Assembly (NCBI GenBank): GCA_031289755.1
Contig: JAITOU010000023.1
Coordinates: 102,837 to 166,836 of the forward strand
Length of the DNA stretch: 64,000 nucleotides
Direction: 5' to 3'
Source of the DNA: Clostridiales bacterium
GTDB taxonomy: Bacteria; Bacillota; Clostridia; Christensenellales; JAISNN01
Position numbers and translations under genes: made by a program
The notes under the pieces: model-generated
The model's database searches: none
What the model was told of the DNA's origin: nothing
What the model saw: only the letters and a program-made list of their open reading frames with translations
Shown here: positions 1 to 64,000 of the stretch, piece by piece
How the letters are laid out: each line of letters begins with the position of its first letter
How positions within the stretch are numbered: the stretch's first letter is position 1

Positions 1-143
1 GTGAGAGATATAATCTCGCTTACGAATTTTATGCCGGACTCGACAAAAAAACCGCGTTGGAGCTTGTAAGTAATAACGCTTATTTAAAGAGCTATTTGGG
101 TACGGAATATTATAACAAGCTCAAAAGCGCGTTTGCAAAATGA
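1..143 (+). CDS. 3' end of an unidentified CDS entering from the left edge (...AYLKSYLGTEYYNKLKSAFAK*)
   Basis: Frame 3 is open from position 3 to the TGA at 141-143. No motif I recognise. It sits directly upstream of the holin-like genes. Confidence 0.3.
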   Translation, partial: ERYNLAYEFYAGLDKKTALELVSNNAYLKSYLGTEYYNKLKSAFAK

Positions 144-299
144 CGTTAGGCGCGTAAGAAGCCGGTGAGTTGCGCCGCATTGTCGGATTTAAAATGACGG
201 TAGACCCATAAGAAGTAGACGACTTGCACTGCGTGTCGGATTTGTGCGGGCGGAAGGCTTGTCGGCGGCTTGATAGAGAAAGGAAAGGAGAATAAAAAA

Positions 300-527
300 A
301 TGATTTGGGATGAAGTAATCAGCATGGCGGTCGCGAACGGATTGTTTGCGGTGTTGTTTGTCGCGCTGTTGCTGTACATATTAAAGGACGGCAGGGCAAG
401 GGAAGCCAAATATCAATCGACGATAAAACAGCTCAGTTCGGCGTTGCTCGCCGTCAACGATATCAAAATAGACATAGAAACAATAAAAAAGAGATTGTTC
501 CGCACCGCCGCAGAGCCGGCGAAATAA
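300..527 (+). CDS. BhlA/UviB-family holin-like small membrane protein
   Basis: ATG at 300 follows AAAGGAG; the track start at 270 is a TTG extension. It has an N-terminal TM (GLFAVLFVALLLYILKD) followed by RE.KYQ and a coiled-coil tail, the architecture I recall for BhlA/UviB. Confidence 0.6.
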   Translation: MIWDEVISMAVANGLFAVLFVALLLYILKDGRAREAKYQSTIKQLSSALLAVNDIKIDIETIKKRLFRTAAEPAK

Positions 528-555
528 GCGCGGCATTCTCTTTTGGTGAAACACC

Positions 556-592
556 GCGCATAAGGAGATACGATTTTTATCTCCTTATGCGC
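556..592 (+). terminator. 14-bp perfect stem-loop after the BhlA-like gene (GCGCATAAGGAGAT / ATCTCCTTATGCGC)
   Basis: The inverted repeat was read directly. No clear U-run follows, so terminator function is uncertain. Confidence 0.45.
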
Positions 593-629
593 TGTGTTGA
601 CTTAAAAAAACATCGGGAGATTTTAAAAT

Positions 630-857
630 ATGAAAGAAAAATTAAAAAGCGCAAGCTTATGGCTGGCGATAGCGGGCGGTGTAATTCTTCTTTTACAGGC
701 GTTCGGAATGAAAATCGACGTGCCTATGGCTAACGAAGCTCTGTCCGCCGTCAGCGGCTTGCTCATCCTGCTCGGAATACTAAAAAAATCCGACGGCGGC
801 GAACCGCCTGCCGATAATCCCGAAACCGAAGACGACGGGAAGGAATTAATCAAATAG
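630..857 (+). CDS. Small phage-type holin (phi-LC3/phage_holin_1-like)
   Basis: 75 aa with GGGAGA SD. Two hydrophobic segments (WLAIAGGVILLLQAF, ALSAVSGLLILLGIL) are followed by a charged acidic tail. It lies adjacent to the BhlA-like gene. Confidence 0.55.
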   Translation: MKEKLKSASLWLAIAGGVILLLQAFGMKIDVPMANEALSAVSGLLILLGILKKSDGGEPPADNPETEDDGKELIK

Positions 858-870
858 CGCAAAGAGAGCA

Positions 871-914
871 AAAACAGGATTGTTTCGGAAATGTGAAACG
901 GTCCTGTTTTTTTT
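871..914 (+). terminator. Rho-independent terminator of the holin gene
   Basis: AAAACAGGA...TCCTGTTTTTTTT with a nested GTTTC/GAAAC pair, followed by a T8 run. Confidence 0.85.
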
Positions 915-1241
915 GTGTTCCGCTCAAATTTTATTTGATAAAACAAGAAAAAACGTCGGCACAAATCTCTATATATGCAATAAAAGGTTAATGTCGGTTT
1001 TTTTGTCGTATTTTGTCTTTACTCAAAAAATAAAGCGTTAGAGCGGCTATTGAGTCGGGTAATAAAATCCTCTGATATTAACTTTGAGTGTCTTAGAATT
1101 AATTTAAGGGCTAAATTTTGATATATTTTAAAATTTGTTTTAAAAACACTTTATTTTTTTATCAAAAAATGTTATAATAATCAAAAGAAATTGCGTTTGC
1201 TTTTCCCTTTTGAATTTTTTGTTTGCGGAGTTTAAAAATTT

Positions 1242-1490
1242 ATGCGCGGCATTACTTTAAAAAAAGAGAATATCAAAGCCGTGATGACGTTTAAAGAGAA
1301 CGACCCCGCTCAGATAGCCGTCCTAAACGGTTACATCGCAGACAAAAGAATGGCGTTCACCGACCCGGAGCGCGAGATTCATTCTCTGATATTTTATGCG
1401 GACGGCAAGGACACAATCTGCTATGCCGTAAGCTCGGGCGTCAGGAGCTTGCTGCCTAAGCTTCAAAAGGGCTTGTATCTCAATATATAG
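1242..1490 (+). CDS. DUF370/RemB(YaaB)-like small protein
   Basis: 82 aa immediately upstream of gyrB, the conserved yaaB/remB position in Firmicutes. The C-terminal pattern HSLIFYADGKDTICYAVSSGVRSLLPKL resembles KSIVVT...YYSPLSSSTLKKR of B. subtilis YaaB as I remember it. Confidence 0.45.
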   Translation: MRGITLKKENIKAVMTFKENDPAQIAVLNGYIADKRMAFTDPEREIHSLIFYADGKDTICYAVSSGVRSLLPKLQKGLYLNI

Positions 1491-1612
1491 AGAAGAGATA
1501 TTTATCGCCCCAAAAAAGCTTCAAAACAGCAACGATATTTTATCGGCGTACCTAAGCTTTAAAGCATATCATATATAGGAAATAATTTATCAGCTTGCGG
1601 ACTGATTCTTGA

Positions 1613-3559
<1,947 letters not shown>

Positions 3560-3624
3560 CAAAAATATGCCGCGCGGCGGATAAAGCCGCGTTATCAAAT
3601 AAAATTTGAAATAAAAGAGGGGTT

Positions 3625-6108
3625 ATGGCTAAGAAAAAAGACAGCGAATACGAACCGATTATTGACAATACCAAGATTGTCAATCTGCCTATCGAAAACG
3701 AAATGAAAAAATCGTTTATTGCGTACGCAATGGCGGTCAACGTATCAAGGGCAATTCCGGACGTCCGCGACGGCTTAAAGCCGGTTCACAGGCGCATACT
3801 TTACGCTATGCACGAATTAGGATTGTCGAACGACAAGCCTTTCAGAAAATGCGCGAGAATCGTCGGCGACGTTCTCGGCAAATTTCACCCTCACGGCGAC
3901 AGTGCCGTTTATGACGCTCTCGTCAGATTGGCGCAGGATTTTTCTATCAGAGAACCGCTTGTCGAAGGACACGGAAACTTCGGTTCGGTAGACGGCGACC
4001 CTGCGGCGGCACAGCGTTATACCGAGGCAAGGCTTTCAAAAATCGCCGGAGAAATGCTGAGAGAAATCGACAAAAACACCGTCGATTATTATCCTAACTT
4101 TGACGATACGCTCATGCAGCCGACGGTATTGCCGTCGAGATTTCCAAACCTTTTGGTCAACGGCTCGGACGGTATCGCGGTAGGTATGGCGACGAGTATT
4201 CCTTCGCACAATCTGGGCGAGGTCATAGACGCGACGGTCGCGCTTTTGGACAATCCGATAGCGAGCGTCGAAGAATTGATGCAGTTTATTCCCGCGCCGG
4301 ATTTTCCGACAGCCGGTATCATCATGGGCAGAGCGGCTATCAGGCAGGCATACAAGACGGGCAGGGGCGGCTGTATTATCAGAGCCAGAGCCGACATCGA
4401 AGAGACCCAATCCGGTCGGTCGAGAATAATTGTTTCCGAGCTTCCGTATCAGGTCAACAAAGCCAAGCTCATCGAGACAATTGCCGACCAAGTCAAAGAA
4501 AAAAAGATAGAAGGCATAGCCGACATCAAGGAAGAATCGGACAGAAAGGGAATGCGGTTGGTCATAGACGTCAAGCGCGACGCCAATGCTCAGGTCGTCT
4601 TAAATACTCTCTATAAGCAGACAAATATGCAGATTTCTTTCAGCATTATCCTGCTTGCGTTAAAGGACGCCACGCCAAAGATAATGAATCTCAAAGAGAT
4701 ACTCGAAGCATATGTCGAGCATCAAAAGGAAGTCATAGTCAGACGCACGAGATACGACCTCGAAAAAGCCGAAGAGAGAGCGCATATTGTCGAAGGACTT
4801 TGTATCGCTCTTGCAAATATCGACGAAGTAGTCAAGATTATAAAGCAATCAAAGGACAGAGCGATAGCGCACGAGCATTTGATGGAGAGATTTCTCTTGT
4901 CGGACAAGCAGTCAAATGCCATTCTCGAAATGAGATTGCACAGACTGACCAGCTTAGAAGTCGAGAAGCTCAACCAAGAATTAGCCGAATTAAAAATCGC
5001 CATAACCGAATACAAGAGCATTTTGGCGTCGTCCGAGAAGGTCATTGCCATAATCAAAAAAGAGCTTTTGGAGATAAAAGAAAACTACGGCAGCGAAAGG
5101 CGTTCGGAGCTATCCTATGACTACGAAGAAATCAACATCGGCGACCTTATAGACAAAGAAGACGTAGTTATATCCATGACGCATTACGGATATATCAAGA
5201 GAATATCCCTTACCGAATACAAGTCGCAAAAACGCGGCGGCAGGGGAATTACCGCTCATAAGCCTAAGGAAGAAGACTTTGTCGAGAATATGTTTATCAC
5301 TAACACCCATGACGACTTATTGTTCTTTACAAATCTCGGCAAGGTTTACAGCATAAAGGGCTACGAAGTACCCGAAGCCGAGCGCACGGCACGCGGCAGA
5401 GCGATAGTCAATATCCTTCAACTCGACAACGGCGAGAAGGTCACGGCGTTTATGCCGTTCAAAGAGGACGACAGGGGCTTCCTTATGCTTGCGACAAAGC
5501 GCGGCTTAGTCAAAAAGACGCCTATCGAAGAGTTTGCACGCATTAGAAAGGTCGGCAAGATTGCCATAAGCCTGCTCGACGACGACGAGCTTATATCGGC
5601 TCAGATGACGTCGGGTCACGACGAGATAATCATAGCGTCGGAGAGCGGAAAGTGTATCAGATTTAGCGAAGAAAACGTCCGCAGCATGGGCAGAGATACG
5701 CAGGGTGTCAGAAGCATGAAGCTCGACAACGACGACAACGTAGTCGATATGACGGCGATAAGGTCGGGCTACGAGATATTGACCATTACCAGCAACGGCT
5801 ACGGCAAGCGCAGCGACCCGAACGATTACAGATTGCAGTCGAGAGCAGGCAAGGGTATCAAAGCCGGCGTCTTTAACGACAAGACGGGCAAGCTTGTCAA
5901 TCTCAAACTCATATCGCCGGACGACGACATTATGCTCATAGCCGACACGGGAATCATCATCAGAATAAAAGCTAAGGAAATCAGCAAAATAGGACGCGAT
6001 ACGCAGGGCGTGCGCGTAATGAGAATAAAAGACGAAGGCAAAATTGTCAGCGTAGCCGTCGCCGCCCCGGAGTCGGACGAATTAGATACGGACGGAACGG
6101 GGGTCTAA
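3625..6108 (+). CDS. gyrA: DNA gyrase subunit A
   Basis: 827 aa. Contains HPHGD and the catalytic-Tyr region [12 protein letters not shown]-terminal beta-pinwheel repeats are present ([16 protein letters not shown]). Confidence 0.98.
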
Positions 6109-6157
6109 AAAACACTTCGTAAATGTAATAAAATCTGTCAAAATTAAGGAGCAAGAT

Positions 6158-7342
6158 ATGTCCAAAAATTTTTTCACATCAGAATCCGTTACCGAAGGAC
6201 ATCCCGATAAGCTTTGCGACCAGATAGCCGACGCGGTACTCGATTCGCTTATAGCAAAAGACAAAAATTCACGCGTAGCTTGCGAGGTTTGCGCTTGTAC
6301 CGGGCTTGTTCTCGTTATGGGAGAGATAACCTCCGAAGCCTACGCCGATATTCAGAGCATAGTCCGAAACGTCGTCAAGGACGTCGGCTATGACCGCTCC
6401 GAATACGGCTTCGATTATGAGACGTGCGCCGTAGTCGCGGCGATTAACGAACAGTCGTCCGATATAGCTTTGGGCGTCGATAAGGCTTTGGAAAGAAAGG
6501 GCGGTTCGGACGACAACGCCGACGTTTTGGGAGCGGGCGACCAGGGCATGATGTTCGGCTATGCCTGCAACGAGACAAAAGAGCTTATGCCGCTGCCTAT
6601 CTCGCTCGCGCACAGACTGTCCAAGCGGCTTGCGGAGATTCGCAAAAACGGTACTCTCAAATATTTAAGACCCGACGGCAAGACCCAAGTGACCGTCGAA
6701 TACATAGACGGCAAGCCTAAGAGAATAGAAGCCGTCGTCGTATCGTGCCAGCATGACCCGAACGCCGATATGAACGTTTTGAGAAGGGATATCAAAGAAC
6801 ACGTCATTGATTTTGTCATAGACAAGGGCATGATAGATAAGGATACGAAGATTTTTATAAATCCTACCGGAAGATTTGTCACGGGCGGTCCGAAAGGCGA
6901 CAGCGGCTTGACGGGACGCAAAATCATCGTCGATACCTACGGCGGCTACGGTCGTCACGGCGGCGGCTCTTTCTCGGGAAAGGACCCTACTAAGGTGGAC
7001 AGAAGCGCGGCCTATGCCGCGAGATATGTCGCAAAAAACATCGTGGCTGCCGGACTTGCCGAGAAATGCGAGGTGCAGATAGCCTACGCTATCGGAGTAG
7101 CTCACCCCGTGTCGCTCCGCGTGGAAACCTTCGGAACGGGTAAGTATCCCGACGACGTAATATCCGACGCCGTCAAAAAAACCTTCGATTTGCGTCCGGG
7201 CAGTATCATAAAGGAATTAGAGCTTGACAAGCCTATCTACCGCAAGCTTGCCGTGTACGGTCATTTCGGCAGAGAGGATTTGAACGTCAGATTTGAAAAA
7301 ACCGACAAAACACAAGCCCTGTCGGAAGCGGTCAAAGGATAA
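6158..7342 (+). CDS. metK: S-adenosylmethionine synthase
   Basis: 394 aa. Contains [28 protein letters not shown] and [19 protein letters not shown]. Confidence 0.98.
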
Positions 7343-7368
7343 TTAAAGAAGTCTAATAGTAAAAAGTA

Positions 7369-7399
7369 GTCCGATACAAAACGTATCGGACATTTTTTT
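7369..7399 (+). terminator. metK terminator
   Basis: GTCCGATAC-aaaac-GTATCGGAC followed by ATTTTTTT. Confidence 0.9.
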
Positions 7400-7531
7400 A
7401 GTGAAACACCGCGTAAAGCGCAGCCGGATTTTCTACAATTCCTACATTAAATACATTTTATTCTCTATAATACCGACATTTTTATCGCTACAATACCGAC
7501 ATTTTGCTTGACGGCTCGATAAACAACACAC

Positions 7532-7570
7532 AAAAAAAATAACCGCCGTGTAGATTTTACGCGGCGGTTA
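7532..7570 (-). terminator. Terminator of the phosphatidyltransferase gene (minus strand)
   Basis: 10-bp stem AACCGCCGTG / CGCGGCGGTT. It is preceded on the + strand by A8, which is U8 on the minus strand. Confidence 0.8.
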
Positions 7571-7618
7571 TTAATGTTATCATTATTATTATTTAAAGCA
7601 ACCGAGAGAAAGGGGGAT

Positions 7619-8326
7619 TTAGTCTTGTTTGTCCCGATTGTTTTGCTTGTCCTTTTTTTCCTGCTTCTTTTTGTCGATGAAGTCAAAGAGAAAGCCTTTG
7701 CGGTCTACGTCGTAGTCCTTGTAGTAGATGACTATGACAAGCTCTTCGACGAAAGCCAACAAGATTATTACGGCTAAAACCCAAATTACCCACATATACG
7801 ACCGATTAAAGATGATAAAGACGAGAGCGCAAGCCATGAGCGAGCCGCCCGTTATCTTCATCAATATGGTGTGCATAAAGTTGACCTTGCCGAATTTCTG
7901 TCTTGTGACGATACCGGCGGCGGCCTTTATGGCGATAAAGACGCCGAAGAGTATCAAGACTATCGGGAGATTGATATCGCCCTTATCGGGGGATAATACC
8001 TTTAATTCAAACGCGGCATAGATAAAGACCGCTCCGGTAAGAGCCAAATCGGCTATGCCGTCGATTTTTGAGCCGAAGTCCGTGCATATCTTAAAATGAC
8101 GGGCAATCTTGCCGTCGGCTATGTCGCTGATTATACATATGACAAAGATTGCTACAAAAATCCATCGTATGTAGTCCTGATGTATCAGCCCTATCAATAC
8201 GCCCGTGACGGAGAGAATAAGGCGCAGCCACGAAAGGAAATTCGGCAGATTGCGCAGGGTCTTACTGACTTCTTTTGTTTCGACTGTATCGATGTTGTTT
8301 TCGGTCTTGTTGTCGGTCGTTTCCAT
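7619..8326 (-). CDS. CDP-alcohol phosphatidyltransferase family protein
   Basis: Signature D-G-x2-A-R-x8-G-x3-D-x3-D is seen as DGKIARHFKICTDFGSKIDGIAD, in a multi-TM protein. I prefer the ATG at 8326 (METTDNK) over the TTG at 8350 used by the track. Confidence 0.8.
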   Translation of the reverse strand: METTDNKTENNIDTVETKEVSKTLRNLPNFLSWLRLILSVTGVLIGLIHQDYIRWIFVAIFVICIISDIADGKIARHFKICTDFGSKIDGIADLALTGAVFIYAAFELKVLSPDKGDINLPIVLILFGVFIAIKAAAGIVTRQKFGKVNFMHTILMKITGGSLMACALVFIIFNRSYMWVIWVLAVIILLAFVEELVIVIYYKDYDVDRKGFLFDFIDKKKQEKKDKQNNRDKQD

Positions 8327-8471
8327 GATAATCTTTTTCCTCGATGTCAAGCATAGCTTGATTTTTTTTGTATTGGCAATAAGCTTAGGAATCGCCGCAT
8401 AAAATTATCCGATTGTGCGCGAGCGTTTCCTTAGAAATCACCGCGTATTTGCGCGGCGTATTTCTATATAA

Positions 8472-8500
8472 ATTATAGGTCATAAATGCGCCGTTGTCAA
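8472..8500 (-). promoter_or_regulatory. Consensus sigma-A promoter of the phosphatidyltransferase gene
   Basis: The minus strand reads TTGACA-17 nt-TATAAT (plus-strand TGTCAA 8495-8500, ATTATA 8472-8477). Confidence 0.7.
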
Positions 8501-8552
8501 TCCATTTATCAAAAATTTTGTGCGGCATACGATAAATCTCTGCGTATTAGAA

Positions 8553-8690
8553 TAAAAAAGAGCCTTATATATGTCCGTTTTAGGCTCTTAGGGCAGGGGA
8601 TATAAAAACCTTTAACCGCAAGTCTGTCACATAGATTGCCGTTGACGGCGCGATAGGTTAGGGGATATAAGGCTCTTTGAGCGTAAAGCG
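8553..8690 (-). ncRNA. Candidate small RNA: structured region ending in an orphan minus-strand terminator
   Basis: The minus strand reads AAGAGCC...GGCUCUUUUUU (plus 8558-8564 / 8583-8589, with an A-run at 8554-8559). This lies upstream of the next gene's own promoter, and there is no ORF. It contains a duplicated UUAUAUCCCCU motif. The 5' end is not defined. Confidence 0.3.
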
Positions 8691-8754
8691 TATTGAAGAT
8701 TTGGCGGATTTTGTAAAAAAATAAAAAATATTTTGAGTTACCCTTTGCTAATTG

Positions 8755-8784
8755 TTGACAAGGACGGTCGGAATATGGTAATAT
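8755..8784 (+). promoter_or_regulatory. Likely feo operon promoter
   Basis: TTGACA (8755-8760), an 18-nt spacer, TG at 8776-8777, then TAATAT (8779-8784). Confidence 0.55.
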
Positions 8785-8793
8785 AATGGTACG

Positions 8794-8952
8794 GAGTTTA
8801 CAAAACTCTTAATTTAAAGACCGTATGTTCGCATATGCGAACCAAAGAGAGTTGACAAAACTCTTAAATTAAAGGTCATATGTTCGCATATGCGAACTGA
8901 ATTGAGTTTGACAAACTCTTATTTTACGGACCATGCGTTCGCATATGCGAAC
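8794..8952 (+). repeat. Three tandem 55-bp modules, each with a GAGTT..AACTC inverted repeat and the perfect palindrome GTTCGCATATGCGAAC
   Basis: Units at 8794-8842, 8849-8897 and 8904-8952. Palindromes at 8827-8842, 8882-8897 and 8937-8952, spaced exactly 55 bp apart. Confidence 0.9.
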
Positions 8953-8979
8953 TGTACCGTATCCGTCAAGGAGAAGATT

Positions 8980-9192
8980 ATGACGTTAGCATTTGCGCCG
9001 TTCGGCAGAGAAATGATTATCAAGCAAATAAACGCCGATGACAAGACCAAAAGACATCTCGAAAATCTCGGTATGGCGGTCGGCGGCAGCGTTACTTCTA
9101 TGTTTGACAGCGACGGCAACGTCGTCTTAAAAATCAAGGATTGCCGTGTCGCGCTCAATAGGGCGTTGGCAATGAAGATAGTAGTCGCTTAA
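8980..9192 (+). CDS. feoA: FeoA-family protein
   Basis: 70 aa from the ATG at 8980, after AAGGAG. The track's 8890 start reads through the repeat array. SH3-like FeoA pattern (GREMIIKQINADDKTKRHLENLGMAVG). Confidence 0.85.
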   Translation: MTLAFAPFGREMIIKQINADDKTKRHLENLGMAVGGSVTSMFDSDGNVVLKIKDCRVALNRALAMKIVVA

Positions 9193-9272
9193 GCCCGTTT
9201 AAGCGATTATTTTTGTATTATGATACAATTATTTTTTATTTATAAAATCCTTATTATAGCAAGGGGGCTTCG

Positions 9273-9506
9273 ATGGACAAAAAACTCAACGACTTTATTC
9301 CCGAAGAAAAGGGGAGAGTCAAATCAATAACGGCGGAAGGCAAGATAAGACGCCGCCTTTTTGACATGGGCGTCACGCCCGGAGCCGAAATCGTTATGCG
9401 CAAGACCGCCCCTCTCGGCGACCCTATCGAGGTCACCGTCAGGGGTTACGAGCTGTCGCTGCGCAAGAGCGAAGCGGAAACCGTACTTATGGAGGTTGTC
9501 AAATGA
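9273..9506 (+). CDS. feoA: FeoA-family protein (second copy)
   Basis: 77 aa with the pattern RRRLFDMGVTPGAEI...GDPIEVTVRGYELSLRKSEA. Its stop overlaps the feoB start (ATGA). Confidence 0.85.
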   Translation: MDKKLNDFIPEEKGRVKSITAEGKIRRRLFDMGVTPGAEIVMRKTAPLGDPIEVTVRGYELSLRKSEAETVLMEVVK

Positions 9507-11800
9507 AATTTGCGTTAGCAGGAAATCCGAACAGCGGAAAGACGACGCTTTTTAACGCGTTGACCGGCAGCACTGCCCACGTCGGCAATTGGCCGGGCGT
9601 CACAATAGACAAAAAATCAGGCATTTACCGCAAGTCCGCCGAAAAAGCCGAAATCATCGATTTGCCGGGAATATATTCTCTTTCGCCTTATTCGCCGGAA
9701 GAGATAGTGTCGAGAAATTTTTTGCTCGGAGAAAGTCCCGATTGTATAATCAACATCGTCGACGCGACAAATCTCGAAAGAAATCTCTATCTGACGACAC
9801 AGCTCATGGAGCTGGACATTCCGATAGTAGTCGCGCTCAACATGATAGACGTCGTTGAAAAGAACAAGGACACGATAGACGCCGACGGATTGAGCAAAAT
9901 ATTAGGCGTACCCGTCGCGACTATAAGCGCGCTCAAAGGCACGGGTATCAAAGAGCTTATGGATAAGGGTATCGAAGCGGTCAAGCGCGGCAGACAAGCC
10001 GAAACCGTTCTCAAAAAGAGCGGAGCAGCCGTACTTATCTCAAAAATCGCCGCGCTTTACGGCGAAAACAAGACGAAGCACCCTTTATTTCACGCCGTCA
10101 AGCTCATAGAAGACGACGAAATCGAAAAGGAAAATTTCCCCGAGATAGCGATTAAAGCGGCGGCTTTAAAAGCCGGTACGGATACGGGAATATTTGAAGG
10201 CGATTTTGAAGGCTATATCGCCGACGCGAGATACAAATACATCTCAGCCGAATTACCGGCCGCCTTCAAAAAAGCTCCTAAGCAAGGCAGCCTGACAAAA
10301 AGCGACAAAATCGACAAGGTTCTCACTCACAAGGTTTGGGGAATACCGATATTTCTCGTCATCATGCTCGCGGTCTTTCACATCACGTTCAGCGAAAACT
10401 TTTTGTTTTTGGGCTTGTTTATACCTGAAGGAACTTTTGACCATGCAATCTTCGGCACGGACGCGATAAATTCGCCCGGTGTGATTATCTTTAATCTCAT
10501 GGATTGGGCGACCGTTTCTTTGGGAGAAGTCATAGCGTCGCTCTTTCCGGACCCGACATGGTATGCAAGCCTGATAAACGACGGCTTGCTCGGCGGCTTG
10601 TTTGCGGTGCTATCCTTTGTACCGCAGATACTCGTACTTTTTTTGTTTCTCTCGATATTAGAGGACAGCGGATATATGGCGCGCGTGGCGTTTATTATGG
10701 ACAGAGCGTTCCGCCGTTTCGGGCTTTCGGGCAAGGCGTTTATGCCGCTCGTAATGTGCTTCGGCTGCGGCGTTCCGGGAATAATGGCGACGAGAACTCT
10801 CGAAAACGAACAGGAAAGAAAGCGCACGATTTTTCTCGCTCCTTTCTTTTCGTGCGGAGCTAAGCTGCCGATATGGGCGGCATTCGCGGGCGTCTTTGCC
10901 CATTACAGGGGACTGAATGCCGAATTTACGGTTTTTTCGATGTACATACTCGGCATAGCCGTAGCGGTCATATCGTCGTTCATTTTAAAACGGACGATAA
11001 TCAAGGGCGAAACGCCGCCGTTTATTATGGAATTGCCTACATATCATTTACCGCAGGTCAAAAACACGGTCATTCACCTTTGGGAGAAGCTCAAACATTA
11101 TGTAATAAGAGCCGGCACGATTATAGCCGGAGCGGTCGTAGTCATCTGGTTTTTGACGTCGTTTAGCTTCAACATCGGCGCGGGACTCGTAGAAGACAGC
11201 GGCGACAGTATCTTGGGCGTCATTTCAAACGGTCTAAAATGGATTTTTTATCCGCTCGGCTTCGGCATGGGTGAGAACGGCTGGAAGTTTGTCGTAGCGA
11301 CTATCACGGGACTGCTCGCCAAAGAAGTTGTCGTGGCGACAATGGGTATCTTTGCCGGAATGGACGGCGACGAAGCATTAGAGACAGAAGGCTCGGAATT
11401 GGGCGATACTCCGCTCGGACTTATGATTATCAGCATAGGGGGAGTACTCGGCGGACTCGATATCGCCGTTCCGGCCATGTTTGCCTTTATGGCGTTCAAC
11501 CTTTTGAGCGTGCCTTGTATGGCGGCGGTAGCCGCCGCAAAGGCGGAATTTAAAAACAACAAATGGCTCTGGAAGGCAATAGCTTTTTGGATAATAACGG
11601 CGTATGCCGTAGCTTGCGTAATCTTTTGGCTCGGCGTTCTCTACACCTTGGCATGGTGGGTAGGATTGCTCGCAACGGTAGGCTTAGCAGTCTTGGTCGT
11701 CTACGGCGTGAGATTTGCCGGAGCTTTAATCGACAAGAAAAACGGCAAAACGGATAAAATAAACATCAAAGAGCTTTTTCTCTTCAAAAAAATAAAATAA
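9503..11800 (+). CDS. feoB: Ferrous iron transporter FeoB
   Basis: 765 aa. N-terminal G domain (GNPNSGKTTLFN, DLPG, NMID) followed by a polytopic membrane domain. Confidence 0.97.
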   Translation: MKFALAGNPNSGKTTLFNALTGSTAHVGNWPGVTIDKKSGIYRKSAEKAEIIDLPGIYSLSPYSPEEIVSRNFLLGESPDCIINIVDATNLERNLYLTTQLMELDIPIVVALNMIDVVEKNKDTIDADGLSKILGVPVATISALKGTGIKELMDKGIEAVKRGRQAETVLKKSGAAVLISKIAALYGENKTKHPLFHAVKLIEDDEIEKENFPEIAIKAAALKAGTDTGIFEGDFEGYIADARYKYISAELPAAFKKAPKQGSLTKSDKIDKVLTHKVWGIPIFLVIMLAVFHITFSENFLFLGLFIPEGTFDHAIFGTDAINSPGVIIFNLMDWATVSLGEVIASLFPDPTWYASLINDGLLGGLFAVLSFVPQILVLFLFLSILEDSGYMARVAFIMDRAFRRFGLSGKAFMPLVMCFGCGVPGIMATRTLENEQERKRTIFLAPFFSCGAKLPIWAAFAGVFAHYRGLNAEFTVFSMYILGIAVAVISSFILKRTIIKGETPPFIMELPTYHLPQVKNTVIHLWEKLKHYVIRAGTIIAGAVVVIWFLTSFSFNIGAGLVEDSGDSILGVISNGLKWIFYPLGFGMGENGWKFVVATITGLLAKEVVVATMGIFAGMDGDEALETEGSELGDTPLGLMIISIGGVLGGLDIAVPAMFAFMAFNLLSVPCMAAVAAAKAEFKNNKWLWKAIAFWIITAYAVACVIFWLGVLYTLAWWVGLLATVGLAVLVVYGVRFAGALIDKKNGKTDKINIKELFLFKKIK

Positions 11801-11863
11801 GACCGACGGACAAAAAGCGCAAAGCTTACGGTCTAAACGACAAATTCTCTCGGGGGTGAAAAC

Positions 11864-12130
11864 GTGAAACCTATCGAAACAATAACAATAATCGCGGCTA
11901 TGAAGCCTGTCGAAATAATAATATTAATCGCGGCTATCGCGCTCGTAGCTTTTTCGGTGATATACAATATACGCAAACGCAAAAAGGGCAAGGGTTGCGG
12001 CTGTGCCGACGGCGGCGATTCGGGCGGCTGTTCGGGTTGTTCGGGTTGCAGTGTTTGCGCAACGGAAGAGAGCAAGAGCATAAGCGAAGAAAGCAAAGGC
12101 GACAATGCAAGCGGAAGCGGCAACGAGTAA
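11864..12130 (+). CDS. FeoB-associated Cys-rich membrane protein
   Basis: A single TM is followed by RKRKKGKGCGCADGGDSGGCSGCSGCSVC. It lies directly downstream of feoB. GTG start after GGGGGTG; an alternative ATG is at 11900. Confidence 0.7.
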   Translation: MKPIETITIIAAMKPVEIIILIAAIALVAFSVIYNIRKRKKGKGCGCADGGDSGGCSGCSGCSVCATEESKSISEESKGDNASGSGNE

Positions 12131-12145
12131 AGAATTAACTATATA

Positions 12146-12171
12146 AAGGAGCGTGAAAACGCTCCTTTTTA
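12146..12171 (+). terminator. feo operon terminator
   Basis: AAGGAGCG-tgaaaa-CGCTCCTTTTT. Confidence 0.85.
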
Positions 12172-12296
12172 ATTCCGTATAATTAAGCCGCCGCTTTAAG
12201 TCGTGACACGGCTTAAAGGCTATTGCTTATTTGCCCGGAATATGATAATATTAGATTATTCCTAAAATCTAAACGCCTTTAAAAGGATAGAATTTA

Positions 12297-12779
12297 ATGA
12301 AAAAATATGATATTGTAGAGTTAATAAACGACGACGGTACGCTTTTTGAGAAAGGGATAAAGAAGGGCTGTATCGGTATTTTGTCGGGAGATAATGAAAA
12401 TAACGGATTTGCGGTATTGTTTTTAAATAATAAAAACGCAGGCGAATATGCCGTCGCAACGGCAAGAGAAAGGGATTTGAAGCTGTTAGGGGAAATCCCG
12501 AACGAGTATAAAGCGGATATGGAAAAAAAGCTAAACGCCCCCGATTTCTTTAAAAATATCCGATTCAAACAAAGCGCCGTAAAGGAATACGATTTAGTTG
12601 AGCTTATTGTCGATAAGCCCGAATATTCGGAATGGGGCATCTTTAAGGGAATGCGGGGCTGCGTAATGAGCGGCTACGCTATTATGAGCGCATGGCAGGT
12701 GATTTTTTCGGAGAACGGAACGGGCAGGGATATTGCAGATATTTCAGTCAAGGAAGAAGATTTTAAGGTCGTCAAATAA
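12297..12779 (+). CDS. Hypothetical protein with two tandem ~75-aa repeats (DUF4926-like by pattern)
   Basis: Both halves begin K(K/E)YD(I/L)VELI and contain G(I/F)(K/F)KG..G. The family assignment is from memory only. Confidence 0.5.
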   Translation: MKKYDIVELINDDGTLFEKGIKKGCIGILSGDNENNGFAVLFLNNKNAGEYAVATARERDLKLLGEIPNEYKADMEKKLNAPDFFKNIRFKQSAVKEYDLVELIVDKPEYSEWGIFKGMRGCVMSGYAIMSAWQVIFSENGTGRDIADISVKEEDFKVVK

Positions 12780-12808
12780 TAGACTTTTTACAAAAAGTCT
12801 AATGAAGG

Positions 12809-12847
12809 AAACGCCGCGCAAGTAATATTAGCGCGGCGTTTTGTTTT
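12809..12847 (+). terminator. Terminator between the repeat protein gene and tadA
   Basis: AACGCCGCGC-loop-GCGCGGCGTT followed by TTGTTTT. Confidence 0.75.
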
Positions 12848-12855
12848 ATGCGTTT

Positions 12856-13296
12856 TCAATCGCGTAATTTTTTGAAGAAAGCTTTTAGAAGCTTTTGGCA
12901 ATCGTCCTTTAATATGCCGGGGTGACAGGCGGTTTTGTGGTTGTACGCGCCCGATTGGAGAATGGACGAGCTTGAAGCCTTATCGTCCGACGCACCGTAA
13001 TATAGCTGCTCTATCCGTGCGTTGACTATCGCTCCGGCGCACATCGGACAGGGTTCGAGAGTGACGTACAGGTCGCAGCCGTTTAGCCGCCAATTTCCGA
13101 TTTTTGCGGAAGCTTTTTTTATCGCTTGTATCTCGGCGTGACCGAGAACGCTGCCGGTTTTTTCGATGACGTTATAGGCGGCGGCTATGATTTTGCCGTC
13201 CTTGACTATAAGCGCGCCAACGGGAACTTCTCCGATGTCAAAGGCTTTTTGGGCTAAGGACAGAGCTTTTTTCATAAAATCTTCGGGGGTGTACAT
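12856..13296 (-). CDS. tadA: tRNA adenosine(34) deaminase
   Basis: 146 aa with the CDA zinc motifs HAE and PCPMCAGA. Confidence 0.93.
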   Translation of the reverse strand: MYTPEDFMKKALSLAQKAFDIGEVPVGALIVKDGKIIAAAYNVIEKTGSVLGHAEIQAIKKASAKIGNWRLNGCDLYVTLEPCPMCAGAIVNARIEQLYYGASDDKASSSSILQSGAYNHKTACHPGILKDDCQKLLKAFFKKLRD

Positions 13297-13335
13297 GGTT
13301 GCTCCTTTTGCATTCGGGATATATTTAAAAGCGGC

Positions 13336-14289
13336 TCATAAACCGAGTATTTTGCGCGTTGCGTAGTCGGCGATTGTCGGAACGTCGGCGTTAGCGGCGT
13401 ATATTTGGTCAAAGCGGTCATTTAGCTCGTCGTAGGTGTTGCCTTCGCCGCCGACTTCTACGGTCAGAGAAAGGCTGTCAAATTGTTCGGTGAACCAATC
13501 CTTATAACCGCCCGCGCTCCCTTGACTGCTTAGCAGCGGATAGCCTGTCGCATCCGAAAACATCGCGGCAAGCTCGGGGTACGGCGCGTTATTTTTGTAG
13601 CCGTAGTATATTACTTCTCCCTTACAATGATAACACAAAGCCGTGATAATGTCATGCTGTTTTGTAAAGTTTACGAGAGCTTTTGTTTCCGGTTCGCTTT
13701 CGGGGTACGGTCCGATGTAATTTGCCGGGGCGGGGTAAACGGTATTTTGCAAGCCCGTTCCCCAGCCGGCGTCAAAATTTACGTTTAGGTCTACGGCATC
13801 GACGTTGGCTTTCCACAAGCGGAAGTCGCTGCCGCCGCCGTTGATTTTGATAAGGTATGCGGCGGTATCGGAGACCTTCCTTTTCGGGAGAGAAGCACGG
13901 TAAGCTTCAAAGCCTTTTTCGCCGTAAAAAAAGCACGGATTTAAGGGATTGAGCGCGGACGACGGACGGTCGAGTATCGCGCTTATCGCGTCGATGCCGA
14001 GCGTGACTAAGGCTACGCCGTCGATATCGACTACGGGTACAAAATAAATTGCACTTTTACCCGAATAGTTCTCAGCCATTTTTGTCACCAACGGCGCGGT
14101 AATATATTCTCTCGCGTGTATCGCGCCGAATATAAGCGTACCGCCGTAGCTCCCGTCGCCTTTTTTGACGTAAGGTATCGGACTGCCGAGTACCGTGCGT
14201 CCGATATAGCCCGTTTCGTATCCTTGTTTTTTGAAAACACTTATGCTTTTGTAAACGTCTTTTATTATATTCAAAGGTTCTACCGTCAT
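13336..14289 (-). CDS. M14-family metallocarboxypeptidase (gamma-D-glutamyl-diamino-acid peptidase-like)
   Basis: Contains HAREYIT (HxxE zinc site) and WKANVDAVDLNVNF. Confidence 0.8.
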   Translation of the reverse strand: MTVEPLNIIKDVYKSISVFKKQGYETGYIGRTVLGSPIPYVKKGDGSYGGTLIFGAIHAREYITAPLVTKMAENYSGKSAIYFVPVVDIDGVALVTLGIDAISAILDRPSSALNPLNPCFFYGEKGFEAYRASLPKRKVSDTAAYLIKINGGGSDFRLWKANVDAVDLNVNFDAGWGTGLQNTVYPAPANYIGPYPESEPETKALVNFTKQHDIITALCYHCKGEVIYYGYKNNAPYPELAAMFSDATGYPLLSSQGSAGGYKDWFTEQFDSLSLTVEVGGEGNTYDELNDRFDQIYAANADVPTIADYATRKILGL

Positions 14290-14414
14290 ACGCGCTCCTT
14301 AAAATAAGCCTGTCGGGCAAGAAGATAAATTATAAGCAAGGATTTCTTAATTATTACAGTGTATGAAAAAGCCGTATTTACATTGCTTTTTTTGCCGAAA
14401 CATTGTATAATAGA

Positions 14415-14570
14415 TTAGTCCTATAACCTATCCGCCGACATATTTTGCGTCTTTTTGGCTTATACATCGTTGCATTATCCTAATGTAGCTTACGCTACAC
14501 GTCGTCAAATGCGCCTTGTATAAGCCAAAAATCCGCTAAAATCTGTTCGTCATATAGGTTATAGGACTAA
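14415..14570 (+). repeat. Rod-like hairpin element, copy 1 of 3
   Basis: 17-bp perfect outer stem, 15-bp perfect middle stem and an apical GTAGC-TTAC-GCTAC hairpin. 94% identical (9 differences in 156 nt) to 37032-37187. Confidence 0.9.
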
Positions 14571-14638
14571 TAAAATATTATCGCGCCGCAAACGCTTTTT
14601 TAAAGATTTAGACCTTACAGAGTACTACGGAGAAAAAT

Positions 14639-15418
14639 ATGCTCAAATTGTGTCCGTTAGGCAGCGGAAGCAAAGGAAATTGTATTTATTTAGAATCCGG
14701 AGAGTCCAGGCTGCTGATAGACGCGGGCTTGCCTTTTTTGGAGATAAAAAGACGTTTAAGAGAGATTGACGTCCGCCTTTGCGACCTTACGGGAGTTGTC
14801 ATAACCCACGAACACACCGACCATATCAACGGTCTTTCGGGCTTTTGCGGAAGCGGCGTTCCCGTTTTTGTCCACGACTATGTCGTGAGAATTATCGAAA
14901 GCAAATTTCCTAAGCTCGATATAAGGGGCATAAGAGAAGAAGCATTTGATTTGTCGGGGCTTAGAGTCAAGCCCTTTAAGATACCGCATGACGCCGTATA
15001 TCCCTTAGGATACAGATTTACCGACGGCAAGCTTTCGGCAAGCGTAGCGACGGATATAGGACGCGTCACGGAGAGTATAATAGACAACATGAAGGACAGC
15101 GACCTGATTGTCGCGGAAGCCAATCACGACGAAGATATGCTCATGAAGGGCGCATACCCTTATCAGTTAAAACAACGTATAATAGGCGGCAAGGGGCATA
15201 TCAACAACGCTTTGTCGGCGGAATTATTGACAAAAATCGTGACGGGACGCACAAAGAATATCTTTTTGGCTCATTTGAGCGAAGAAAATAATTTGCCGGA
15301 ATTAGCCTTCGACATAGTGGCAAAGTATTTATCGGCGCATAATATACACGAAGGCTCGGACGTAAAAATCGAGGTTTTGAAGCAGAGAGAAAGGGGAAGC
15401 CTTACGGTAGTGTATTAG
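14639..15418 (+). CDS. MBL-fold metallo-hydrolase (YycJ/WalJ-like)
   Basis: 259 aa. Contains GSGSKGNC and THEHTDHINGL. Confidence 0.85.
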   Translation: MLKLCPLGSGSKGNCIYLESGESRLLIDAGLPFLEIKRRLREIDVRLCDLTGVVITHEHTDHINGLSGFCGSGVPVFVHDYVVRIIESKFPKLDIRGIREEAFDLSGLRVKPFKIPHDAVYPLGYRFTDGKLSASVATDIGRVTESIIDNMKDSDLIVAEANHDEDMLMKGAYPYQLKQRIIGGKGHINNALSAELLTKIVTGRTKNIFLAHLSEENNLPELAFDIVAKYLSAHNIHEGSDVKIEVLKQRERGSLTVVY

Positions 15419-15533
15419 GATTTCCATTAATCGCAATGTTTTTGACAAAGGATATAAAACGCTTGCCTATACGGCATTTAAGTATTATAATATAATCAGT
15501 CACCATTTTGTGATTGACGATAAGGATTTTTAA

Positions 15534-16631
15534 ATGAAGAGAAAAGCCTTGACCTTCGGTGAAAGCAACGTGAGCATTATTACGGCTTTTGCCGGTTCTA
15601 TTGCGGGAGCGACAATAATCGCGGGATTAGTTATGATAGCGAACGCATTTAACGGCGGCAGTTTTGCGGAAAGCACGGACTTTGCCTATATTACGCTTGC
15701 CCTGACGCAGCTACTGATGTTCGGCGGCGCGTTTTTTTATCTTGCGGTACTCAGAAAGGTCAACGTTTTCAATCTATTCCGCATGGGTTTTGGCAAGCTA
15801 AGCCTTGTCAAGGTACTTTTGCTTTTTGCGATTGCGGTAGGTGCGATATTGCTTTTTGCGCCTTTGGCGGAGCTATTTGTCGGCGCACTCATGAAGCTCG
15901 GATATCAGCCGATAATCGAAGAAGCCGAGAGCTTCACTTGGGGCGGCTTGGTTATCGCGATAGCGGCGATGTGTATCCTGCCGGCCTTTAACGAAGAGAT
16001 ACTTTTTCGCGGCATCTTGATGAACGGCGCAAGGCGAAAGGGCGCATATTTTGCCATTGTATACACCGCATTTATCTTTATGATTTTTCACGGCAATCCG
16101 CAGCAGACGGTGCATCAATTCTTTTTGGGCTTGATATTCGGTTATCTTGCGGTGACGACGGGCAGTATTATTTTCGGCGTTATCCTGCATTTCTTTAACA
16201 ACCTTATCGCCGTCTTGTTCGGCTATATTTCCTTTGACGGCATAACGTCCGACGGACTGATAATCATGTATGCCGTTTGGGTAGTGGCGGGAGCGGTTAT
16301 TCTATTCTTTGCGCTTAGAGCCTTTAAACGGCTGAACGACAGAGAAAAATTCGGCGATACGGAAACAAAGCCTAACGGCATAAAGGATTCCGTCGTCTAC
16401 ATCAAAAAATTGCTCTTCGATAAGAGCTTCCGCCTGACCGAAAAGGAAGCCTTTAACAATAAATACGACGCTCAAAACGAATTTGGGGGAGAGATAGACC
16501 CCGACGTCATCTTTGCGGCCGGCACGGGCGAAGAGAAAAAATATCCCACTTCCGCAAAGGTCGCAATTATCGGCGGAATTTTGATGTGGTTATTGACCTG
16601 TATAATGGGTTTTCTCGGCGCGTTGAGTTGA
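15534..16631 (+). CDS. CPBP-family intramembrane glutamic endopeptidase
   Basis: Contains EEILFRG, FxxxH (FMIFHG) and HFFNN motifs in a polytopic protein. Confidence 0.85.
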   Translation: MKRKALTFGESNVSIITAFAGSIAGATIIAGLVMIANAFNGGSFAESTDFAYITLALTQLLMFGGAFFYLAVLRKVNVFNLFRMGFGKLSLVKVLLLFAIAVGAILLFAPLAELFVGALMKLGYQPIIEEAESFTWGGLVIAIAAMCILPAFNEEILFRGILMNGARRKGAYFAIVYTAFIFMIFHGNPQQTVHQFFLGLIFGYLAVTTGSIIFGVILHFFNNLIAVLFGYISFDGITSDGLIIMYAVWVVAGAVILFFALRAFKRLNDREKFGDTETKPNGIKDSVVYIKKLLFDKSFRLTEKEAFNNKYDAQNEFGGEIDPDVIFAAGTGEEKKYPTSAKVAIIGGILMWLLTCIMGFLGALS

Positions 16632-16822
16632 GAATATACAAAAAGCACCGACACGTTATTGAATTAAGGATATACACAAAAAAAGCACCGCACATTTGGT
16701 AAAACCGCAAGCGTTTGATTAGGTGCGTAAAAAAATGATATTCACAAAAACATTTGCCGGAGCAGACTTGGCTTCCGGTATCGGCATAAACCCCAAAAAA
16801 ATCTAATAAGGAGTATTACATC

Positions 16823-18085
16823 ATGGATATTGCACAGAAGGAAAAAGCGGGCAAAAACGTAATGGCTTTTGTCAAAAAATTTGAAAAACACGGTCCGAGA
16901 CTTCCGGGCAGCGAAGAAGAGCAAAGAGCCGCCGAAGCGCTCGTCAAGGAGGTTCAGCTTCAAACGGGTCTTGACGCAAAAAAAGAGGAATTTGTCGTTC
17001 ACCCGACATCCGGCGTCGGCGCGATTCCTTATCTCGGGTATCTCTCTTATGCCGCGCTTTTATTTTATTTTTTGACGCTCATTCCGGCTTTGAACGTCGT
17101 CTTCGGTATCGTATCGCTCGTCTTTATGAGCTGTATGTGGATTTTTGCCGTGACGCACGTATTTAGATATAAGACGTGGTTCGATTTCCTTTTCAAAAAA
17201 TCCGTGTCAAATAACGTCGTCGCCGAATTGCCGGCACGCAGCGGCAAGCACGACGTAACGATAATATATTCGGGACATCTCGACACAAGCTGGAATTGGA
17301 ATATGGCGGCTTACGGCAATCCTGCCAAAATGATTCCGTTGACGGCGGCGGGCATTGTCGCGACGGTGACCTTTGCGGTCTTTACATACATCAAGGTCAT
17401 AGGCGGCTTGGCGCTCGGCGATTATCCTGTCATGATAATCGTTCCGGCGATTTGCGGAATATTCTTTTTGCCGCTCTGTCTTTTTCTCTCCTACAACAAG
17501 AAAAAAGCTTCGCCGGGCGCAATGGACAATCTCACCGGCATAGGACTCGCTCTCGAAACGGTAAAATATTACAAAAACAATCCTAAGGCATTGCCCGACA
17601 ACGTAAGAGTATTCTTTGCCGGTCTCGGAAGCGAAGAAGCGGGGCTTAGGGGTTCGTTCGCGTATGTCAAGGCTCATTTGGGCAAGGACGACATATTGAC
17701 GCCGGGCAAAACCTATGTGGTAAATATCGATTCGGTAGCGGATAAGGAGCATTTTGAAGTCGTACAAGGGGATTTGTGGCAGACAAGCTTCTTTAATAAG
17801 GATATCTGCAATCTCGCCTTCGACGCCATGACCGAAACGGGCGTCAACCCTAAAAGAATATTAAACCCTATCGGCGGCTGCGACTCTACGCCTTTCCACA
17901 AAAAAGGCATTGATACCTGCACTCTCGCCGCCCAAAACCCCGTAGCGTCGGATTATTACCACACCTTTAAGGACGTATCGACACGCTTCGGCGAAGGCGT
18001 AGTCGCGGACGGCTTCGAGGTCATACTGAGATTTACCGATAAGATATTGGAATATCATAAAAACCGTACGGAAACACCGAGTTAA
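16823..18085 (+). CDS. Membrane-associated M28-family peptidase
   Basis: Contains HLDTSWNW and GSEEAGLRGS, with several central TM segments. Confidence 0.7.
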   Translation: MDIAQKEKAGKNVMAFVKKFEKHGPRLPGSEEEQRAAEALVKEVQLQTGLDAKKEEFVVHPTSGVGAIPYLGYLSYAALLFYFLTLIPALNVVFGIVSLVFMSCMWIFAVTHVFRYKTWFDFLFKKSVSNNVVAELPARSGKHDVTIIYSGHLDTSWNWNMAAYGNPAKMIPLTAAGIVATVTFAVFTYIKVIGGLALGDYPVMIIVPAICGIFFLPLCLFLSYNKKKASPGAMDNLTGIGLALETVKYYKNNPKALPDNVRVFFAGLGSEEAGLRGSFAYVKAHLGKDDILTPGKTYVVNIDSVADKEHFEVVQGDLWQTSFFNKDICNLAFDAMTETGVNPKRILNPIGGCDSTPFHKKGIDTCTLAAQNPVASDYYHTFKDVSTRFGEGVVADGFEVILRFTDKILEYHKNRTETPS

Positions 18086-18222
18086 AGCTTGCTTTTTTGC
18101 ATAAGCAAAAAAGATAAGGAAAAAACGGGCGTTAGCGGTATACAATGCTAACGCTTTTTTCAAACGTCTCATTGTCAACCTACTGCTCCGTTATGACAAA
18201 AAATCGGACATATCAAAAAGAT

Positions 18223-18252
18223 TTGACAAATAAATATGATTTTGAGTATAAT
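18223..18252 (+). promoter_or_regulatory. Promoter of the T-box/cysE-cysS transcript
   Basis: TTGACA-18 nt-TATAAT. Confidence 0.7.
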
Positions 18253-18339
18253 GTAAATATAGTTTGCACGAAGCCGTAGACCTAAACGAATATTATTATA
18301 TCGGCAGGATAAAATCATATCGTCAAGACGGCTAATTGT

Positions 18340-18608
18340 AAAAGATATTTAAACGCGATACGCAGGTAAGAGTAAACGGAAAAATTGCGGATAAGAGAGA
18401 GCGGACTTTGGCTGAGAGCCGCTTACGCCTGATATTCCGTCGAAGTGCGGCCGGCGTGCGGCGCGGAGGAAATGCCGCGACAGCGATTTTTTTGGAAGCT
18501 GTACAAAGTCCGTGTGAGATGCCGCATAAAATTGCGGTGAAAATAAGGTGGAACAGCGGAAGAGATTTATCCGCCCTTATGCTTTGCAGGGGGCGGTTTT
18601 GTTTTTTG
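18340..18608 (+). promoter_or_regulatory. T-box leader, probable Cys (UGC) specifier
   Basis: Stem I base GCGATA..GTAAGAGTA, then AGAGAG...GGCTGAGAG. GAAGUGCG with UGC at 18446-18448. T-box sequence AAATAAGGTGGAACAGCGG (18541-18559). GGUGGA can pair with UCCGCC (antiterminator), competing with the terminator CCGCCC...GGGCGGTTTTGTTTTTT (18571-18608). The cysE-cysS context matches the Bacillus cysES T-box. Confidence 0.88.
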
Positions 18609-18710
18609 TCGGGTTTTGGCGTGAGGCAGTGTTCTGTAAGGTTTAAAGCTTGGCGTTTATGACTTACGGATACTACCGTCAAAAAACCGTTATTGTCGGG
18701 AGAGTGGGAT

Positions 18711-19406
18711 ATGTTTAAAAAATTAAAAGCCGATTTGAATGCGGTCGTAGAAAAAGACCCTGCGGCAAGAAATAAACTCGAAGTTATATTGACATATTCG
18801 GGTTTTAGGGCTATATTGTATTATAGGATAGCGCATTGGCTCGACGGCAAGAAGCTCAAACTTTTGGCGCGCATCATCAGTCAGAGCGCACGGCACAAGA
18901 CGGGAATCGAAATCCACCCTGCCGCCAAGCTCGGCAGCGGAATATTTATCGACCACGGCATGGGCGTCATCATCGGCGAGACCGCCGAGGTCGGCGACAA
19001 TGTCGTCATTTATCAGGGCGTCACGCTCGGCGGTACGGGTAAGGACACGGGCAAGCGTCACCCGACGATAGAGGACGACGTTATGATAAGCTCCGGCTCA
19101 AAAATCTTAGGGCCGATAGTCATAGGCAAAGGCAGCAAGATAGGCGCGAACAGCGTAGTGCTAAAAAATGTGCCGCCGCATTCGACGGTAGTGGGCGTGC
19201 CGGGCAGGATAGTCAGGTATAAGGGCGAAAAGGTAGGCGACATATTAGACCAGATAAAGCTGCCAGACCCTGTCATAGAAGAATTTAAGAGAATAGGTGC
19301 GCGCTTAGGCAAAATGGAACAAACTATGGGCATAAAAGCGCCTGAGTTTTCCATTACCATGTCCGACGACGAATTTACGCCGGAATTTTGGGGCGACGGT
19401 ATTTGA
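18711..19406 (+). CDS. cysE: Serine O-acetyltransferase
   Basis: The ATG at 18711 follows GGGAGAG; the track start at 18693 is TTG. Contains DPAARN, hexapeptide repeats and GIEIHPAAKLG. Confidence 0.93.
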   Translation: MFKKLKADLNAVVEKDPAARNKLEVILTYSGFRAILYYRIAHWLDGKKLKLLARIISQSARHKTGIEIHPAAKLGSGIFIDHGMGVIIGETAEVGDNVVIYQGVTLGGTGKDTGKRHPTIEDDVMISSGSKILGPIVIGKGSKIGANSVVLKNVPPHSTVVGVPGRIVRYKGEKVGDILDQIKLPDPVIEEFKRIGARLGKMEQTMGIKAPEFSITMSDDEFTPEFWGDGI

Positions 19407-19603
19407 AATATCGATAGAGTCAGACCGCGCCTAATATAAAACCGCCTTGCGTATATCGCTTCAAAATATACGGCGGATATCAATCCGCTTGTGTATATCG
19501 TTTAAAAAGCTATAAGCACATAATCAATCCGCTTACGACAAAAATAACGGCTTTTGCTTGCCGTCCGTATCAAAAAACGTCATTTGTTTTAAAGGAGTTA
19601 CTC

Positions 19604-21007
19604 ATGAAGGTTTTTAATACTCTCAGCCGTAGAAAGGAAGACTTCGCGCCTATCGGCGGCGACGTCCGAATGTATTCTTGCGGACCGACCGTATACAGTT
19701 ATGCCCATATAGGCAATTTTAGGACGTATATTTTTATGGATTTATTGCGGCGCGTTTTGAAGTACGACGGCTACAAAATCAACGGCGTCATGAATATTAC
19801 CGACGTAGGGCATCTCCTGTCGGACGGCGACACCGGCGAAGACAAGATGCAAAAGAGCGCGAAGGAACAAAATAAATCGCCTTATGAGATAGCCGATTTT
19901 TATTCCGCAGCTTTTTTTGAAGACATGAAGAAGCTCAATATCGACTTGCCCGAAAGGATTGTCAAGGCGACCGAGCATATACAAGAAATGATAGATTATG
20001 TAAAGACCTTGCAGGAAAAGGGTTACGCCTACGAGATAAGCGACGGAATTTACTTCGATATCGAAAAATTCGGCGGCTACGGAAAGCTCAGCGGCGCAAA
20101 TCTCGGCGAACAAATAGCGGGAGCGCGTGTCGAAGTCAACGACGAGAAACACAATCCCGCCGATTTTGCGCTGTGGAAAAAAGCCGAAAAGGAACACATT
20201 ATGCAGTGGGACAGCCCGTGGGGCTCGGGATATCCGGGCTGGCATATCGAATGCTCGGCGATGAGTATAAAGTATCTCGGACGGCACTTCGATATCCACA
20301 CCGGCGGCGTGGACCATATACCTATCCACCACGAAAACGAAATCGCCCAAAACGAAGCGTTGACGGGCGATAAGAGTGTAAATTATTGGATTCATTCGGA
20401 ATTTTTGCTCGTGGACGGCGGCAAAATGAGCAAGAGCCTAAAAAACAATTACACCGTCAAGCAGCTCGAAGAACGCGGCTATACCGCGCTCGAATACAGA
20501 TTTTTTTGCTTGAACGCGCATTACAGAAAAAAGCTCAATTTTACCTTTGAAGGAATGGACGGAGCAAAGACGGCTCTCATAAGATTAAACAACACGCTCG
20601 CCCTACACAAAGCGTCGGCAGTCAGGACGCCATTAGAAATCACGGCGGCGTACAAAAAAGAATTTGACGAAGCCGTAAACGACGACCTGAATATTCCGTT
20701 GGCACTCGGCGTTCTCTTTAAAATGTTAAAAGAAAAAAAGAGTGAGGACGTCTACAAAGCCGCGCTCGATATGGACAGAATACTCGGCTTGCGCTTAGAC
20801 GCGTCGGCGGCGACGGCGGACAAAGGGGAAGCGGCGGAAGCGGAAGATAATATCCCCGACGAAATAAAGCTCATAGCCGAAAAGCGCAAAGCCGCCAAAG
20901 CCGACAAAAATTATGCTCTCGCCGACACGCTTAGAAAAGAAGCCGAAGAAAAGGGCTATAAAATCATCGACACAAAGGACGGCGTTGAGATTTCTATTTT
21001 AAAATAA
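19604..21007 (+). CDS. cysS: Cysteine--tRNA ligase
   Basis: 467 aa. Contains HIGN, KMSKS and WHIECS. Confidence 0.98.
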   Translation: MKVFNTLSRRKEDFAPIGGDVRMYSCGPTVYSYAHIGNFRTYIFMDLLRRVLKYDGYKINGVMNITDVGHLLSDGDTGEDKMQKSAKEQNKSPYEIADFYSAAFFEDMKKLNIDLPERIVKATEHIQEMIDYVKTLQEKGYAYEISDGIYFDIEKFGGYGKLSGANLGEQIAGARVEVNDEKHNPADFALWKKAEKEHIMQWDSPWGSGYPGWHIECSAMSIKYLGRHFDIHTGGVDHIPIHHENEIAQNEALTGDKSVNYWIHSEFLLVDGGKMSKSLKNNYTVKQLEERGYTALEYRFFCLNAHYRKKLNFTFEGMDGAKTALIRLNNTLALHKASAVRTPLEITAAYKKEFDEAVNDDLNIPLALGVLFKMLKEKKSEDVYKAALDMDRILGLRLDASAATADKGEAAEAEDNIPDEIKLIAEKRKAAKADKNYALADTLRKEAEEKGYKIIDTKDGVEISILK

Positions 21008-21058
21008 AACACCGCCGACGCTCAATATATTGAGCCGACAGCATAAAAAGCAAATAGA

Positions 21059-21096
21059 AAACCCTTGCACGAAAATTTACCGTGCAAGGGTTTTTG
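21059..21096 (+). terminator. cysS terminator
   Basis: ACCCTTGCACG-loop-CGTGCAAGGGTTTTTG. Confidence 0.9.
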
Positions 21097-21112
21097 TATT
21101 GTACAAATTTGA

Positions 21113-21643
21113 TTAAGCCGTTCCGTCGGTTTTGCGCAAGGTTTTTTTTAGGTCGTCGGGAGTGCCTTCCAAAAAGCCGGAGATATTAAAAGAAAAGGCA
21201 AGGGGAGCGGCTTCGGACGGACGGCGCGAATATGCCGCCTTGTCTTCGGCGGACGCGAATACTTTGAGATAAAAAAACGAGCCGGAAGAGGTTACCGTAC
21301 AGCTTTGGGTATCGTATACAGTCGGTTGTGTCGGCGTGAGTACGGCGTCGTCTTGCAACTCTACGGTTACCGTGCCGCCGTCAAAGGTGATGACGGCATA
21401 AGCCTTGTCTTTTTGTTTTGCCGCAAAGCTTTTCATGCTTTTGAGATAAAAAACAACGGTGGCGGCTATGACACCGGAACCGAGCAGCAATATCAGGAAT
21501 GCTATATGTATGAGCAGCGCGCAGATAATACCGGCGACTATCCCTGCAAGGGTGCATACCGCTCCGGCGATTAAAACGGGTCTTTGACCGGCTTTGATAT
21601 TTTCGGCGTCCGCCGCATTGTATTTTGTCGAAACCTTTACCAT
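21113..21643 (-). CDS. Hypothetical two-TM membrane protein
   Basis: 176-aa ORF with two adjacent TM segments followed by a soluble domain. No SD is visible. Confidence 0.5.
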   Translation of the reverse strand: MVKVSTKYNAADAENIKAGQRPVLIAGAVCTLAGIVAGIICALLIHIAFLILLLGSGVIAATVVFYLKSMKSFAAKQKDKAYAVITFDGGTVTVELQDDAVLTPTQPTVYDTQSCTVTSSGSFFYLKVFASAEDKAAYSRRPSEAAPLAFSFNISGFLEGTPDDLKKTLRKTDGTA

Positions 21644-21676
21644 ATTTTCAGTTTTACGGCATCTGCCGCTTTTGTT

Positions 21677-22414
21677 TTATTTGAGCGTCAAAGTCGCGAT
21701 ATATACCGCGTCGGTCAAATTTTGTCCGTTGGCTTTGATTTCGGCGTCAAGACCGTCGGCTTTTGCTTTGATGTACAGATGCGATATGCCTATTCCCATA
21801 TCGATTTTGCGCATATCGGCGATTAAAAAACGGCTAACGATGGATTTTGGTTTAGATAAATAAAAATTGTAGGAAGAACCGTTTTTTTCGACAAGCCAAG
21901 GCTGATTATTGACCGCACTCGGCGCAAAGCGTACCGCGTCTATATAATCGTCCTTTTCTTTCAAAGCTATTTCGTCTAAGGTGTTTCGCTTAAAGCCGTC
22001 GGGAGTTCGGGTCAAAGCACCTTCGGGATAGCCTGCCGACATGGATATGACAAACTCTAAGCCGTCCGAATTTCGGTAAGCTCGCGCGGGTTTTTTCATG
22101 CCCCACCAGCAAGTGCCGATACCGAGAGCTTGCAATTCGAGCGAAAGCTGCTGCCCCAAAAAACCTACGTTTTCGAGATAGCCGACCGTCGTTTCGCTAA
22201 AAAAGCCTATGCAATACTTTGAACGGCCGTTCTTGACCTCTTCGCCGTCCTTTAACATGACGATTTTGCAGCGTATGTCCTTAAACAACGGCACAAGTCC
22301 GAATTTCGCCGCAAGGTCGGTGCCGTCTTCAAAAAAATCGACTTTCTTGTAGGAATATTCTCTGACGGACATTCTGTCATAAATTTTGCTGCTCAATAAT
22401 TTGTAATCTTTCAT
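21677..22414 (-). CDS. Nitroreductase-family protein
   Basis: Contains SVREYS near the N-terminus and PSAVNNQPW. Confidence 0.75.
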   Translation of the reverse strand: MKDYKLLSSKIYDRMSVREYSYKKVDFFEDGTDLAAKFGLVPLFKDIRCKIVMLKDGEEVKNGRSKYCIGFFSETTVGYLENVGFLGQQLSLELQALGIGTCWWGMKKPARAYRNSDGLEFVISMSAGYPEGALTRTPDGFKRNTLDEIALKEKDDYIDAVRFAPSAVNNQPWLVEKNGSSYNFYLSKPKSIVSRFLIADMRKIDMGIGISHLYIKAKADGLDAEIKANGQNLTDAVYIATLTLK

Positions 22415-22698
22415 AATATAAATATAATAACACGGAATATAAAATTTTGCAAGACATTTTGCTAATTTAAGGGAATACGGAGAGAGAAGTCACCCTTTTG
22501 TGCCATTTATCAAATTAGCCTTAAAAAACAAAAAAAGTAAAGCGTGAGCCTTGTATTTCGACGATATTGTAACTTTTTTATAGCAGGTTGACGTTTTCTA
22601 TTGAAATCGGTTCGGATATGTGATAAAATATGTAATAATTATAATTTTAATGTATAACGATTAAAGTCTTAGCTTTAATTTTTGATAAGGGTTTTCTG

Positions 22699-23850
22699 AT
22701 GTCGTTTAAAATTCCGCAGGAAGTAATAATCAAAAAATACGCGCTCGTTTCGTCGGGGGCGTACATCGGGCGTTACGGAAAGAATTGTTTGATAATAGCC
22801 GGTAAGCATTTTGCCGAGAGCGAAGACGCCGATATACTTGCGTCGGCGTTGTCTTTAAAAAACATAAGCTTCGAGACGGAGATTTACGGGGTCGGAGAGC
22901 CGACCGTAGGGTATATAGATGAGCTTACCGAGAAGTACAGATACGACGGCGCGTCGGCTGTCGATTGCGTGATAGGCGTCGGGGGCGGCAGTGTTTTGGA
23001 CGCGGCGAAAGCCTTAGCCGGAATGCTTGTCAACGACGGCGGTGTCGAAAAGTATTTGGAGCTTCCGGGAATGTCGCTTATGCAAAATACGCCTTTGCCG
23101 TTTGTCGCCGTTCCGACGACTGCCGGTACTGGCGCGGAAGCGACAAAAAACGCCGTGATAAAAAACACGGAAAAGCAATACAAAAAAAGCTTGCGCGACG
23201 AACGGCTCATGGCAAAATTGGTTTTGATAGACGCGTCGCTCTACACGGGCGCGCCGGAAGAAACGACGGCGCATTCGGGAATGGACGCGCTCACACAGCT
23301 TATCGAAAGCTTTACTTCAAAAAAAGCGACGCCCGAGACCGACGAATATTGTCGGCAGGGAATAAAGCACATCAGGTATCTTGCTACGGCATACAGTGAC
23401 GGCGGCAACATCGCGGCACGCGAAGAAACCGCTCTCGCCGCTTTTAAGTCGGGCGTGGCTATAAATAACAGCGGAGTGGGTGCGGTTCACGCGCTGGCGT
23501 CGCCGATAGGCGCGCATACGGGGCTTCCGCACGGACTTATCTGCGGAATACTGTTGCCCCACGTCATGGAGATAAACAGAGATTATGCTCTCGCCAAATA
23601 CGCGGAAGCCGGGCGTCTTTTGACGGGTGATTCCGTCTCGGACGACCGCAAAATGGCGGATATGCTGATAAACGCCGTCAAAAGTCTTGCCGCGTCCTTT
23701 AAAATCCCGTCTTCGTTTAAAAGCGAAAGACTTGCCGCGCTTGCCGAAACAATTGCAAAGGAATGCGCGGAGTCCGCGTCTATGATGTCAAATCCTTATC
23801 CCTTTGACGAAAAGTTTTTGAAAAAATTCATCGCAAAGGTCGCTAAATAA
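22699..23850 (+). CDS. Iron-containing alcohol dehydrogenase
   Basis: Contains GGGSVLDAAKA and PTTAGTGAE, with a His cluster in GLPHGLICGILLPH. Confidence 0.9.
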   Translation: MSFKIPQEVIIKKYALVSSGAYIGRYGKNCLIIAGKHFAESEDADILASALSLKNISFETEIYGVGEPTVGYIDELTEKYRYDGASAVDCVIGVGGGSVLDAAKALAGMLVNDGGVEKYLELPGMSLMQNTPLPFVAVPTTAGTGAEATKNAVIKNTEKQYKKSLRDERLMAKLVLIDASLYTGAPEETTAHSGMDALTQLIESFTSKKATPETDEYCRQGIKHIRYLATAYSDGGNIAAREETALAAFKSGVAINNSGVGAVHALASPIGAHTGLPHGLICGILLPHVMEINRDYALAKYAEAGRLLTGDSVSDDRKMADMLINAVKSLAASFKIPSSFKSERLAALAETIAKECAESASMMSNPYPFDEKFLKKFIAKVAK

Positions 23851-23938
23851 ACAATGGTACGGCTTATAGAGTACGCACGGTAATTATAAACCGTCCGATA
23901 AAATACTTAGTATCTAATCGTATTATAAGGAATGAATT

Positions 23939-24871
23939 ATGTTAAAAGATAAGAGAACGGCGGCGGATATTTCGGTATTTTGCGTGTATATCGCGCTCAT
24001 GCTGCTCAATATGTTTTTTTATTTGGGCGCGGTCAAGCTCTCCGACAATGCGACGGAGCGGATTTTTACCGTGCTTTCGCAGGTCGTCTGCATGGGGATT
24101 TTGCCTTTCTTTCTCTTCCGCGCCTTTAACAAGGATTCGGATATCGGGGAGCATATAAGCCTGCGCCGTCCAAAAGGCGGAACGATGCCAAAAATCTTAC
24201 TCATAGCCCTGATGATGATATTTATCAATATGACGATATCGGTCATCAACTATATCGCTTTGCAGATTTTCGGCTTTTCTGCGGTCAGCAGCGCGGGAAC
24301 GATATATAACGGCTACGGCACTCTATTCCTTGACCTGATATTGACGGCCATGCTTCCGGCGGTCTTTGAAGAATTTACATTTAGGGGCGTTGTACTCGGC
24401 GCATACAAGGACAGCCCGATAGCCGGAATCATCATCTCGTCGCTTCTCTTTGCTTTGATGCACACAAACGTTTTGCAATTTCTCTACGCCTTTGTCGGCG
24501 GCGTGGTCATGGCGGTTCTCGTCATCAAGACAAGGAGTATCATAGCGTCGTCGATTATTCATTTTGCCATAAACGCTTTCAGCGTTCTCAGGTCTTACGG
24601 ATATCAGTACGCTTCGTCGCCCGCAAATATCCTGAACGTACTTTTGGACTTCCTGCTCAGTCCGGCGTTTATTATTATTTTCTTTGCCGGAGTGGTATTT
24701 ATGGCGGTTGCCGTCGTTCGTATCTTAAAAAAAATCGACGCGGACGACCCGGTGGATTTGAAGGCAAAAGCTCCGAAACGACCATTTGGCAGCAATGCTT
24801 TTTTGGCGGGGGCTATTGTCTTCGGTACGCTCATGACCGTCTTTACCTTTGTATGGGGAGTAGCGAGATAG
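23939..24871 (+). CDS. CPBP-family intramembrane glutamic endopeptidase
   Basis: Contains EEFTFRG, ALMH and HFAINA motifs. Confidence 0.85.
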   Translation: MLKDKRTAADISVFCVYIALMLLNMFFYLGAVKLSDNATERIFTVLSQVVCMGILPFFLFRAFNKDSDIGEHISLRRPKGGTMPKILLIALMMIFINMTISVINYIALQIFGFSAVSSAGTIYNGYGTLFLDLILTAMLPAVFEEFTFRGVVLGAYKDSPIAGIIISSLLFALMHTNVLQFLYAFVGGVVMAVLVIKTRSIIASSIIHFAINAFSVLRSYGYQYASSPANILNVLLDFLLSPAFIIIFFAGVVFMAVAVVRILKKIDADDPVDLKAKAPKRPFGSNAFLAGAIVFGTLMTVFTFVWGVAR

Positions 24872-24875
24872 ATTG

Positions 24876-25340
24876 ATGAAGATAAATATTATTTCGGTGG
24901 GAAAGCTGAAAGAAAGCTATTATCTCGAAGCCTTTGACGAATACGTCAAAAGACTCACGCCCTTTTGCACCTTTTCACTCACCGAAACGCCCGAATGCGT
25001 CAAGCTCAACAATGCCGACGAGATAAAGCTCGCGGAAGGGCGCAATATATCCGAAAGGCTTTTAAAGAGCAAGGGCTTTACCGTGTCGTTGGACAGAACG
25101 GGCGACACCGTAGACAGTCAGGGCTTCGCGGACATTATAGACACGGGACTGACAAAAAGCGGCTCGGTAAATTTTGTTATAGGCGGCTCGCACGGATTGA
25201 GCGGCGACGTCTTAAAGCAGTCGGACAGGGTAGTGTCCTTCGGCGCAATCACATATCCGCATCAGCTCTTTCGCGTCATACTTGCCGAACAAATATACAG
25301 AGCGTTTATGATAAGAGCAAACAGAGCCTATCATAAGTAA
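24876..25340 (+). CDS. rlmH: 23S rRNA (pseudouridine1915-N3)-methyltransferase
   Basis: MKINIISVGKLKE...FVIGGSHGL...TYPHQLFRVILAEQIYRAF...YHK. The ATG at 24876 is preferred over the TTG at 24873. Confidence 0.95.
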   Translation: MKINIISVGKLKESYYLEAFDEYVKRLTPFCTFSLTETPECVKLNNADEIKLAEGRNISERLLKSKGFTVSLDRTGDTVDSQGFADIIDTGLTKSGSVNFVIGGSHGLSGDVLKQSDRVVSFGAITYPHQLFRVILAEQIYRAFMIRANRAYHK

Positions 25341-25434
25341 GCGGTTATTTTTTTTTAGGAACAATATATGACGCGTACGGAGCATATCAAAAAATCAATA
25401 CACTCATGCTTCGTTAATGTTAAGGAGTCAGGGT

Positions 25435-26616
25435 ATGAAAAAATTTTTAAAAATCTTTTTTTTGTCGATACTTATATTGGTCGTTTCTATCGTAGTCTTT
25501 ATCGGTGAGCCGACGTTAGACGTGACGGGCAAGACCTTTACGGAGAACGACTATTCCGCCGTTTTAAGCGACAGTATTTCGGGCAATCCGCTTGTGACAG
25601 ACATAGCCATGCTTGCGGCGCACGACACCTTGTCGCAGGGTATAAAACGCAATTCAAAGATAAATACAAAGGACTCGGGCGGCTTTCTTTCAAATCCTAA
25701 GATAAGCTTTTTGACCGAAACGGGAATATTTCAGGGTATAGCCGGCGGCTTGATACAGCGCATTTCCGTAGCTCAAAAATCTACCGTCTACGACCTGTTA
25801 AAACGCGGCGTGAGATACTTTGACCTTAGGGTCGCCGAATACGACGGCGTTTGGTACGGCGTACACGGGCTTGTGGGGGACAGCTTGGACGGTGCCGTCA
25901 AGGATTGTATAAGATTTATGAGCGAGAACGACGGTGAGATAATCGTCCTTGAATTTCGTCATATCTATGCCGTCGGCGATACGCAATACAAGGATTTATT
26001 CGATTATGTAGCCGGTATCAGATACGGCAACGAAGGGCTGTACGACTATCTGCGCTTTGACCCTGACAGCATAGCCTTAGGCGATTTGAGATATTCCGAC
26101 GCCGTCAGCGGCGGTTCGGGCGTCGTGCTGACCGCTCCCGACTTTTACTCCTACGCCATGAAAAAGGGCGGAATTTATTACGGCGGTGATATAACGGAAG
26201 AGGCGTTGCAGTCCGTTCCGGCGGAATATTTATCCGAAAAGCCGACCGAAGTATATGCGGACATTCCGAGAGCCGTCTGGCACAACGAGATAAGCGACGA
26301 AGCAATGCTCGAAGGTATAAGAGCGGAATATAATTATCTCAAAGAAAATCCCGATATCTACGGCGGCACTTTCCGCATAAATCAAGCCCAAAAAACACCT
26401 AAAATGGCAGTGAAAAGTATTCCGTCCGTCGTCGCCGGCTGGTCGCTGTTGAATCTCGCAAACAAATTTAATCCCGTCTTATTAAATCAAGCGGATTTTT
26501 TGGATTGGCTGAGCGTCATGCCTGTCTTTCATGTCGATTATGCGGACTCTATGAAGGACGGCTTTAACGACAATGTGATAGCCTTAATCAACGAATACAA
26601 CAAAAAACTTATATAA
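25435..26616 (+). CDS. Membrane-anchored PLC-like phosphodiesterase (PI-PLC X-domain-like)
   Basis: N-terminal TM, with AAHDT...RYFDLRV...VHG spacing typical of PI-PLC X domains. The ATG at 25435 follows AAGGAG. Confidence 0.5.
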   Translation: MKKFLKIFFLSILILVVSIVVFIGEPTLDVTGKTFTENDYSAVLSDSISGNPLVTDIAMLAAHDTLSQGIKRNSKINTKDSGGFLSNPKISFLTETGIFQGIAGGLIQRISVAQKSTVYDLLKRGVRYFDLRVAEYDGVWYGVHGLVGDSLDGAVKDCIRFMSENDGEIIVLEFRHIYAVGDTQYKDLFDYVAGIRYGNEGLYDYLRFDPDSIALGDLRYSDAVSGGSGVVLTAPDFYSYAMKKGGIYYGGDITEEALQSVPAEYLSEKPTEVYADIPRAVWHNEISDEAMLEGIRAEYNYLKENPDIYGGTFRINQAQKTPKMAVKSIPSVVAGWSLLNLANKFNPVLLNQADFLDWLSVMPVFHVDYADSMKDGFNDNVIALINEYNKKLI

Positions 26617-26690
26617 ATTACAACAGCCAAATATATAATTTACAACAGTCCACATACTATAAATAGTACCGTTTAAAAAAAGGAGATAAT

Positions 26691-27821
26691 ATGTTATCGG
26701 ACATCAGACTTGCAAAGCTTGCAAAAAATCTCGTTAATTATTCCTGCGACCTCAAAAAAGGCGAAAAGCTTCTGATAGAATTTTCGGACAGCGTAGATTA
26801 TCAGCTCGTCGGGCATATATTAAAGGAAGCGTTTTCGGTCGGCGCATATCCATTTTTGCAGATGAACAACGACCGCATAAAGCGCGAAGTAATGCTCAAT
26901 ATGACGACGGAGCTTGCCGATTTTATGGCTAAGTACGACAAGTACAGAATGGAGGATATGGACGCCTATATAGGTATACGCGGAACAAATAACGTATACG
27001 AATTGTCCGACGTTGACCCCGACAAGCGAAAGATATACGACATACACTACGCCCAGCCGGTACATCACGACATAAGAGTGGACAAGACAAAATGGGTTAT
27101 TCTCCGTTATCCGACCGAAGCTATGAGCCAGCAGTCGAGAATGACCACCGAAAAATTTGAGGATTTTTACTTCAAGGTCTGCAATCTCGACTATGCCAAA
27201 ATGTCCGCCGCCATGCAGCCGCTCGTCGAGCTGATGGACAAGACCGACAAGGTGAGAATAGTAGCCAAGGACACCGACTTAAATTTCTCTATAAAGGACA
27301 TATCGGCAATCAAATGTTCGGGGCTTAGGAATATCCCCGACGGCGAAGTGTATACCGCGCCCGTCAAGGACAGCGTGGAAGGCGTCATCACCTACAACGC
27401 ACCGTCCATCTACAACGGTTCGGAATACAACGGCGTCAGGCTCACCTTTAAAAAGGGCAAAATCATAAAAGCCGAAGCCGCAACGCCCGAACAGACTAAG
27501 GCGGCTAACAAAATCTTCGATACCGACGGGGGAGCGCGCTATGTCGGCGAATTTGCAATCGGCGTCAATCCTTACGTCAAAAAAGCTATGGGCGATATAC
27601 TTTTTGACGAAAAAATCAGCGGCTCTATTCACTTCACGCCGGGTAGCTGCTACACCGAAGCCGACAACGGCAATCAATCCGCCGTACATTGGGATTTGGT
27701 ACTCATTCAGACAAAAGAATTTGGCGGCGGAGAAATATACTTCGACGGCAAATTGATAAGAAAGGACGGAAGCTTCGTCCTGCCGGAATTGCAATGCTTA
27801 AATCCCGAAAACCTTAAATAA
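26691..27821 (+). CDS. M29-family aminopeptidase (AmpS/PepS-like)
   Basis: 376 aa. The N-terminus (LAKLAKNLVNYSCDLKKGEKLLIE) and C-terminal EFAIGVNP...GSIHFTPG pattern match. Confidence 0.85.
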   Translation: MLSDIRLAKLAKNLVNYSCDLKKGEKLLIEFSDSVDYQLVGHILKEAFSVGAYPFLQMNNDRIKREVMLNMTTELADFMAKYDKYRMEDMDAYIGIRGTNNVYELSDVDPDKRKIYDIHYAQPVHHDIRVDKTKWVILRYPTEAMSQQSRMTTEKFEDFYFKVCNLDYAKMSAAMQPLVELMDKTDKVRIVAKDTDLNFSIKDISAIKCSGLRNIPDGEVYTAPVKDSVEGVITYNAPSIYNGSEYNGVRLTFKKGKIIKAEAATPEQTKAANKIFDTDGGARYVGEFAIGVNPYVKKAMGDILFDEKISGSIHFTPGSCYTEADNGNQSAVHWDLVLIQTKEFGGGEIYFDGKLIRKDGSFVLPELQCLNPENLK

Positions 27822-27843
27822 TTTTTACACGCCTATAATAAAT

Positions 27844-27892
27844 CGGCGCGGCGTCTTGCTTATAAAGCAAAACGCCGCGCCGTTATTTTTTT
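27844..27892 (+). terminator. Bidirectional terminator between convergent genes
   Basis: CGGCGCGGCGT...ACGCCGCGCCG followed by TTATTTTTTT. Confidence 0.85.
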
Positions 27893-27907
27893 CAACAGAA
27901 TTTTTGA

Positions 27908-28483
27908 TTATTTTTTAGGCTCTGTGTATTTTTCGGCGGGGAGCTTAGATTTGAGAAGTTTTTTTAATTCGTCAAAGGAAGAGTCTGTCATGCCGTCCTT
28001 TGCGAGCAGGAAGGCTTGCAGTCTGTCTATGTAGATATACAGATATTCCGTATCTTCGCAAACGTTAAAAAGCGTGTTGTAATATTGCTTTATAACCGAG
28101 AGAGCTTCGCCGTCGACCGACGCCGTTACGGTAAAATAATCTTCGTAAAACAAATAATGACAGATTGAATTGTCGCCAATACGCGGTGAAGAAGCGGCTT
28201 GCCTTTCAAGATTTTTTTTGATTAAGCGCGGATAGGCAAGGTACATATAAAGACCCGCGCCGACGGCGCAAGCCAAAAATAAGGCAGGCATAAAATATAA
28301 ATCGAAATTGTAATCGGGACTGTTTTTATCTAAGCCGCTTTTAATTATAACAAAAGAGAAGAACGCAATGAAAGTAAAAATAAAGAAAAACAAAGCGGAT
28401 AAGGATAGTTTTACCTTTTTTGCTTTATAAAGTCCGAGAGCGGTATAGGCTTTTAACGATATAACGGTTTTGTTTTCAAACAT
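27908..28483 (-). CDS. YcxB-like membrane protein
   Basis: Two TM segments are followed by a C-terminal domain with the F..ED.F...........Y..I......E....IY......AFLL.K pattern. Confidence 0.5.
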   Translation of the reverse strand: MFENKTVISLKAYTALGLYKAKKVKLSLSALFFFIFTFIAFFSFVIIKSGLDKNSPDYNFDLYFMPALFLACAVGAGLYMYLAYPRLIKKNLERQAASSPRIGDNSICHYLFYEDYFTVTASVDGEALSVIKQYYNTLFNVCEDTEYLYIYIDRLQAFLLAKDGMTDSSFDELKKLLKSKLPAEKYTEPKK

Positions 28484-28495
28484 ATATTTTTCCTT

Positions 28496-28530
28496 ATAAA
28501 AACACCGCGCAAATCTGCTTGCGCGGTGTT
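28496..28530 (-). terminator. Terminator of the GPH transporter gene
   Basis: AACACCGCGCAA / TTGCGCGGTGTT perfect 12-bp stem, with a U-run on the minus strand. Confidence 0.85.
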
Positions 28531-28589
28531 ATTCGTTTTACTTATTGAAACACCGCTTTATAATGAGCTTACAGTGTTTGAGTTAAAGA

Positions 28590-30101
28590 TTATTCGGCTT
28601 CCGTGACGGGTTGTTCGGCTTTTCTGGCGTTGATTTCCGCAACGGCGGCTCTTTGGGTCTTTTCGTCGAATTTGTAGAAGATTATAGGAATTGCACAGAG
28701 AAGCATACTTATCGCGCCCGACAAGACGAGCATAGCCCACAGCTTTTGCAAGCCCGAATCGGTTATCGTTCCGCCTGCGTCGGTAGGGTTGACGCCGGAC
28801 ATTCCGTAGGCAATTACGCCGATAAAAGCACCGGCGGCAAGACCGATTTTGTTGATAAAGGTTTGCATAGCAAAGCAAATTCCTTCGCCGCGCTCACCGG
28901 TTTTCCATTCGAGATAGTCTACCGAATCACCGATAAAAGCATAGAGCATGACGTTTGAAAAGCCCTGCGGTATTCCCAAGATAATCAGACCGATAAGAGC
29001 AAAGATGAGTCCTGCCGACGACTTATATCCGATAAAATACATAGCGAACATAAATGCCGCGCCGACTAAGTGAGAGTATATGTAGGTGTTCTTTTTGCCG
29101 AATTTTTTTGTGCAGTACGGCACGAGAAGCGTCGCGATAAGTCCGCCCGGAATGACCGCCAAGGTGATAATGCTGTACAATGCTTCGCCTTGCATACCGA
29201 GAAAGGATACCGCCGTCAAAGCGTATTTTGCAAAATACAGACCGCCGACTCCGATATACACGGTCTTTGCACAGCCCAAAACGCCGCTGATTATAATCAA
29301 TATAAGGGGCTTGTTTTTGCCGAGCAGTTTGAGATTATGTATAAGCGAATGAGCTTTTTGGTCGTTATGTATATGTTCCTTTGTCTTTTTGAAGCCGTAA
29401 TAAAACATCGGAACGGCTATGACGACAATAATTAATGCGACTATAAAATATGTCCAAGCGAGCGATGTGCCGGCTTCCGCCGCTTTTTCCGTTAAGATGT
29501 AACCGTCTGCGTCGGTATATTTCTTTTGGAGAGCCGACGTGATAGGGGGAATAAGGACGGTGACCAAGCCTGCGCCCAAGGTACAGCATAGGCGAGCCAC
29601 CATAAGGAGCTTGCCCCGTATCTCCGTATCGTTTGTCATTGACGACGAAAGTCCCCAATACGGTACGTCGGCGATGGTATACGCCACGCTCCATATGACA
29701 TAAAAAAGGGAGATGATTATCATACTCGGAAGGTTGTTTTTGTAGACGGGTAAAAAGCATAAAAGCGTCAACGCCGCGATAGGTATCGCCGACCACCTAA
29801 GGAACGGACGGCACTTACCGTATTTTGTACGCGTTTTGTCTACTAAGCTGCCCATGATAGGGTCGTTGAAGGCGTCGAACAATCTGGTGAACAACATCAG
29901 ATAAGCGACAAAAACATAATCAAAAAAAATCGCGTCGGTCATAAACATGATGAGATATGAGCCGATTACGGTGCAAATAAGGTTTTGTCCGAAGCCGGTT
30001 ATGCTGTAAGCTATGGCTTCTTTTGGTTGAAGTCCCTTGTCGGGAACCGTGCCGAAGAGCTTATGCAGGTTGTTTGTGAGCTTTTGCCCGTTTGAAGTCA
30101 T
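28590..30101 (-). CDS. Glycoside-pentoside-hexuronide (GPH)/MFS cation symporter
   Basis: 12 TM. GPH signature FDAFNDPIMGSLVDKTRTKYGKCRPF. The ATG at 30101 follows AAGGAGAG and is preferred over 30134. Confidence 0.85.
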   Translation of the reverse strand: MTSNGQKLTNNLHKLFGTVPDKGLQPKEAIAYSITGFGQNLICTVIGSYLIMFMTDAIFFDYVFVAYLMLFTRLFDAFNDPIMGSLVDKTRTKYGKCRPFLRWSAIPIAALTLLCFLPVYKNNLPSMIIISLFYVIWSVAYTIADVPYWGLSSSMTNDTEIRGKLLMVARLCCTLGAGLVTVLIPPITSALQKKYTDADGYILTEKAAEAGTSLAWTYFIVALIIVVIAVPMFYYGFKKTKEHIHNDQKAHSLIHNLKLLGKNKPLILIIISGVLGCAKTVYIGVGGLYFAKYALTAVSFLGMQGEALYSIITLAVIPGGLIATLLVPYCTKKFGKKNTYIYSHLVGAAFMFAMYFIGYKSSAGLIFALIGLIILGIPQGFSNVMLYAFIGDSVDYLEWKTGERGEGICFAMQTFINKIGLAAGAFIGVIAYGMSGVNPTDAGGTITDSGLQKLWAMLVLSGAISMLLCAIPIIFYKFDEKTQRAAVAEINARKAEQPVTEAE

Positions 30102-30378
30102 TATGGTTCTCTCCTTATTAGGCGAAAATGTCAATGCCGCACAAGGTAAGTAAAGTACACAGCGTCGCCGTATAGTATTATATCATAAAAATACCTGCAA
30201 TTCAATATTTTTTTTGAATTAAGATACATTTTTTGAATTGAGATACGGGTGAGACATATCGGAGCTTGTCACGGCTGCCGATATGCGGACAAAAGTAAAC
30301 GCGCCCGATTAAGGGCGCAGCGGATAATATTTTTGACGTAAAATTTGAAAAAATCGGCGAATTTTTTAAAAACACATA

Positions 30379-30408
30379 TTGACACGAAAGCACGGCATGG
30401 AGTACAAT
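30379..30408 (+). promoter_or_regulatory. Promoter placing the TSS at or next to the ATG of the following gene
   Basis: TTGACA-18 nt-TACAAT. The -10 ends 6 nt before the ATG at 30415. Confidence 0.5.
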
Positions 30409-30414
30409 ATTTTT

Positions 30415-31941
30415 ATGAAGAGAAAAGCTTTAAAATTGATTTCGTTTTTTGCAGTAATAATCGGCGCGGTCTTTATGATATACGGCTATTTTGAGTCGGC
30501 GCGTCTGCCCGACGTCTTTATCGACGGCTATCCGCAATTAAATATCGATTCTTCGTTTGAAGTCGCCGACCTGTCGGCGGACGCTTCCGTTACGCTGACG
30601 GACTATTCAAACTCCGAATTTTTGCTCGGCAATCCCGACCGCGGATTGAGATTGGAGACCTACATAACGCTCGGCAATCCGCTGACGACCTATCCGTTGC
30701 GCACGCAAGACCCTTTTCTTGCGGCGGCTAATGAGATAGCGAAGTATGCGCAGGACAAGCCTACGCTTGCGCAAACCTATATTTATCTGTCTAATTATTC
30801 AAAATCCGCGCTCGACGCGCAGGCATTCGCGCAAATGAAACGCTACTTCGAGCTTTTTCGCGACAACGGTATCAGAATGCTTGTGAGATTTGCGTATGCG
30901 ACCGAGAATGTTCCCGACGCAAGGTTTTATTATGTAAACAAACATCTCACCCAGATAGGTAAGTGGTTCAAAGAAAACGCCAAGCTCATTGACGATACCG
31001 TCTATTGCGTGCAGGCGGGCATAGTAGGGTATTGGGGAGAAGGGCATTCCAATTACAATTTTAACGGAGCGTACATAGGCAGAGCATACGCCTTGCTTGC
31101 CGATATCGTTCCGCCGAATATCTACGTTCAGGTACGCACGGACGAGCTTTATTATAAGCTTCCCGAAAAATACAGATTTAGAATAGGAATGCACCAGGAC
31201 TATATCATAGGCGACCCGACGGACGAATGGTGCTTTTATACGTCGGGCAGTGCCGAGAACCGTCAAAAGCTGCAAGAAGTTTTTAAATATACCGTAAACG
31301 ACGGCGAAATGCCGTGGGGAACGGCGTTTTTTAAGGACGTCGACGGCGACGCGCCTTTAAATAATATCGACGGCAAAAAGGTCATAAAGGAAATCACCGA
31401 ATATAATTTGACTTCGCTTTCGCTCACTCACAATTACCGCGAAAGTGATTTGAGAGCTCCTTACAGCATGGAACGCTGGAAAACTGAATATGTCGATACG
31501 GATATATTAAAGAGTATAGGCGCGCCGTATAATCAAAGGCTCTTTAAGGACGCCTACGGCAGCGACATAGCCATGTCGATATACGATTATATCAGATATC
31601 ATCTCGGCTATCAGCTCGCGCTTTCTAATGCCGCCGTCGTCGACGGCAATTTGACCTTTACCGTATCTAATTATGGCATGGCTGCGCCGCTCAATTTTAA
31701 CAATCTCGCCCTTGTCGTCAATAGCGGCGGCACGGAAAAGGAATACCGTATAGCGTCCTACGACAAAACGCTTTTGCAGCCCATGACGACGGTCAAAATA
31801 TCCGTCAAGCTTCCGTCCGATATCGCCCCTTCGTCAAAAATCGGCGTCAGACTCTCGACCAAAGGCGGTTCGGGAATATCGCTCCGCTTTGCAAACGGTA
31901 CACAGTTTGAAAACGGCGTTCAGTATTTTATGACCTTATAG
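30415..31941 (+). CDS. Secreted/anchored DUF4874 + DUF4832-like protein (putative glycoside hydrolase)
   Basis: N-terminal TM, with NPDRGLRLE and GYWGEGH motifs. Divergent from the GPH sugar transporter gene. Confidence 0.55.
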   Translation: MKRKALKLISFFAVIIGAVFMIYGYFESARLPDVFIDGYPQLNIDSSFEVADLSADASVTLTDYSNSEFLLGNPDRGLRLETYITLGNPLTTYPLRTQDPFLAAANEIAKYAQDKPTLAQTYIYLSNYSKSALDAQAFAQMKRYFELFRDNGIRMLVRFAYATENVPDARFYYVNKHLTQIGKWFKENAKLIDDTVYCVQAGIVGYWGEGHSNYNFNGAYIGRAYALLADIVPPNIYVQVRTDELYYKLPEKYRFRIGMHQDYIIGDPTDEWCFYTSGSAENRQKLQEVFKYTVNDGEMPWGTAFFKDVDGDAPLNNIDGKKVIKEITEYNLTSLSLTHNYRESDLRAPYSMERWKTEYVDTDILKSIGAPYNQRLFKDAYGSDIAMSIYDYIRYHLGYQLALSNAAVVDGNLTFTVSNYGMAAPLNFNNLALVVNSGGTEKEYRIASYDKTLLQPMTTVKISVKLPSDIAPSSKIGVRLSTKGGSGISLRFANGTQFENGVQYFMTL

Positions 31942-32160
31942 GTATATAAAGCGATAAGGCGCAAAAAAGACAGAGAAAAAAAATAAGCGTTAGCGTTCTC
32001 AAGCAATCGAACCGACTGAAAAGGACGGCGCAAAGCAGACGGAAATCAATCAACGGCTTCCGACAGCTACAGAAGCGCAGCGGGAAGAAAAAGCGGAGAT
32101 AGCCACCGATATTTGTGAGTAATGAATATTGAAAGACTTTTTTCCCAAAGGAGCTTAAAA

Positions 32161-32217
32161 AAAACGGATTGTTTTATTAAGCTGTATTCAATACAGTTTA
32201 ATAAAACAATCCGTTTT
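32161..32217. repeat. 57-bp near-perfect palindrome (28-bp arms, 1 mismatch)
   Basis: AAAACGGATTGTTTTATTAAGCTGTATT-C-AATACAGTTTAATAAAACAATCCGTTTT. Confidence 0.9.
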
Positions 32218-32378
32218 AAAATATCTTTTTTTTGAATATTTTATTTTTGTCGATGCAAAAAAGTAAATTTTATTAAAATATCCTTTTTTAAAATGCTTTT
32301 TTGAGTATTCTATTTGTCGGCGCAAAAGAAATGCCGTATAAAAAAGTATTCAATACTTTTTAGCGGACGGTAAAAAGA

Positions 32379-32407
32379 TTTTCATTTTATTTGTTTTATG
32401 ATATAAT
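32379..32407 (+). promoter_or_regulatory. Extended -10 promoter abutting the argS ATG
   Basis: TTTTCA-17 nt, then TG-A-TATAAT (32399-32407). The ATG at 32414 is 6 nt after the -10, and there is no SD. Confidence 0.5.
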
Positions 32408-32413
32408 AATCAA

Positions 32414-34105
32414 ATGGATTATATAAAAGAAATTGCGGAATTTATAAAAATAGACGGTGTTGAGCAAGGGGAGATAATTGCCGCCGTCGTGCCTGCCGCC
32501 GAAAGCGCTTTCGGGGATTATTCTTTGCCGTGCTTTAAATTTTCTAAGGTTTTAAAAAAATCGCCGAATTTGATAGCGGCGGAATTGAAAGAAAGCTTGT
32601 CGGCAAGCAAGCCGGATTTTATCGAAAAAATCGATGCGGTCGGCGGATATTTAAATTTCACTCTTGACAGAATGCTTTTTGTCAAAGCGACCTTGACCGA
32701 TATTATTGCAAGGGGAGCGGATTACGGCTCTTCGGACGAAGGGAGCGGCAAGACCGTTTGTATAGATTTTTCCTCTATCAATATCGCGAAGCCTTTTCAT
32801 ATAGGTCATCTCGGAACGACGGTGATAGGGGCTGCGCTCTACCGTATATTTAAAAAGTTAGGATACAATGTCGTCGGTATCAATCATCTCGGAGATTTCG
32901 GAACGCAATTCGGCAAGCTCATAGTCGCATACAAGCTCTGGGGCGACAAGACCGATATCGAGAAAAACGGCTTAAAATCGCTTGTCGATATTTACGTCAG
33001 ATTTCACAAGGAAGAAGAAGACAAGCCGGAGCTTACCGCGAGAGCGAGAGAATGGTTTTTAAGGATAGAAAAGGGCGATGCGGAAGCGACGGAGCTTTTT
33101 AATTTTTTTAAAGCTATAACGATGAAGGAAGTAGACAAGACCTACGAAAGACTCGGCGTTCATTTTGACAGCTACGCCGGAGAAAGCTTTTATAACGACA
33201 AAATGCAGCCGGTTATAGACGAGCTAAAAGCAAAAAATCTCTTGGAGATAAGCGACGGCGCGTCGATTGTAGACCTTTCGCCGTACGATATGCCGCCTTG
33301 TCTTATACTTAGAAGCGACGGCGCGTCTTTGTACGCGACAAGGGATTTGGCGACGATTTTTTATAGGAAAAAAACCTACGATTTTGATAAATGCCTTTAT
33401 GTCGTGGCGTATCAGCAAAACCTGCATTTCAAACAGGTTTTTAAGGTCATCGAATTGCTCGGTCACGAATATTACAAAGACCTTATACACGTAGCTTACG
33501 GCATGGTTTCGTTAGAAGAAGGCGCGATGTCGACCAGAAAGGGCAACATGGTCTATTTAAGCGACGTTCTCGATAAGGCAAGCGAAAAATCTCTGGCGAT
33601 AATCGGAGAAAAGTCGCCCGACTTAAAAAATCCGCGTGAAACGGCGGAAGCCGTCGGAGTAGGCGCGGTGATTTTTGGCGCACTCATCAATAACCGAATC
33701 AAGGACAACGTATTTTCTTACGAAAAAATACTCAATTTTGACGGCGAAACTGGGCCGTATCTCCAATACACCTATGCGAGATGCAACAGCATTTTGGAAA
33801 AGGCGGGGAAAATCGGCGATGCGGATATGTCGTCGATAGCCGGCGACGAAGCCTATGAGCTTGTCAAGCTGCTCAAACGCTATCCCGAAGTCTTAAAGTC
33901 GGCTAAGGAAAATTACGAACCGAGCTTTGTCACGAGATATCTCATCGACACGGCTCAGGCTTATAACAAATTTTATTTTGAATACAGAATACTCAACGAA
34001 AAGCAAGAGGTTAAAAACGCACGCGTCATGCTGACAAAAGCCGCTGCCGGAATATTAAAGGACGGGTTCGGGATAATCGGAATAAAAGCCGTAGAGCATA
34101 TGTAA
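32414..34105 (+). CDS. argS: Arginine--tRNA ligase
   Basis: 563 aa. Contains PFHIGHLG and MSTRKG (a KMSKS variant), with a C-terminal anticodon-binding domain. Confidence 0.97.
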   Translation: MDYIKEIAEFIKIDGVEQGEIIAAVVPAAESAFGDYSLPCFKFSKVLKKSPNLIAAELKESLSASKPDFIEKIDAVGGYLNFTLDRMLFVKATLTDIIARGADYGSSDEGSGKTVCIDFSSINIAKPFHIGHLGTTVIGAALYRIFKKLGYNVVGINHLGDFGTQFGKLIVAYKLWGDKTDIEKNGLKSLVDIYVRFHKEEEDKPELTARAREWFLRIEKGDAEATELFNFFKAITMKEVDKTYERLGVHFDSYAGESFYNDKMQPVIDELKAKNLLEISDGASIVDLSPYDMPPCLILRSDGASLYATRDLATIFYRKKTYDFDKCLYVVAYQQNLHFKQVFKVIELLGHEYYKDLIHVAYGMVSLEEGAMSTRKGNMVYLSDVLDKASEKSLAIIGEKSPDLKNPRETAEAVGVGAVIFGALINNRIKDNVFSYEKILNFDGETGPYLQYTYARCNSILEKAGKIGDADMSSIAGDEAYELVKLLKRYPEVLKSAKENYEPSFVTRYLIDTAQAYNKFYFEYRILNEKQEVKNARVMLTKAAAGILKDGFGIIGIKAVEHM

Positions 34106-34160
34106 TGCGGCGTTCCTTTCGGCGTCAAGACGCCGACGGAACACAAAAACGGGGCTGATT

Positions 34161-36320
34161 ATGGATTACGACAAGCTGACCGAAAAAATAAAAAACAATT
34201 ATTCAAAACGTGATTTTGATAAAATCATGCAGGCTTTTGAATTTTCAAAAAAAGCGCATGAAGGACAAAAACGCGCTTCCGGCGAGGATTATTTTGTCCA
34301 CCCTTGCTCGGTCGCGGAGATACTCGTCGATATGAAAATGGATTCTTCGACGATAATCGCGGCGTTTTTGCACGACGTGTTAGAGGACACCGCCGTCACC
34401 GACGTGGAAATGACGGCAAAATTCGGCGACGGAATAGTCACTCTCGTCAAGGGCGTGACAAAATTTGAAAAAATGAAATTTGCCAGCAAGATAGACGAGC
34501 AAGCCGAAAATCTCCGAAAAATGTTTTTGGCTATCGCCGAAGACATAAGGGTCGTCGTCATAAAGCTTGCCGACAGGCTGCACAATATGCGGACGCTGAT
34601 GAACAAGCCCCCCGAAAGCCGCCGTAATACTTCGGTCGAAACCTTAGAGATTTACGCGCCCTTTGCCGGTCGTCTCGGTATGTCGCAAATAAAGATAGAG
34701 CTTGAAGATTTGGCATTGTACTATCTCTATCCCGAAGTATACGAAGAGCTGAAAGGCAAGGTAAAGGCAAAACTCGAAGAAAGACAGGAATTTATAAATA
34801 AGGTCTGCGCCGAAATCAAATTGCGCCTTGCCGAAATGGCAATCGAAGGCGAGGTGTACGGCAGACCCAAGCATTTTTACAGCATCTTTAACAAGATGAA
34901 GAAGCAAAACAAAAAATTTGAGGAGATATACGACCTGATAGCGGTCAGGGTAATTGTGGACAACGTCAAGGATTGTTACGCCGTACTCGGAGTGATACAC
35001 ACTATGTGGACGCCCGTTCCGGGGCGTTTCAAGGACTACATCGCCATGAAAAAAGCCAACAACTATCAGTCGCTCCATACGACGGTATTTACAAAATTCG
35101 GCGCGTTATTCGAGATACAGATACGCACGCGTGAAATGCACGAGATAGCCGAATACGGTATCGCCGCCCATTGGAAATACAAAAACCCAAAGGCTCTCGG
35201 CGATGCGGAATACAGCGATAAGCTGAATTTTATCAAAAGCTTTATGGAAGCCGAAGTTTCTTTGAGCGACAATCAAGAATTTCTCGACATCGTCAAAACC
35301 GATATCGAACAGCACGAGCTTTATGTCTTTACGCCAAAGGGCAGAGTCGTAGACCTGCCCGTCGGCTCTACCGGCATAGATTTTGCTTACAATATTCACA
35401 GCGAATTAGGAAACAAATGCGTCGGTATCAAAATAAACGAAAAAATGGTCCCGATAGAAACAAAGCTCAAAAGCGGCGACGTCGTAGAAGTCATGACGTC
35501 GGCTAATTCTAAGGGTCCGAGCCGCGATTGGCTCAAAATCGTGCGCACGACAAGCGCAAAGTCCAAGATACATCAGTTCTTTAAGCGCGAGATGAAGGAC
35601 GACAACATCAAAAAGGGCAGAGAAATGCTCGAAAGCGAATCGCGCCACAAGGGTTACAGCTTCTCCGAGCTTATGCAGGGCAAGGGACTTCCCGACGTCA
35701 TGAAGCGGTATATGTTTACATCCGAAGACGATATGTTCGCGTCCGTCGGTTACGGCGGTATGAGTACGAAGCAGGTACTCTTTAAGCTCATCGAAGGCTA
35801 CAAAAAAGACAAAAAGAACGAATATAAAGAAAAAGGTCCGGACGTACCGGCGGCAGACAAAAAAGAATCTATCGGCGGCGTCATGATAGGCGGCTACAAC
35901 GAGCAAAACGCGCGGTTTGCAAGCTGCTGCAACCCCCTTCCGGGCGACGAAATAGTGGCGTATATCAGCAAGGGCAGGGGCGTAGCAGTCCACCGCTATG
36001 ACTGCCCTAATCTCAAAGGACTCGATAAGGAGCGTCTGCAAGCCGTCGGCTGGCCGTCGGTCATCGCTGGCGACCTTACGGCGAATATACGCGTCACTGT
36101 CATTGACCGCAAGGGTGTTTTTTCGGAGATATCGTCGCTTATCAGCACGCTCGGATATTCTCTCGAAGCCTTTCAGGGCAATCTTATGGACGACGATTCG
36201 ACGGGCGTCACAAAGGGCGACATCAAGCTTTCTATCAAAATCAAAAATATGGAAGACCTTAACACCGTTCTCAACAAGTTAAGGGCTGCAAAGGACGTCA
36301 TAGACGCGCAAAGATATTAG
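34161..36320 (+). CDS. relA: Bifunctional (p)ppGpp synthetase/hydrolase
   Basis: 719 aa. HD domain (HDVLEDT), synthetase domain (RPKHFYSIFNKM, YQSLHT), and TGS and ACT regions. Confidence 0.97.
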   Translation: MDYDKLTEKIKNNYSKRDFDKIMQAFEFSKKAHEGQKRASGEDYFVHPCSVAEILVDMKMDSSTIIAAFLHDVLEDTAVTDVEMTAKFGDGIVTLVKGVTKFEKMKFASKIDEQAENLRKMFLAIAEDIRVVVIKLADRLHNMRTLMNKPPESRRNTSVETLEIYAPFAGRLGMSQIKIELEDLALYYLYPEVYEELKGKVKAKLEERQEFINKVCAEIKLRLAEMAIEGEVYGRPKHFYSIFNKMKKQNKKFEEIYDLIAVRVIVDNVKDCYAVLGVIHTMWTPVPGRFKDYIAMKKANNYQSLHTTVFTKFGALFEIQIRTREMHEIAEYGIAAHWKYKNPKALGDAEYSDKLNFIKSFMEAEVSLSDNQEFLDIVKTDIEQHELYVFTPKGRVVDLPVGSTGIDFAYNIHSELGNKCVGIKINEKMVPIETKLKSGDVVEVMTSANSKGPSRDWLKIVRTTSAKSKIHQFFKREMKDDNIKKGREMLESESRHKGYSFSELMQGKGLPDVMKRYMFTSEDDMFASVGYGGMSTKQVLFKLIEGYKKDKKNEYKEKGPDVPAADKKESIGGVMIGGYNEQNARFASCCNPLPGDEIVAYISKGRGVAVHRYDCPNLKGLDKERLQAVGWPSVIAGDLTANIRVTVIDRKGVFSEISSLISTLGYSLEAFQGNLMDDDSTGVTKGDIKLSIKIKNMEDLNTVLNKLRAAKDVIDAQRY

Positions 36321-36379
36321 AGCGTTCGTACGTTCTGCGCCTTTAAAAAATTTTTTGTACTCTCTCCTATAAGGATATT

Positions 36380-37003
36380 ATGAAGATTTTGACAATTGTA
36401 AATTCCGTTTTGGCGGAAAACACTTATATAGTCTATGACGAAGCGACTTTAAAGGGCTTTATCGTAGACCCCGGCTCGGACGGAGAGAGAATAGAATCGG
36501 CTATCGGGGATAACGGACTGATTGTAGACACGGTTCTATTGACGCACGGACATTTTGACCATGCGCAATCTGCGCGGTTTTTTCAAAAGAAAAAGCTCAA
36601 AGTTTACATTCACAAAGCCGACGGCGAAAAGCTGTATTCGCGGTTTAATTTGAGCCGTTATACCGGCTACGCCTTTGAAGAGCTGCACGCCGACGCCGAA
36701 TTGTCCGACGGTGATATTGTCAATGCCGCAGGCTTTGATATCAAGACGGTTTTTACGCCGGGACACTCTAAGGGCGGCGTGTGTTATTATCTCAAAGAAC
36801 ACGGAGTCTTGTTCTCGGGCGACACGCTGTTTTCGGACGGGATAGGAAGAAGCGATTTTTATGACGGCGACTTCGCAACCCTAAAAAATTCCATTGAAAC
36901 GCGGCTTTTTATTCTCGACGGCGCGACGGCGGTTTTTCCCGGTCACGACGAAGCCACGACGATAGCAAAGGAACGGAATAACAAGGATTTATTCGGTGTA
37001 TAA
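36380..37003 (+). CDS. MBL-fold metallo-hydrolase (glyoxalase II-like)
   Basis: 207 aa. Contains LLTHGHFDH and FTPGHSKG. Confidence 0.9.
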   Translation: MKILTIVNSVLAENTYIVYDEATLKGFIVDPGSDGERIESAIGDNGLIVDTVLLTHGHFDHAQSARFFQKKKLKVYIHKADGEKLYSRFNLSRYTGYAFEELHADAELSDGDIVNAAGFDIKTVFTPGHSKGGVCYYLKEHGVLFSGDTLFSDGIGRSDFYDGDFATLKNSIETRLFILDGATAVFPGHDEATTIAKERNNKDLFGV

Positions 37004-37031
37004 TGAAGCATATAAGAAACGATATAATAGA

Positions 37032-37187
37032 TTAGTCCTATAACCTATCCGCCGACATATTTTGCGTCTTTTTGCCTTATACATCGTTGCCTTTTCCTTG
37101 TGTAGCTTATGCTACACGGCGTCAAATGCGCCTTGTATAAGGCAAAAATCCGCTACAATCTGTTCGTCATATAGGTTATAGGACTAA
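37032..37187 (+). repeat. Rod-like hairpin element, copy 2 of 3
   Basis: Same architecture as copy 1. A compensatory G-C to C-G exchange sits in the 15-bp stem (37075/37142 vs 14458/14525). Confidence 0.9.
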
Positions 37188-37364
37188 TCTAATATAGAAA
37201 GTAACGATCAGGGGGTGATGTATATAAGGAAGTCAGGACAATGGAAAATATGAAAATGTTCGTACATAAATAAATTAGAACAATGGGAGATTGTTCCGTA
37301 CATAAATAAATTAGGGATTTTTATAAAGTAAGTAAAAAAATATTAAAAAGGGGATAGTATACTT

Positions 37365-38609
37365 ATGGATAAAAATCTTATCGCTAACCAATCCAATGTC
37401 ACAATATTACCGGAAGCACCGAACAGAATGCGGTCGATAGACCAGATTCGCGGACTGCTTATATTTTTAAACGCCGTAACTTATATTTGCGGTGCGTTTG
37501 TAGCAATAACCTCAAAGCTTCCGTTTGTTAACGGAGACAAATTTACGTTTGAATTATTGAAGGGCATTCCGCTCGACGATATTTTCTTGCCGATGTTCGT
37601 TTTTATCATGGGCTTAACGGCTTGCAGCAGCTTCAAAAAATTGCAGGAAGCCAAAGGGCAAACCTTTGCGGCTAAGAAATTCGCCTTTAAATACTTGGTT
37701 TTAATCGGCTTCGGTACGGTGATGATGGACGGACTTGCTTGTGCTTACGAATTTATCGCCGGAAAAATTTTAAGCGAATTTAAACTCGGCGAGCAAGCCG
37801 CAATCATATTGTTTTTTGCTTGTCTGCCGCTGATACTGTTTTATTTTATAACCAAAATTATCAGGAACAAAAAGCTAACCAAAATCGCCGGATTGATGAT
37901 AAAAATCGTTTGGGCATTCGGCGGCGCGGCGGCGGTATTTTTCTTGGCGACCTCGACGGGGGCAATTTTTAGCGGTGTGCCGCAGCAAAATATTTGGGAC
38001 GTTTTTCAAACGATAGGTCTGGCGGGTCTGATAGCCCTTCCGTTTATGGGACTGAATAGATATGGCAAGCTTATCGCGGCTCTTGCTTTGGGCGTGCTTT
38101 TGACGGCGTTTTACCGATACGGCGGTTTACAGGGCTTCGGCGACAATATCTTTAACGGCGGTCTTGTAGGCGGCTTCGGCTGGGCTATCGCTGTTTTGTT
38201 AGGCGGATACTTCCGTGACGTCAAGCAAAAGCCCGTTTTGTATTGGGTGTCCGCTATCGTCGCGGTAGCCGTTCCGGCGGTGCTTGTCACGGTCTTTGGC
38301 TTTGTGGCGGTAAGGCGCGGCTGTACGCCCGTTTACGCGGTTTTTGCCTCCGGCTTAGGCGCGGTTATCTGGGGGATTTTTAATCTGATAGAGAGAGTCT
38401 ATAAGCCTAAGTACAGCTTTTTGAGTATCTGGGGCGGCTCGTCGCTCCTGACCTACGCCTTATCTATGGTTTTCGCGACCCTGCTTCAAACCTTTGTGCC
38501 GATAGAAACGCCGCTTTTTGCGGCAATAATCGTCTCCGTCGTCATCGTCGGCGGCTTATACGCTTTAAATCATATTTTGACCCGAAAAGATATACACATC
38601 AAAATATAG
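37365..38609 (+). CDS. Polytopic membrane protein (DUF5009 / heparan-alpha-glucosaminide N-acetyltransferase-like N-terminus)
   Basis: 414 aa with at least 10 hydrophobic segments. RMRSIDQIRGLLIFLN resembles the R..S.D..RG start of that family. Confidence 0.45.
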   Translation: MDKNLIANQSNVTILPEAPNRMRSIDQIRGLLIFLNAVTYICGAFVAITSKLPFVNGDKFTFELLKGIPLDDIFLPMFVFIMGLTACSSFKKLQEAKGQTFAAKKFAFKYLVLIGFGTVMMDGLACAYEFIAGKILSEFKLGEQAAIILFFACLPLILFYFITKIIRNKKLTKIAGLMIKIVWAFGGAAAVFFLATSTGAIFSGVPQQNIWDVFQTIGLAGLIALPFMGLNRYGKLIAALALGVLLTAFYRYGGLQGFGDNIFNGGLVGGFGWAIAVLLGGYFRDVKQKPVLYWVSAIVAVAVPAVLVTVFGFVAVRRGCTPVYAVFASGLGAVIWGIFNLIERVYKPKYSFLSIWGGSSLLTYALSMVFATLLQTFVPIETPLFAAIIVSVVIVGGLYALNHILTRKDIHIKI

Positions 38610-38640
38610 CCGATAATAAATATAGTATAAAATATCTGTA

Positions 38641-38669
38641 TTGACATTTTGCAAATATTGTATTATAAT
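38641..38669 (+). promoter_or_regulatory. Perfect consensus sigma-A promoter
   Basis: TTGACA-17 nt-TATAAT. Confidence 0.75.
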
Positions 38670-38747
38670 TAACTCGGTTGGAAAAAGACGGCAGGCTTGC
38701 TTTTGCCGTCTAAAAATCATAAATATAAAAAACGGAGGGAATATTAA

Positions 38748-38984
38748 ATGGGCGAGACGAATGAGTTTGAACGCAACAATCTAAAATACACGGAGAACGG
38801 CGTAAATTTTGCAGTAATTTTTGACAAAGGCGGCAAATGGCAAGCGTCGTCGGGACAGGTAGCCTTAGCTCCTCAAAAAGAACCCGAAAAACCTAAAAAC
38901 CGTCAATATCAAGCGGTTTTGGGCGACCCCTACATAGCTTCTTCGCTTAAAGAAGTAGATGCCTTGCAGAAAAAAAAGAAGTAA
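38748..38984 (+). CDS. Hypothetical small protein (78 aa)
   Basis: Has a GGAGGG SD, a consensus promoter 80 nt upstream and a Lys-rich C-terminus. No motif recognised. Confidence 0.5.
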   Translation: MGETNEFERNNLKYTENGVNFAVIFDKGGKWQASSGQVALAPQKEPEKPKNRQYQAVLGDPYIASSLKEVDALQKKKK

Positions 38985-39031
38985 GGCAACACCGCAAATC
39001 ACCGGAATAATAGTAAAATCATACACGGCTT

Positions 39032-39054
39032 AGCCGCATTAATTTAATGCGGCT
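39032..39054. promoter_or_regulatory. 23-bp perfect palindrome overlapping the -35 region of the hemZ-like gene
   Basis: AGCCGCATTAA-T-TTAATGCGGCT. TATAAT at 39060-39065. Confidence 0.3.
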
Positions 39055-39093
39055 CGGTCTATAATTATCGGCTTCAAATACGGGAGCAAGCAT

Positions 39094-40488
39094 ATGCGGC
39101 TCGATTGCAAAGAAGAATTCAAAAACGATTTGGAAGAGCTTGTGAGAGCTTTTTTCGGAAAGGAAACAACGGAGGATACCGGCAGCGGTATCCTTATTGA
39201 TTATTGCCCCAAAAACGGTCGGATTTATGCCGAAACCGCTTACCCCGAACGGGCTATCGCAAAACAAATGACCGAAACGATAAAGTCCGCCGAAAAGCTC
39301 GGATTGAAAAGACAGACAAAGAGAATGCTCAAAAAGCTTCTCTACGAAACGTTGTCGGAGATAACGGGACGCAGCCTGCCGTACGGCTCTCTCACCGGAG
39401 TCCGACCGACAAAGCTTGCTTATGAGCTTGCCGAAACAAACGACGAAACGGGCGTGAAAAATATCCTTATAGACTATTACGGAGTGTCAAGCCAAAAAGC
39501 CGAATTGATATGTGAGGTCATCAAAAATCAAAAGGGCGTTTACAAAAAAAATACCGGGCTGTACGACATATATATCAATATTCCGTTTTGTCTGACGAGA
39601 TGTGCGTATTGTTCGTTTGTCACTACCGATATTACAAAGACAAGGAGATATATAGAGCCGTATGTCGATTGTCTGCTTAGAGAGATAGACCTGATGTATG
39701 ACATTTCGGGCGGCGAATGCAATGCCGTCTACATAGGCGGCGGAACGCCTACGGCGATAGACAACGCGTCTTTGGAAAAAATATTAAGGAGCGCGTCGCG
39801 CTTTAAACGCCGCGAATTTACCGTCGAAGCCGGACGCCCCGACACTATAAACGAAACAAACCTTGCGCTTATCAAGGCATACGGAGCGGACAGGGTATCG
39901 GTCAATCCGCAGTCCTTTAATCAAAGGACGCTTGACGCTATCGGCAGAAACCATACCGTCCGCGACATATACGACGCATACGCTCTTGCCCAAAAAAAAG
40001 GCTTCGTCATCAATACCGACATAATAGCCATGCTGCCGGGCGAAGACGAAGCGGATTTTTTAAAGACCGTCAGGAGCTGTACCGAGCTTGCCCCGAATAA
40101 TATTACCGTTCACAATCTGGCGTTAAAGCGCGGAAGCAGGCTTACTTTGGAAAATTTCAAAAACACCGCACCTGCGTCGGGAATGACGGACGGCGCATAT
40201 CCGCTCCTTAAAGAGAGCGGTTACAGTCCGTACTATATGTACCGTCAAAAATATATGTCGGGCAATCTGGAAAACTGCGGTTATACAATAGCGGGCTATC
40301 CTTGCGTATATAATATCGACAACATGGAAGAAACGCACGGCATTCTCGCCGCCGGTTCGGGCGCGATATCCAAGCGCATTATAGCCGACCGCATAGACCG
40401 CCAAGCCGACATAAAGGACGTCAAGGGCTATATCGAAAGCATCGACGCGCTGCTGCTCAAAAAAAGAGAGTTTTTTGAGAGCAAATAA
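39094..40488 (+). CDS. hemZ: Radical SAM coproporphyrinogen-dehydrogenase-like protein (HemZ-like)
   Basis: 464 aa. CxxxCxxC cluster seen as CLTRCAYCSF, with the N-terminal extension typical of HemZ. Confidence 0.8.
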   Translation: MRLDCKEEFKNDLEELVRAFFGKETTEDTGSGILIDYCPKNGRIYAETAYPERAIAKQMTETIKSAEKLGLKRQTKRMLKKLLYETLSEITGRSLPYGSLTGVRPTKLAYELAETNDETGVKNILIDYYGVSSQKAELICEVIKNQKGVYKKNTGLYDIYINIPFCLTRCAYCSFVTTDITKTRRYIEPYVDCLLREIDLMYDISGGECNAVYIGGGTPTAIDNASLEKILRSASRFKRREFTVEAGRPDTINETNLALIKAYGADRVSVNPQSFNQRTLDAIGRNHTVRDIYDAYALAQKKGFVINTDIIAMLPGEDEADFLKTVRSCTELAPNNITVHNLALKRGSRLTLENFKNTAPASGMTDGAYPLLKESGYSPYYMYRQKYMSGNLENCGYTIAGYPCVYNIDNMEETHGILAAGSGAISKRIIADRIDRQADIKDVKGYIESIDALLLKKREFFESK

Positions 40489-40498
40489 AACGCTCCGT

Positions 40499-41806
40499 TC
40501 AATCAAAAATCCCGTCAAACTTTTTTTGCCATGCGGATACGGCTTGCGCGTCGTATAGGACGGGGATATTCATTCCGCATTTATAAGCACTTTTGCTTTT
40601 GCTTATGAGCGACTTTAATTTGAGCAGCAACGGGAGATTGTCGCGCCCGGACAAAGCTTTTTGAATCAATTCGTAAGGCTTAAAGACGAGCATTTCGCCC
40701 GACGCCGCCGCGTTAAAATCCTTTTCGGCGATGAGTCCGCTTTCCATTAAATATTTCAGGTCTTCGTCCTTTGCGTCGAGCAGCCAACGCTTTAAGATAT
40801 CTATCGCCGCGTGCTTCGCGCCGGTTGCCGTCATAAATCCTACCTGATAATCCCACAAGCCGGCGGCCGCCGCCGAAAGGTTTTTGTTTATCGTTTCGGC
40901 GAGAAGCTTGCCAGCGCGTATCGAAGAAGCTATGCCCGAGCCTAACATAGGTATTGTCATAAACGCAGCGTCGCCGACTAAGGCATAGCCGTCGGCAACC
41001 ATTTTTGAAGCCGGATATCGAACGGGAATAGATACGGTAATTCCGCCGCGTATAAGCTTGTCGGTCAAGGCGGGATTGTCTTGCTTTAAAAAGGCAAAAG
41101 CCGACTTCAAATCGTTTTGAGTGAGCGCGCCCGTTTGACCTATAAGCACGTTAAATTGACCGGTAGGCGAGTCTTGAATACACCACGCTATGCCGGAACG
41201 TCCGAGAAATTTTAGATACGCCTTGTTTGTGTTTACCGTGTCGGTTTCTTCGTCCGGATTTTTTTCAAAAAAGCCTCTGTAAGCGTGAAAAATCTCGTAC
41301 GACGCAGGCATGGACGGAATCCCGATATCTCTCGGAAGCGACGCACGGAAAGGGGACAGCGCGCCTGATGAATCTATGACTATATCGGCTCTGATTTCGC
41401 CGTCTTGCGTAACTGCGCCCTTTACGGCAGTATTCTCGATTATCAGCCTTTCGATTTTTTGACCGAAGACAAATTCGACTCCGGCTTCTTCGGCTCTTTT
41501 GATAAGGATATCTTTGAGCGGACGGCGTTCGACGGAATATTCGTCGGCGTTTTGGGATTGAGAAATCTTTATCCATTTATCGGCGGACGGAGCTATAAAC
41601 GACCAATCCTTTTTGACAAAAAAACAATCGTCGGGAACGGCTATGCCCAAATCGGTAAATAAGCTTTGGCTCACGTCGTCGTGCCAATCGTAGCCCAAAT
41701 CTTCTCTCTTGTTTTTTTCGTAAACCGTCACGCCGTGTCCGCCTGTTGCCAGACCGTGCGCCGCCGCAATACCGCCTTCTCCCGCGCCTATTACTATTAT
41801 CTTCAT
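40499..41806 (-). CDS. FAD/NAD(P)-dependent oxidoreductase (geranylgeranyl-reductase-like)
   Basis: N-terminal Rossmann motif MKIIVIGAGEGGIAAA. 435 aa. Confidence 0.75.
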   Translation of the reverse strand: MKIIVIGAGEGGIAAAHGLATGGHGVTVYEKNKREDLGYDWHDDVSQSLFTDLGIAVPDDCFFVKKDWSFIAPSADKWIKISQSQNADEYSVERRPLKDILIKRAEEAGVEFVFGQKIERLIIENTAVKGAVTQDGEIRADIVIDSSGALSPFRASLPRDIGIPSMPASYEIFHAYRGFFEKNPDEETDTVNTNKAYLKFLGRSGIAWCIQDSPTGQFNVLIGQTGALTQNDLKSAFAFLKQDNPALTDKLIRGGITVSIPVRYPASKMVADGYALVGDAAFMTIPMLGSGIASSIRAGKLLAETINKNLSAAAAGLWDYQVGFMTATGAKHAAIDILKRWLLDAKDEDLKYLMESGLIAEKDFNAAASGEMLVFKPYELIQKALSGRDNLPLLLKLKSLISKSKSAYKCGMNIPVLYDAQAVSAWQKKFDGIFD

Positions 41807-42008
41807 TAAAAAATCCCTTTTTATTTTGTTGCGGAAACACGGTGCAAAGCAAATAAAACTTTAAGCCGAGCTTCCTTATATATTTTTTACCTTATATATT
41901 ATATAATATAATCGGAAAAATGCAATATAAAACCGAAAAATTATGAGAGAAAATTATTATATTCAAAAATTTTTTGTAAATATTAAGCGAATATGATATA
42001 ATAGAATT

Positions 42009-42152
42009 GTCATAAACTAAACGCCGACAACTTTTGCGTCTTTTGTCATAAATATCGTTGCATTTTCCTTATGTAGCTAAGCTGCACGTCGTCAAATGCG
42101 CCTTAATCTACGGCAAAAATCCGCTAAAATTTGTTCGGCGTTTAGGTTTAGG
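42009..42152 (+). repeat. Rod-like hairpin element, copy 3 of 3 (diverged)
   Basis: The central core (ATCGTTGCATT.TCCT.ATGTAGCT..GCT.CACGTCGTCAAATGCGCCTT and CAAAAATCCGCTAAAAT.TGTTCG) is conserved. The outer stem is replaced by a different but still complementary sequence. Confidence 0.8.
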
Positions 42153-42191
42153 AGAAGTCTGATAGACTTCTTATATTAAGACGGGGGGATT

Positions 42192-43046
42192 ATGAGCGAT
42201 AAAATAAATTGGTTTCCGGGGCATATGAAAAAAGCCTTAGGAATAATCGGCGAAAATTTGGGACTTGTCGACGCGGTGTTGTATGTGCTTGACGCGAGAG
42301 CCCCCGGCGCGTGTATCAATCCCGGCTTTGAAAAGATATTGAACGAAAAACCGAGATTGTATATTCTCAACAAAGCCGACCTTGTGGACGACGGCTATCT
42401 CAAACTTTGGTCGGAATACTTCCGCAAATCGGGTCACGCCTGCACGGCGGTCAACAGCGCGACGGGGATAACGTCGGGCGTTATCAAAGAGGTCAGGACG
42501 CTGCTTGCGGAAAAGATACAAAGATACAAGGACAAGGGCGTCAAAAAGACTCTTAGAATAATGGTCATCGGCATACCAAATTCGGGCAAATCCACACTCA
42601 TCAACAGCATAGGCGGCAAAAAAAAGACCGCCACGGGCGACAAGCCCGGTGTGACAAAGACAAAGCAATGGGTAAAAATAAGCGACGGTATCGAAATGCT
42701 CGACACGCCCGGCGCATTGTGGCCTAATCTCGAAGACCAGGAAGCGGCAAAGAATTTATTTTTTATCGGGAGTATCAAGCCGGAGATTTTTGACAATACC
42801 GAGCTTGCGCTCATGCTGATAGAGCGGCTAAAAGAAACCGCACCCGACAAGCTCGAAAGCCGCTACGGCTTACCGCCGACCGAGAATATTGCGCCGACCG
42901 AAATACTCGAAATAATCGCCAAAAACAGGGGCAACGTCGTCAAAGGCGGCGAAGCCGATTTTGACCGAACCGCCATAGCTCTCTTAGACGACTTCAAAAA
43001 AGCGCGCATAGGCAGAATAGGTTTAGAAAAGCCCGACATACAATAA
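42192..43046 (+). CDS. rbgA: Ribosome biogenesis GTPase A (YlqF/RbgA)
   Basis: Contains NWFPGHMKKA, NKADL and GIPNSGKSTLIN (circularly permuted GTPase). Confidence 0.95.
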   Translation: MSDKINWFPGHMKKALGIIGENLGLVDAVLYVLDARAPGACINPGFEKILNEKPRLYILNKADLVDDGYLKLWSEYFRKSGHACTAVNSATGITSGVIKEVRTLLAEKIQRYKDKGVKKTLRIMVIGIPNSGKSTLINSIGGKKKTATGDKPGVTKTKQWVKISDGIEMLDTPGALWPNLEDQEAAKNLFFIGSIKPEIFDNTELALMLIERLKETAPDKLESRYGLPPTENIAPTEILEIIAKNRGNVVKGGEADFDRTAIALLDDFKKARIGRIGLEKPDIQ

Positions 43047-43129
43047 CGGATAAAGAATAAAAGATAAATAAAATCAAAAAGCAAAAAGATAAAGGATAAA
43101 TAAAAAAACCTTTCAAAGGACAAAGCACT

Positions 43130-43756
43130 ATGGATTTGGTCGGGTTTGACAGAAATTATTTGAATACATACAGGCTTATAGGCGGCACGGACGAAGCTGG
43201 CAGAGGTCCTTTGGCGGGACCGGTGTCGTGCGCTATGGTGATAATGCCGTTAGGTGTCGGCGATATCATAGAAGGGGTAGACGACAGCAAAAAAGTCCCC
43301 GAAAAAAAGCGCGAAGTCTTGTACGAAAGTATTATCCAAAAAGCGATTTGTTACAGTATCCGCTTTGTCGGACACCGAGAGATAGACAAAATCAATATAT
43401 TGAACGCGACAAAGCAAGGTATGAGAGAGTGCTACGGCGATATGAAGATAAAGCCCGACATTCTGCTCATCGACGCCGTCAAGCTCGGCATTCCCGACAG
43501 CCAAAGCATAATAAAGGGCGACGCAAAAAGCTACAATATCGCCTGTGCGTCGATTCTCGCCAAGGTGGCGCGCGACAGACTCATGCGCCGATACGACGCC
43601 GAATATCCGTGCTACGGCTTTGCACGGCACAAGGGCTACGGAACGGCGGCGCATTATGAGGCGATACATAAGCTCGGAATAACCGAGATACACCGCCTGA
43701 CCTTTTTGAAGGGTATCGCCGCGGATATTTTAAATAAAAAAGACGGTGAAGTTTAA
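43130..43756 (+). CDS. rnhB: Ribonuclease HII
   Basis: Contains GTDEAGRGPLAGPV and DSKK. Synteny with rbgA. Confidence 0.96.
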   Translation: MDLVGFDRNYLNTYRLIGGTDEAGRGPLAGPVSCAMVIMPLGVGDIIEGVDDSKKVPEKKREVLYESIIQKAICYSIRFVGHREIDKINILNATKQGMRECYGDMKIKPDILLIDAVKLGIPDSQSIIKGDAKSYNIACASILAKVARDRLMRRYDAEYPCYGFARHKGYGTAAHYEAIHKLGITEIHRLTFLKGIAADILNKKDGEV

Positions 43757-43989
43757 AGATAATCGGTATTTAAGGATATGCAATAGATGACGGAATAAGT
43801 CCTTATTGCGGTATTCCAGAAAAATATAAATTCCGATAAACGGATTAGGGCGTGTCGGCACTAACGGTAAAGCTGTTTGTGTCTGCACGCCTTTATTATA
43901 TAAGCTCAAACCGTTTTTTTGATAATTTTGTAATATCGCGCTAATATTGCGAATATATTTCTTTTAGACAATCGTTTTAAGGAGTGCGT

Positions 43990-45471
43990 ATGGACAAATT
44001 CGATTTATACAAGGATATTGCATTAAGGACGAACGGCGATATCTACATCGGCGTAGTAGGGCCGGTAAGGACGGGCAAATCCACTTTTATCAGAAAGTTT
44101 ATGGAGGCGTTTGTACTTGAAAATATTCTTGACGCCAATAAAAGACAGCGAGCCGTAGACGAAATGCCGCAATCGGCGGACGGCAAAACCATTATGACGA
44201 CGCAGCCAAAATTTGTGCCGGCGGAGTCGGCGGAGATTGTCATAAACGACAATATAAAGCTCAATGTGCGGCTCATAGACTGCGTAGGTTATCTCGTGGA
44301 CGGGGCGTTGGGGCATACCGAGAACGGCAAGGAGCGTTATGTCGTCACGCCTTGGAGCGATACCGAAATGCCCTTTGAAAAAGCCGCCGAAACGGGAACG
44401 AGAAAGGTCATCAACGACCATTCGACGATAGGCGTAGTCGTGACGACCGACGGCAGTATAACCGATATCGAACGGAGCAAATATCTCGCCGCCGAAGACA
44501 GAGTAATCAATGAATTAAAGGCGATAGGCAAGCCTTTTGTAATACTGCTAAATTCCAAAAATCCCGAAAACCCCGACACGCTCAATCTAAAATCCGTTTT
44601 GGAACAGCGTTACGGCGCGACGGTGCTTTTAAAGAACGTCGAGAATATGGAAAAAGAAGACATCAACGCCCTGCTCGAATCTATCCTGCTCGAATTTCCC
44701 GTCAAGATAATAGACGTCAATATGCCAAAATGGATGCAGTCGCTCGGCGGCTCTCATGTCATTATAAAGGACCTTATGGCGCGCCTTGCCGACGCGGCGG
44801 ACGGCATAGACAAGATGAAGGATTATGACGAAAATATATTGAAGGGCTTCGGCGAATCCGAATATATCGGCGGCGCGGACGACGCGCAGTTAGATATGGG
44901 CAAGGGCAAAATAAGCTTCTCGGTCATACCCAAAGCCGGCTTGTTTTATAAGATACTCAGCGAAACGGCGGGGGAGGACGTATCGGACGAATACATCATG
45001 ATGAAGCTCATAAGGCGTTTAAAGAATGCCGACAGAGAATACTCCAAGCTAAGCCGCGCACTCTACGAAGTGGAAAACTACGGCTACGGAGTGGTAGTAC
45101 CCACGACGGAAGAAATGAGCCTTGAAGAGCCGGTCATCGTCCGTCAGGGCGGCAAATTCGGCGTCAAGCTCCGCGCTTCCGCGCCGTCCCTGCATATAAT
45201 GAAGGTGGACGTCCAAGCCGAAGTCAGCCCGATAATCGGCACGGAACAGCAAAGCGAGGACATGATAAAATACCTTTTAAGCGAATTTGAAAACAACAAG
45301 CAGGGCATATGGGAAACGAATATGTTCGGCAAATCTCTCAACATGATGGTCAAGGAAGGGCTAAATAACAAGCTCACCGCCATGCCCGAGGAAGCGCGCA
45401 ACAAGATGAGAAAAACTCTCACGCGAATCGTCAACGAAGGCAAGGGGGGAGTGGTGTGTATTCTTCTTTGA
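43990..45471 (+). CDS. spoIVA: Stage IV sporulation protein A
   Basis: Contains IYIGVVGPVRTGKSTFIRKFME (Walker A). About 492 aa. ATG at 43990 after AAGGAG. Confidence 0.96.
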   Translation: MDKFDLYKDIALRTNGDIYIGVVGPVRTGKSTFIRKFMEAFVLENILDANKRQRAVDEMPQSADGKTIMTTQPKFVPAESAEIVINDNIKLNVRLIDCVGYLVDGALGHTENGKERYVVTPWSDTEMPFEKAAETGTRKVINDHSTIGVVVTTDGSITDIERSKYLAAEDRVINELKAIGKPFVILLNSKNPENPDTLNLKSVLEQRYGATVLLKNVENMEKEDINALLESILLEFPVKIIDVNMPKWMQSLGGSHVIIKDLMARLADAADGIDKMKDYDENILKGFGESEYIGGADDAQLDMGKGKISFSVIPKAGLFYKILSETAGEDVSDEYIMMKLIRRLKNADREYSKLSRALYEVENYGYGVVVPTTEEMSLEEPVIVRQGGKFGVKLRASAPSLHIMKVDVQAEVSPIIGTEQQSEDMIKYLLSEFENNKQGIWETNMFGKSLNMMVKEGLNNKLTAMPEEARNKMRKTLTRIVNEGKGGVVCILL

Positions 45472-45486
45472 AAGGGCAGAGCCACC

Positions 45487-45594
45487 GCGCTAACGCTTTC
45501 TTTTTTGCTCTTTCTTGCGAAACCGACACTCGTTGAGGTCACTCTAACTTCGGTCGCTTTCGCAAGAAATAGCTAAAAAATAAAGCGTTATCGC
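45487..45594. other. 108-nt near-perfect long hairpin just downstream of spoIVA
   Basis: About 36-38 bp are pairable around a 27-nt loop. The outer arms GCGCTAACGCTTTCTTTTTT / AAAAAATAAAGCGTTATCGC were paired by hand. Confidence 0.8.
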
Positions 45595-45750
45595 TGTCAA
45601 AAAGCTCTAACGAATTTTAATATGCGTTCTCTCACCGCTAACGTATACGGAAATGTGTTATGAAAACAAATGATATTTATTAAACCCAAATGTCAAAGAG
45701 TTTTTTTATCGTTCTTGACTTGACGTATTTACTCACTTTACAATGGACAA

Positions 45751-45890
45751 AGGAAACATCAAGCCCTTGATGTTGCTTAATGGTAAAATTAAAGATAATT
45801 TGCGATAAAAAAAGAATAAGTCTTTTAAAGTCTCATTTGAGAAAGAGTGAAGAAAGCAAGACCCGGCAAAGCACGTCGGGTCTTTTTCTT
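45751..45890 (+). ncRNA. Candidate ~140-nt non-coding transcript (promoter plus terminator, no credible ORF)
   Basis: TTGACT-18 nt-TACAAT (45715-45744). Hairpin ACATCAA-GCCC-TTGATGT (45756-45773). Terminator AAGACCCG...CGGGTCTTTTTCTT (45858-45890). Confidence 0.3.
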
Positions 45891-45902
45891 ATAAAAAAGG
45901 GC

Positions 45903-45931
45903 TTGACAAACCCAAAATTGTCGGCTATAAT
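45903..45931 (+). promoter_or_regulatory. Perfect consensus promoter of the AAA ATPase gene
   Basis: TTGACA-17 nt-TATAAT. It is overlapped by the inverted repeat TTGTCGGCTAT / ATAGCCGACAA (45917-45927 / 45946-45956). Confidence 0.75.
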
Positions 45932-45969
45932 GCTATTGCATGGCAAAATAGCCGACAAAGGAGCAGGTT

Positions 45970-47196
45970 ATGGAATATATAAAAAGGCATATAGAAAGTA
46001 CAATACAAGGTACTGCCGGAATGTTTCCGGCAGTGTTGATAACCGGACCGCGTCAGGTAGGTAAGACGACGGTTTTGCAACGGTTGCAGGGAGATAAGGC
46101 GCGGTATGTGACGTTAGACGACCGCCGCGCATTGGCGGCGGCAAAGGAGCAGCAGGAATTATTTTTTAGACAATGGAAGCCGCCAGTAATAATAGACGAG
46201 ATTCAATATGCGCCGAATTTGTTTTCGGAAATTAAAATAATTGCCGACACGGAAAAAAAGCGCGGTATGTTTTTTATGACCGGCTCGCAGGCTTTTCACC
46301 TGATGAAAAACGTATCGGAGTCTATGGCGGGCAGAGTCGGAATTATAAATATGCAGGGGTTGACCTTACGCGAAATCAACGGGGACGCATACGACGCGCC
46401 CTTTATGCCGACGGATGAATATCTCGACAAGCGCAATGCCGGCAAGGGTGCGGATGAATATCACTATATTTGGGAAACAATCGTACGGGGCGGTATGCCC
46501 GCAATGCAGGACAAGACGATAAAGACCGACATATTCTATTCGTCCTATATCGACACATATATCAAACGCGACGTAAGAGATTTGACGCAAATCGGAGACG
46601 AATTGCAGTTTGCCAAATTTATGACGGTTGCCGCCGCGCGAACGGGAAACCTGCTGAATTTTGAAGGTATGGCAAAAGAAATAGGCGTTTCGGTCAACAC
46701 AATCAAGCGGTGGACGTCGATTTTAGTTACAAGCGGAATCGTATATATTTTAGAACCGTATTTTAACAACATAATAAAGCGCGCCGTCAAGACGCCTAAG
46801 CTGTATTTTATGGATACGGGTTTAGCTTGTTATCTTACGCGCTGGCTTACGGCGGAGCAAGCGCAAAGCGGAGCGATGTCGGGCGCGCTTTTTGAAACCT
46901 TTGTAGTGAGCGAAATAATCAAGAGCTATTACAATGCCGGAATCAGTCATCCGCCGATTTATTTTTACCGCGATAAGGACGGCAACGAAATAGATATGCT
47001 GATAGAGGCAAACGGGAGCTTATACCCGATTGAAATCAAAAAGATGGGATATGCCAATACGGGCGACATTGCGGCGTTTAAAAAGCTCGACGGAATAGCC
47101 GGATATAAGCGCGGTAGCGGCGTTGTCGTTTCTTTTGCGGACGAAATGCGGTATTTGGACGAAAACAACCGGATTATTCCTTTGAGAATGATATAA
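45970..47196 (+). CDS. AAA-family ATPase with a DUF4143-type C-terminal domain
   Basis: 408 aa. Walker A motif ITGPRQVGKTT, with the overall AAA_14 + DUF4143 layout. Confidence 0.8.
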   Translation: MEYIKRHIESTIQGTAGMFPAVLITGPRQVGKTTVLQRLQGDKARYVTLDDRRALAAAKEQQELFFRQWKPPVIIDEIQYAPNLFSEIKIIADTEKKRGMFFMTGSQAFHLMKNVSESMAGRVGIINMQGLTLREINGDAYDAPFMPTDEYLDKRNAGKGADEYHYIWETIVRGGMPAMQDKTIKTDIFYSSYIDTYIKRDVRDLTQIGDELQFAKFMTVAAARTGNLLNFEGMAKEIGVSVNTIKRWTSILVTSGIVYILEPYFNNIIKRAVKTPKLYFMDTGLACYLTRWLTAEQAQSGAMSGALFETFVVSEIIKSYYNAGISHPPIYFYRDKDGNEIDMLIEANGSLYPIEIKKMGYANTGDIAAFKKLDGIAGYKRGSGVVVSFADEMRYLDENNRIIPLRMI

Positions 47197-47309
47197 AAAG
47201 CGGTATATCTTTTTGTGAAATACGACGTATTTTTTGCAAGCGGTTGCAAAAAAACAGAGAATTATTAAAAACTCTTGTGATTAAGCGGAGAGTGTGATAA
47301 AATATAGGA

Positions 47310-49979
47310 ATGTTAAAGGTATTCGGGTATTTCAAGCGATATTGGAAGCTTATCTTCCTGACGGCGTGTCTTGCGCTTGTTCAGGCTTATTGTGATTTGG
47401 AATTGCCGAAATATATGTCAAATATGATAAATATCGGTATACGGCAAAACGGTATAGACGATTGGCTGCCCGACGTTTTTAGCCAAAAGACCTTCGGCGA
47501 GATAAAGGTCTTTATCTCGGACGCCGACTACGGCGAGCTTCAAAACAAATACTATGTCGGCATAAACGCCGCTCACTCGGGCGGACGCATATCCGAGAAG
47601 GAATACGCTTCCTTAAAGAAAAAATACACCGCTCTCGAAGCGTCTGAGGTATATATACTCAAAACCTCCTTAAAGAGCGACTACTACAAGGGTGATTTGA
47701 ACGACGCCGATATCGAATACTTACGCGGAGTTTTAAAAGTCCCCGTTATCGTCTATGCGGTCTTTAACGAGATGTTTCCCGTGTCCGCCGTGCAGTTTTT
47801 GCAGAACAAGGAGTTTTTGGCTATCTTTTGGGCGGGGTTTGCGATAGGGGATTTTGTCATGACCGACCCGGGCGAAGGCTATCCCGGATATCAGGATTAT
47901 TTGGACGCGAAAGCGGTTTATGAAGCCGCACGCAACGACTATGTAATGGCGAATGACGACAAGTCCTTGACGGACTTTTTTGAAATGCTGTTGGGATACA
48001 GCCAAACGCCGCCGAGCGGAATAATCTCCGTTCCGTATTGCGTCAATGCAGGCTACGGCGAGAGAGACAAAAAAGCTTTTATGGAGTTTGTCGCGGCAAT
48101 TATCAGTAACGATACGCAGCACGACATGGACGACGCGACAAGGGCATTGCTCAGAGAAACGCTTCAAAACATAGGATATCCGCCCGACAGTGTGGACAGC
48201 ATTATCGAAATGGCTATCGGAACGAGCTTTAACGGTGTGGACAAAGAAATCACCGACTATATATTTGAGATGGGCAATGCGGAATACAAGGTTTATGAGT
48301 ATCAACGTGCCGGTGCGGACACGCATACCATTCAGATAAACTACGTCATCGAGAACGGACTTTTTATGCTGCTCTATACCTTGATAAGTATCGTGTCGGT
48401 TATCTTTATAGTCAAGCTGGCGGCGGCGGCGGCGGCAGGGATTGCGAGAGATTTGCGCCGCGATTTATTTAATAAGGTTCAGAGCTTTTCCAACGCCGAA
48501 TTTGACAAGTTTTCTACGGCGTCGCTCATCACGCGAACGACTAACGACGTCAATCAAGTATACACTCTCGGCTTCCTTTTGATAAAAAACGTCATTTATG
48601 CTCCGCTTGTCGTCGGGGGCGGACTTTATTATGTCAGCTCGGCTCTCGGAATCAACGCGAGAATGCTTTACATTATCTTTATAGCCATAGGCGTATTGGC
48701 GGTGGGTTCGGCGGCGTTGTTTTTTGTCGTCGTGCCAAAATTTAATATTATGCAAAAGCTTCTCGACAGAATGAATCTCGTCGCGAGAGAGAGACTCGGC
48801 GGAATCTTTGTCGTCAAAGCCAACGACAACGAGAGCTACGAAGAAGAGCGTTACGAAGAGGTCAACCGCAAAATCGCAAAGGTCAATCTCTTTGTCAACC
48901 GAATACTCGCTATCATTGCGCCTTTTATGATACTCTTTATGAATATTCTCGGCGTCGTCGTTATATGGTATACTATATACAGAGATTTGCTCATAACCGG
49001 CGCAATCCTGCCGGGAAGTCTGCTTGCCTTTATTCAATACATCGTGCAGATAATATCGGCGTTTATTATTGTGGCGTTGATATTTATCTTCCTGCCGAGA
49101 GCCGCCGTCGCCATGAAGCGAATCGCGGAGGTCTTGGCGGTCAAGCCGTCGGTCGCAGACCCCGAAAAGCCTGTGCCGCTCGGCGCGGACAAGTTTGACC
49201 TGCGGTTTGAAAACGTCGGCTTTAAATACGGCGCGGAAGATAACGAAGTTTTAAAAGACATTTCTTTTGATGTCAAGGCGGGCGAGGTGACCGCCGTAGT
49301 CGGCGCGACCGGCAGCGGCAAGACGACACTCATAAATCTCCTTTTGCGCTTCTACGACCCCACGGAAGGCGTCATATACGCAGGCGATACCGACATAAGG
49401 CTCGTCGCACAGGAAGAATACAGAAAAAGAATAGGATACGTTCCGCAGCAGCCCGTACTCTTTTCGGGAACGATAAGAGAGAATTTTTTGGCGGCGGACG
49501 AGAACGCTTCGACAGCGGATATGGACGGAGCGATAGAGATAGCGAGAGCGGAGGACTTTGTCAACGACAGAGAATTTAAAGGCGTGTACGACTCCGGCGT
49601 CACAGACCCCGACAAGTACGACGCCGTACTCAGCTCGGCGGGCAAGAACCTTTCGGGCGGTCAGAAGCAGAGATTGTCTATCGCGCGCGCCGTCGTCAGG
49701 AAGCCCGACATTTACATCTTTGACGATTCCTTTTCGGCTCTCGATTATGTCACGGAAGCAAGCCTTAGAGCCGAGCTTATAAGAGAAACAAAAAAGCGCG
49801 GCACGGGCGTCTTGATTGTTTCGCAGCGAATCGCGTCGGTCTTAAACGCCGACTCTATCGTCGTCTTGGGCGGCGGCAGGGTCATCGGGCGCGGAAATCA
49901 CAAACAGCTTATGAAGGATTGCACGGAATACAGAGAAATAGCCGCGTCGCAGCTGCCAAAGGAGGAGCTTGGCATATGA
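47310..49979 (+). CDS. ABC exporter permease/ATPase fusion with a ~300-aa insertion after TM1
   Basis: 889 aa. Contains GATGSGKTTL, LSGGQKQR and IYIFDD. TM1 lies near residues 13-35, and the next canonical TM begins near residue 345. Confidence 0.9.
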   Translation: MLKVFGYFKRYWKLIFLTACLALVQAYCDLELPKYMSNMINIGIRQNGIDDWLPDVFSQKTFGEIKVFISDADYGELQNKYYVGINAAHSGGRISEKEYASLKKKYTALEASEVYILKTSLKSDYYKGDLNDADIEYLRGVLKVPVIVYAVFNEMFPVSAVQFLQNKEFLAIFWAGFAIGDFVMTDPGEGYPGYQDYLDAKAVYEAARNDYVMANDDKSLTDFFEMLLGYSQTPPSGIISVPYCVNAGYGERDKKAFMEFVAAIISNDTQHDMDDATRALLRETLQNIGYPPDSVDSIIEMAIGTSFNGVDKEITDYIFEMGNAEYKVYEYQRAGADTHTIQINYVIENGLFMLLYTLISIVSVIFIVKLAAAAAAGIARDLRRDLFNKVQSFSNAEFDKFSTASLITRTTNDVNQVYTLGFLLIKNVIYAPLVVGGGLYYVSSALGINARMLYIIFIAIGVLAVGSAALFFVVVPKFNIMQKLLDRMNLVARERLGGIFVVKANDNESYEEERYEEVNRKIAKVNLFVNRILAIIAPFMILFMNILGVVVIWYTIYRDLLITGAILPGSLLAFIQYIVQIISAFIIVALIFIFLPRAAVAMKRIAEVLAVKPSVADPEKPVPLGADKFDLRFENVGFKYGAEDNEVLKDISFDVKAGEVTAVVGATGSGKTTLINLLLRFYDPTEGVIYAGDTDIRLVAQEEYRKRIGYVPQQPVLFSGTIRENFLAADENASTADMDGAIEIARAEDFVNDREFKGVYDSGVTDPDKYDAVLSSAGKNLSGGQKQRLSIARAVVRKPDIYIFDDSFSALDYVTEASLRAELIRETKKRGTGVLIVSQRIASVLNADSIVVLGGGRVIGRGNHKQLMKDCTEYREIAASQLPKEELGI

Positions 49980-51874
49980 GCGGAGAAAACAGACAGCCTG
50001 GAAATAACGTTTCGTCGGGACTAAAAAGCGATACCGGCAAGGGTACGGAGATTGTAGGCGGCTACGGCAAAATCGCCTCCGAAGGCTTGCTTCTTACCGA
50101 CAAGCCCTTAGAATTTAAAAAGACCTTTTTTCAGCTTATCAAGAGCCTTTCGCTGTATAAATATCTGATAATCGTCGCGTCGGTTTTTGCGGTGACGAGT
50201 ACGGTTTTTGTCATATTCGGACCTATGCTTATGGCGGAGCTTACCGATATGATATTCAACGGCGTGACCGACCTGCTTTTTAACGGCAACGGCATAGACA
50301 AAACGGCGATATACTTAAAGCTTTTGCAGCTCTTTTTTCTCTACCTTATAAGCTCGTTGTTTATGTATGCGCAGGGCTTTATCATGGCTTCGGTCGCTCA
50401 AAAGGTGTCGCTCAAAATGCGCGGCGATATCAACAAAAAAATCAGCAGGCTTCCCGTCGCTTATTTTGACAAGCATTCTCACGGCGACGTTCTGTCGAGA
50501 ATAACAAACGACGTCGATACGGTGGGGAATACTCTCAATCAAGGCTTGACGCAGATTATTACGGCGGTAAGCACGATAATCGGCATAGCGGTAATGCTGT
50601 TTACTATCAGCGTTCCGCTGGCTTTGACCGTGATAGCGATATTGCCGCTTTCTTATATAATAATAGCGGTCATAGCCAAAAAATCCCAAAAGCATTTTCG
50701 CGAACAGCAAAACTATCTCGGAGCGGCAAACGGCAGTATCGAAGAAATGTACGGCGGTCACAGCGTAGTCAAAGCCTTCGGCATGGAAAAAAGAAGCGCG
50801 GAAAAATTTAAGGCGGTCAACGAAAAGCTTTACGGCGCGTCCAAAAAAGCGCAGACTATATCGGGCTTCATCGACCCGTTTATAGTCTTTGTCGGCAATC
50901 TCGGCTATGTCGCCGTCATAGTCTTCGGCGCATATCTTAGCATAGCCGGAGCTATTTCGCCCGGAGAGCTTTATGCCTGTATCCAATACGTCAAATCCTT
51001 CACCTTGCCGATAAACCAAACGGCTCAGATATCCAACGTCATTCAATCGACCGTCGCGGCGGCGGAACGCATATACGTCTTTTTGGACAGCACGGAGGAA
51101 ACACGCCCCGAAGAGCCGCAAAAAATGCCCGAAGCCGCAGACATCAGGGGCGATATAAGGTTTGAAAACGTGTCGTTTGCTTACGAAGAAAATGTACCCG
51201 TCATCAATAATCTCAATCTCGACATCGCTTCGGGCAGCCGCGTCGCCATAGTCGGCAAAACCGGCTCGGGCAAGACGACGGTCATCAAATTACTCATGCG
51301 CTTTTATGACCCGAAGACGGGGCGCGTACTCTTAGACGGCGCGGACATAGCTCTGTACGACAAGAAGGAATACAGAGAGAATATCGCAATGGTGCTTCAA
51401 GACACATGGCTCTTTAACGGCTCGATAAAGGAAAATATCCGCTACGGCAGACGCTCCGCGACCGACGAAGAGGTCAAGGAAGCCGCCGTCGCGGCCGGCG
51501 CGGACAGATTTATATCGGCGATGAAGGACGGCTACGACTCGCTGATAAACGAAGAAGCGGACAACCTTTCGGAGGGCGAGAAGCAGCTTCTCTCTATCGC
51601 GCGCGCAGTCATCAAAAAGAGCCGTATCATCATACTCGACGAAGCTACGTCGTCTATCGATACCCTTACCGAAAGAATAGTGCAGGACGCCGTAGAAAAA
51701 ATCACAAAGGACAAGACCTGCTTTGTCATAGCGCACCGCTTGTCAACGATTATCAATTCAGACCTTATACTCGTCATGCAGGACGGCGAGCTTGCGGAGT
51801 CGGGAACGCATACCGAGCTTCTCTCAAAGAGAGGTCTGTATGCCGAGATGTACAATACGCAATTTTCCAAATAA
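49976..51874 (+). CDS. ABC exporter permease/ATPase fusion (partner subunit)
   Basis: The ATG at 49976 overlaps the upstream stop (ATGA), after AGGAGG. Contains GKTGSGKTTV, LSEGEKQLL and IIILDEATS. Confidence 0.92.
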   Translation: MSGENRQPGNNVSSGLKSDTGKGTEIVGGYGKIASEGLLLTDKPLEFKKTFFQLIKSLSLYKYLIIVASVFAVTSTVFVIFGPMLMAELTDMIFNGVTDLLFNGNGIDKTAIYLKLLQLFFLYLISSLFMYAQGFIMASVAQKVSLKMRGDINKKISRLPVAYFDKHSHGDVLSRITNDVDTVGNTLNQGLTQIITAVSTIIGIAVMLFTISVPLALTVIAILPLSYIIIAVIAKKSQKHFREQQNYLGAANGSIEEMYGGHSVVKAFGMEKRSAEKFKAVNEKLYGASKKAQTISGFIDPFIVFVGNLGYVAVIVFGAYLSIAGAISPGELYACIQYVKSFTLPINQTAQISNVIQSTVAAAERIYVFLDSTEETRPEEPQKMPEAADIRGDIRFENVSFAYEENVPVINNLNLDIASGSRVAIVGKTGSGKTTVIKLLMRFYDPKTGRVLLDGADIALYDKKEYRENIAMVLQDTWLFNGSIKENIRYGRRSATDEEVKEAAVAAGADRFISAMKDGYDSLINEEADNLSEGEKQLLSIARAVIKKSRIIILDEATSSIDTLTERIVQDAVEKITKDKTCFVIAHRLSTIINSDLILVMQDGELAESGTHTELLSKRGLYAEMYNTQFSK

Positions 51875-51953
51875 AAAACGGCGTTTAGGTTTTGTGACAG
51901 GTCTAATATTAAATAAATAATACCAAAAAAATAAAATACAGACGGTGAAAATT

Positions 51954-53423
51954 ATGTCGGATACGATAGCGGAAACAAAATACGGAAAGCTCGACGGCTC
52001 TCTCGAAAAAGGCGTCTATATATGGCGCGGAATCCCTTATGCGCAGACGCCGGAGCGGTTTAAAACGGCAAAGGAATGCTTACCCTTTGAAGGGGTGAGA
52101 GAAGCCAAAAAATTCGGCGGTATCTGTCCGCAGGTCGCGTCGCTAATCAAGGAAGGTCAGACCGAATCGGAGGATTGTCTGTATCTCAACGTCTATTCTC
52201 CCGACAAGAACGGCAAGGCTCCCGTGTTGTTGTTTATACACGGCGGCGCATTTGTCTTCGGCTCCGGTTCGACCTTTGTGTACGACGGTTCGGCACTCGC
52301 GGCAAAGGGCGTGGTCGTTGTCACTATCAACTACCGCTTCGGACCTTTCGGAAATTTTAATTTTTCTTTTTTGAACGACGGAAGCGAAACGGACGGCGGC
52401 TTTGCGTCGAATATCGTTTTGCACGACCAAGCGACGGCTCTCAAATGGGTCTATGAAAACATCTCCGCTTTCGGCGGCGACCCCGATAACATAACGCTCA
52501 GCGGTCAGTCGGCTGGCGCGATATCGGTTATGGGGCTTATAAATGCGCCGTCGGTCGCGGCATATTACAATAAAGCCGTGATACTTTCGGTCTTTCCCGG
52601 AATGTTTATGACGAACGATGAGAGTATTGCCGCCGCTAAGAGATTTATGGAATATCTCGGCGTTTCAACAAAGGAAGAGCTTGCGGCATATCCGGCTAAG
52701 AAGCTCACCAAAAAAACGGGTAAATATATGCTGTCATCGGGACACCTTTGGGGAACGCAGGAAATCAGACTCGTAGCCGACGGAGAGTTTTTGCCCGAAC
52801 TGCCGATGGTATCGGCAAGAAAAGGCAATGACAGTCATGTACCGATACTCTTCGGAACGACGGACAACGAAGCCGACGTGATTTTCGGCTTGCCGTTTAT
52901 CAAAAAAGAAGCCTACAAAGAGATAGCTTATATGAAGCAATACAACAAGGACATACTTCCGATTATAGAGACGCGCTATACCGATAAAAAGAATCTCAAA
53001 AAAATCGGAACGGACTTTCAAGTCAAAGCTCCGACCGAAGCTTACGCGCTGGCGCACGCAAAGCACGCGCCTGTTTGGTTATACCGTTTTTGCTATGCGC
53101 CCGTCCTGCTCAACGTGACGGGCGTACACGCGGTACACGCTTTTGACTTACTCTTCCTTTTTAATACATACAATAAAAAAATCTCACGTTTGCTCTTTCC
53201 GTTTTCGTCGGACAAAAAGCGTGCGGCGGCTCTCGCCGAACGTTACCAAAACGACATGATAGAGTTTTTTAAAACCGGCGCTTGCACTTGGGGAGCTTTT
53301 GACGGAGAATATACTACAAAGCTCTACGGCTCAAAAACCGGCGGCACGGAGGACGAAGTGGAAACGAGCGTAGAAAAGGACAAGGAAGATTGGGTGCGGT
53401 ATTTTGCAAATACCGTCAAATGA
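51954..53423 (+). CDS. Type-B carboxylesterase/lipase
   Basis: Contains HGGAFVFGSG and GQSAGA (GxSxG). About 490 aa. Confidence 0.9.
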   Translation: MSDTIAETKYGKLDGSLEKGVYIWRGIPYAQTPERFKTAKECLPFEGVREAKKFGGICPQVASLIKEGQTESEDCLYLNVYSPDKNGKAPVLLFIHGGAFVFGSGSTFVYDGSALAAKGVVVVTINYRFGPFGNFNFSFLNDGSETDGGFASNIVLHDQATALKWVYENISAFGGDPDNITLSGQSAGAISVMGLINAPSVAAYYNKAVILSVFPGMFMTNDESIAAAKRFMEYLGVSTKEELAAYPAKKLTKKTGKYMLSSGHLWGTQEIRLVADGEFLPELPMVSARKGNDSHVPILFGTTDNEADVIFGLPFIKKEAYKEIAYMKQYNKDILPIIETRYTDKKNLKKIGTDFQVKAPTEAYALAHAKHAPVWLYRFCYAPVLLNVTGVHAVHAFDLLFLFNTYNKKISRLLFPFSSDKKRAAALAERYQNDMIEFFKTGACTWGAFDGEYTTKLYGSKTGGTEDEVETSVEKDKEDWVRYFANTVK

Positions 53424-53474
53424 CGCCCGTTAAAAACGGTCGGAAATTTTAAAAAGCGAGATAAAATTTAATAG

Positions 53475-53519
53475 AAAAAAATGAGTAAATCCGGCAACGA
53501 AGATTTACTCATTTTTTTT
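53475..53519 (+). terminator. Bidirectional-type terminator after the esterase gene
   Basis: AATGAGTAAAT...ATTTACTCATT, flanked by A7 and T8. Confidence 0.85.
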
Positions 53520-53560
53520 ATTTTACCGCATAGATTTATAGCGGCGGAAATTATTTGCTT

Positions 53561-54424
53561 ATGATAACAAAGCTTTTGAATAAGAGAATTTGCGACTGTA
53601 TAATAAAAAGCGGTAAAAAGCCGCGTGAGCTTTTTGAAATCCGTTTGAGAACGGGCAGACCTTTGGTCGTATGCGACAGATACGGCAGTCATATCGTCAA
53701 GGATAGCGTGCTTAACGGACGCAGCTACATAACCGCCGCCGAAGATATAGAATATACGCTCGGCGTAGCTTCGGGGCATTCGGTATACGCGGTATCCGAA
53801 CAATTATTAAACGGTTATATTTCCTTTGACGGCGGAATAAGAATAGGAGTGGCGGGAGAGGGCGTAGTGGACGGCGGCAAGCTCACCGCGCTCAAAAATA
53901 TCAGCAGTCTGAATATCCGCATACCCCACGAGGTCAAGGGGTGCGCGGACGGTATCAAATACATCGTCAGCGGCGGTCTGAAAAACATACTCATCTTGTC
54001 GCCGCCGGGAGCCGGCAAAACGACCTTGCTCAGAGAATTGACCAGATTGTATTCGGACAAAGCGTACAATATACTGCTCATAGACGAGAGAAACGAGATA
54101 GCCGCCGTCGCCGAAGGGCGCGGCGCGCTCGACACGGGAGAATTTACCGACATTATGTCGGGCATAGGCAAGCATATCGTATACGGCAACGTGATACGCT
54201 CTATGCGCCCCGACATGATAGTCACGGACGAGCTTTTCGGAGCGGAAGATGTGGAGAGTATACGCGATATTATACGTTCGGGAGTGCGCGTCATGGCTTC
54301 GCTTCACGCGGCGAGCTTAGATGCGATAAAGGATACGGTCTTCGGTAAATTACTCGGAATTTTCGATTATTATATATTACTCGAATCGCCCGGCGTCATG
54401 AGGGTTGTTTCGCCGCCGCCGTAA
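53561..54424 (+). CDS. spoIIIAA: Stage III sporulation protein AA (ATPase)
   Basis: Contains EIRLRTGRPL, NIRIPHEVKG and the Walker A motif PPGAGKTTLLRE. First gene of an eight-gene spoIIIA layout. Confidence 0.9.
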   Translation: MITKLLNKRICDCIIKSGKKPRELFEIRLRTGRPLVVCDRYGSHIVKDSVLNGRSYITAAEDIEYTLGVASGHSVYAVSEQLLNGYISFDGGIRIGVAGEGVVDGGKLTALKNISSLNIRIPHEVKGCADGIKYIVSGGLKNILILSPPGAGKTTLLRELTRLYSDKAYNILLIDERNEIAAVAEGRGALDTGEFTDIMSGIGKHIVYGNVIRSMRPDMIVTDELFGAEDVESIRDIIRSGVRVMASLHAASLDAIKDTVFGKLLGIFDYYILLESPGVMRVVSPPP

Positions 54425-54545
54425 GCGTCAAAAAAAGATGCGCGAGAGAAATTGCCTGAAAAAGAGAAACGAAGCCGTAGCTTTACTTAACGCCGTCAGA
54501 TTTGCGGTGAAGCTCACTCGGCGGCTTTGAACGGGGGTACGGATT

Positions 54546-55049
54546 ATGCTTTCTTTGATTGCCGGAGCTTTTCTCTTTATCGGCTGTCTGTACGGCGGCG
54601 CGGGAATAAAACACTATTACAAGGTCAGGGCGGAGTACTTTGAAGAAATCAACAACCTTTGCAATATGCTTATAGACGAGATAACGCATCTCAAAACACC
54701 CCTTATCAAAATCTTTGAAAATTTTACTTACATGAAAAAAGACGAATTTTCAAAGCATATAAACGCTTTTTCGGAGCTGTTAAGGAGAGAAGTGATAGCC
54801 GAAAGAGCAAGCTTGCTCGCGATAACCGACACGGTATATCTCAAAAAAGAAGAGAGAACTATAATAGCGGATTTTTTGTCGCTGCTCGGCAAAAGCCATT
54901 CAGAATCGCAGGTAATAAATATAAAGCATTACAAAAACAAATTCGAGGAAATAAGCTTAAAAGCCAAGGAAGCCTACAAGGTTCAGGGAACGCTCGCTTA
55001 TAAGCTGGGTATATTGTTGGGAATAGCCTTGATGATAATCACGATATAA
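54546..55049 (+). CDS. spoIIIAB: Stage III sporulation protein AB
   Basis: 167 aa with terminal TM segments. Position and size match. Confidence 0.8.
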   Translation: MLSLIAGAFLFIGCLYGGAGIKHYYKVRAEYFEEINNLCNMLIDEITHLKTPLIKIFENFTYMKKDEFSKHINAFSELLRREVIAERASLLAITDTVYLKKEERTIIADFLSLLGKSHSESQVINIKHYKNKFEEISLKAKEAYKVQGTLAYKLGILLGIALMIITI

Positions 55050-55136
55050 AGACGGGCTGCCGCCCCCTGCAAAACATTGTAAAGCCTTGACGGTAATCAC
55101 GGTATAGAGCCGCACACTTCATAAGGAGATTGAGTT

Positions 55137-55334
55137 ATGAACATAGACGTTATTTTAAAAATAGCCGGAGTTGGGATATTGACCGCCGTTATCAACATAG
55201 TGCTAAAAAAAAGCGACAAGGACGAAATCGCCACCTTTACGACGCTCGCCGGCTTGATAATAGTCATCCTTATGGTCATAGATATGATAGGGGGCTTGTT
55301 CGACAGCGTAAAGTCTATTTTCAGGCTGTACTGA
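55137..55334 (+). CDS. spoIIIAC: Stage III sporulation protein AC
   Basis: 65 aa. MNIDVILKIAGVGILTAV matches the SpoIIIAC pattern. Confidence 0.85.
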   Translation: MNIDVILKIAGVGILTAVINIVLKKSDKDEIATFTTLAGLIIVILMVIDMIGGLFDSVKSIFRLY

Positions 55335-55376
55335 AAAAATTTTTGATAAAAAGGCGCGGCAATAAAAGGGTGTTTC

Positions 55377-55763
55377 ATGGACGTATTTAAAATAATCGGC
55401 GTCGGAATAATCGGTGCGGTTATAAGCGTTTTTTTAAAGGACGGCAAGCCGGAATTTGTAATCTTTACGGTTATGGCGACCGGAATAATAATATTGATAT
55501 TTATACTGCATTCTCTGACCGATGTGATAGACGCCTTTAATTCCATAGTCATCAAGACGAATATCGACGAAAAATTGTTTTCGGGAATACTCAAAATAAT
55601 CGGTATCGGCTATATAACGGAATACTCGTCCGAGATATGCAGCGATATGAATTGCGGTTCGATATCGAGCAAGATACAGTTAGCCGGAAAAATCACGATA
55701 TTTCTCATGGCTCTGCCCGTCATGACGGCATTTATAGATATAATCTCCGGGCTTGCCGGATAA
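55377..55763 (+). CDS. spoIIIAD: Stage III sporulation protein AD
   Basis: 128 aa. Contains IIGVGIIGAV. Four TM segments. Synteny supports the call. Confidence 0.85.
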   Translation: MDVFKIIGVGIIGAVISVFLKDGKPEFVIFTVMATGIIILIFILHSLTDVIDAFNSIVIKTNIDEKLFSGILKIIGIGYITEYSSEICSDMNCGSISSKIQLAGKITIFLMALPVMTAFIDIISGLAG

Positions 55764-55828
55764 GAAAGGAAGCACCGTACAAAAGGATAGCTTTCAGGCA
55801 AGCTTTCCCGACGGATTTTGAGGTGAAG

Positions 55829-57013
55829 ATGCGTTACAGACGTATTATTATTCTCTTTTGCGTATGCGCCGCTTTTTTTTTGACGGTCATGCTTCCGACC
55901 GCGTACGCGGAGGAGCGAACGAGAGAGCAATCGCCGGAGGATGAGCTTGAAGAGAATACGGACAATCAACTTGACGGGCTGGATTTGTCCGAGCTTGACA
56001 GATTTATAAGCTCTCTCGACGACCGGTTTATCAGCGTCGGCGTCAAGGAATATATCAAAAAAATTATCAACGGCGAATTTGGAAACGGACCGGAGGTTTT
56101 TTTTAAAATATCGGCGGACATAGCCTTTAAAAACGCCGTATCGTTAGCTCCGATGATGATAGCTATCGTCATTATCTGTCTTTTGAGCGGCTTTGTTTCG
56201 GGCATAACGTCGGATTTTTTAAAGAAATCTACGCGTGAGATAATATTTTTTGTCTGCTACGCTCTTATCATAGTCATACTTTTGACGCAGGTCACGGCAT
56301 ATATCGGGAGCGTCAAGGGCTTGCTGAATAATCTCACGCGGCTGATGAATATAATATTTCCTATCTTGCTCACGCTCATGAGCGCGCTCGGCTCGGCGGT
56401 CAGCGCGGCATCCTATCAGCCGCTTATGGCGACTCTCGCTGTGACCGTCATAACCGTTATAAACAGCGTCGTTTTGCCGCTTTTTACGGCGACGATATTG
56501 TTTTCGATTATAGGGAATATGTCCGAGACGGTCAAATTAGACGGTTTCAGAAGCTTTTTTAAGACGGCGGCAAATTGGCTTTTGGGGGCGATGTTCACTC
56601 TCTTTATGCTCTTTGTGACGGTCGAAGGCATAACCGGCGCGGCTCTCGACAACGTAACTATCAATGCCGTCAAATTTGCGCTGTCGAGCTATGTGCCTGT
56701 ACTCGGCGGATATTTGTCGGACGGCTTTGACCTGATGCTCGGAAGCCTTGTGCTTATCAAAAACGCTTTGGGCTTTACGGGAATTATGATATTGCTCTCC
56801 GTATTGCTGTCGCCGATAATCAAAATAGCCGTCTTTATACTTGCGCTCAAACTGACTGCGGCGATAGCCGAGCCTATCGCGGACAAGCGCATTTCAAAAA
56901 TGATATCGGGTCTGGCGTCAAATATGAAGCTCTTGGCGGCGGCGGTTATCGGCGTCGGCTTTATGTTCTTTTTGACGATAATGCTCGTCATAATGACGGC
57001 GAACGTGTTTTGA
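55829..57013 (+). CDS. spoIIIAE: Stage III sporulation protein AE
   Basis: The ATG at 55829 follows GAGGTGAAG (signal-like MRYRRIIILFCVCAAFF). The track's 55637 start overlaps spoIIIAD. Polytopic protein. Confidence 0.88.
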   Translation: MRYRRIIILFCVCAAFFLTVMLPTAYAEERTREQSPEDELEENTDNQLDGLDLSELDRFISSLDDRFISVGVKEYIKKIINGEFGNGPEVFFKISADIAFKNAVSLAPMMIAIVIICLLSGFVSGITSDFLKKSTREIIFFVCYALIIVILLTQVTAYIGSVKGLLNNLTRLMNIIFPILLTLMSALGSAVSAASYQPLMATLAVTVITVINSVVLPLFTATILFSIIGNMSETVKLDGFRSFFKTAANWLLGAMFTLFMLFVTVEGITGAALDNVTINAVKFALSSYVPVLGGYLSDGFDLMLGSLVLIKNALGFTGIMILLSVLLSPIIKIAVFILALKLTAAIAEPIADKRISKMISGLASNMKLLAAAVIGVGFMFFLTIMLVIMTANVF

Positions 57014-57053
57014 GAAGCGGACGGCGGCTTATTAGATAAACGGAGAGGAATAT

Positions 57054-57539
57054 ATGCTTTCTTGGATTATTTCAATAGCCGGGATTATGGTCTTGACGGT
57101 TCTTTTGGACATCATACTGCCCGAAGGACAGACAAATAAATACATCAAGGGTATTTTTTCGGTCATAGTCGTCATAGTCGTCATAACGCCCTTTGCCGAC
57201 ATCTTCAAAAACGGTATCGATATAAACAAGCTCTTTGACTTTTCTTCAAATCAATACGCCGTCGACAATAACTATATAAATTCGGTCTACGCAGGCATGG
57301 AAAAAAGGGAAGAGACGCGTATCAAGGACGACCTTAAAGCAGACGGGATAATGATAGAAAGAGCCGACATTATCTTAGACGCCGCCGACAAAAAGAAAAT
57401 CGTACGCATAAATATTTTTTTTAAACAATCGGTATTTGACGGAATACCCGCGCATATAAATATTAGCGACACGATAAAAACACGCTTATCGGAGCGTTAC
57501 AGATTAAAGAAGGAGGACATCAGGATATTGATATGGTAA
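57054..57539 (+). CDS. spoIIIAF: Stage III sporulation protein AF
   Basis: 161 aa with two N-terminal TM segments (LLDIILPEG...KYIKG). Synteny supports the call. Confidence 0.75.
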   Translation: MLSWIISIAGIMVLTVLLDIILPEGQTNKYIKGIFSVIVVIVVITPFADIFKNGIDINKLFDFSSNQYAVDNNYINSVYAGMEKREETRIKDDLKADGIMIERADIILDAADKKKIVRINIFFKQSVFDGIPAHINISDTIKTRLSERYRLKKEDIRILIW

Positions 57540-58117
57540 ATCAGCTTGTGGACAAAAAGCAGCATGAGTTAGGCGAAACGACAGGTCGGCAGGTCTCCGT
57601 ATTGCACAGCCTTTACGACAAAATAAAATCGATAAAGCACATAAAAATAATAGCTATCGCACTCGCCGGCGCACTCGCGCTCTTGATATTTGCGGCGGCA
57701 ATGCCCTTAGGCAAAGCGGCTGCGGCAAGCGACCCTATGAGAGAGTTAGAAGCGCGTCTTGCCGTCATGCTGTCGGGGATAGAAGGGGCTGGAAAGGTAG
57801 AGGTCATGATAATGTTCGACGGGGGAATGGGTAAGGAAATAGCTTATACGACCGAAGTCACGACAAACAAGGTGACCGACGCAAACGGCAATTATATCAG
57901 CGAGGACACTATCGAGAGCAGCACGCCTGTCATGGTCAACGAAAACGGTCAGTCTAAGCCGATAGTGCTAAAAGAGCTTTTGCCGGATATATTGGGAGTC
58001 ATGATAGTGGCGGAAGGCGCAAAGGACGTCGGCGTCCGAATGGAGCTTATGCGCGCTTCGTCAAAAATATTAAATGTCAATTCTAATATAATAGAAATTT
58101 TCACAAAGCAAAAATAA
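57533..58117 (+). CDS. spoIIIAG: Stage III sporulation protein AG
   Basis: 194 aa. One TM, then GAGKVEVMIMF. Synteny supports the call. Confidence 0.8.
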   Translation: MVNQLVDKKQHELGETTGRQVSVLHSLYDKIKSIKHIKIIAIALAGALALLIFAAAMPLGKAAAASDPMRELEARLAVMLSGIEGAGKVEVMIMFDGGMGKEIAYTTEVTTNKVTDANGNYISEDTIESSTPVMVNENGQSKPIVLKELLPDILGVMIVAEGAKDVGVRMELMRASSKILNVNSNIIEIFTKQK

Positions 58118-58146
58118 GAAAATAAATGAATATAAGGAGTTTTATT

Positions 58147-58626
58147 ATGGCGGCAAACAAGAAAAAAATAATTATTTTGTGTACGATGGTGGTATTGCTC
58201 ATTGCATCGGGCTACCTAAATTATGTACTTACAAGCAAAATTCCCGACACAAACGGCGGAGGCGACACGGCATTGCCGACTTATTTTGCTTCAGTAAAAG
58301 CCGAACGTCAAACCACACGCAACAAGGAAATAGCTTACTACGATGCAATTATCGAATCGGACAGCGCGACGGCGGACGCGAAAGCGGCTGCGGAAGCGGC
58401 AAGAATTCAGCTCGTCGGACACATGGAAACAGAGTCGCACGTCGAAACCTTTTTATTCGGCAAAGGCTATCCGGCATACTTGGTCTCCTGCACAGCCGGA
58501 AATATCAACGTCATAGTTGTAGACAACGACCTTACGGCGACCGAAGTAGCCGAAATCAAGAATTTTATTATCGCACAGACCGGCTATGTTTTGAAACAAA
58601 TAATAATTAGTCCGTATACTGTTTAA
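58147..58626 (+). CDS. spoIIIAH: Stage III sporulation protein AH
   Basis: The ATG at 58147 follows AAGGAG. One N-terminal TM. Last gene of the operon. Confidence 0.75.
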   Translation: MAANKKKIIILCTMVVLLIASGYLNYVLTSKIPDTNGGGDTALPTYFASVKAERQTTRNKEIAYYDAIIESDSATADAKAAAEAARIQLVGHMETESHVETFLFGKGYPAYLVSCTAGNINVIVVDNDLTATEVAEIKNFIIAQTGYVLKQIIISPYTV

Positions 58627-58718
58627 ATGTAAGAAAAACACCGCGCTAAAAATACTCGTTTCGGTGTCTTATCATTAATTGTTTAGTCACGAAATAAGTT
58701 TTTTCATAACGAAAAGAA

Positions 58719-58776
58719 CAAAAAAAGCGTTAGCGCAAATACTGCAATATGCAGTAAAGCGATAACGCTGTTTTTT
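58719..58776. terminator. Bidirectional terminator between convergent operons
   Basis: A7-GCGTTAGCG...ACTGCA-ATA-TGCAGT...CGATAACGC-TGTTTTTT. Confidence 0.8.
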
Positions 58777-58819
58777 ATCTCTTAAACTATGCAAAGAAGT
58801 GAAGGGTACTCACGGTAGC

Positions 58820-59911
58820 TCAATATTGGTCGGTTACGTTTTTGTACCATTCGGAGTCGTTGTGGTAGGGCTTGTTGATTTTCGGACCGAGATAGGTGAT
58901 GTTGAGCGTATAAGGCTCGGACGGAGATTTTATCTGCCACCAAAGAATATTTATCGGCTTAAAATCGTAGACATAGCACATTATTTGAGCGACCTTTCCG
59001 TGTACGAGTTCTATCGAAATATAATCCGCTCCGGCAAAGACCGAGCCGTCGCTGCTGCCGCCGTTTGCCGCCGCGTATCTGTCGAGATATCCGATATAGC
59101 CGATGGCGGTGTCGGACTGTTTGAGTTTAAATGTGAAATTTGTGACGGTTTTATTTGTCGTCGATTTGGCTTCTTTAAAATCGCATTCTAAATCGTCAAA
59201 AGCAATGTCTTTAAGCTCGGCTAAGACGACGTTGAGTCCGTATACGGGTTCGATGTCGTTATGATAATAATCTTGAAGGGTCGGGTAAGGGGATTTGACG
59301 TTAGAGTAAACAAAATTACCCGAATAAGCGGCGTCGGTAAAGGCAAATATAGTATCCTGCAAATTCTTTTTATCGTTTTTTGCCGCCGCGTTGACGGCTA
59401 TGATTTTGTTATACAGAGTGCGCCGTTCGGTAGCCGACGGAATTGTCGCGGCATTGCCTATTCTTGCGCCGTAAGACTTTTCTTCTCTTACATATACGCC
59501 GAAATTTTTGATTATGGTTTTTGCCGCGTCTAAGTAGACGATATCATAATTACCCGTATTCTTTTTTTCGCCGTATACGTTGACGACGCGGAATTTGAAG
59601 ATATCGTCAAAACGCTTTGCGTCGGTGACGGGGTCAAATATTTTGGCATAGTTAGGGTCGGTGGCCTTATCTGTATAACCGTTTTCGTCAAATTTGTCGG
59701 CGTTCATATTATAAAATTGATTATAAACAGCCATCCAATTTGTCGTTTCTTCCCAATTATATATTTTTTCCTTTTGCGAAGCTTCTATGGCTTCCGTCAT
59801 GAGCTTGTAGGCTTCGGCATTTGAAATACTTTTTTGCGGATTGATAAAAATCCATGAAATGATTCCGAGAGCGATAAAGAGCAATACGGAAATAGGTACG
59901 ATTTTTTTCAT
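58820..59911 (-). CDS. Hypothetical membrane-anchored/secreted protein
   Basis: 363 aa with an N-terminal TM (MKKIVPISVLLFIALGIISWIF). AAGGAGG SD. Its start overlaps the upstream stop (TAATG). No motif recognised. Confidence 0.6.
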   Translation of the reverse strand: MKKIVPISVLLFIALGIISWIFINPQKSISNAEAYKLMTEAIEASQKEKIYNWEETTNWMAVYNQFYNMNADKFDENGYTDKATDPNYAKIFDPVTDAKRFDDIFKFRVVNVYGEKKNTGNYDIVYLDAAKTIIKNFGVYVREEKSYGARIGNAATIPSATERRTLYNKIIAVNAAAKNDKKNLQDTIFAFTDAAYSGNFVYSNVKSPYPTLQDYYHNDIEPVYGLNVVLAELKDIAFDDLECDFKEAKSTTNKTVTNFTFKLKQSDTAIGYIGYLDRYAAANGGSSDGSVFAGADYISIELVHGKVAQIMCYVYDFKPINILWWQIKSPSEPYTLNITYLGPKINKPYHNDSEWYKNVTDQY

Positions 59912-62193
59912 TAAGCTTTGCCTCCTTTTTTGGCATCGCGCCTTTCGCGTTTTTCACGGCGGATTCTTTCAAGGTCGTCTTGCTTGGCTTTTTTGGCGGC
60001 ATCGCGCTTTTCTTTGTCAAGGCGGTCTTGTTCGTCGACATCGCGGCAGGCTTCGTCGTAACGCGCTTCGATTTCGGCAAGCTTGCCGTAGGCTTCGGCA
60101 TCCTTTATGAGTGCCTGAGCCGCCATGTAGGCTTCGGCGGCAAGACTGTATTTGTTGAGAATTTTGCGCGCCGCAGAAACGGCTTTGAGCTTTAAGTTGA
60201 TTTCTTCCTTTGTCGTCTCGGGCAGGCAATAGGCGGCTTCAAGCTCCGATGTGTTGATTTCTTGCAGCTTGTCCTTGACGATACTCTTTTTGAGAGAGAG
60301 CAGGAGTCGGGCGCGTCTGATTTTGAAGTTTCTCAAATGCTTTTGGTCGTCGTTGTCCTTAGGCGAATTTTTGGCTTCTTCGAGAATGCTTTTGTCGAGA
60401 TTTTTTATTCCGTCGAAGCCCCATTCGAGAGTCTGTCTTGCAAGCGCAAGCTTTTCGGCGTCTTGTCCGCTCTCGTATTTGACCAATTCTTCGATGACAA
60501 GCTGTGCGGAATCGATATTGAGATTGATATTTTTTGCTTCCGAAAGCTCGTGCCTTGCGGCTTTGACGGCTTCTTTTTTGATTTTCTTTTGTTCGTCGGA
60601 CAGCGCCGGCGGCAGCTTGGCTTCTTTGAGCTTTTGGATATAGCCGGCTGTGTCGATTTTTTCCATGACGATGTATTCTCTCGCTTCCCTTATCTCTTCG
60701 ACGCATAGCTTGATATCACGCGGCGATAAGTCGTTGCCTATATAATCCTCAAACATATTTCGGAGACGCAGGACCTTGATGATATTGCGGTGCTTGGTTT
60801 CGCTGAGGTCATAAAAAAGGTAGGGGACGAGATTGATAGCAGAGCCGATGACCGACACGATACAGAGCGTGGCAAACATACTGTTTCGGACGGCGGGGTC
60901 AAATAAAATATCGTAGTTATTTGTAAGCCCCGCGGATTCGTAAATCAACGGAATGACTATTCCGGTCAGAGTGGTGAGCGGCAAGCCGATAATTCCGGCA
61001 GTGCCGAAAAGAAAATCCATACGTCTACCCGACTGATAATGAGAATAGTCCTTGACCTCCGAATGGATAACAGGGTCGCCTACAAGACTAAATTCGTATA
61101 CGAAAAGGCTGATAAAATTGAACATGAAGAAAAATGCCGGTATCTTGAAAAAGATAGACATTAGCGATATAAAGACTATATTCAGGAGATTTTGAAAAAT
61201 CATCAGGTTTCTCGGCCCGATTTTTTTGATGATATACGGCGTGATAAACATGGCGATACCGCTCGCCGCACCGTTGATAGTCATGACGGCGGCATAGAGC
61301 GTATAGTTTTGAATGTGGTAGATAAATATCCACATAAATAAGCTTGTGATACCGCCTTCTAAAAACGCAGTCCATGTGGCGATTGTCCTTATCCACCAAT
61401 ATTTGTTGCGGTAAATCTGCCCCATAGCGTGGAGCGTTCGTATCTTAGGCTTGTATTGCTTAGAAACAAAGACACGTTCCTTTGTGCCGAAAGCCGTAAA
61501 GAGAGTAAAGAATAATCCGACTATGCCGAGCGGAACAAATATGGCGCGATAGGCGGCTATGCTCGTATATGTACCCATTTTTTCGACGAGAATAGGGACG
61601 AACATATTTGTAATCGTAGGTGCTGCCGACGCGATAATAGAGCTTACGGCAATGAGCATTGAGCGTTCTTGCGTATTCGGCGACATGACCGTGCGCAGCT
61701 CGGTATAGGTATCGTTAAAAAACGGAGATATAAAGGAAAGGGAAACGGCGAACAAAAATGTCCACATGAGCTTGATATTGTAGCTCCGCATACTGTCAAA
61801 CGGCAAAAAGACAAATATTGTCGTGAGAAAAACCATCGGTATACCCATAAGAGCAATATACGGACGGAAACGACCCCAGCGCGTTCGGGTATTGTCTACT
61901 ATCATGCCCCTGATAATCGTGAAGACGGCGTTTAAGAAGCCCAAAACAATATTCATAAGCTGAATATGCACGGGAGACAAACCGATAACCGAACCGATAA
62001 GAGTATTAGTCGCGCTCAAAGTGAGATAGCCGGCAAGCATTCCGATAAGCATTTTGCCGATGCCGCCGAGAGAATACGCGCCTATTTCTTTGTAGGAAAT
62101 GTAGTTGCCTTTTGGCGGCTTTGTCCAATACTCTCTAAAATCGGTGATAAAATCAGATGATTTTTGTTTGATGTTACTGAAATTAATATTCAT
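59911..62193 (-). CDS. GPH/MFS-type transporter with a ~290-aa charged helical C-terminal extension
   Basis: The N-terminal ~470 aa are polytopic, with the GPH-like RGMIVDNTRTRWGRFRPY. The tail is rich in E/K/R/A heptad-like sequence. Confidence 0.8.
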   Translation of the reverse strand: MNINFSNIKQKSSDFITDFREYWTKPPKGNYISYKEIGAYSLGGIGKMLIGMLAGYLTLSATNTLIGSVIGLSPVHIQLMNIVLGFLNAVFTIIRGMIVDNTRTRWGRFRPYIALMGIPMVFLTTIFVFLPFDSMRSYNIKLMWTFLFAVSLSFISPFFNDTYTELRTVMSPNTQERSMLIAVSSIIASAAPTITNMFVPILVEKMGTYTSIAAYRAIFVPLGIVGLFFTLFTAFGTKERVFVSKQYKPKIRTLHAMGQIYRNKYWWIRTIATWTAFLEGGITSLFMWIFIYHIQNYTLYAAVMTINGAASGIAMFITPYIIKKIGPRNLMIFQNLLNIVFISLMSIFFKIPAFFFMFNFISLFVYEFSLVGDPVIHSEVKDYSHYQSGRRMDFLFGTAGIIGLPLTTLTGIVIPLIYESAGLTNNYDILFDPAVRNSMFATLCIVSVIGSAINLVPYLFYDLSETKHRNIIKVLRLRNMFEDYIGNDLSPRDIKLCVEEIREAREYIVMEKIDTAGYIQKLKEAKLPPALSDEQKKIKKEAVKAARHELSEAKNINLNIDSAQLVIEELVKYESGQDAEKLALARQTLEWGFDGIKNLDKSILEEAKNSPKDNDDQKHLRNFKIRRARLLLSLKKSIVKDKLQEINTSELEAAYCLPETTKEEINLKLKAVSAARKILNKYSLAAEAYMAAQALIKDAEAYGKLAEIEARYDEACRDVDEQDRLDKEKRDAAKKAKQDDLERIRREKRERRDAKKGGKA

Positions 62194-62697
62194 AGACTGC
62201 CTTTGATTTTATTTGAAAAATAATTTAATTTTCGGTAATATTTTGCTTCGGTAACGTTATCCGAAAACCCCTGCGCGTAACGCACAAGATATATACGGAA
62301 AGACCGATATCAAAAACCTTATTTATGCGAACCTAACAATTATATATCAAAAAAGCTCCGCCGTCAATATTAATTTTACCGTTACGGAAAAATTTTGACC
62401 CGTTCGGAAAAATTTTTTTAAGTTGAAAAATAAAAGATAAATACGGCAAAACAAAAAAATGGGGAGAAGCTCCGCTATAAGCTCCGACAAATCAAAAAGG
62501 GGGAGAAACAACGCGTTTAAGCTCCGACAAAAAAATCACGGCAAAAATTTGGTAAAAAAGACACAAAGGCAGAAAAATCGCCGTAATATAAAAAACACCC
62601 TTTAAAACTTTACCGCCTTATTGTGAATTTAACTTAAAGTTTTGGCGGTTATTGCCCGACGGATAAAAAAATTGTCTTTTTGAGAAGCCGTAATTAA

Positions 62698-62726
62698 TTG
62701 CAAAACAAGCAAAAAAATGTTATTAT
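62698..62726 (+). promoter_or_regulatory. Promoter upstream of the tRNA region
   Basis: TTGCAA-17 nt-TATTAT, with TG at -15/-14. Confidence 0.5.
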
Positions 62727-62765
62727 AAGTACCGTATCTCAAAAGCAATGCAAAAAAAACAATAT

Positions 62766-62805
62766 GTTCGTATAGCTCAGTAGGATAGAGCGGTCGCCTC
62801 CTAAG
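62766..62805 (+). pseudogene. Truncated 5' half of tRNA-Arg(CCU), ending at the anticodon loop
   Basis: The 40-nt sequence GTTCGTATAGCTCAGTAGGATAGAGCGGTCGCCTCCTAAG matches 62998-63037 with 1 mismatch. No 3' half follows. Confidence 0.8.
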
Positions 62806-62997
62806 GGTATGACCACCGTTTCAAGGTCGAGAGAAAGTAGCAAAAACAAGCCGAAATATGGCAAAAAATGCACAAAAACAGCCCGTTTTTAGAGAACGGG
62901 GAATTGTTCGAAAAGAAATTGTTGTACTTTTGTTGCCTAAACAGACATACCTTTACCCCGCTAAGGGTAAGACGTGTCCATATATGATATATAATCT

Positions 62998-63074
62998 GTT
63001 CGTATAGCTCAGTCGGATAGAGCGGTCGCCTCCTAAGCGACAGGCCGTTGGTTCGAATCCAATTACGAACGCCA
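62998..63074 (+). tRNA. tRNA-Arg (anticodon CCU), CCA encoded
   Basis: Hand-folded cloverleaf. Acceptor GTTCGTA/TACGAAC and D arm GCTC/GAGC. Anticodon stem GTCGC/GCGAC with loop CTCCTAA. T arm GTTGG-TTCGAAT-CCAAT. Discriminator G followed by CCA. Confidence 0.93.
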
Positions 63075-63078
63075 AAAA

Positions 63079-63102
63079 ACCGTCACAGAGTGGCGGTTTT
63101 TG
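63079..63102 (+). terminator. tRNA terminator
   Basis: ACCGTCAC-aga-GTGGCGGT followed by TTTTTG. Confidence 0.85.
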
Positions 63103-63447
63103 TTTCCTTTTTAACCCCTTTTGGTCGTTTTTAACTCGTTTTTGTTAGTTTTTTCAGTACAACAAAAGTACAACAAAAATATTTTCACTTAAAAAAAACG
63201 CTGAAACAAGTCGAAATTAGTTTTTTAAATTTGATATGCTTTATAAACGACTTTTTAATGTGTTGCGTCTTACTCTGATGCTGTAAATTTGACCGTTGCT
63301 GTCCCCATGACTAATTATACCCGTAAACCATTATGCGTACTCGCACGAGCAAAGGGCGGATATTAGTGAAAAACAGAGAAAAATATTTGAAGACGGAATA
63401 TTTTTTGAATATTTTTTGCGAAAAATGGATTTTTTTACTTATTTGTA

Positions 63448-63476
63448 TTGATTATTGATTCAATGTGTATTATAAT
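63448..63476 (+). promoter_or_regulatory. Promoter of the right-edge secreted-protein gene
   Basis: TTGATT-17 nt-TATAAT. Confidence 0.55.
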
Positions 63477-63538
63477 GTTTGCAACAAGCGTTACTATTAT
63501 GGTTTGCTGTACATTTTTTGTCATTTGACAAAAAAAGT

Positions 63539-64000
63539 ATGTTGTCAGATACTGCTTGGCGCAAGGATATACGGAGGAGTTATGAGCAAAAAATTGAGAA
63601 CGGAGTACTTTTGTTGGCGGTATTGTTCATCACCGTTGCTTTTGGGATGGCAGCTGTTTTGATGCCAAGCAATTCAAACACTGTCGCCGCCGCCACATCT
63701 GTGGGAAAATCGGCTACGCTCACGACGGTTTCATATCAACTTGACGACAATACGGGGTATAATCCTACCGCGAATAAAATTGTAAACAATTCGTCACATC
63801 CTCTCGGATGTCAATTTGCGGATATTTCGCTCGAAGCATTAACCGACGGCGGAAGTATTACGAAAGGCATATATAACGAAACGCAAGCATACGGCATTGT
63901 TGCCGGAGGCACGGACTTAGCCGGCGGCAATATCGTAGAGATCGGATTAAAATACAATTATAATACCATCTCCGAGATTAACGGAACGTCATGGGGAATT
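63539..64000 (+). CDS. Secreted protein, N-terminal part (runs off the right edge); start ambiguous or frameshifted
   Basis: The frame is open from the ATG at 63539 to the window end. It encodes a signal-peptide-like segment GVLLLAVLFITVAFGMAAVLMPSNSNTVAAA. The only strong SD (GGAGGAG, 63573-63579) serves the ATG at 63582 in a different frame, which stops after 26 codons. This ORF is not in the supplied track because it has no stop in the window. Confidence 0.6.
   Translation, partial: MLSDTAWRKDIRRSYEQKIENGVLLLAVLFITVAFGMAAVLMPSNSNTVAAATSVGKSATLTTVSYQLDDNTGYNPTANKIVNNSSHPLGCQFADISLEALTDGGSITKGIYNETQAYGIVAGGTDLAGGNIVEIGLKYNYNTISEINGTSWGI

Follow-up and report, generated by a model that had tools for sequence, protein, structure and literature searches.

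The feo locus and its leader

The window, a stretch of 64,000 nucleotides, carries a ferrous-iron uptake operon on the forward strand. Two feoA genes are followed by feoB. The first feoA (8980..9192, ATG at 8980) encodes 70 amino acids (Pfam PF04023, E 9e-11), the second (9273..9506) encodes 77 (PF04023, E 2e-21), and feoB (9503..11800) encodes a protein of 765 amino acids with the Pfam domains FeoB_N, Gate, and FeoB_C. A small Cys-rich protein encoded at 11864..12130 on the same strand weakly matches the FeoB-associated family PF12669 (E 6e-4, under the curated cut-off), and its gene is probably the final one of the operon. The Shine-Dalgarno sequence of the first feoA, AAGGAGA, is read directly at 8968..8974.

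Upstream of these genes lies a sigma-70-type promoter on the forward strand (8755..8784), composed of TTGACA (8755-8760), an 18-nt spacer, and TAATAT (8779-8784). It matches the consensus at 10 of 12 positions and additionally carries TG (8776-8777) two bases before the -10. A consensus scan thus recovers the promoter that the first-pass annotation of this DNA had placed just 5' of the array described below. Transcription is inferred to start near 8790-8792.

The leader between this start and the Shine-Dalgarno sequence is filled by three units, each of which contains an inverted repeat followed by a palindrome, which we call the box. The inverted repeats lie on the transcribed strand. Element 1 (GAGTT TACAA AACTC, 8794..8808) can form a 7-bp stem, including the flanking G and T, of -4.8 kcal/mol. 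Element 2 (GAGTT GACAA AACTC, 8849..8863) reaches -7.3 kcal/mol when the flanking AG/CT pairs are included. Element 3 (GAGTT TGACA AACTC, 8904..8918) reaches -3.8 kcal/mol and is followed by TTATTTT, which contains the TTNTTT motif. The boxes are exact copies of the strandless palindrome GTTCGCATATGCGAAC at 8827..8842, 8882..8897, and 8937..8952. They begin about 36, 91, and 146 nt past the inferred transcription start, and none overlaps the promoter. The third box ends 15 nt 5' of the Shine-Dalgarno sequence and 27 nt before the ATG of feoA, where a distance of 28 nt had been stated earlier. The spacer between element 1 and box 1 (8809..8826, forward strand) is 18 nt long, with a T/A-rich 5' part, TTAATTTAAAG, and then ACCGTAT abutting the box.

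Repeat structure and constraint of the array

Tandem Repeats Finder reports the array at 8794-8954 with a period of 55, 2.9 copies, and a score of 210. A repeat search gives three 55-nt copies starting at 8794, 8849, and 8904, spaced by 55 and 55 nt and together spanning 8794-8958. The second and third copies are 84% and 75% identical to the first. The features first read from the sequence therefore all stand, namely the exact 55-bp period, the invariant palindrome at 8827, 8882, and 8937, and the GAGTT/AACTC inverted repeat in three of three units, always with a spacing of N5. The units had also been called exactly phased. The exact period holds, but 55 bp corresponds to 5.2 helical turns, so the sites do not lie on one helix face. 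Helical phasing of the sites was therefore rejected; the 33-bp box pairs that are common in the regulon correspond to 3.1 turns.

Both elements are confined to the array within the 64 kb. GTTCGCATATGCGAAC has no further match at up to three mismatches (0.31 expected), and GAGTT-N5-AACTC occurs only at 8794, 8849, and 8904 (0.02 expected). An independent assembly contig (L127; Logan, SRR14710898), retrieved with a mis-started open reading frame of 100 amino acids as the query, is 100% identical over 8540-8990 (451 nt) with all three units included, and the array is therefore not an assembly artefact. When the three units are compared column by column, none of the 26 motif columns (hairpin arms and palindrome) is variable, versus 18 of the 29 other columns (Fisher p = 2.5e-7). 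Every copy thus shows constraint on both elements, and judged from this pattern, selection appears to act on the triplicated array.

The loops of the inverted repeats contain the hexamers TTGACA or TTTACA. By scan and by direct reading, none has a usable -10 at 16-18 nt, and such hexamers are missing from the equivalent hairpin loops of relatives. Internal promoters at these positions were rejected, and the hexamers are probably incidental because of this absence in relatives.

The palindrome as an operator of a metal regulon

A scan covering one genome per species found the exact 16-mer at 120 or more loci. About 70 of the matches listed come from metagenome-assembled genomes (MAGs) of Christensenellales-type gut Clostridia, often several per genome, including Borkfalkia, Gallimonas, Coproplasma, Limadaptatus, Christensenellaceae, and others. 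Roughly 140 matches are expected by chance over all phyla, and the remaining matches listed resemble this background. The possibility, raised at the outset, that the palindrome occurs nowhere else is thus dismissed by the approximately 70 Christensenellales-type loci among the matches listed.

In the Clostridia, the boxes are intergenic and lie between TTGACA-17-TATAAT promoters and ribosome-binding sites. Their recurring downstream neighbours are feoA/feoB, a DUF3793 gene followed by a flavodoxin gene, and ZIP transporter genes. Other recurring targets are an HMA-domain protein gene together with GNAT and methyltransferase genes, a lipoprotein gene, a gene of the YgbA_NO family, and pairs of genes for ABC exporter-type proteins of 600 amino acids. 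The gene content is that of metal uptake and metal sparing (feoAB, flavodoxin, ZIP, HMA, and ABC transporters).

A mismatch-tolerant search showed that the arms GTTCGC-N4-GCGAAC are conserved while the centre of four bases is free. The closest feo relatives carry GTTAGC-N4-GCTAAC in place of the GTTCGC arms, and the regulon-wide motif becomes GTT[C/A]GC-N4-GC[G/T]AAC. Hybrid sites such as GTTAGC....GCGAAC also occur, which would mispair as RNA. In five loci, the box immediately adjoins the -35 hexamer on its 5' side, and boxes in this position cannot belong to the transcript. This is the picture expected of a symmetric dimer that reads half-sites on DNA, and it does not fit an RNA hairpin. Because the palindrome recurs before metal genes with only its arms conserved, we interpret it as the DNA operator of a regulon. 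The prediction that the 16-bp palindrome serves a metal regulon of Christensenellales-type Clostridia as a double-stranded DNA operator is well supported by these comparisons. Of the two earlier readings of the array, a triplicated operator for a dimeric regulator is hence supported as far as the palindrome is concerned, by its clade-wide occurrence before metal-homeostasis genes and by its place 5' of the -35 in several relatives. From the regulon content, the metal is most likely iron. ZIP and HMA targets are also compatible with zinc or another metal.

The other earlier reading makes the units purely RNA, with two hairpins per unit that are bound by a protein or switch within and between units to control the stability, termination, or translation of feo mRNA. 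The folding of the leader fits such a reading to some extent. The minimum free energy of the leader RNA is -63.2 kcal/mol (z = -6.4 versus shuffles), each box can fold as a 6-bp hairpin of -7.2 kcal/mol, and the first element, GAGTT..AACTC, behaves as a hairpin. However, such a z-score is automatic given three identical palindromes, several relatives have their boxes 5' of the -35 and so outside the transcript, the arms are conserved without covariation and tolerate the mispairing hybrid sites, and no Rfam family matches. In a permissive Rfam scan of the region, the best match is idnO with 22 bits against a gathering score of 100 (E 0.75), and a scan of the whole window at gathering scores returns only a tRNA. 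We consider purely RNA units very unlikely.

Known operators were compared with the box. The claim that no Fur-type box is visible is borne out, since the 7-1-7 box (e.g., TGATAATNATTATCA) has no match at up to three mismatches in 8351-8979; compared with the Fur box, the palindrome has G+C-rich arms and an even length. The canonical 19-bp DtxR/IdeR iron box, TTAGGTTAGSCTAACCTAA, likewise gives no match at up to three mismatches. The half-site GTTAGC of the relatives only loosely recalls the GTTAG core of the iron box. The LexA (Cheo) box, CGAAC-N4-GTTCG, was rejected; its half-sites are reversed here (GTTCG-N6-CGAAC), and the regulon contains no SOS genes. No documented operator with the sequence of the palindrome was found in the literature searched.

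A candidate regulator of the DtxR/IdeR family

A gene for a DtxR/IdeR-family protein of approximately 120-125 amino acids (PF01325 and PF02742) adjoins the boxes in eight loci, and a gene of the same family lies beside the boxes in two metagenome contigs (L124 and L125). The order dtxR, promoter, box or boxes, feoA is found in six of these loci. By a rough count, fewer than one chance co-occurrence of dtxR and box is expected in 70 windows of 8 kb. The box also lies 5' of the DtxR-like gene itself in L118 and in L137/L138, the latter found by starting from the protein. At least 7,900 members of the family are present in the protein collection.

The DtxR-like protein matches solved structures of MntR, DtxR, and IdeR with E values of 1e-11 to 1e-8. 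Aligned with the diphtheria toxin repressor, it keeps M10, H79, C102, E105, and H106. Among the residues of the DtxR ancillary site, only H79 is kept in the protein of approximately 120 amino acids. According to a recent review, Fe(II) sensors can be told apart from Mn(II) sensors by the sulfur ligands M10 and C102 (PMC11672702). Together with the feo and flavodoxin targets, these ligands point to an iron-responsive repressor. A second small helix-turn-helix (HTH) gene, paralogous to dtxR, accompanies dtxR-feo in four loci (L043, L059, L108, and L111) and sits between dtxR and feoA in some relatives. Neither a DtxR-like gene nor this second HTH gene nor a DUF3793 gene lies within the 64-kb window, so regulator and operator are paired here by association only. 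Judged from gene linkage, the regulator is most probably a homodimeric Fe(II) repressor of the DtxR/IdeR family with approximately 120 amino acids, encoded outside the window.

The palindrome could instead be the operator of another regulator, such as a TetR-family protein or another factor, with the feo-adjacent DtxR being coincidental or acting via another site. Dimers of the TetR type likewise recognise palindromes of about 16 bp. A TetR-family gene (TetR_N) lies directly 5' of the boxes in 14 loci with the order hairpin-box-ABC, and when four DtxR-like homologues were looked up from the protein side, only one had a box within 2.5 kb, while three of the four had none nearby. On the other hand, the tetR gene is found only alongside the ABC pairs, and the box also precedes feo, flavodoxin, ZIP, HMA, and DtxR genes in loci without TetR. 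The tetR genes themselves have no box upstream, except for a tetR inside a longer box-controlled operon. The content of the regulon is typical of a metal sensor, and the linkage of DtxR gene, promoter, box, and feoA recurs in at least six lineages. A regulator of this other kind is therefore judged unlikely, and we retain the DtxR/IdeR-type protein as the candidate.

Geometry of hairpin and operator

A total of 132 boxes were oriented by their downstream genes, of which 118 were kept for the geometry statistics after near-duplicate removal. The promoter-side flank of these 118 boxes is approximately 90% A/T at -17..-9 (T 45-57%), with C preferred at -18. Neither the A/T block nor the preference for C is present in the mirrored, gene-proximal flank. 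A symmetric operator flank was therefore rejected as an account of the A/T block. The T/A-rich spacer 1 of the window agrees with the block.

A hairpin tends to end just before this block. In 24 of 76 non-box cases, the simple hairpin with the highest stability within 70 nt upstream ends at -19..-15, versus 8 of 66 when the mirrored control is treated alike (binomial p = 2e-8, Fisher p = 0.008). In minimum-free-energy folds of boxes without another box preceding, a helix has its 3' base at -18 in 72% of cases versus 32% in the mirrored control, and the frequency falls steeply after -18. Hairpins were counted as terminator-like if they reached -3 kcal/mol or lower and had at least four T among the 8 nt that follow; 21 of 37 such hairpins have their last base at precisely -18 or -17, versus 2 of 21 in the mirrored control. 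TTNTTT is found at -19..-7 of 31 of the 118 boxes, versus 7 of 118 in the mirrored control.

The boxes occur in three settings. Twenty-seven begin 7-12 nt after a consensus -10, nineteen trail another box with a gap of 16-19 nt, which gives the common 33-bp pairs, and at least 29 (approximately 50 by eye) have a hairpin and T-tract ahead of them. Where the order is tetR-hairpin-box-ABC, the box lies only 13-22 nt from the start codon, so that transcription has to run through the hairpin. A promoter between hairpin and box was rejected in these loci because of this short distance and because no consistent -10/-35 is found.

The order promoter, hairpin, box is common to the window and to four relatives (L121, L091, L026, and L137). 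The units of the window fit the composite arrangement, since their hairpins end at -17 to -19 and are followed by the tracts TTAATTTAA, TTAAATTAA, and TTATTTTAC and then by the box. As intrinsic terminators, these hairpins fall short. A canonical terminator has a G+C-rich stem of at least five pairs, at least three of them G-C, and then a T run. A terminator scan does not flag the window hairpins, which have two G-C pairs and four to six T in the next 8 nt. The equivalent hairpins in relatives meet the same definition and reach -9 to -16 kcal/mol.

The hairpin stems differ by locus and include GGGGAG/CTCCCC, TGCCGCC/GGCGGCA, GGAAAGC/GCTTTC, GGCG/CGCC, and AGAGTT/AACTCT, which are unrelated sequences. 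Even orthologous dtxR leaders differ, with the stem GGGAACGG/CCGTTCCC in one and GGGCGAG/CTCGCCC in another. In relatives, the GAGT/ACTC arms are spaced by 5, 6, 8, or 11 nt, a variation that favours a hairpin over a rigid dimer site. Because loops vary and unrelated hairpins occupy the same position, each unit is best read, from such comparisons, as one RNA-level hairpin plus one DNA-level operator. The initial suggestion of a triple double-hairpin RNA module is not supported for the palindrome, whereas GAGTT..AACTC behaves like an RNA hairpin with a loop length that varies in relatives.

GAGTT-N5-AACTC may, conversely, be bound as DNA by a second regulator, such as the DtxR-paralogous HTH protein, so that each unit would hold two operators. 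The GAGTT/AACTC arms are invariant in all three units, GAGT..ACTC arms are shared by distant feo leaders (the window, L121, L091, and L026), and the small HTH gene accompanies dtxR-feo in the four loci named above. Yet a rigid dimer would not tolerate the four different spacings, other operons have hairpins of unrelated sequence at the same position, and a homologue of the HTH protein is absent from the 64-kb window. A second operator in each unit is accordingly quite unlikely in our estimate. The GAGT/ACTC arms recur in leaders as distant as L091 (43% FeoA identity), which the hairpin-only reading does not explain. This recurrence hints at sequence-specific recognition beyond structure alone.

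Copy number in related leaders

A search of 5.8 billion proteins returned only six close relatives of FeoA. The leaders with the most similar FeoA (L121-L123, 78-84% identical) have one box, near the ribosome-binding site. L121 consists of one promoter, a GGAGT-N6-ACTCT hairpin, a T-tract, and, after an 18-nt gap, the box. In L124 (FeoA approximately 66% identical), the 3' end of dtxR is followed by TTGACA-17-TATAAT, box, hairpin, box, and feoA, and the two boxes are 55 bp apart. Comparison of unit copy number in orthologous feo leaders, which the first-pass annotation had proposed, therefore gives one or two modules in the nearest relatives and three here, and the triplication is lineage-specific because of this difference. 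When metagenomes were scanned for pairs of exact boxes at a distance of 52-58 bp, only three contigs came up, and another array of three units was not among them.

Independently duplicated hairpin-box modules are found in the feo leaders of L067 (period 50), L093/L125 (period 57), and L101 (period 85), and the feo leader of L081 contains three boxes. Since modules are duplicated in several lineages, multi-module feo leaders represent a recurrent solution. The window carries the most regular multi-module feo leader among those compared.

These data bear on whether the array is a neutral tandem duplication, in which a single module is functional and the hairpin is a 5' mRNA stabiliser or a remnant of an upstream terminator. 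One or two boxes suffice in the nearest relatives, and the first hairpin stands alone at the 5' end, as such an origin would allow. However, the units have diverged by 16-25% and yet the 26 motif positions are intact in all copies, and multi-box feo leaders, including the independently duplicated modules, recur in the four groups of loci just listed. A neutral origin is highly improbable.

A proposed mechanism of repression

We propose that the array comprises three tandem composite regulatory modules in the 5' leader of feoA-feoA-feoB, with DtxR-type operators that act as roadblocks and hairpins that assist release. We give this full explanation a probability of about 60%. Since no box overlaps the near-consensus promoter, a bound repressor would have to obstruct elongating polymerase, as a roadblock. 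Under iron sufficiency, the metal-loaded repressor would form three serial roadblocks to elongation and leave initiation unblocked, as the position of the boxes suggests. When iron is scarce, the operators would be vacated and the strong promoter would drive feo. Many relatives differ in having a first box that overlaps the transcription start.

The active centre of a polymerase halted by a box-bound protein would lie roughly 10-15 bp 5' of the box, as in roadblock studies. From the geometry described above, the stalled polymerase would sit on the U/A-rich tract just past the emerged hairpin. The weak hairpin could then help to release the stalled polymerase, so that polymerases would not queue and the repressor would not be pushed off. 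Published modelling and experiments show that, behind a strong promoter, a roadblock is dislodged by the polymerases that follow unless the paused one is soon terminated (PMC4132739). Built-in release and three modules in series might result in a tight, multiplicative shut-off of Fe(II) uptake, and the lineage-specific triplication would multiply the block.

The release role of GAGTT-N5-AACTC is put forward as a hypothesis. As a counterpoint, the hairpins of the window are weak (-3.8 to -7.3 kcal/mol) and no terminator is called. Under the forward-translocation model of termination, moreover, a block downstream could impede release instead of aiding it. A bolder version of the proposal would generalise it. 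Hairpin, U-tract, 8-nt gap, and operator might form an undescribed attenuator in which the pause imposed by a DNA-bound metalloregulator turns a weak hairpin and U-tract, through which polymerase would otherwise read, into an efficient terminator, and which serves as the building block of the whole Clostridia metal regulon, stacked three times at feo to shut off a strong promoter very tightly. We offer this version tentatively and regard it as possible but doubtful. The fixed distance of 17-18 nt between hairpin/T-tract and operator in many unrelated operons suggests mechanical coupling of repressor and transcript release. If true, this coupling would be a new and easily engineered route to tight multiplicative repression.

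Comparison with known systems

The operator motif GTT[C/A]GC-N4-GC[G/T]AAC and a candidate minimal regulator of the DtxR/IdeR type emerge from this locus. We know of no work on metal sensing in Christensenellales and related gut Clostridia, which are largely uncultured. Through the regulon, the DUF3793 family, which is uncharacterised, becomes linked to iron limitation, as do several ABC, HMA, and ZIP transporters. In the literature searched, we found no prior description of the palindrome, of DUF3793 regulation, of DtxR regulons in Clostridia, or of designs that join a roadblock with a terminator. The sequence and layout of the operator, the minimal regulator, the clade, the repeated placement inside a leader, and the hairpin-operator composite thus appear to be undescribed there.

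One close likeness is to the actinobacterial DtxR/IdeR systems with their 19-bp iron boxes (TTAGGTTAGCCTAACCTAA). The candidate regulator belongs to the same protein family (PF01325 and PF02742) and has ligands of the M10/C102/E105/H106 type. In both cases, palindromic operators lie at or just past iron-uptake promoters, with autoregulation in some loci. In contrast, the operator here is of the 6-4-6 form GTTCGC-N4-GCGAAC rather than 9-1-9, the candidate regulator of approximately 120 amino acids is without the SH3-like domain, and the hosts are Clostridia of low to medium GC content, with operators deep in the transcribed leader and repeated together with a hairpin. Fur control of feo in E. 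coli, Bacillus, and Clostridioides difficile is similar in that ferrous-iron uptake and flavodoxin are shut off when iron is plentiful, often through several adjacent boxes. Unlike in those systems, the feo leader here is without a 7-1-7 box, the arms of the motif are G+C-rich, and the linked gene is of the DtxR type and not the Fur type.

The roadblocks formed by LacI at O2 and by CodY and CcpA in Bacillus subtilis also involve a DNA-bound repressor past the start site, and their efficiency needs removal of the stalled polymerase (PMC4132739). In these known cases, Mfd or Rho clears the polymerase, usually at a single site. The present leader differs in having three sites, each with a hairpin and U-rich tract at a fixed 17-18 nt before it, for which a release function is proposed. 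Intrinsic terminators, leader attenuators, and NusG-dependent TTNTTT pause sites of Firmicutes share the leader hairpin and the U-rich tract, and TTNTTT is enriched here. The variable input would differ, being a DNA-bound protein just downstream. With only 3-30 nt between the transcription start and the hairpin, there is also no space for an antiterminator or a sensor RNA.

Genes found downstream of the box

Among the matches listed, the most frequent gene downstream of the box, the 16-bp palindromic putative operator, encodes DUF3793 (PF12672), an uncharacterised protein family. It usually lies in a DUF3793-flavodoxin operon preceded by two boxes 33 bp apart, and the loci concerned include L006, L012, L018, L019, L028, L038, L047, L072, L075, L082, L088 and L105, among others. 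A literature search on DUF3793 returned a single paper naming it, on an unrelated subject. Its position behind the box ties DUF3793 to a putative iron-limitation response.

A different arrangement is seen at L009, L012, L014, L015, L024, L034, L044, L056, L075, L080 and L112. Here, a TetR-family gene comes first, and downstream of it, in the same orientation, lie a hairpin rich in G+C, a tract of the TTCTTTCGG type, the box and a pair of ABC exporter-type genes. Since a gap of just 13-22 nt separates the box and the start codon, expression of these ABC genes seems to depend on read-through of the terminator-like hairpin and to be under dual control by TetR and metal.

A second small HTH protein near dtxR and feoA

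In four loci (L043, L059, L108 and L111), a second small HTH protein of 117-147 amino acids is encoded between feoA and dtxR, the DtxR/IdeR-family gene that is the candidate regulator of the box, or immediately 5' of feoA. The gene has its own boxes upstream. The protein gives only weak Fe_dep_repress/MarR matches, and DtxR-type His/Cys metal ligands are absent from it. This protein may act as a partner or an anti-repressor.

Variant boxes in the nearest feo relatives

The nearest feo relatives, L121 (502), L122 and L123, carry a variant box in which A/T replaces C/G at arm position 4 (GTAAGCGCAGGCTAAC in L122 and ATTAGCATAAGCTAAC in L123). Mixed sites are found in L081 (GTTAGCATATGCGAAC). The A/T substitution affects both arms symmetrically and could be paired with changes in the recognition helix of the regulator.

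The feoA start and the surrounding region

In the public gene call (Logan, P0007, 100 amino acids; window 8890-9192), the ATG start of feoA falls within operator box 2, and automatic annotation thus conceals part of the array in a "coding" region. The true start is almost certainly the ATG at 8980, which has a Shine-Dalgarno sequence.

The long intergenic stretch 5' of the feo promoter contains a perfect 14-bp inverted repeat at 8557-8678 (arms AAAGAGCCTTATAT and ATATAAGGCTCTTT, with 94 nt between them), which encloses a direct repeat of 33 nt (TAGGnnAGGGGATATAA...) whose copies at 8589 and 8654 are 73% identical. On the minus strand, a promoter matching the consensus perfectly (TTGACA-17-TATAAT, 8472-8500) faces the gene for CDP-alcohol phosphatidyltransferase, which is on the minus strand too (7619-8350) and starts about 120 nt downstream of the promoter. 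Two short tandem repeats are also present in the window, one with two copies of a 36-nt unit where the FeoB-associated small gene begins (11865-11937) and the other with 2.3 copies of a 23-nt unit in the intergenic region between metK and the CDP-alcohol transferase gene (7453-7505).

Follow-up and report, generated by a model that had tools for sequence, protein, structure and literature searches.

A lineage-specific, MITE-like palindromic repeat that begins at TATAAT hexamers upstream of three clostridial genes and may be transcribed as a 5′ leader hairpin

Prokaryotic MITEs are small, AT-rich, intergenic sequences, which carry terminal inverted repeats and fading target duplications, and which give rise to stable stem–loop transcripts (PMC10969869, PMC3184786). 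Among the described families, the Correia elements create promoters at their ends, and RNase III binds or cuts them (PMC2649163). The bcr1 repeats of Bacillus, which are about 155 bp long, are transcribed and carry compensatory changes, while the stability of their structures is variable (PMC3184786). Here we describe a repeat present in three copies in a 64,000-nucleotide stretch of DNA, which is called the window below; its genes point to an uncultured spore-forming member of the Clostridiales, and it is located near gyrB/gyrA. The kind of element is already known, while the sequence family is new. The data are best described by a lineage-specific, MITE-like palindromic repeat, which is located at the junction between the −10 box and the transcription start and would be transcribed as a 5′ leader hairpin; we assign to this reading a probability of about 0.55.

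The repeated unit is about 166-174 bp long, and its three copies, all intergenic and on the + strand (Table 1), are spaced by 22.6 kb and 5.0 kb, with flanks that are unrelated and could not be aligned with each other. The homology between copies 1 and 2 extends over 173 nt (14406-14578 and 37023-37195) with 94% identity and stops abruptly at both ends, while copy 3 is 82-83% identical to both of them. In copies 1 and 2 the terminal inverted repeats reach the ends of this inter-copy homology, with 32-nt arms at 14407-14438 and 14547-14578 in copy 1 (81%), and 33-nt arms at 37023-37055 and 37164-37196 in copy 2 (88% complementary); arms are also seen in copy 3. A preliminary description of this DNA, made by reading the sequence, had placed a TATAAT hexamer just before each copy. 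The hexamer is indeed there in all three copies, each time followed by AGA, and it forms the outermost left part of the palindrome, the right end being its near-complement (..TCTAATATA). The repeated unit is thus larger than the hairpin core given in that description and includes the TATAAT; copy 3, which had been placed at 42009-42152, has the longer span given in Table 1.

Table 1. Positions of the repeat copies and of the associated promoter elements in the window
Feature	Position	Strand	Details
Copy 1, full palindromic unit	14406-14579	+	TATAAT-AGA, hairpin core 14415-14570, then TAAAATAT
Copy 2, full palindromic unit	37023-37196	+	hairpin core 37032-37187
Copy 3, diverged palindromic unit	about 41997-42166	+	hairpin core about 42006-42157
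−35-like TTGCTT	14383-14388	+	flanking DNA, 17 nt upstream of copy 1 TATAAT 14406-14411
Sigma-70-type promoter TTGTAA-17 nt-(TGa)TATAAT	41974-42002	+	−10 is the left terminus of copy 3
Element end sequence			(T)ATAGATTAGTCCTATAACC

Moving in from its ends, a unit is made up of a terminal arm, then an irregular segment, then a middle stem and finally an asymmetric core of ~50 nt, which holds a 6-bp apical hairpin. The irregular segment contains conserved blocks and bulged T residues, with CGCCGACA..TTTTGCGTC pairing with CCGCTAAAAT..TGTTCG. The stems noted before were found as described, namely outer arms of 17 nt, a middle stem of 15 bp and a GTAGC/GCTAC hairpin at the apex. The element is a near-palindrome, and its identity to its reverse complement is 74-76%. 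The hairpin core of copy 1 folds into a single long imperfect hairpin, as the preliminary description had proposed, with a minimum free energy of −67.4 kcal/mol and a z-score of −14.3; the dinucleotide shuffles had a mean of −25.2 and a standard deviation of 2.95, and none of the 200 was as stable. The corresponding values were −68.1 kcal/mol (z = −10.6) for copy 2 and −43.8 kcal/mol (z = −4.4) for copy 3. The minus strand gave −74.7 kcal/mol for copy 1 and −48.9 kcal/mol for copy 3, as compared to −67.4 and −43.8 kcal/mol for the plus strand.

A covariance model was trained on the three copies and scanned over the 64-kb window. It scored 192.5, 187.7 and 135.3 bits for copies 1, 2 and 3, respectively, and detected no fourth copy in the window, so that the two further intergenic copies in the same orientation, which had been noticed before, bring the number to exactly three. 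The ORFs overlapping the copies are at most 39 amino acids long, differ between the copies and are not conserved, in keeping with the previous remark that the element has no ORF. These results confirm that a hairpin-forming, non-coding repeat with three copies is real.

When four full sequences were aligned, 94.7% of the cells were in standard pairs and seven pairs were changed on both sides. None of 500 shuffles reached as high a value, and slid registers dropped to 31-44% paired, although the alignment was fitted to the model, so that these counts lean toward structure. Copies 1 and 2 differ at nine positions, two of which represent one G-C to C-G exchange in the 15-bp stem, while the other seven are outside the strong helices, for which the chance is (92/156)^7, or about 0.03. 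The variable G·U pairs, three on the plus strand and two on the minus strand, favor neither as the transcribed strand. The paired changes are no proof of selection at the RNA level, because the arms of an inverted repeat in DNA also co-vary for reasons unrelated to RNA, the fold of the minus strand is as stable as that of the plus strand or more so, and the wobble pairs are balanced between the strands.

The structure has also decayed in a lineage-specific manner, since the middle stem of copy 3 contains two A·C mismatches on the plus strand, while the CCGCCG/CGTCAT segment is degraded in copies 1 and 2. Such decay would look like that of drifting copies of an ancestral near-perfect palindrome. 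On the other hand, the blocks CGCCGACA, TTTTGCGTC, CGTCAAATGCGCCTT and AAAAATCCGCTA are 100% conserved between copies that are 82% identical, and the comparison of copies 1 and 2 with copy 3 showed less divergence in the central core and the irregular segments than in the terminal arms. MITEs usually show the reverse pattern, and the difference suggests a constraint on the internal sequence.

The preliminary description could not match the element to any RNA family, and the Rfam searches of the window and of the locus gave no relevant match either. At gathering thresholds the whole window returned tRNA-Arg alone. With E-values up to 10, the best match to the region 14300-14700 was the plant MIR868, a generic match between long hairpins that scored 28.5 bits while the gathering score is 200, and 6S (RF00013) and related models did not match the locus even at this level. 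The exact internal 18-mer CGTCGTCAAATGCGCCTT had 31 chance matches in genome_contigs, a collection with one genome per species; when the element was compared by BLAST to all 31 loci, at most ~23 nt were matched around the seed (four of the loci were inspected, and they were three uncultured Clostridia contigs and one Eubacteriales contig). In the JGI metagenome_contigs the exact blocks E+F had no matches and the blocks A+B+F had 20 matches, none of which fit the covariance model. There were no matches to four exact patterns, including the left-arm sequence, in viral_contigs, no match among plasmids and phages in the 'distant' mode of blastn, and no spurious ORF calls spanning the element on record in the protein collection. 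The known copies are the three in the window and two orthologues in one other strain, and the sequence family is undescribed, as neither Rfam nor the collections of plasmids, phages, viruses, representative genomes and metagenomes gave a match.

The left end of the repeat was compared with the sequences expected of a bacterial promoter. In two of the three copies (1 and 3) a TTG is located exactly 17 nt upstream of TATAAT, in the flanking DNA, and with a TTG frequency of 0.019 per position the canonical spacing in two of three copies corresponds to p ~1e-3. The −35 sequence is outside the conserved unit. The promoter scan of copy 3 gave 10/12 matches in addition to the TG extension, while at copy 2 no −35 match was found 16-18 nt upstream. 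As judged from the sequence, the MBL-fold hydrolase gene (14639-15418) has TTGCTT and the TATAAT of copy 1 as its predicted native promoter. At two or more of the three copies, the TATAAT is probably that of a sigma-A-type promoter which served the downstream gene before the element was there.

The genes downstream from copies 1, 2 and 3 encode, respectively, a YycJ-like MBL hydrolase, a 414-aa protein without a Pfam match and RbgA. Copy 2 begins 20 nt past the stop codon of the ORF 36380-37003 and is located 168 nt upstream of the ORF 37365-38609, while only 25 nt separate the end of copy 3 from the start codon of rbgA/ylqF (42192). No terminator-like site was found on the plus strand after any of the three copies. 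Because the 25-nt gap leaves no room for another promoter, copy 3 would be co-transcribed with rbgA, and with this arrangement of sequences rbgA must presumably be transcribed through it. The predicted fold leaves the ribosome binding site free. Between copy 2 and the ORF 37365-38609 there are also two direct copies of a ~21-nt motif, GTTC(C)GTACATAAATAAATTAG, which are ~37 nt apart (~37256-37318) and may be a candidate binding site for a regulator.

To place the repeat in its phylogenetic context, related sequences were compared at the loci of the copies. The nearest database relatives belong to the same species, with 99% protein identity, and beyond them the identity drops to 74% (RbgA) and 63% (MBL hydrolase). 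When the flanking proteins were looked up by exact match, the same organism was recovered from one other sample only, with contigs that end inside the repeat, for which copies 1 and 2 alone are a sufficient explanation. In the second strain or sample (JGI 3300005071; L058, L034), which has a nucleotide divergence of 1-2%, the loci of copies 1 and 3 both carry the element. Three substitutions, all at unpaired or helix-edge positions, set its orthologue of copy 1 apart, and the covered part of copy 3 is identical; neither presence nor orientation differs between the two strains at the two loci examined. The contigs from Logan SRR14710898 (L032, L033) are 100% identical to the window and end 21-29 nt inside the element, 30 nt into the shared sequence, which fits a k=31 assembly graph that branches at the sequence common to copies 1 and 2.

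The element was absent from the orthologous or neighboring regions at five loci of relatives (L035, L036, L037, L059 and L060/L061). The gene order in L059 is the same, with tadA-M14 peptidase on the minus strand and the MBL hydrolase on the plus strand, and it carries a 15-mer, TTGCTTTTTTTGCCG, which is identical at 15/15 positions to the copy 1 promoter; the longest match among 300 shuffles and 41 other real segments was 12. L059 has the −10 sequence TATGAT at the same 17-nt spacing, and then a ~31-nt UTR and the start codon, without the element. When positions 14412-14576 were deleted from the window, the remaining sequence aligned best to L059 (TATAAT/ATTATC versus TATGAT/ATTGTC), with a score of 60, as compared to 53 for the TA-duplication model and 49 for the unedited sequence, this empty site being that of a distant relative with an orthologous protein that is 63% identical. 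The comparison suggests that copy 1 represents an insertion at the junction of the −10 box and the transcribed region of an ancestral promoter, or that the element was lost from this position in L059.

Two other candidates among the relatives were rejected. A long imperfect hairpin upstream of rbgA in L036 (7055-7230) has an 11-mer in common with copy 2, but its similarity was no better than that of shuffles, and the rbgA promoter of L035 was set aside as an empty site for copy 3 because the alignment was unconvincing. Separately, the 5′ arm of copy 3 starts with 12 nt (42006-42017, ATTGTCATAAAC) that match 11/12 positions of L059 10006-10017 (ATTGTCATCAAC), which are the first 12 nt past the −10 box of the MBL gene, while copy 3 is located at rbgA. 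This match could be due to chance, to a resemblance between the target site and the element end, or it could be a hint of the origin. The same region upstream of the MBL gene contains other repeats in the relatives (L059 9600-9790, 9826-9852 and 14255-14401; L060 2660-2925; L061 2826-2860). In L059 they include a GGTCAGTGAGC-type microsatellite and a GC-rich palindromic repeat, GTAGGGGCGGACGCC..CGGCCGCCCG; L060 has three tandem units of ~120 nt, and a GC-rich hairpin, TTCCCCTCCG..GGGGTGGGGCG, is common to L060 and L061. Hence, the promoter-proximal region of the MBL gene seems to collect repeats across the whole clade.

The preliminary description had left the choice between a structured RNA, either independently transcribed or a leader, and a miniature mobile element. 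Of these, the mobile element is better supported, because the repeat is a discrete unit with sharp boundaries and terminal inverted repeats, is restricted to one lineage and is absent from the conserved promoter of a relative. The leader part of the proposal also survives, because no copy is followed by a terminator and copy 3 is so close to the rbgA start codon, while the independent small RNA gene is unsupported, given the lack of terminators and of conservation outside one species. The repeat shares with MITEs its small size, the lack of coding capacity and of a transposase ORF, the terminal inverted repeats and the dispersed, sharp-edged copies, and we infer that it has been mobile. That description had named target-site duplications and empty sites in sister strains as marks of an ordinary MITE; the duplications proved ambiguous, and the empty site is found in a distant relative and not in a sister strain. 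If the element starts with ATAGA, TA flanks are present at all three copies, and if it starts with AGA, AAT flanks are present at two of the three. There are also direct repeats of 8, 7 and 8 nt flanking the copies (GCTTTTTT, ATATAAG and ATATTAAG), with a probability of 8 or more of ~0.055 per locus and a combined Fisher p of ~0.02, although their distances from the element are inconsistent. Among 38 ORFs of the window there was no transposase or recombinase, nor was an IS seen whose ends match.

If the repeat is a MITE-like element, its position suggests how it could act. The left end would sit on the −10 box of an existing promoter, so that transcription would start about 7 nt past the −10 box, where the outer stem begins. 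The mRNA would then open with ~160 nt copied from the element, with the rod-like hairpin flush with the 5′ end, and the −10 box of the occupied promoter would be preserved or regenerated. The most likely consequence would be an altered fate of the mRNA. In Firmicutes, a hairpin flush with the 5′ end of an mRNA protects it against 5′-end-dependent RNases, and the 5′-terminal stem–loop formed by the repeat would be expected to shield the message in this way. Alternatively, its perfect helices of 15-17 bp could serve as substrates for RNase III.

The one unusual trait of the repeat is that all three copies are positioned exactly on TATAAT. This could be explained by targeting, either as a TA-rich preference or as IS200/IS605-like insertion, and it could equally reflect the survivorship of those insertions that preserved a promoter; with only three copies these explanations are undecidable. 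A more specific proposal, which we regard as doubtful, is that the repeat is a hairpin transposable element targeting the sigma-A −10 sequence, inserting into the non-template strand, either within TATAAT or just 3′ of it; at these insertions this strand is the lagging-strand template. It is based on the abutment of TATAAT by 3/3 copies, the native −35 sequences at 17 nt in 2/3 and the one empty orthologous promoter. The target might be recognized as single-stranded DNA, as in IS200/IS605, or in the open promoter complex. If this proposal is true, host promoters would emit mRNAs capped with a 5′ rod while the promoter is left undestroyed.

Another explanation is that the repeats are cis-regulatory leader RNAs, in which the hairpin binds a protein or a small molecule, so that the three genes would form a small regulon with paralogous leaders kept under selection. 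Consistent with this, all three copies are located 5′ of plus-strand genes, start at the −10 box and lack a terminator, and their internal blocks are invariant while the stems vary with compensation. However, the three downstream genes have no functional relation to each other, the relatives have orthologous MBL and rbgA leaders without the element, and the searches of Rfam and of the collections of genomes, metagenomes, viruses, plasmids and phages detected nothing similar. In addition, the ribosome binding site is not sequestered by the fold and the middle stem of copy 3 is decayed. We consider such a role unlikely.

Less probable still is a family of independently transcribed sRNAs, which would be encoded by paralogous genes with their own promoters and act as 6S-like or protein-sequestering rods. 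The constant spacing between the consensus −10 sequence and the hairpin in all copies, the rod-like fold with a large asymmetric apical internal loop and the double changes that maintain the helices would agree with such a family. In contrast, no intrinsic terminator follows any copy, and the proximity of copy 3 to the rbgA start codon would make read-through unavoidable. The −35 sequence is outside the conserved unit and is missing at copy 2, the Rfam searches gave no match to 6S or other families even with E-values up to 10, the element is restricted to one species, and the minus strand folds equally well or better. Four observations speak against the alternatives to the MITE-like reading in general: the downstream genes are unrelated, orthologous leaders do not have the element, terminators are lacking and the interior is near-palindromic.

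An invertible DNA switch or site-specific recombination site, in which a recombinase would flip the ~120-bp segment between the 17-33-bp inverted repeats, is very improbable. Perfect inverted repeats of at least 17 bp are indeed ~120 bp apart just upstream of genes, and known clostridial invertible switches are of similar size. However, inversion of a segment that is itself a near-palindrome would change little, the strong 17-bp arms do not include TATAAT, both strains and all samples seen have the element in one orientation, and there is no recombinase among 38 ORFs of the window. Several other readings were rejected on inspection of the sequence. The arms CCTATAACC / GGTTATAGG do not fit, by eye, the RYYYAAC ... 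GTTRRRY core of an integron attC site, the neighbors are housekeeping genes and no integrase was found in the window; the TAGCGT motif of a single-strand origin (ssoA) is present only on the minus strand of copy 1; and a DnaA-box cluster and an intrinsic terminator were likewise dismissed.

The window also contains repeats of other kinds. Three tandem 55-nt units at 8794-8958, which are 75-100% identical and each contain a perfect 16-bp palindrome, GTTCGCATATGCGAAC, and the motif GAGTTTACAAAACTC, are located directly upstream of, and overlap, the start of the FeoA ORF (8890-9192), which is followed by FeoB (9503-11800); from its sequence this arrangement looks like a triplicated operator or promoter array. 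A partial duplicate of tRNA-Arg(CCT), comprising its first 45 nt as far as the anticodon loop, is found with 96% identity at 62761-62805, 232 nt upstream of the intact gene (62993-63074), which is itself bracketed by a perfect 17-bp inverted repeat (62919-62935 / 63160-63176). This duplication may be a remnant of integration or rearrangement. A near-perfect 28-nt palindrome (96%, with a 1-nt loop) is found at 32161-32217, ~200 nt upstream of argS (32414-34105).

The MITE-like repeat would add an example from Clostridia to the short list of promoter-located palindromic repeats which are transcribed as leader hairpins, and the promoters it occupies include that of the normally essential rbgA. 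If its placement reflects the choice of target, this would be an unusual insertion specificity, and the element would represent a natural 'promoter-preserving' 5′-hairpin cassette. For annotation, it matters that such elements break assemblies and mimic structured RNA genes in scans that use only the sequence.

The comparison with described systems shows both similarities and differences. Similarly to 6S RNA, the element is rod-like, ~150-200 nt long, with an internal loop and a sigma-70-type promoter. Unlike 6S RNA, it has no more than a 6-bp hairpin as the apical domain past the loop, exists in three copies, lacks a terminator and is not conserved beyond one species. The PATEs of IS200/IS605 and the REP/RAYT elements depend on hairpins, produce no target duplication and insert in a strand-specific manner 3′ of a short fixed sequence. 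The duplication-free empty site obtained by deleting 14412-14576 and the uniform orientation of the copies are compatible with a PATE. However, PATEs and REP/RAYT elements have separate sub-terminal hairpins at both ends, while the repeat described here is one end-to-end hairpin, and no Y1 transposase or TnpB was seen in the window. The resemblance to IS200/IS605 can thus be considered a lead only.

The ERIC/IRU, YPAL, RUP and other MITE families are also AT-rich, intergenic, imperfect palindromes of ~100-170 bp, several of them have TA-type flanks, and their hairpins in transcribed regions alter mRNA stability (PMC3184786, PMC10969869). In contrast to these families, no cognate IS or transposase was identified here, conservation between the two subtypes is lower at the ends than in the core, and all three insertions are located precisely on TATAAT. 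The bcr1 repeats of the Bacillus cereus group (Group A bcr) share with the element described here their occurrence in Firmicutes, a comparable length (~155 bp in bcr1), the lack of coding capacity, the location in chromosomal intergenic regions and the compensatory changes (PMC3184786). Their structural stability is variable and sometimes lost among copies, and they are thought to be non-autonomous mobile elements (PMC3184786), while the present element forms a single rod and has ambiguous target duplications; the likeness is based on their description.

The likeness to the Correia elements (CREE/NEMIS) of Neisseria is also based on their description, and the host belongs to a different phylum. 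The promoters at the ends of Correia elements read outward, while here the −10 sequence at the left end reads into the element and uses a −35 sequence from the flanking DNA. Correia elements have a clear TA duplication and hundreds of copies, while here the TA flanks depend on where the ends are placed and three copies are known. Nevertheless, both are palindromic non-coding repeats (~100-160 bp in Correia), with terminal inverted repeats starting with TATA, and both are located near the 5′ side of genes, where they can form promoters at their ends. Correia elements are co-transcribed with genes as a long hairpin that is bound or cleaved by RNase III (PMC2649163, PMC3184786).

Follow-up and report, generated by a model that had tools for sequence, protein, structure and literature searches.

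The bcr1 repeats of the Bacillus cereus group (which belong to bcr Group A and are about 155 bp long) are transcribed, keep their fold by compensatory changes and include copies that have lost stability (PMC3184786). The Correia elements (CREE/nemis) of Neisseria are 100-157 bp long and carry terminal inverted repeats around a directional core, often 5' of genes; their ends can create promoters if the flanking sequence cooperates, and the hairpin in the transcript is an RNase III substrate (PMC2649163). The ERIC/IRU and REP/BIME sequences of enterobacteria are imperfect palindromes in transcribed intergenic regions, often just past stop codons, and such ERIC and REP palindromes alter mRNA decay (PMC3184786). 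REPs are 20-40 bp long and G+C-rich, terminate in GTAG or CGTC and are associated with RAYT transposases (PMC3733652). Finally, MITEs such as RUP and Nezha are small (<300 bp), non-coding, intergenic elements with terminal inverted repeats, present as several near-identical copies.

Here we describe a hairpin element that occurs as three full copies and one probable short variant in 64,000 nucleotides of DNA from a Clostridiales bacterium (GCA_031289755.1, contig JAITOU010000023.1, positions 102,837 to 166,836 of the forward strand; this whole stretch is called “the window” below). All four are intergenic and all lie on the plus strand. The hairpin family is previously undescribed, and in kind it belongs with the structured interspersed bacterial repeats such as bcr1, Correia and ERIC. 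With moderate confidence, we take it to be a new lineage-specific, probably mobile, structured intergenic repeat family in a clade of uncultured gut Clostridiales.

The element resembles bcr1 in its Firmicute host, its similar size, its dispersal between genes in a pattern that relatives do not conserve, and a fold that is kept by compensatory changes, as in the published description (PMC3184786): what we found are dispersed, non-syntenic copies in which compensatory changes have kept the fold. The loss of stability reported for some bcr1 copies is of the same kind as that seen in one window copy (copy 3) and in a degenerate copy from a related assembly (L119b, below). Unlike bcr1, which consists of two independent stem-loops flanked by 5-bp direct repeats, the element is a single long rod for which no such repeats can be defined, and the hosts differ.

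With Correia the element shares its size class, terminal inverted repeats around a directional core and a frequent position 5' of genes; the TATAAT at its tip also recalls the promoter-forming ends of Correia, although a consensus scan gave a full match for copy 3 only. In Correia, however, 26-bp terminal repeats are conserved and a TA duplication is documented, whereas in our element conservation lies in the core, the arms are variable and no duplication was seen; no IHF site was identified in it, and the host phylum is different. Like the ERIC and REP sequences, it is an imperfect palindrome of probably transcribed intergenic regions, with five of its seven members 10-44 nt past a stop codon, but it has no known sequence relationship to them. 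It further departs from REP/REPIN in its length (about 170 nt) and A/T-richness, in having GTAG or CGTC only inside the apical hairpin, and in that no RAYT gene was found in the DNA searched. In its small size, non-coding nature, terminal inverted repeats and several near-identical intergenic copies it is like a MITE, but neither a target-site duplication nor a parent insertion sequence was found for it, and its termini are less conserved than its centre whereas the terminal repeats of a MITE are conserved.

Copies and anatomy of the element in the window

The window is an origin-proximal housekeeping region (gyrB, gyrA, metK, feoB, cysS, argS, relA and others). Since about 80% of its genes are on the plus strand and there is no transposase among the ORFs scanned, the shared plus orientation of the copies counts for little as evidence. 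Scores are given below for R1, a covariance model built from the three full window copies and used to search related assemblies, and for model R2.

12246..12277, plus strand: stretch resembling the 5' end of the element, TGATAATATTAGATTATTCCTAAAATCTAAACGCC (blastn E 0.009-0.03), upstream of an ORF at 12297-12779
14406..14580, plus strand: copy 1 (R1 199 bits; R2 core 14439-14545, 119 bits on the plus strand and 38.8 on the minus strand)
37023..37197, plus strand: copy 2 (R1 204 bits; R2 core 37056-37162, 118 bits)
C 37075 and G 37142, plus strand: bases of the swapped pair in copy 2, paired with each other
41974..42002, plus strand: sigma-70-like promoter match (TTGTAA, 17 nt, TG-n-TATAAT; consensus scan)
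41997..42167, plus strand: copy 3, from a blastn self-search (R1 151 bits; R2 98 bits)
45484..45597, plus strand: copy 4, a probable short variant (R1 28.7 bits; R2 26.7 bits, E 4e-4 over the window)

Copy 1 lies in the divergent intergenic region between an M14 peptidase gene and an MBL-fold hydrolase gene (14639-15418), with its 3' end about 60 nt upstream of the hydrolase ATG. An MBL-fold gene (36380-37003) stops 20 nt upstream of copy 2, whose 3' end lies 168 nt short of a 414-aa ORF without a Pfam match (37365-38609). Copy 3, which is absent from the first-pass annotation of this DNA, is about 81% identical to copies 1 and 2 and folds with dG -51.7 (z -5.1); it too is found between divergent genes, and its 3' end is 24 nt upstream of the ATG of rbgA/ylqF (42192-43046), which is followed by rnhB. 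Copy 4, a tentative member of the family, starts 13 nt past the spoIVA stop codon (gene at 43984-45471) and forms a rod of 114 nt (dG -57.5, z -6.6) that keeps the flanking motifs UUUUUUGCUC ... UAGCUAAAAAAU, with a different inner stem and without the large apical domain. The stretch at 12246-12277, about 30 nt long and just upstream of a DUF4926 ORF, may be a remnant of the element or a chance resemblance, and model R2 gave it no support.

Across the family, members are about 115-175 nt long (~170 nt for full members), with a G+C content of 35-42% and arms of 32-33 nt that are 81-88% complementary. From the outside inward, the rod consists of a long outer stem of about 18-21 bp, variable in sequence; a middle stem, UUUUGCG / CGC-U-AAAA, in which one U is bulged; inside it, a 2x2 loop of UC opposite UC; a covarying inner stem of 12-15 bp, followed by a loop with UCG; a second helix, UGCAUUU / AAAUGCG, in which one U.G pair is kept in all five full-length members; and, beyond this helix, a loop with CGNCG and a covarying apical hairpin of 6-9 bp. 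The conserved motifs thus follow one another in an asymmetric order (UUUUGCG-UC ... UCGUUGC ... apical hairpin ... CGNCG ... AAAUGC ... AAUCCGC-U-AAAA), and the inner stems drift in sequence with their pairing retained. The core has a clear polarity, scoring 119 bits with R2 on one strand vs 39 on the other. Wobble pairs are rare on both strands, and in each of the six sequences folded the reverse strand is the more stable by 3-11 kcal/mol; because it folds better everywhere, the G.U asymmetry gives no support to the proposed RNA strand.

The first-pass annotation had raised the possibility that the TATAAT upstream of copy 2 belongs to the repeat, and indeed it begins copies 1-3 as well as the degenerate copy L119b. 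The string TATAATAGA begins copies 1-3 and four of the seven members in all, each of the four having a gene 24-240 nt downstream. In copy 2 the terminal repeat does extend outward to TATAATAGATTAGTCC / GGACTAATCTAATATA, as had been described, with one mismatch and with the outermost TATA reached on both sides. Only at copy 3 did the scan return a full promoter match that uses the TATAAT of the element: the -35 box is in the flank and the -10 box is the first six bases of the copy. At copies 1 and 2 the same scan found no equivalent match and no -35 box.

Several other small repeats were seen in the window. Three copies of a perfect 16-bp palindrome, GTTCGCATATGCGAAC, lie 55 bp apart at 8827-8952, between a CDP-alcohol phosphatidyltransferase gene (7619-8350, minus strand) and feoB (9503-11800, plus strand), and look like a triple operator site. 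Just 3' of copy 2, at 37240-37315 and upstream of the 414-aa ORF, two direct repeats GTTC(C)GTACATAAATAAATTAG each end a tiny ORF (MENMKMFVHK and MGDCSVHK, each followed by a stop) and could be leader peptides or a binding site. A very A/T-rich 28-nt hairpin (96% complementary, 1-nt loop) lies at 32161-32217, ~200 nt upstream of argS (32414-34105); Rfam gave no T-box upstream of argS or cysS.

Homologues in related assemblies and paired changes in the stems

The comparison covered about 180 kb of DNA around rbgA, ftsH and the 414-aa gene of relatives. One JGI contig (L036; sample 3300005071) comes from the same species, with 99% RbgA identity, and begins inside copy 3, its positions 1-127 being 100% identical to that copy; such a break point fits an assembly that broke at a repeat. 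In the next relatives RbgA identity is 63-74% and gene order differs, and the following members were found in two of them.

L119 8250-8416, minus strand: L119a (R1 77.5 bits, E 4e-17; R2 101.9 bits), from ENA ERZ28633439
L119 ~1909-2022: L119b, a degenerate copy that begins GTATAATAGA and ends TCTAATGTA as the window copies do, with the apical hairpin lost
L123 1874-2044, plus strand: L123a (R1 51 bits; R2 77.9 bits), from GCA_031273965.1

RbgA is 64% identical to that of the window in L119 and 74% identical in L123, and the L119 core was also recovered from sequence alone by nhmmer (E 2.5e-5). Both L119a (-70.1 kcal/mol, z -10) and L123a (-79.0 kcal/mol, z -10.1) fold as rods, with stem sequences very unlike those of the window copies. 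Both are directly 3' of ftsH, between convergent genes, in opposite orientations, which could be due either to the centre having been flipped by recombination between the arms or to the site having been hit twice.

None of the five related assemblies sampled at rbgA (L033, L034, L118, L119 and L121) has the element upstream of that gene, and neither of the two sampled at the 414-aa gene (L086 and L087) has it there, so it is not a conserved leader of either gene; given this absence at rbgA and the unrelated functions of the downstream genes, a conserved rbgA leader or riboswitch was ruled out. Three weak matches (L034 13846-13905, L034 7090-7196 and L118 13019-13117) were taken as noise, and a match at L122 8833-8992 (21.8 bits) is another repeat, made of two terminator-like hairpins in tandem, and not a family member. 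That repeat (GCA_031276195.1) consists of two ~75-nt units directly after ftsH, each with a terminator-like hairpin GGGGAGAAAACTTTTTATAAAAAAGTTTCTCCCC, and occupies the same post-ftsH position as the hairpin element in L119 and L123.

Attention had first been drawn to the element by copies 1 and 2, which were said to differ at nine of 156 positions (14415-14570 in copy 1, 37032-37187 in copy 2), two of the nine being the partners of one base pair. A recount gives exactly nine changes (copy 1 to copy 2: 14458 G>C, 14474 A>C, 14477 A>T, 14482 A>T, 14483 A>G, 14493 C>T, 14502 T>G, 14525 C>G and 14539 A>C), and the pair in question, G14458-C14525 in copy 1 and C37075-G37142 in copy 2, is present in both folds, inside the 15-bp stem TTTTTG[G/C]CTTATACA / TGTATAAG[C/G]CAAAAA. 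The other seven changes had all been assigned to loops, which holds for four of them but not for three: 14474 A>C disrupts a pair in copy 1's minimum-free-energy fold, as does 14539 A>C, and 14477 A>T turns an A.A mismatch of the family structure into a U-A pair. Copies 1 and 2 each fold as a single long rod, and the suggested comparison with shuffled controls bears out the stability of both (copy 1, -69.5 kcal/mol, z -11.9; copy 2, -77.5, z -13.4; dinucleotide shuffles); the opposite strand folds about as well, as does the sequence under DNA parameters.

One compensatory pair had rightly been called only suggestive: when nine random substitutions were simulated on the fold, at least one pair was doubly changed yet still paired in 7.4% of trials, a chance P of about 0.07. 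Elsewhere in the family this pair is C-G in L119a, U.G in copy 3 and U.U in L123a, and by these states and the C-G of copy 2, it is copy 1 that bears the derived state. A change between C:G and G:C passes through no wobble intermediate and needs two transversions. The swap may have its origin in selection or in a one-step template-switch mutation; template switching at replication, inside a quasi-palindrome, can yield such a double change in one step (PMC8794818).

The family as a whole speaks more fully. We aligned five full-length members from three organisms (the three window copies, L119a and L123a) as 107-nt cores with MAFFT, the alignment not being fitted to structure and the structure being written from the individual folds. 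In this core alignment, paired cells amount to 88.8%, and 20 of the 36 core pairs have changed on both sides and still pair, vs 7.0 +/- 1.9 in shuffles, none of 500 reaching 20; with partners slid by 1-3 columns, just 2-6 pairs had changed on both sides. Independently, of the 31 pairs that RNAalifold predicted from the full-length MAFFT alignment, 13 had changed on both sides, vs 5.3 +/- 1.6 in shuffles. The three window copies alone give four such pairs vs 1.3 +/- 1.0 (reached by 5 of 500 shuffles) and include 13 pairs with unpaired cells. Comparison of copy 2 with L119a gives an identity of 45% in paired columns and 63% in unpaired columns, the unpaired motifs being better conserved than the stems, and every full-length member folds alone into a rod, with z from -5 to -13.

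By these shuffle counts (20 of 36 and 13 of 31 pairs), the paired positions of the collected homologues covary beyond expectation, and the proposal that selection maintains the hairpin, made from one pair, is supported across five members, with none of the 500 shuffles as high. The hairpin shape is thus actively kept, the evidence that the structure is maintained being unusually clear. Throughout the family the two arms change together as a rule, and the G:C>C:G swap that separates copies 1 and 2 is a single case of it.

If there were no selection, copies 1 and 2 would simply be recent duplicates of a palindrome and the swap would have arisen by chance or by a single arm-to-arm template switch. 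The P of about 0.07 for the swap taken alone fits such an origin, as does the type of change, G:C>C:G by two transversions without a wobble step, which is that of a template switch (PMC8794818), and the 13 pairs of copy 3 with unpaired cells are readable as decay. However, the core and the rod are common to organisms whose RbgA and FtsH proteins are 64-78% identical, with stems down to 45%, a distance at which neutral DNA would be unrecognisable; the covariation lies above all 500 shuffles and all slid controls; and template switching leaves the missing structure-breaking changes unexplained. We therefore consider a history free of selection to be highly improbable, and at the family level it is largely refuted by the covariation. 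Template switching may supply double changes, but the survival of the fold at such divergence is left unexplained by it.

Known families, RNA genes and candidate enzymes

Rfam at gathering thresholds returned tRNA alone for the window, and 6S RNA, T-box, riboswitch and SRP RNA were set aside with no Rfam match reaching threshold. In E-value mode, copies 2 and 3 and the L123 copy matched microRNA-precursor hairpins only, at 20-43 bits vs thresholds of 94-211; these matches are spurious and reflect a long hairpin and nothing more. A small protein gene was ruled out, there being no conserved ORF common to the copies. Blastn against plasmids and phages gave no match, and three viral contig scans gave chance matches only. 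A scan of genome contigs with the terminal 16-mer TAGTCCTATAACCTAT gave 32 single matches, none with the element, the pattern being that of a variable arm; a scan of metagenome contigs with GTCAAATGCGCC-N(8-20)-AAATCCGC gave 43 chance matches only.

The members could be non-mobile structured ncRNA genes or cis-regulatory leaders, each with its own TATAAT promoter, with loops that bind a protein or ligand and stems under selection at the RNA level. Conserved loops together with stems that covary are what classically marks a functional RNA, and the core is strand-specific, with its U.G pair in five of five members. Moreover, each of the four members (of seven) that begin with TATAATAGA points at its downstream gene, copy 3 has a full promoter match, and the element is in sense orientation in all three tandem-gene intergenic regions in which it occurs. 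Against this, the downstream genes are unrelated in function (MBL hydrolase, a protein of unknown function, rbgA and Fe-ADH); L119a and L123a have no TATAAT and lie between convergent genes; copies 1 and 2 have no -35 box; the element is missing upstream of rbgA in the five relatives; and the opposite strand folds better. A terminator tail, too, is present in no member: no rho-independent terminator was found at the 3' end of copies 1-3, whose tails read AATATT, AATATAG and GATAGAC. We regard such RNA genes or leaders as possible, though on balance unlikely.

A new class of functional structured RNA, in an uncultured, probably insect-gut, Clostridiales clade, strikes us as doubtful. Its conserved core of ~110 nt, with three covarying helices and invariant internal-loop nucleotides that include the universal U.G pair and a bulged U, would bind a protein or act in trans, and the long outer stem and the TATAAT would provide stability and expression.

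It might also be DNA in which the hairpin is read. Here, a single-stranded or cruciform hairpin with its bulges would be recognised by a HUH/tyrosine transposase of the IS200/IS605-RAYT type or by a recombinase, which would spread the element and require the fold. As DNA, copy 2 folds at -44.7 kcal/mol (z -11), wobble pairs favour neither strand, and conserved unpaired bases in a variable stem are what hairpin-recognising transposases read (REP/RAYT; PMC3733652). GTAG or CGTC strings occur in the apical hairpins but may be coincidence, and the opposite orientations of L119a and L123a after ftsH fit arm-flipping or repeated targeting of one site. However, no HUH transposase, RAYT or recombinase gene was found among about 35 window ORFs or the genes called in ~180 kb of related DNA, the Pfam scan of the window ORFs returning no transposase domain, and the element is A/T-rich and four to eight times the length of a REP. 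Furthermore, an imperfect palindrome of 170 bp needs strong supercoiling to extrude as a cruciform. Recognition as DNA by such an enzyme is, in our judgment, decidedly unlikely.

A search of the window for the terminal 16-mer hits nothing but the arms of copies 1 and 2, and no parent insertion sequence with matching ends was found in the window. The flanks of the members have A/T-rich, ambiguous ends that permit TA or TAT readings, with no consistent target-site duplication; a TAAAAAC direct repeat near L123a is 10 nt off the stem on one side. Two further candidates were rejected. Integron attC sites are imperfect palindromes of 57-141 bp with RYYYAAC/GTTRRRY boxes, one per cassette, in arrays beside promoterless cassettes. 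The copies here are 3-22 kb apart among housekeeping genes (relA, rbgA, spoIVA), and the nearest strings resembling attC boxes, CTATAAC and GTTATAG, are off consensus. A plasmid single-strand origin had been considered from a TAGCGT string, which we take to be a CS-6-like single-strand origin motif; the strands are inconsistent and the context is chromosomal housekeeping DNA.

Probable spread, role and significance

The reading we prefer remains a structured, probably mobile intergenic repeat. Copies 1 and 2 share 94% of their bases, with stems and tips counted in, although they are 22 kb apart and adjoin unrelated genes, and members are found at different places in three organisms. From these near-identical copies at unrelated loci, the scattered members and the absence of the element at the matching loci of relatives, we infer that it spreads, by copy-and-paste or by transposition; small mobile repeats are distributed in this way.

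Of the seven members, five start 10-44 nt past the stop codon of a same-strand gene and the remaining two sit 24-60 nt before a start codon. From these positions, an inserted element would be transcribed within the neighbouring mRNA, and co-transcription into UTRs is probable. By analogy with Correia, ERIC and REP, the long hairpin in the RNA would then alter the processing or stability of the mRNA, either as an RNase III substrate or as a block to 3' exonucleases, and the TATAAT of the 5' tip would serve as a -10 box solely where the flank offers a -35 box, as the consensus match for copy 3 suggests. By that analogy, the likely effect is on how the mRNA is processed or how stable it is, and now and then the element would donate a -10 box; it may act either as RNA or as DNA.

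In cultured bacteria, small structured repeats of the Correia, ERIC, REP and bcr1 types rewire promoters and the stability of mRNAs; the uncultured gut Clostridia are nearly blank in this respect. For annotation and assembly, the family is relevant in that the element sits at the boundaries of rbgA, spoIVA and ftsH, carries a promoter-like TATAAT and coincides, in copy 3, with a contig break. More broadly, the family is a clean case of arm sequences that turn over under a fold that persists across deep divergence (RbgA identity as low as 64%), and it can be used to ask what keeps such hairpins: selection on the RNA, an enzyme that acts on the DNA, or template-switch mutation.
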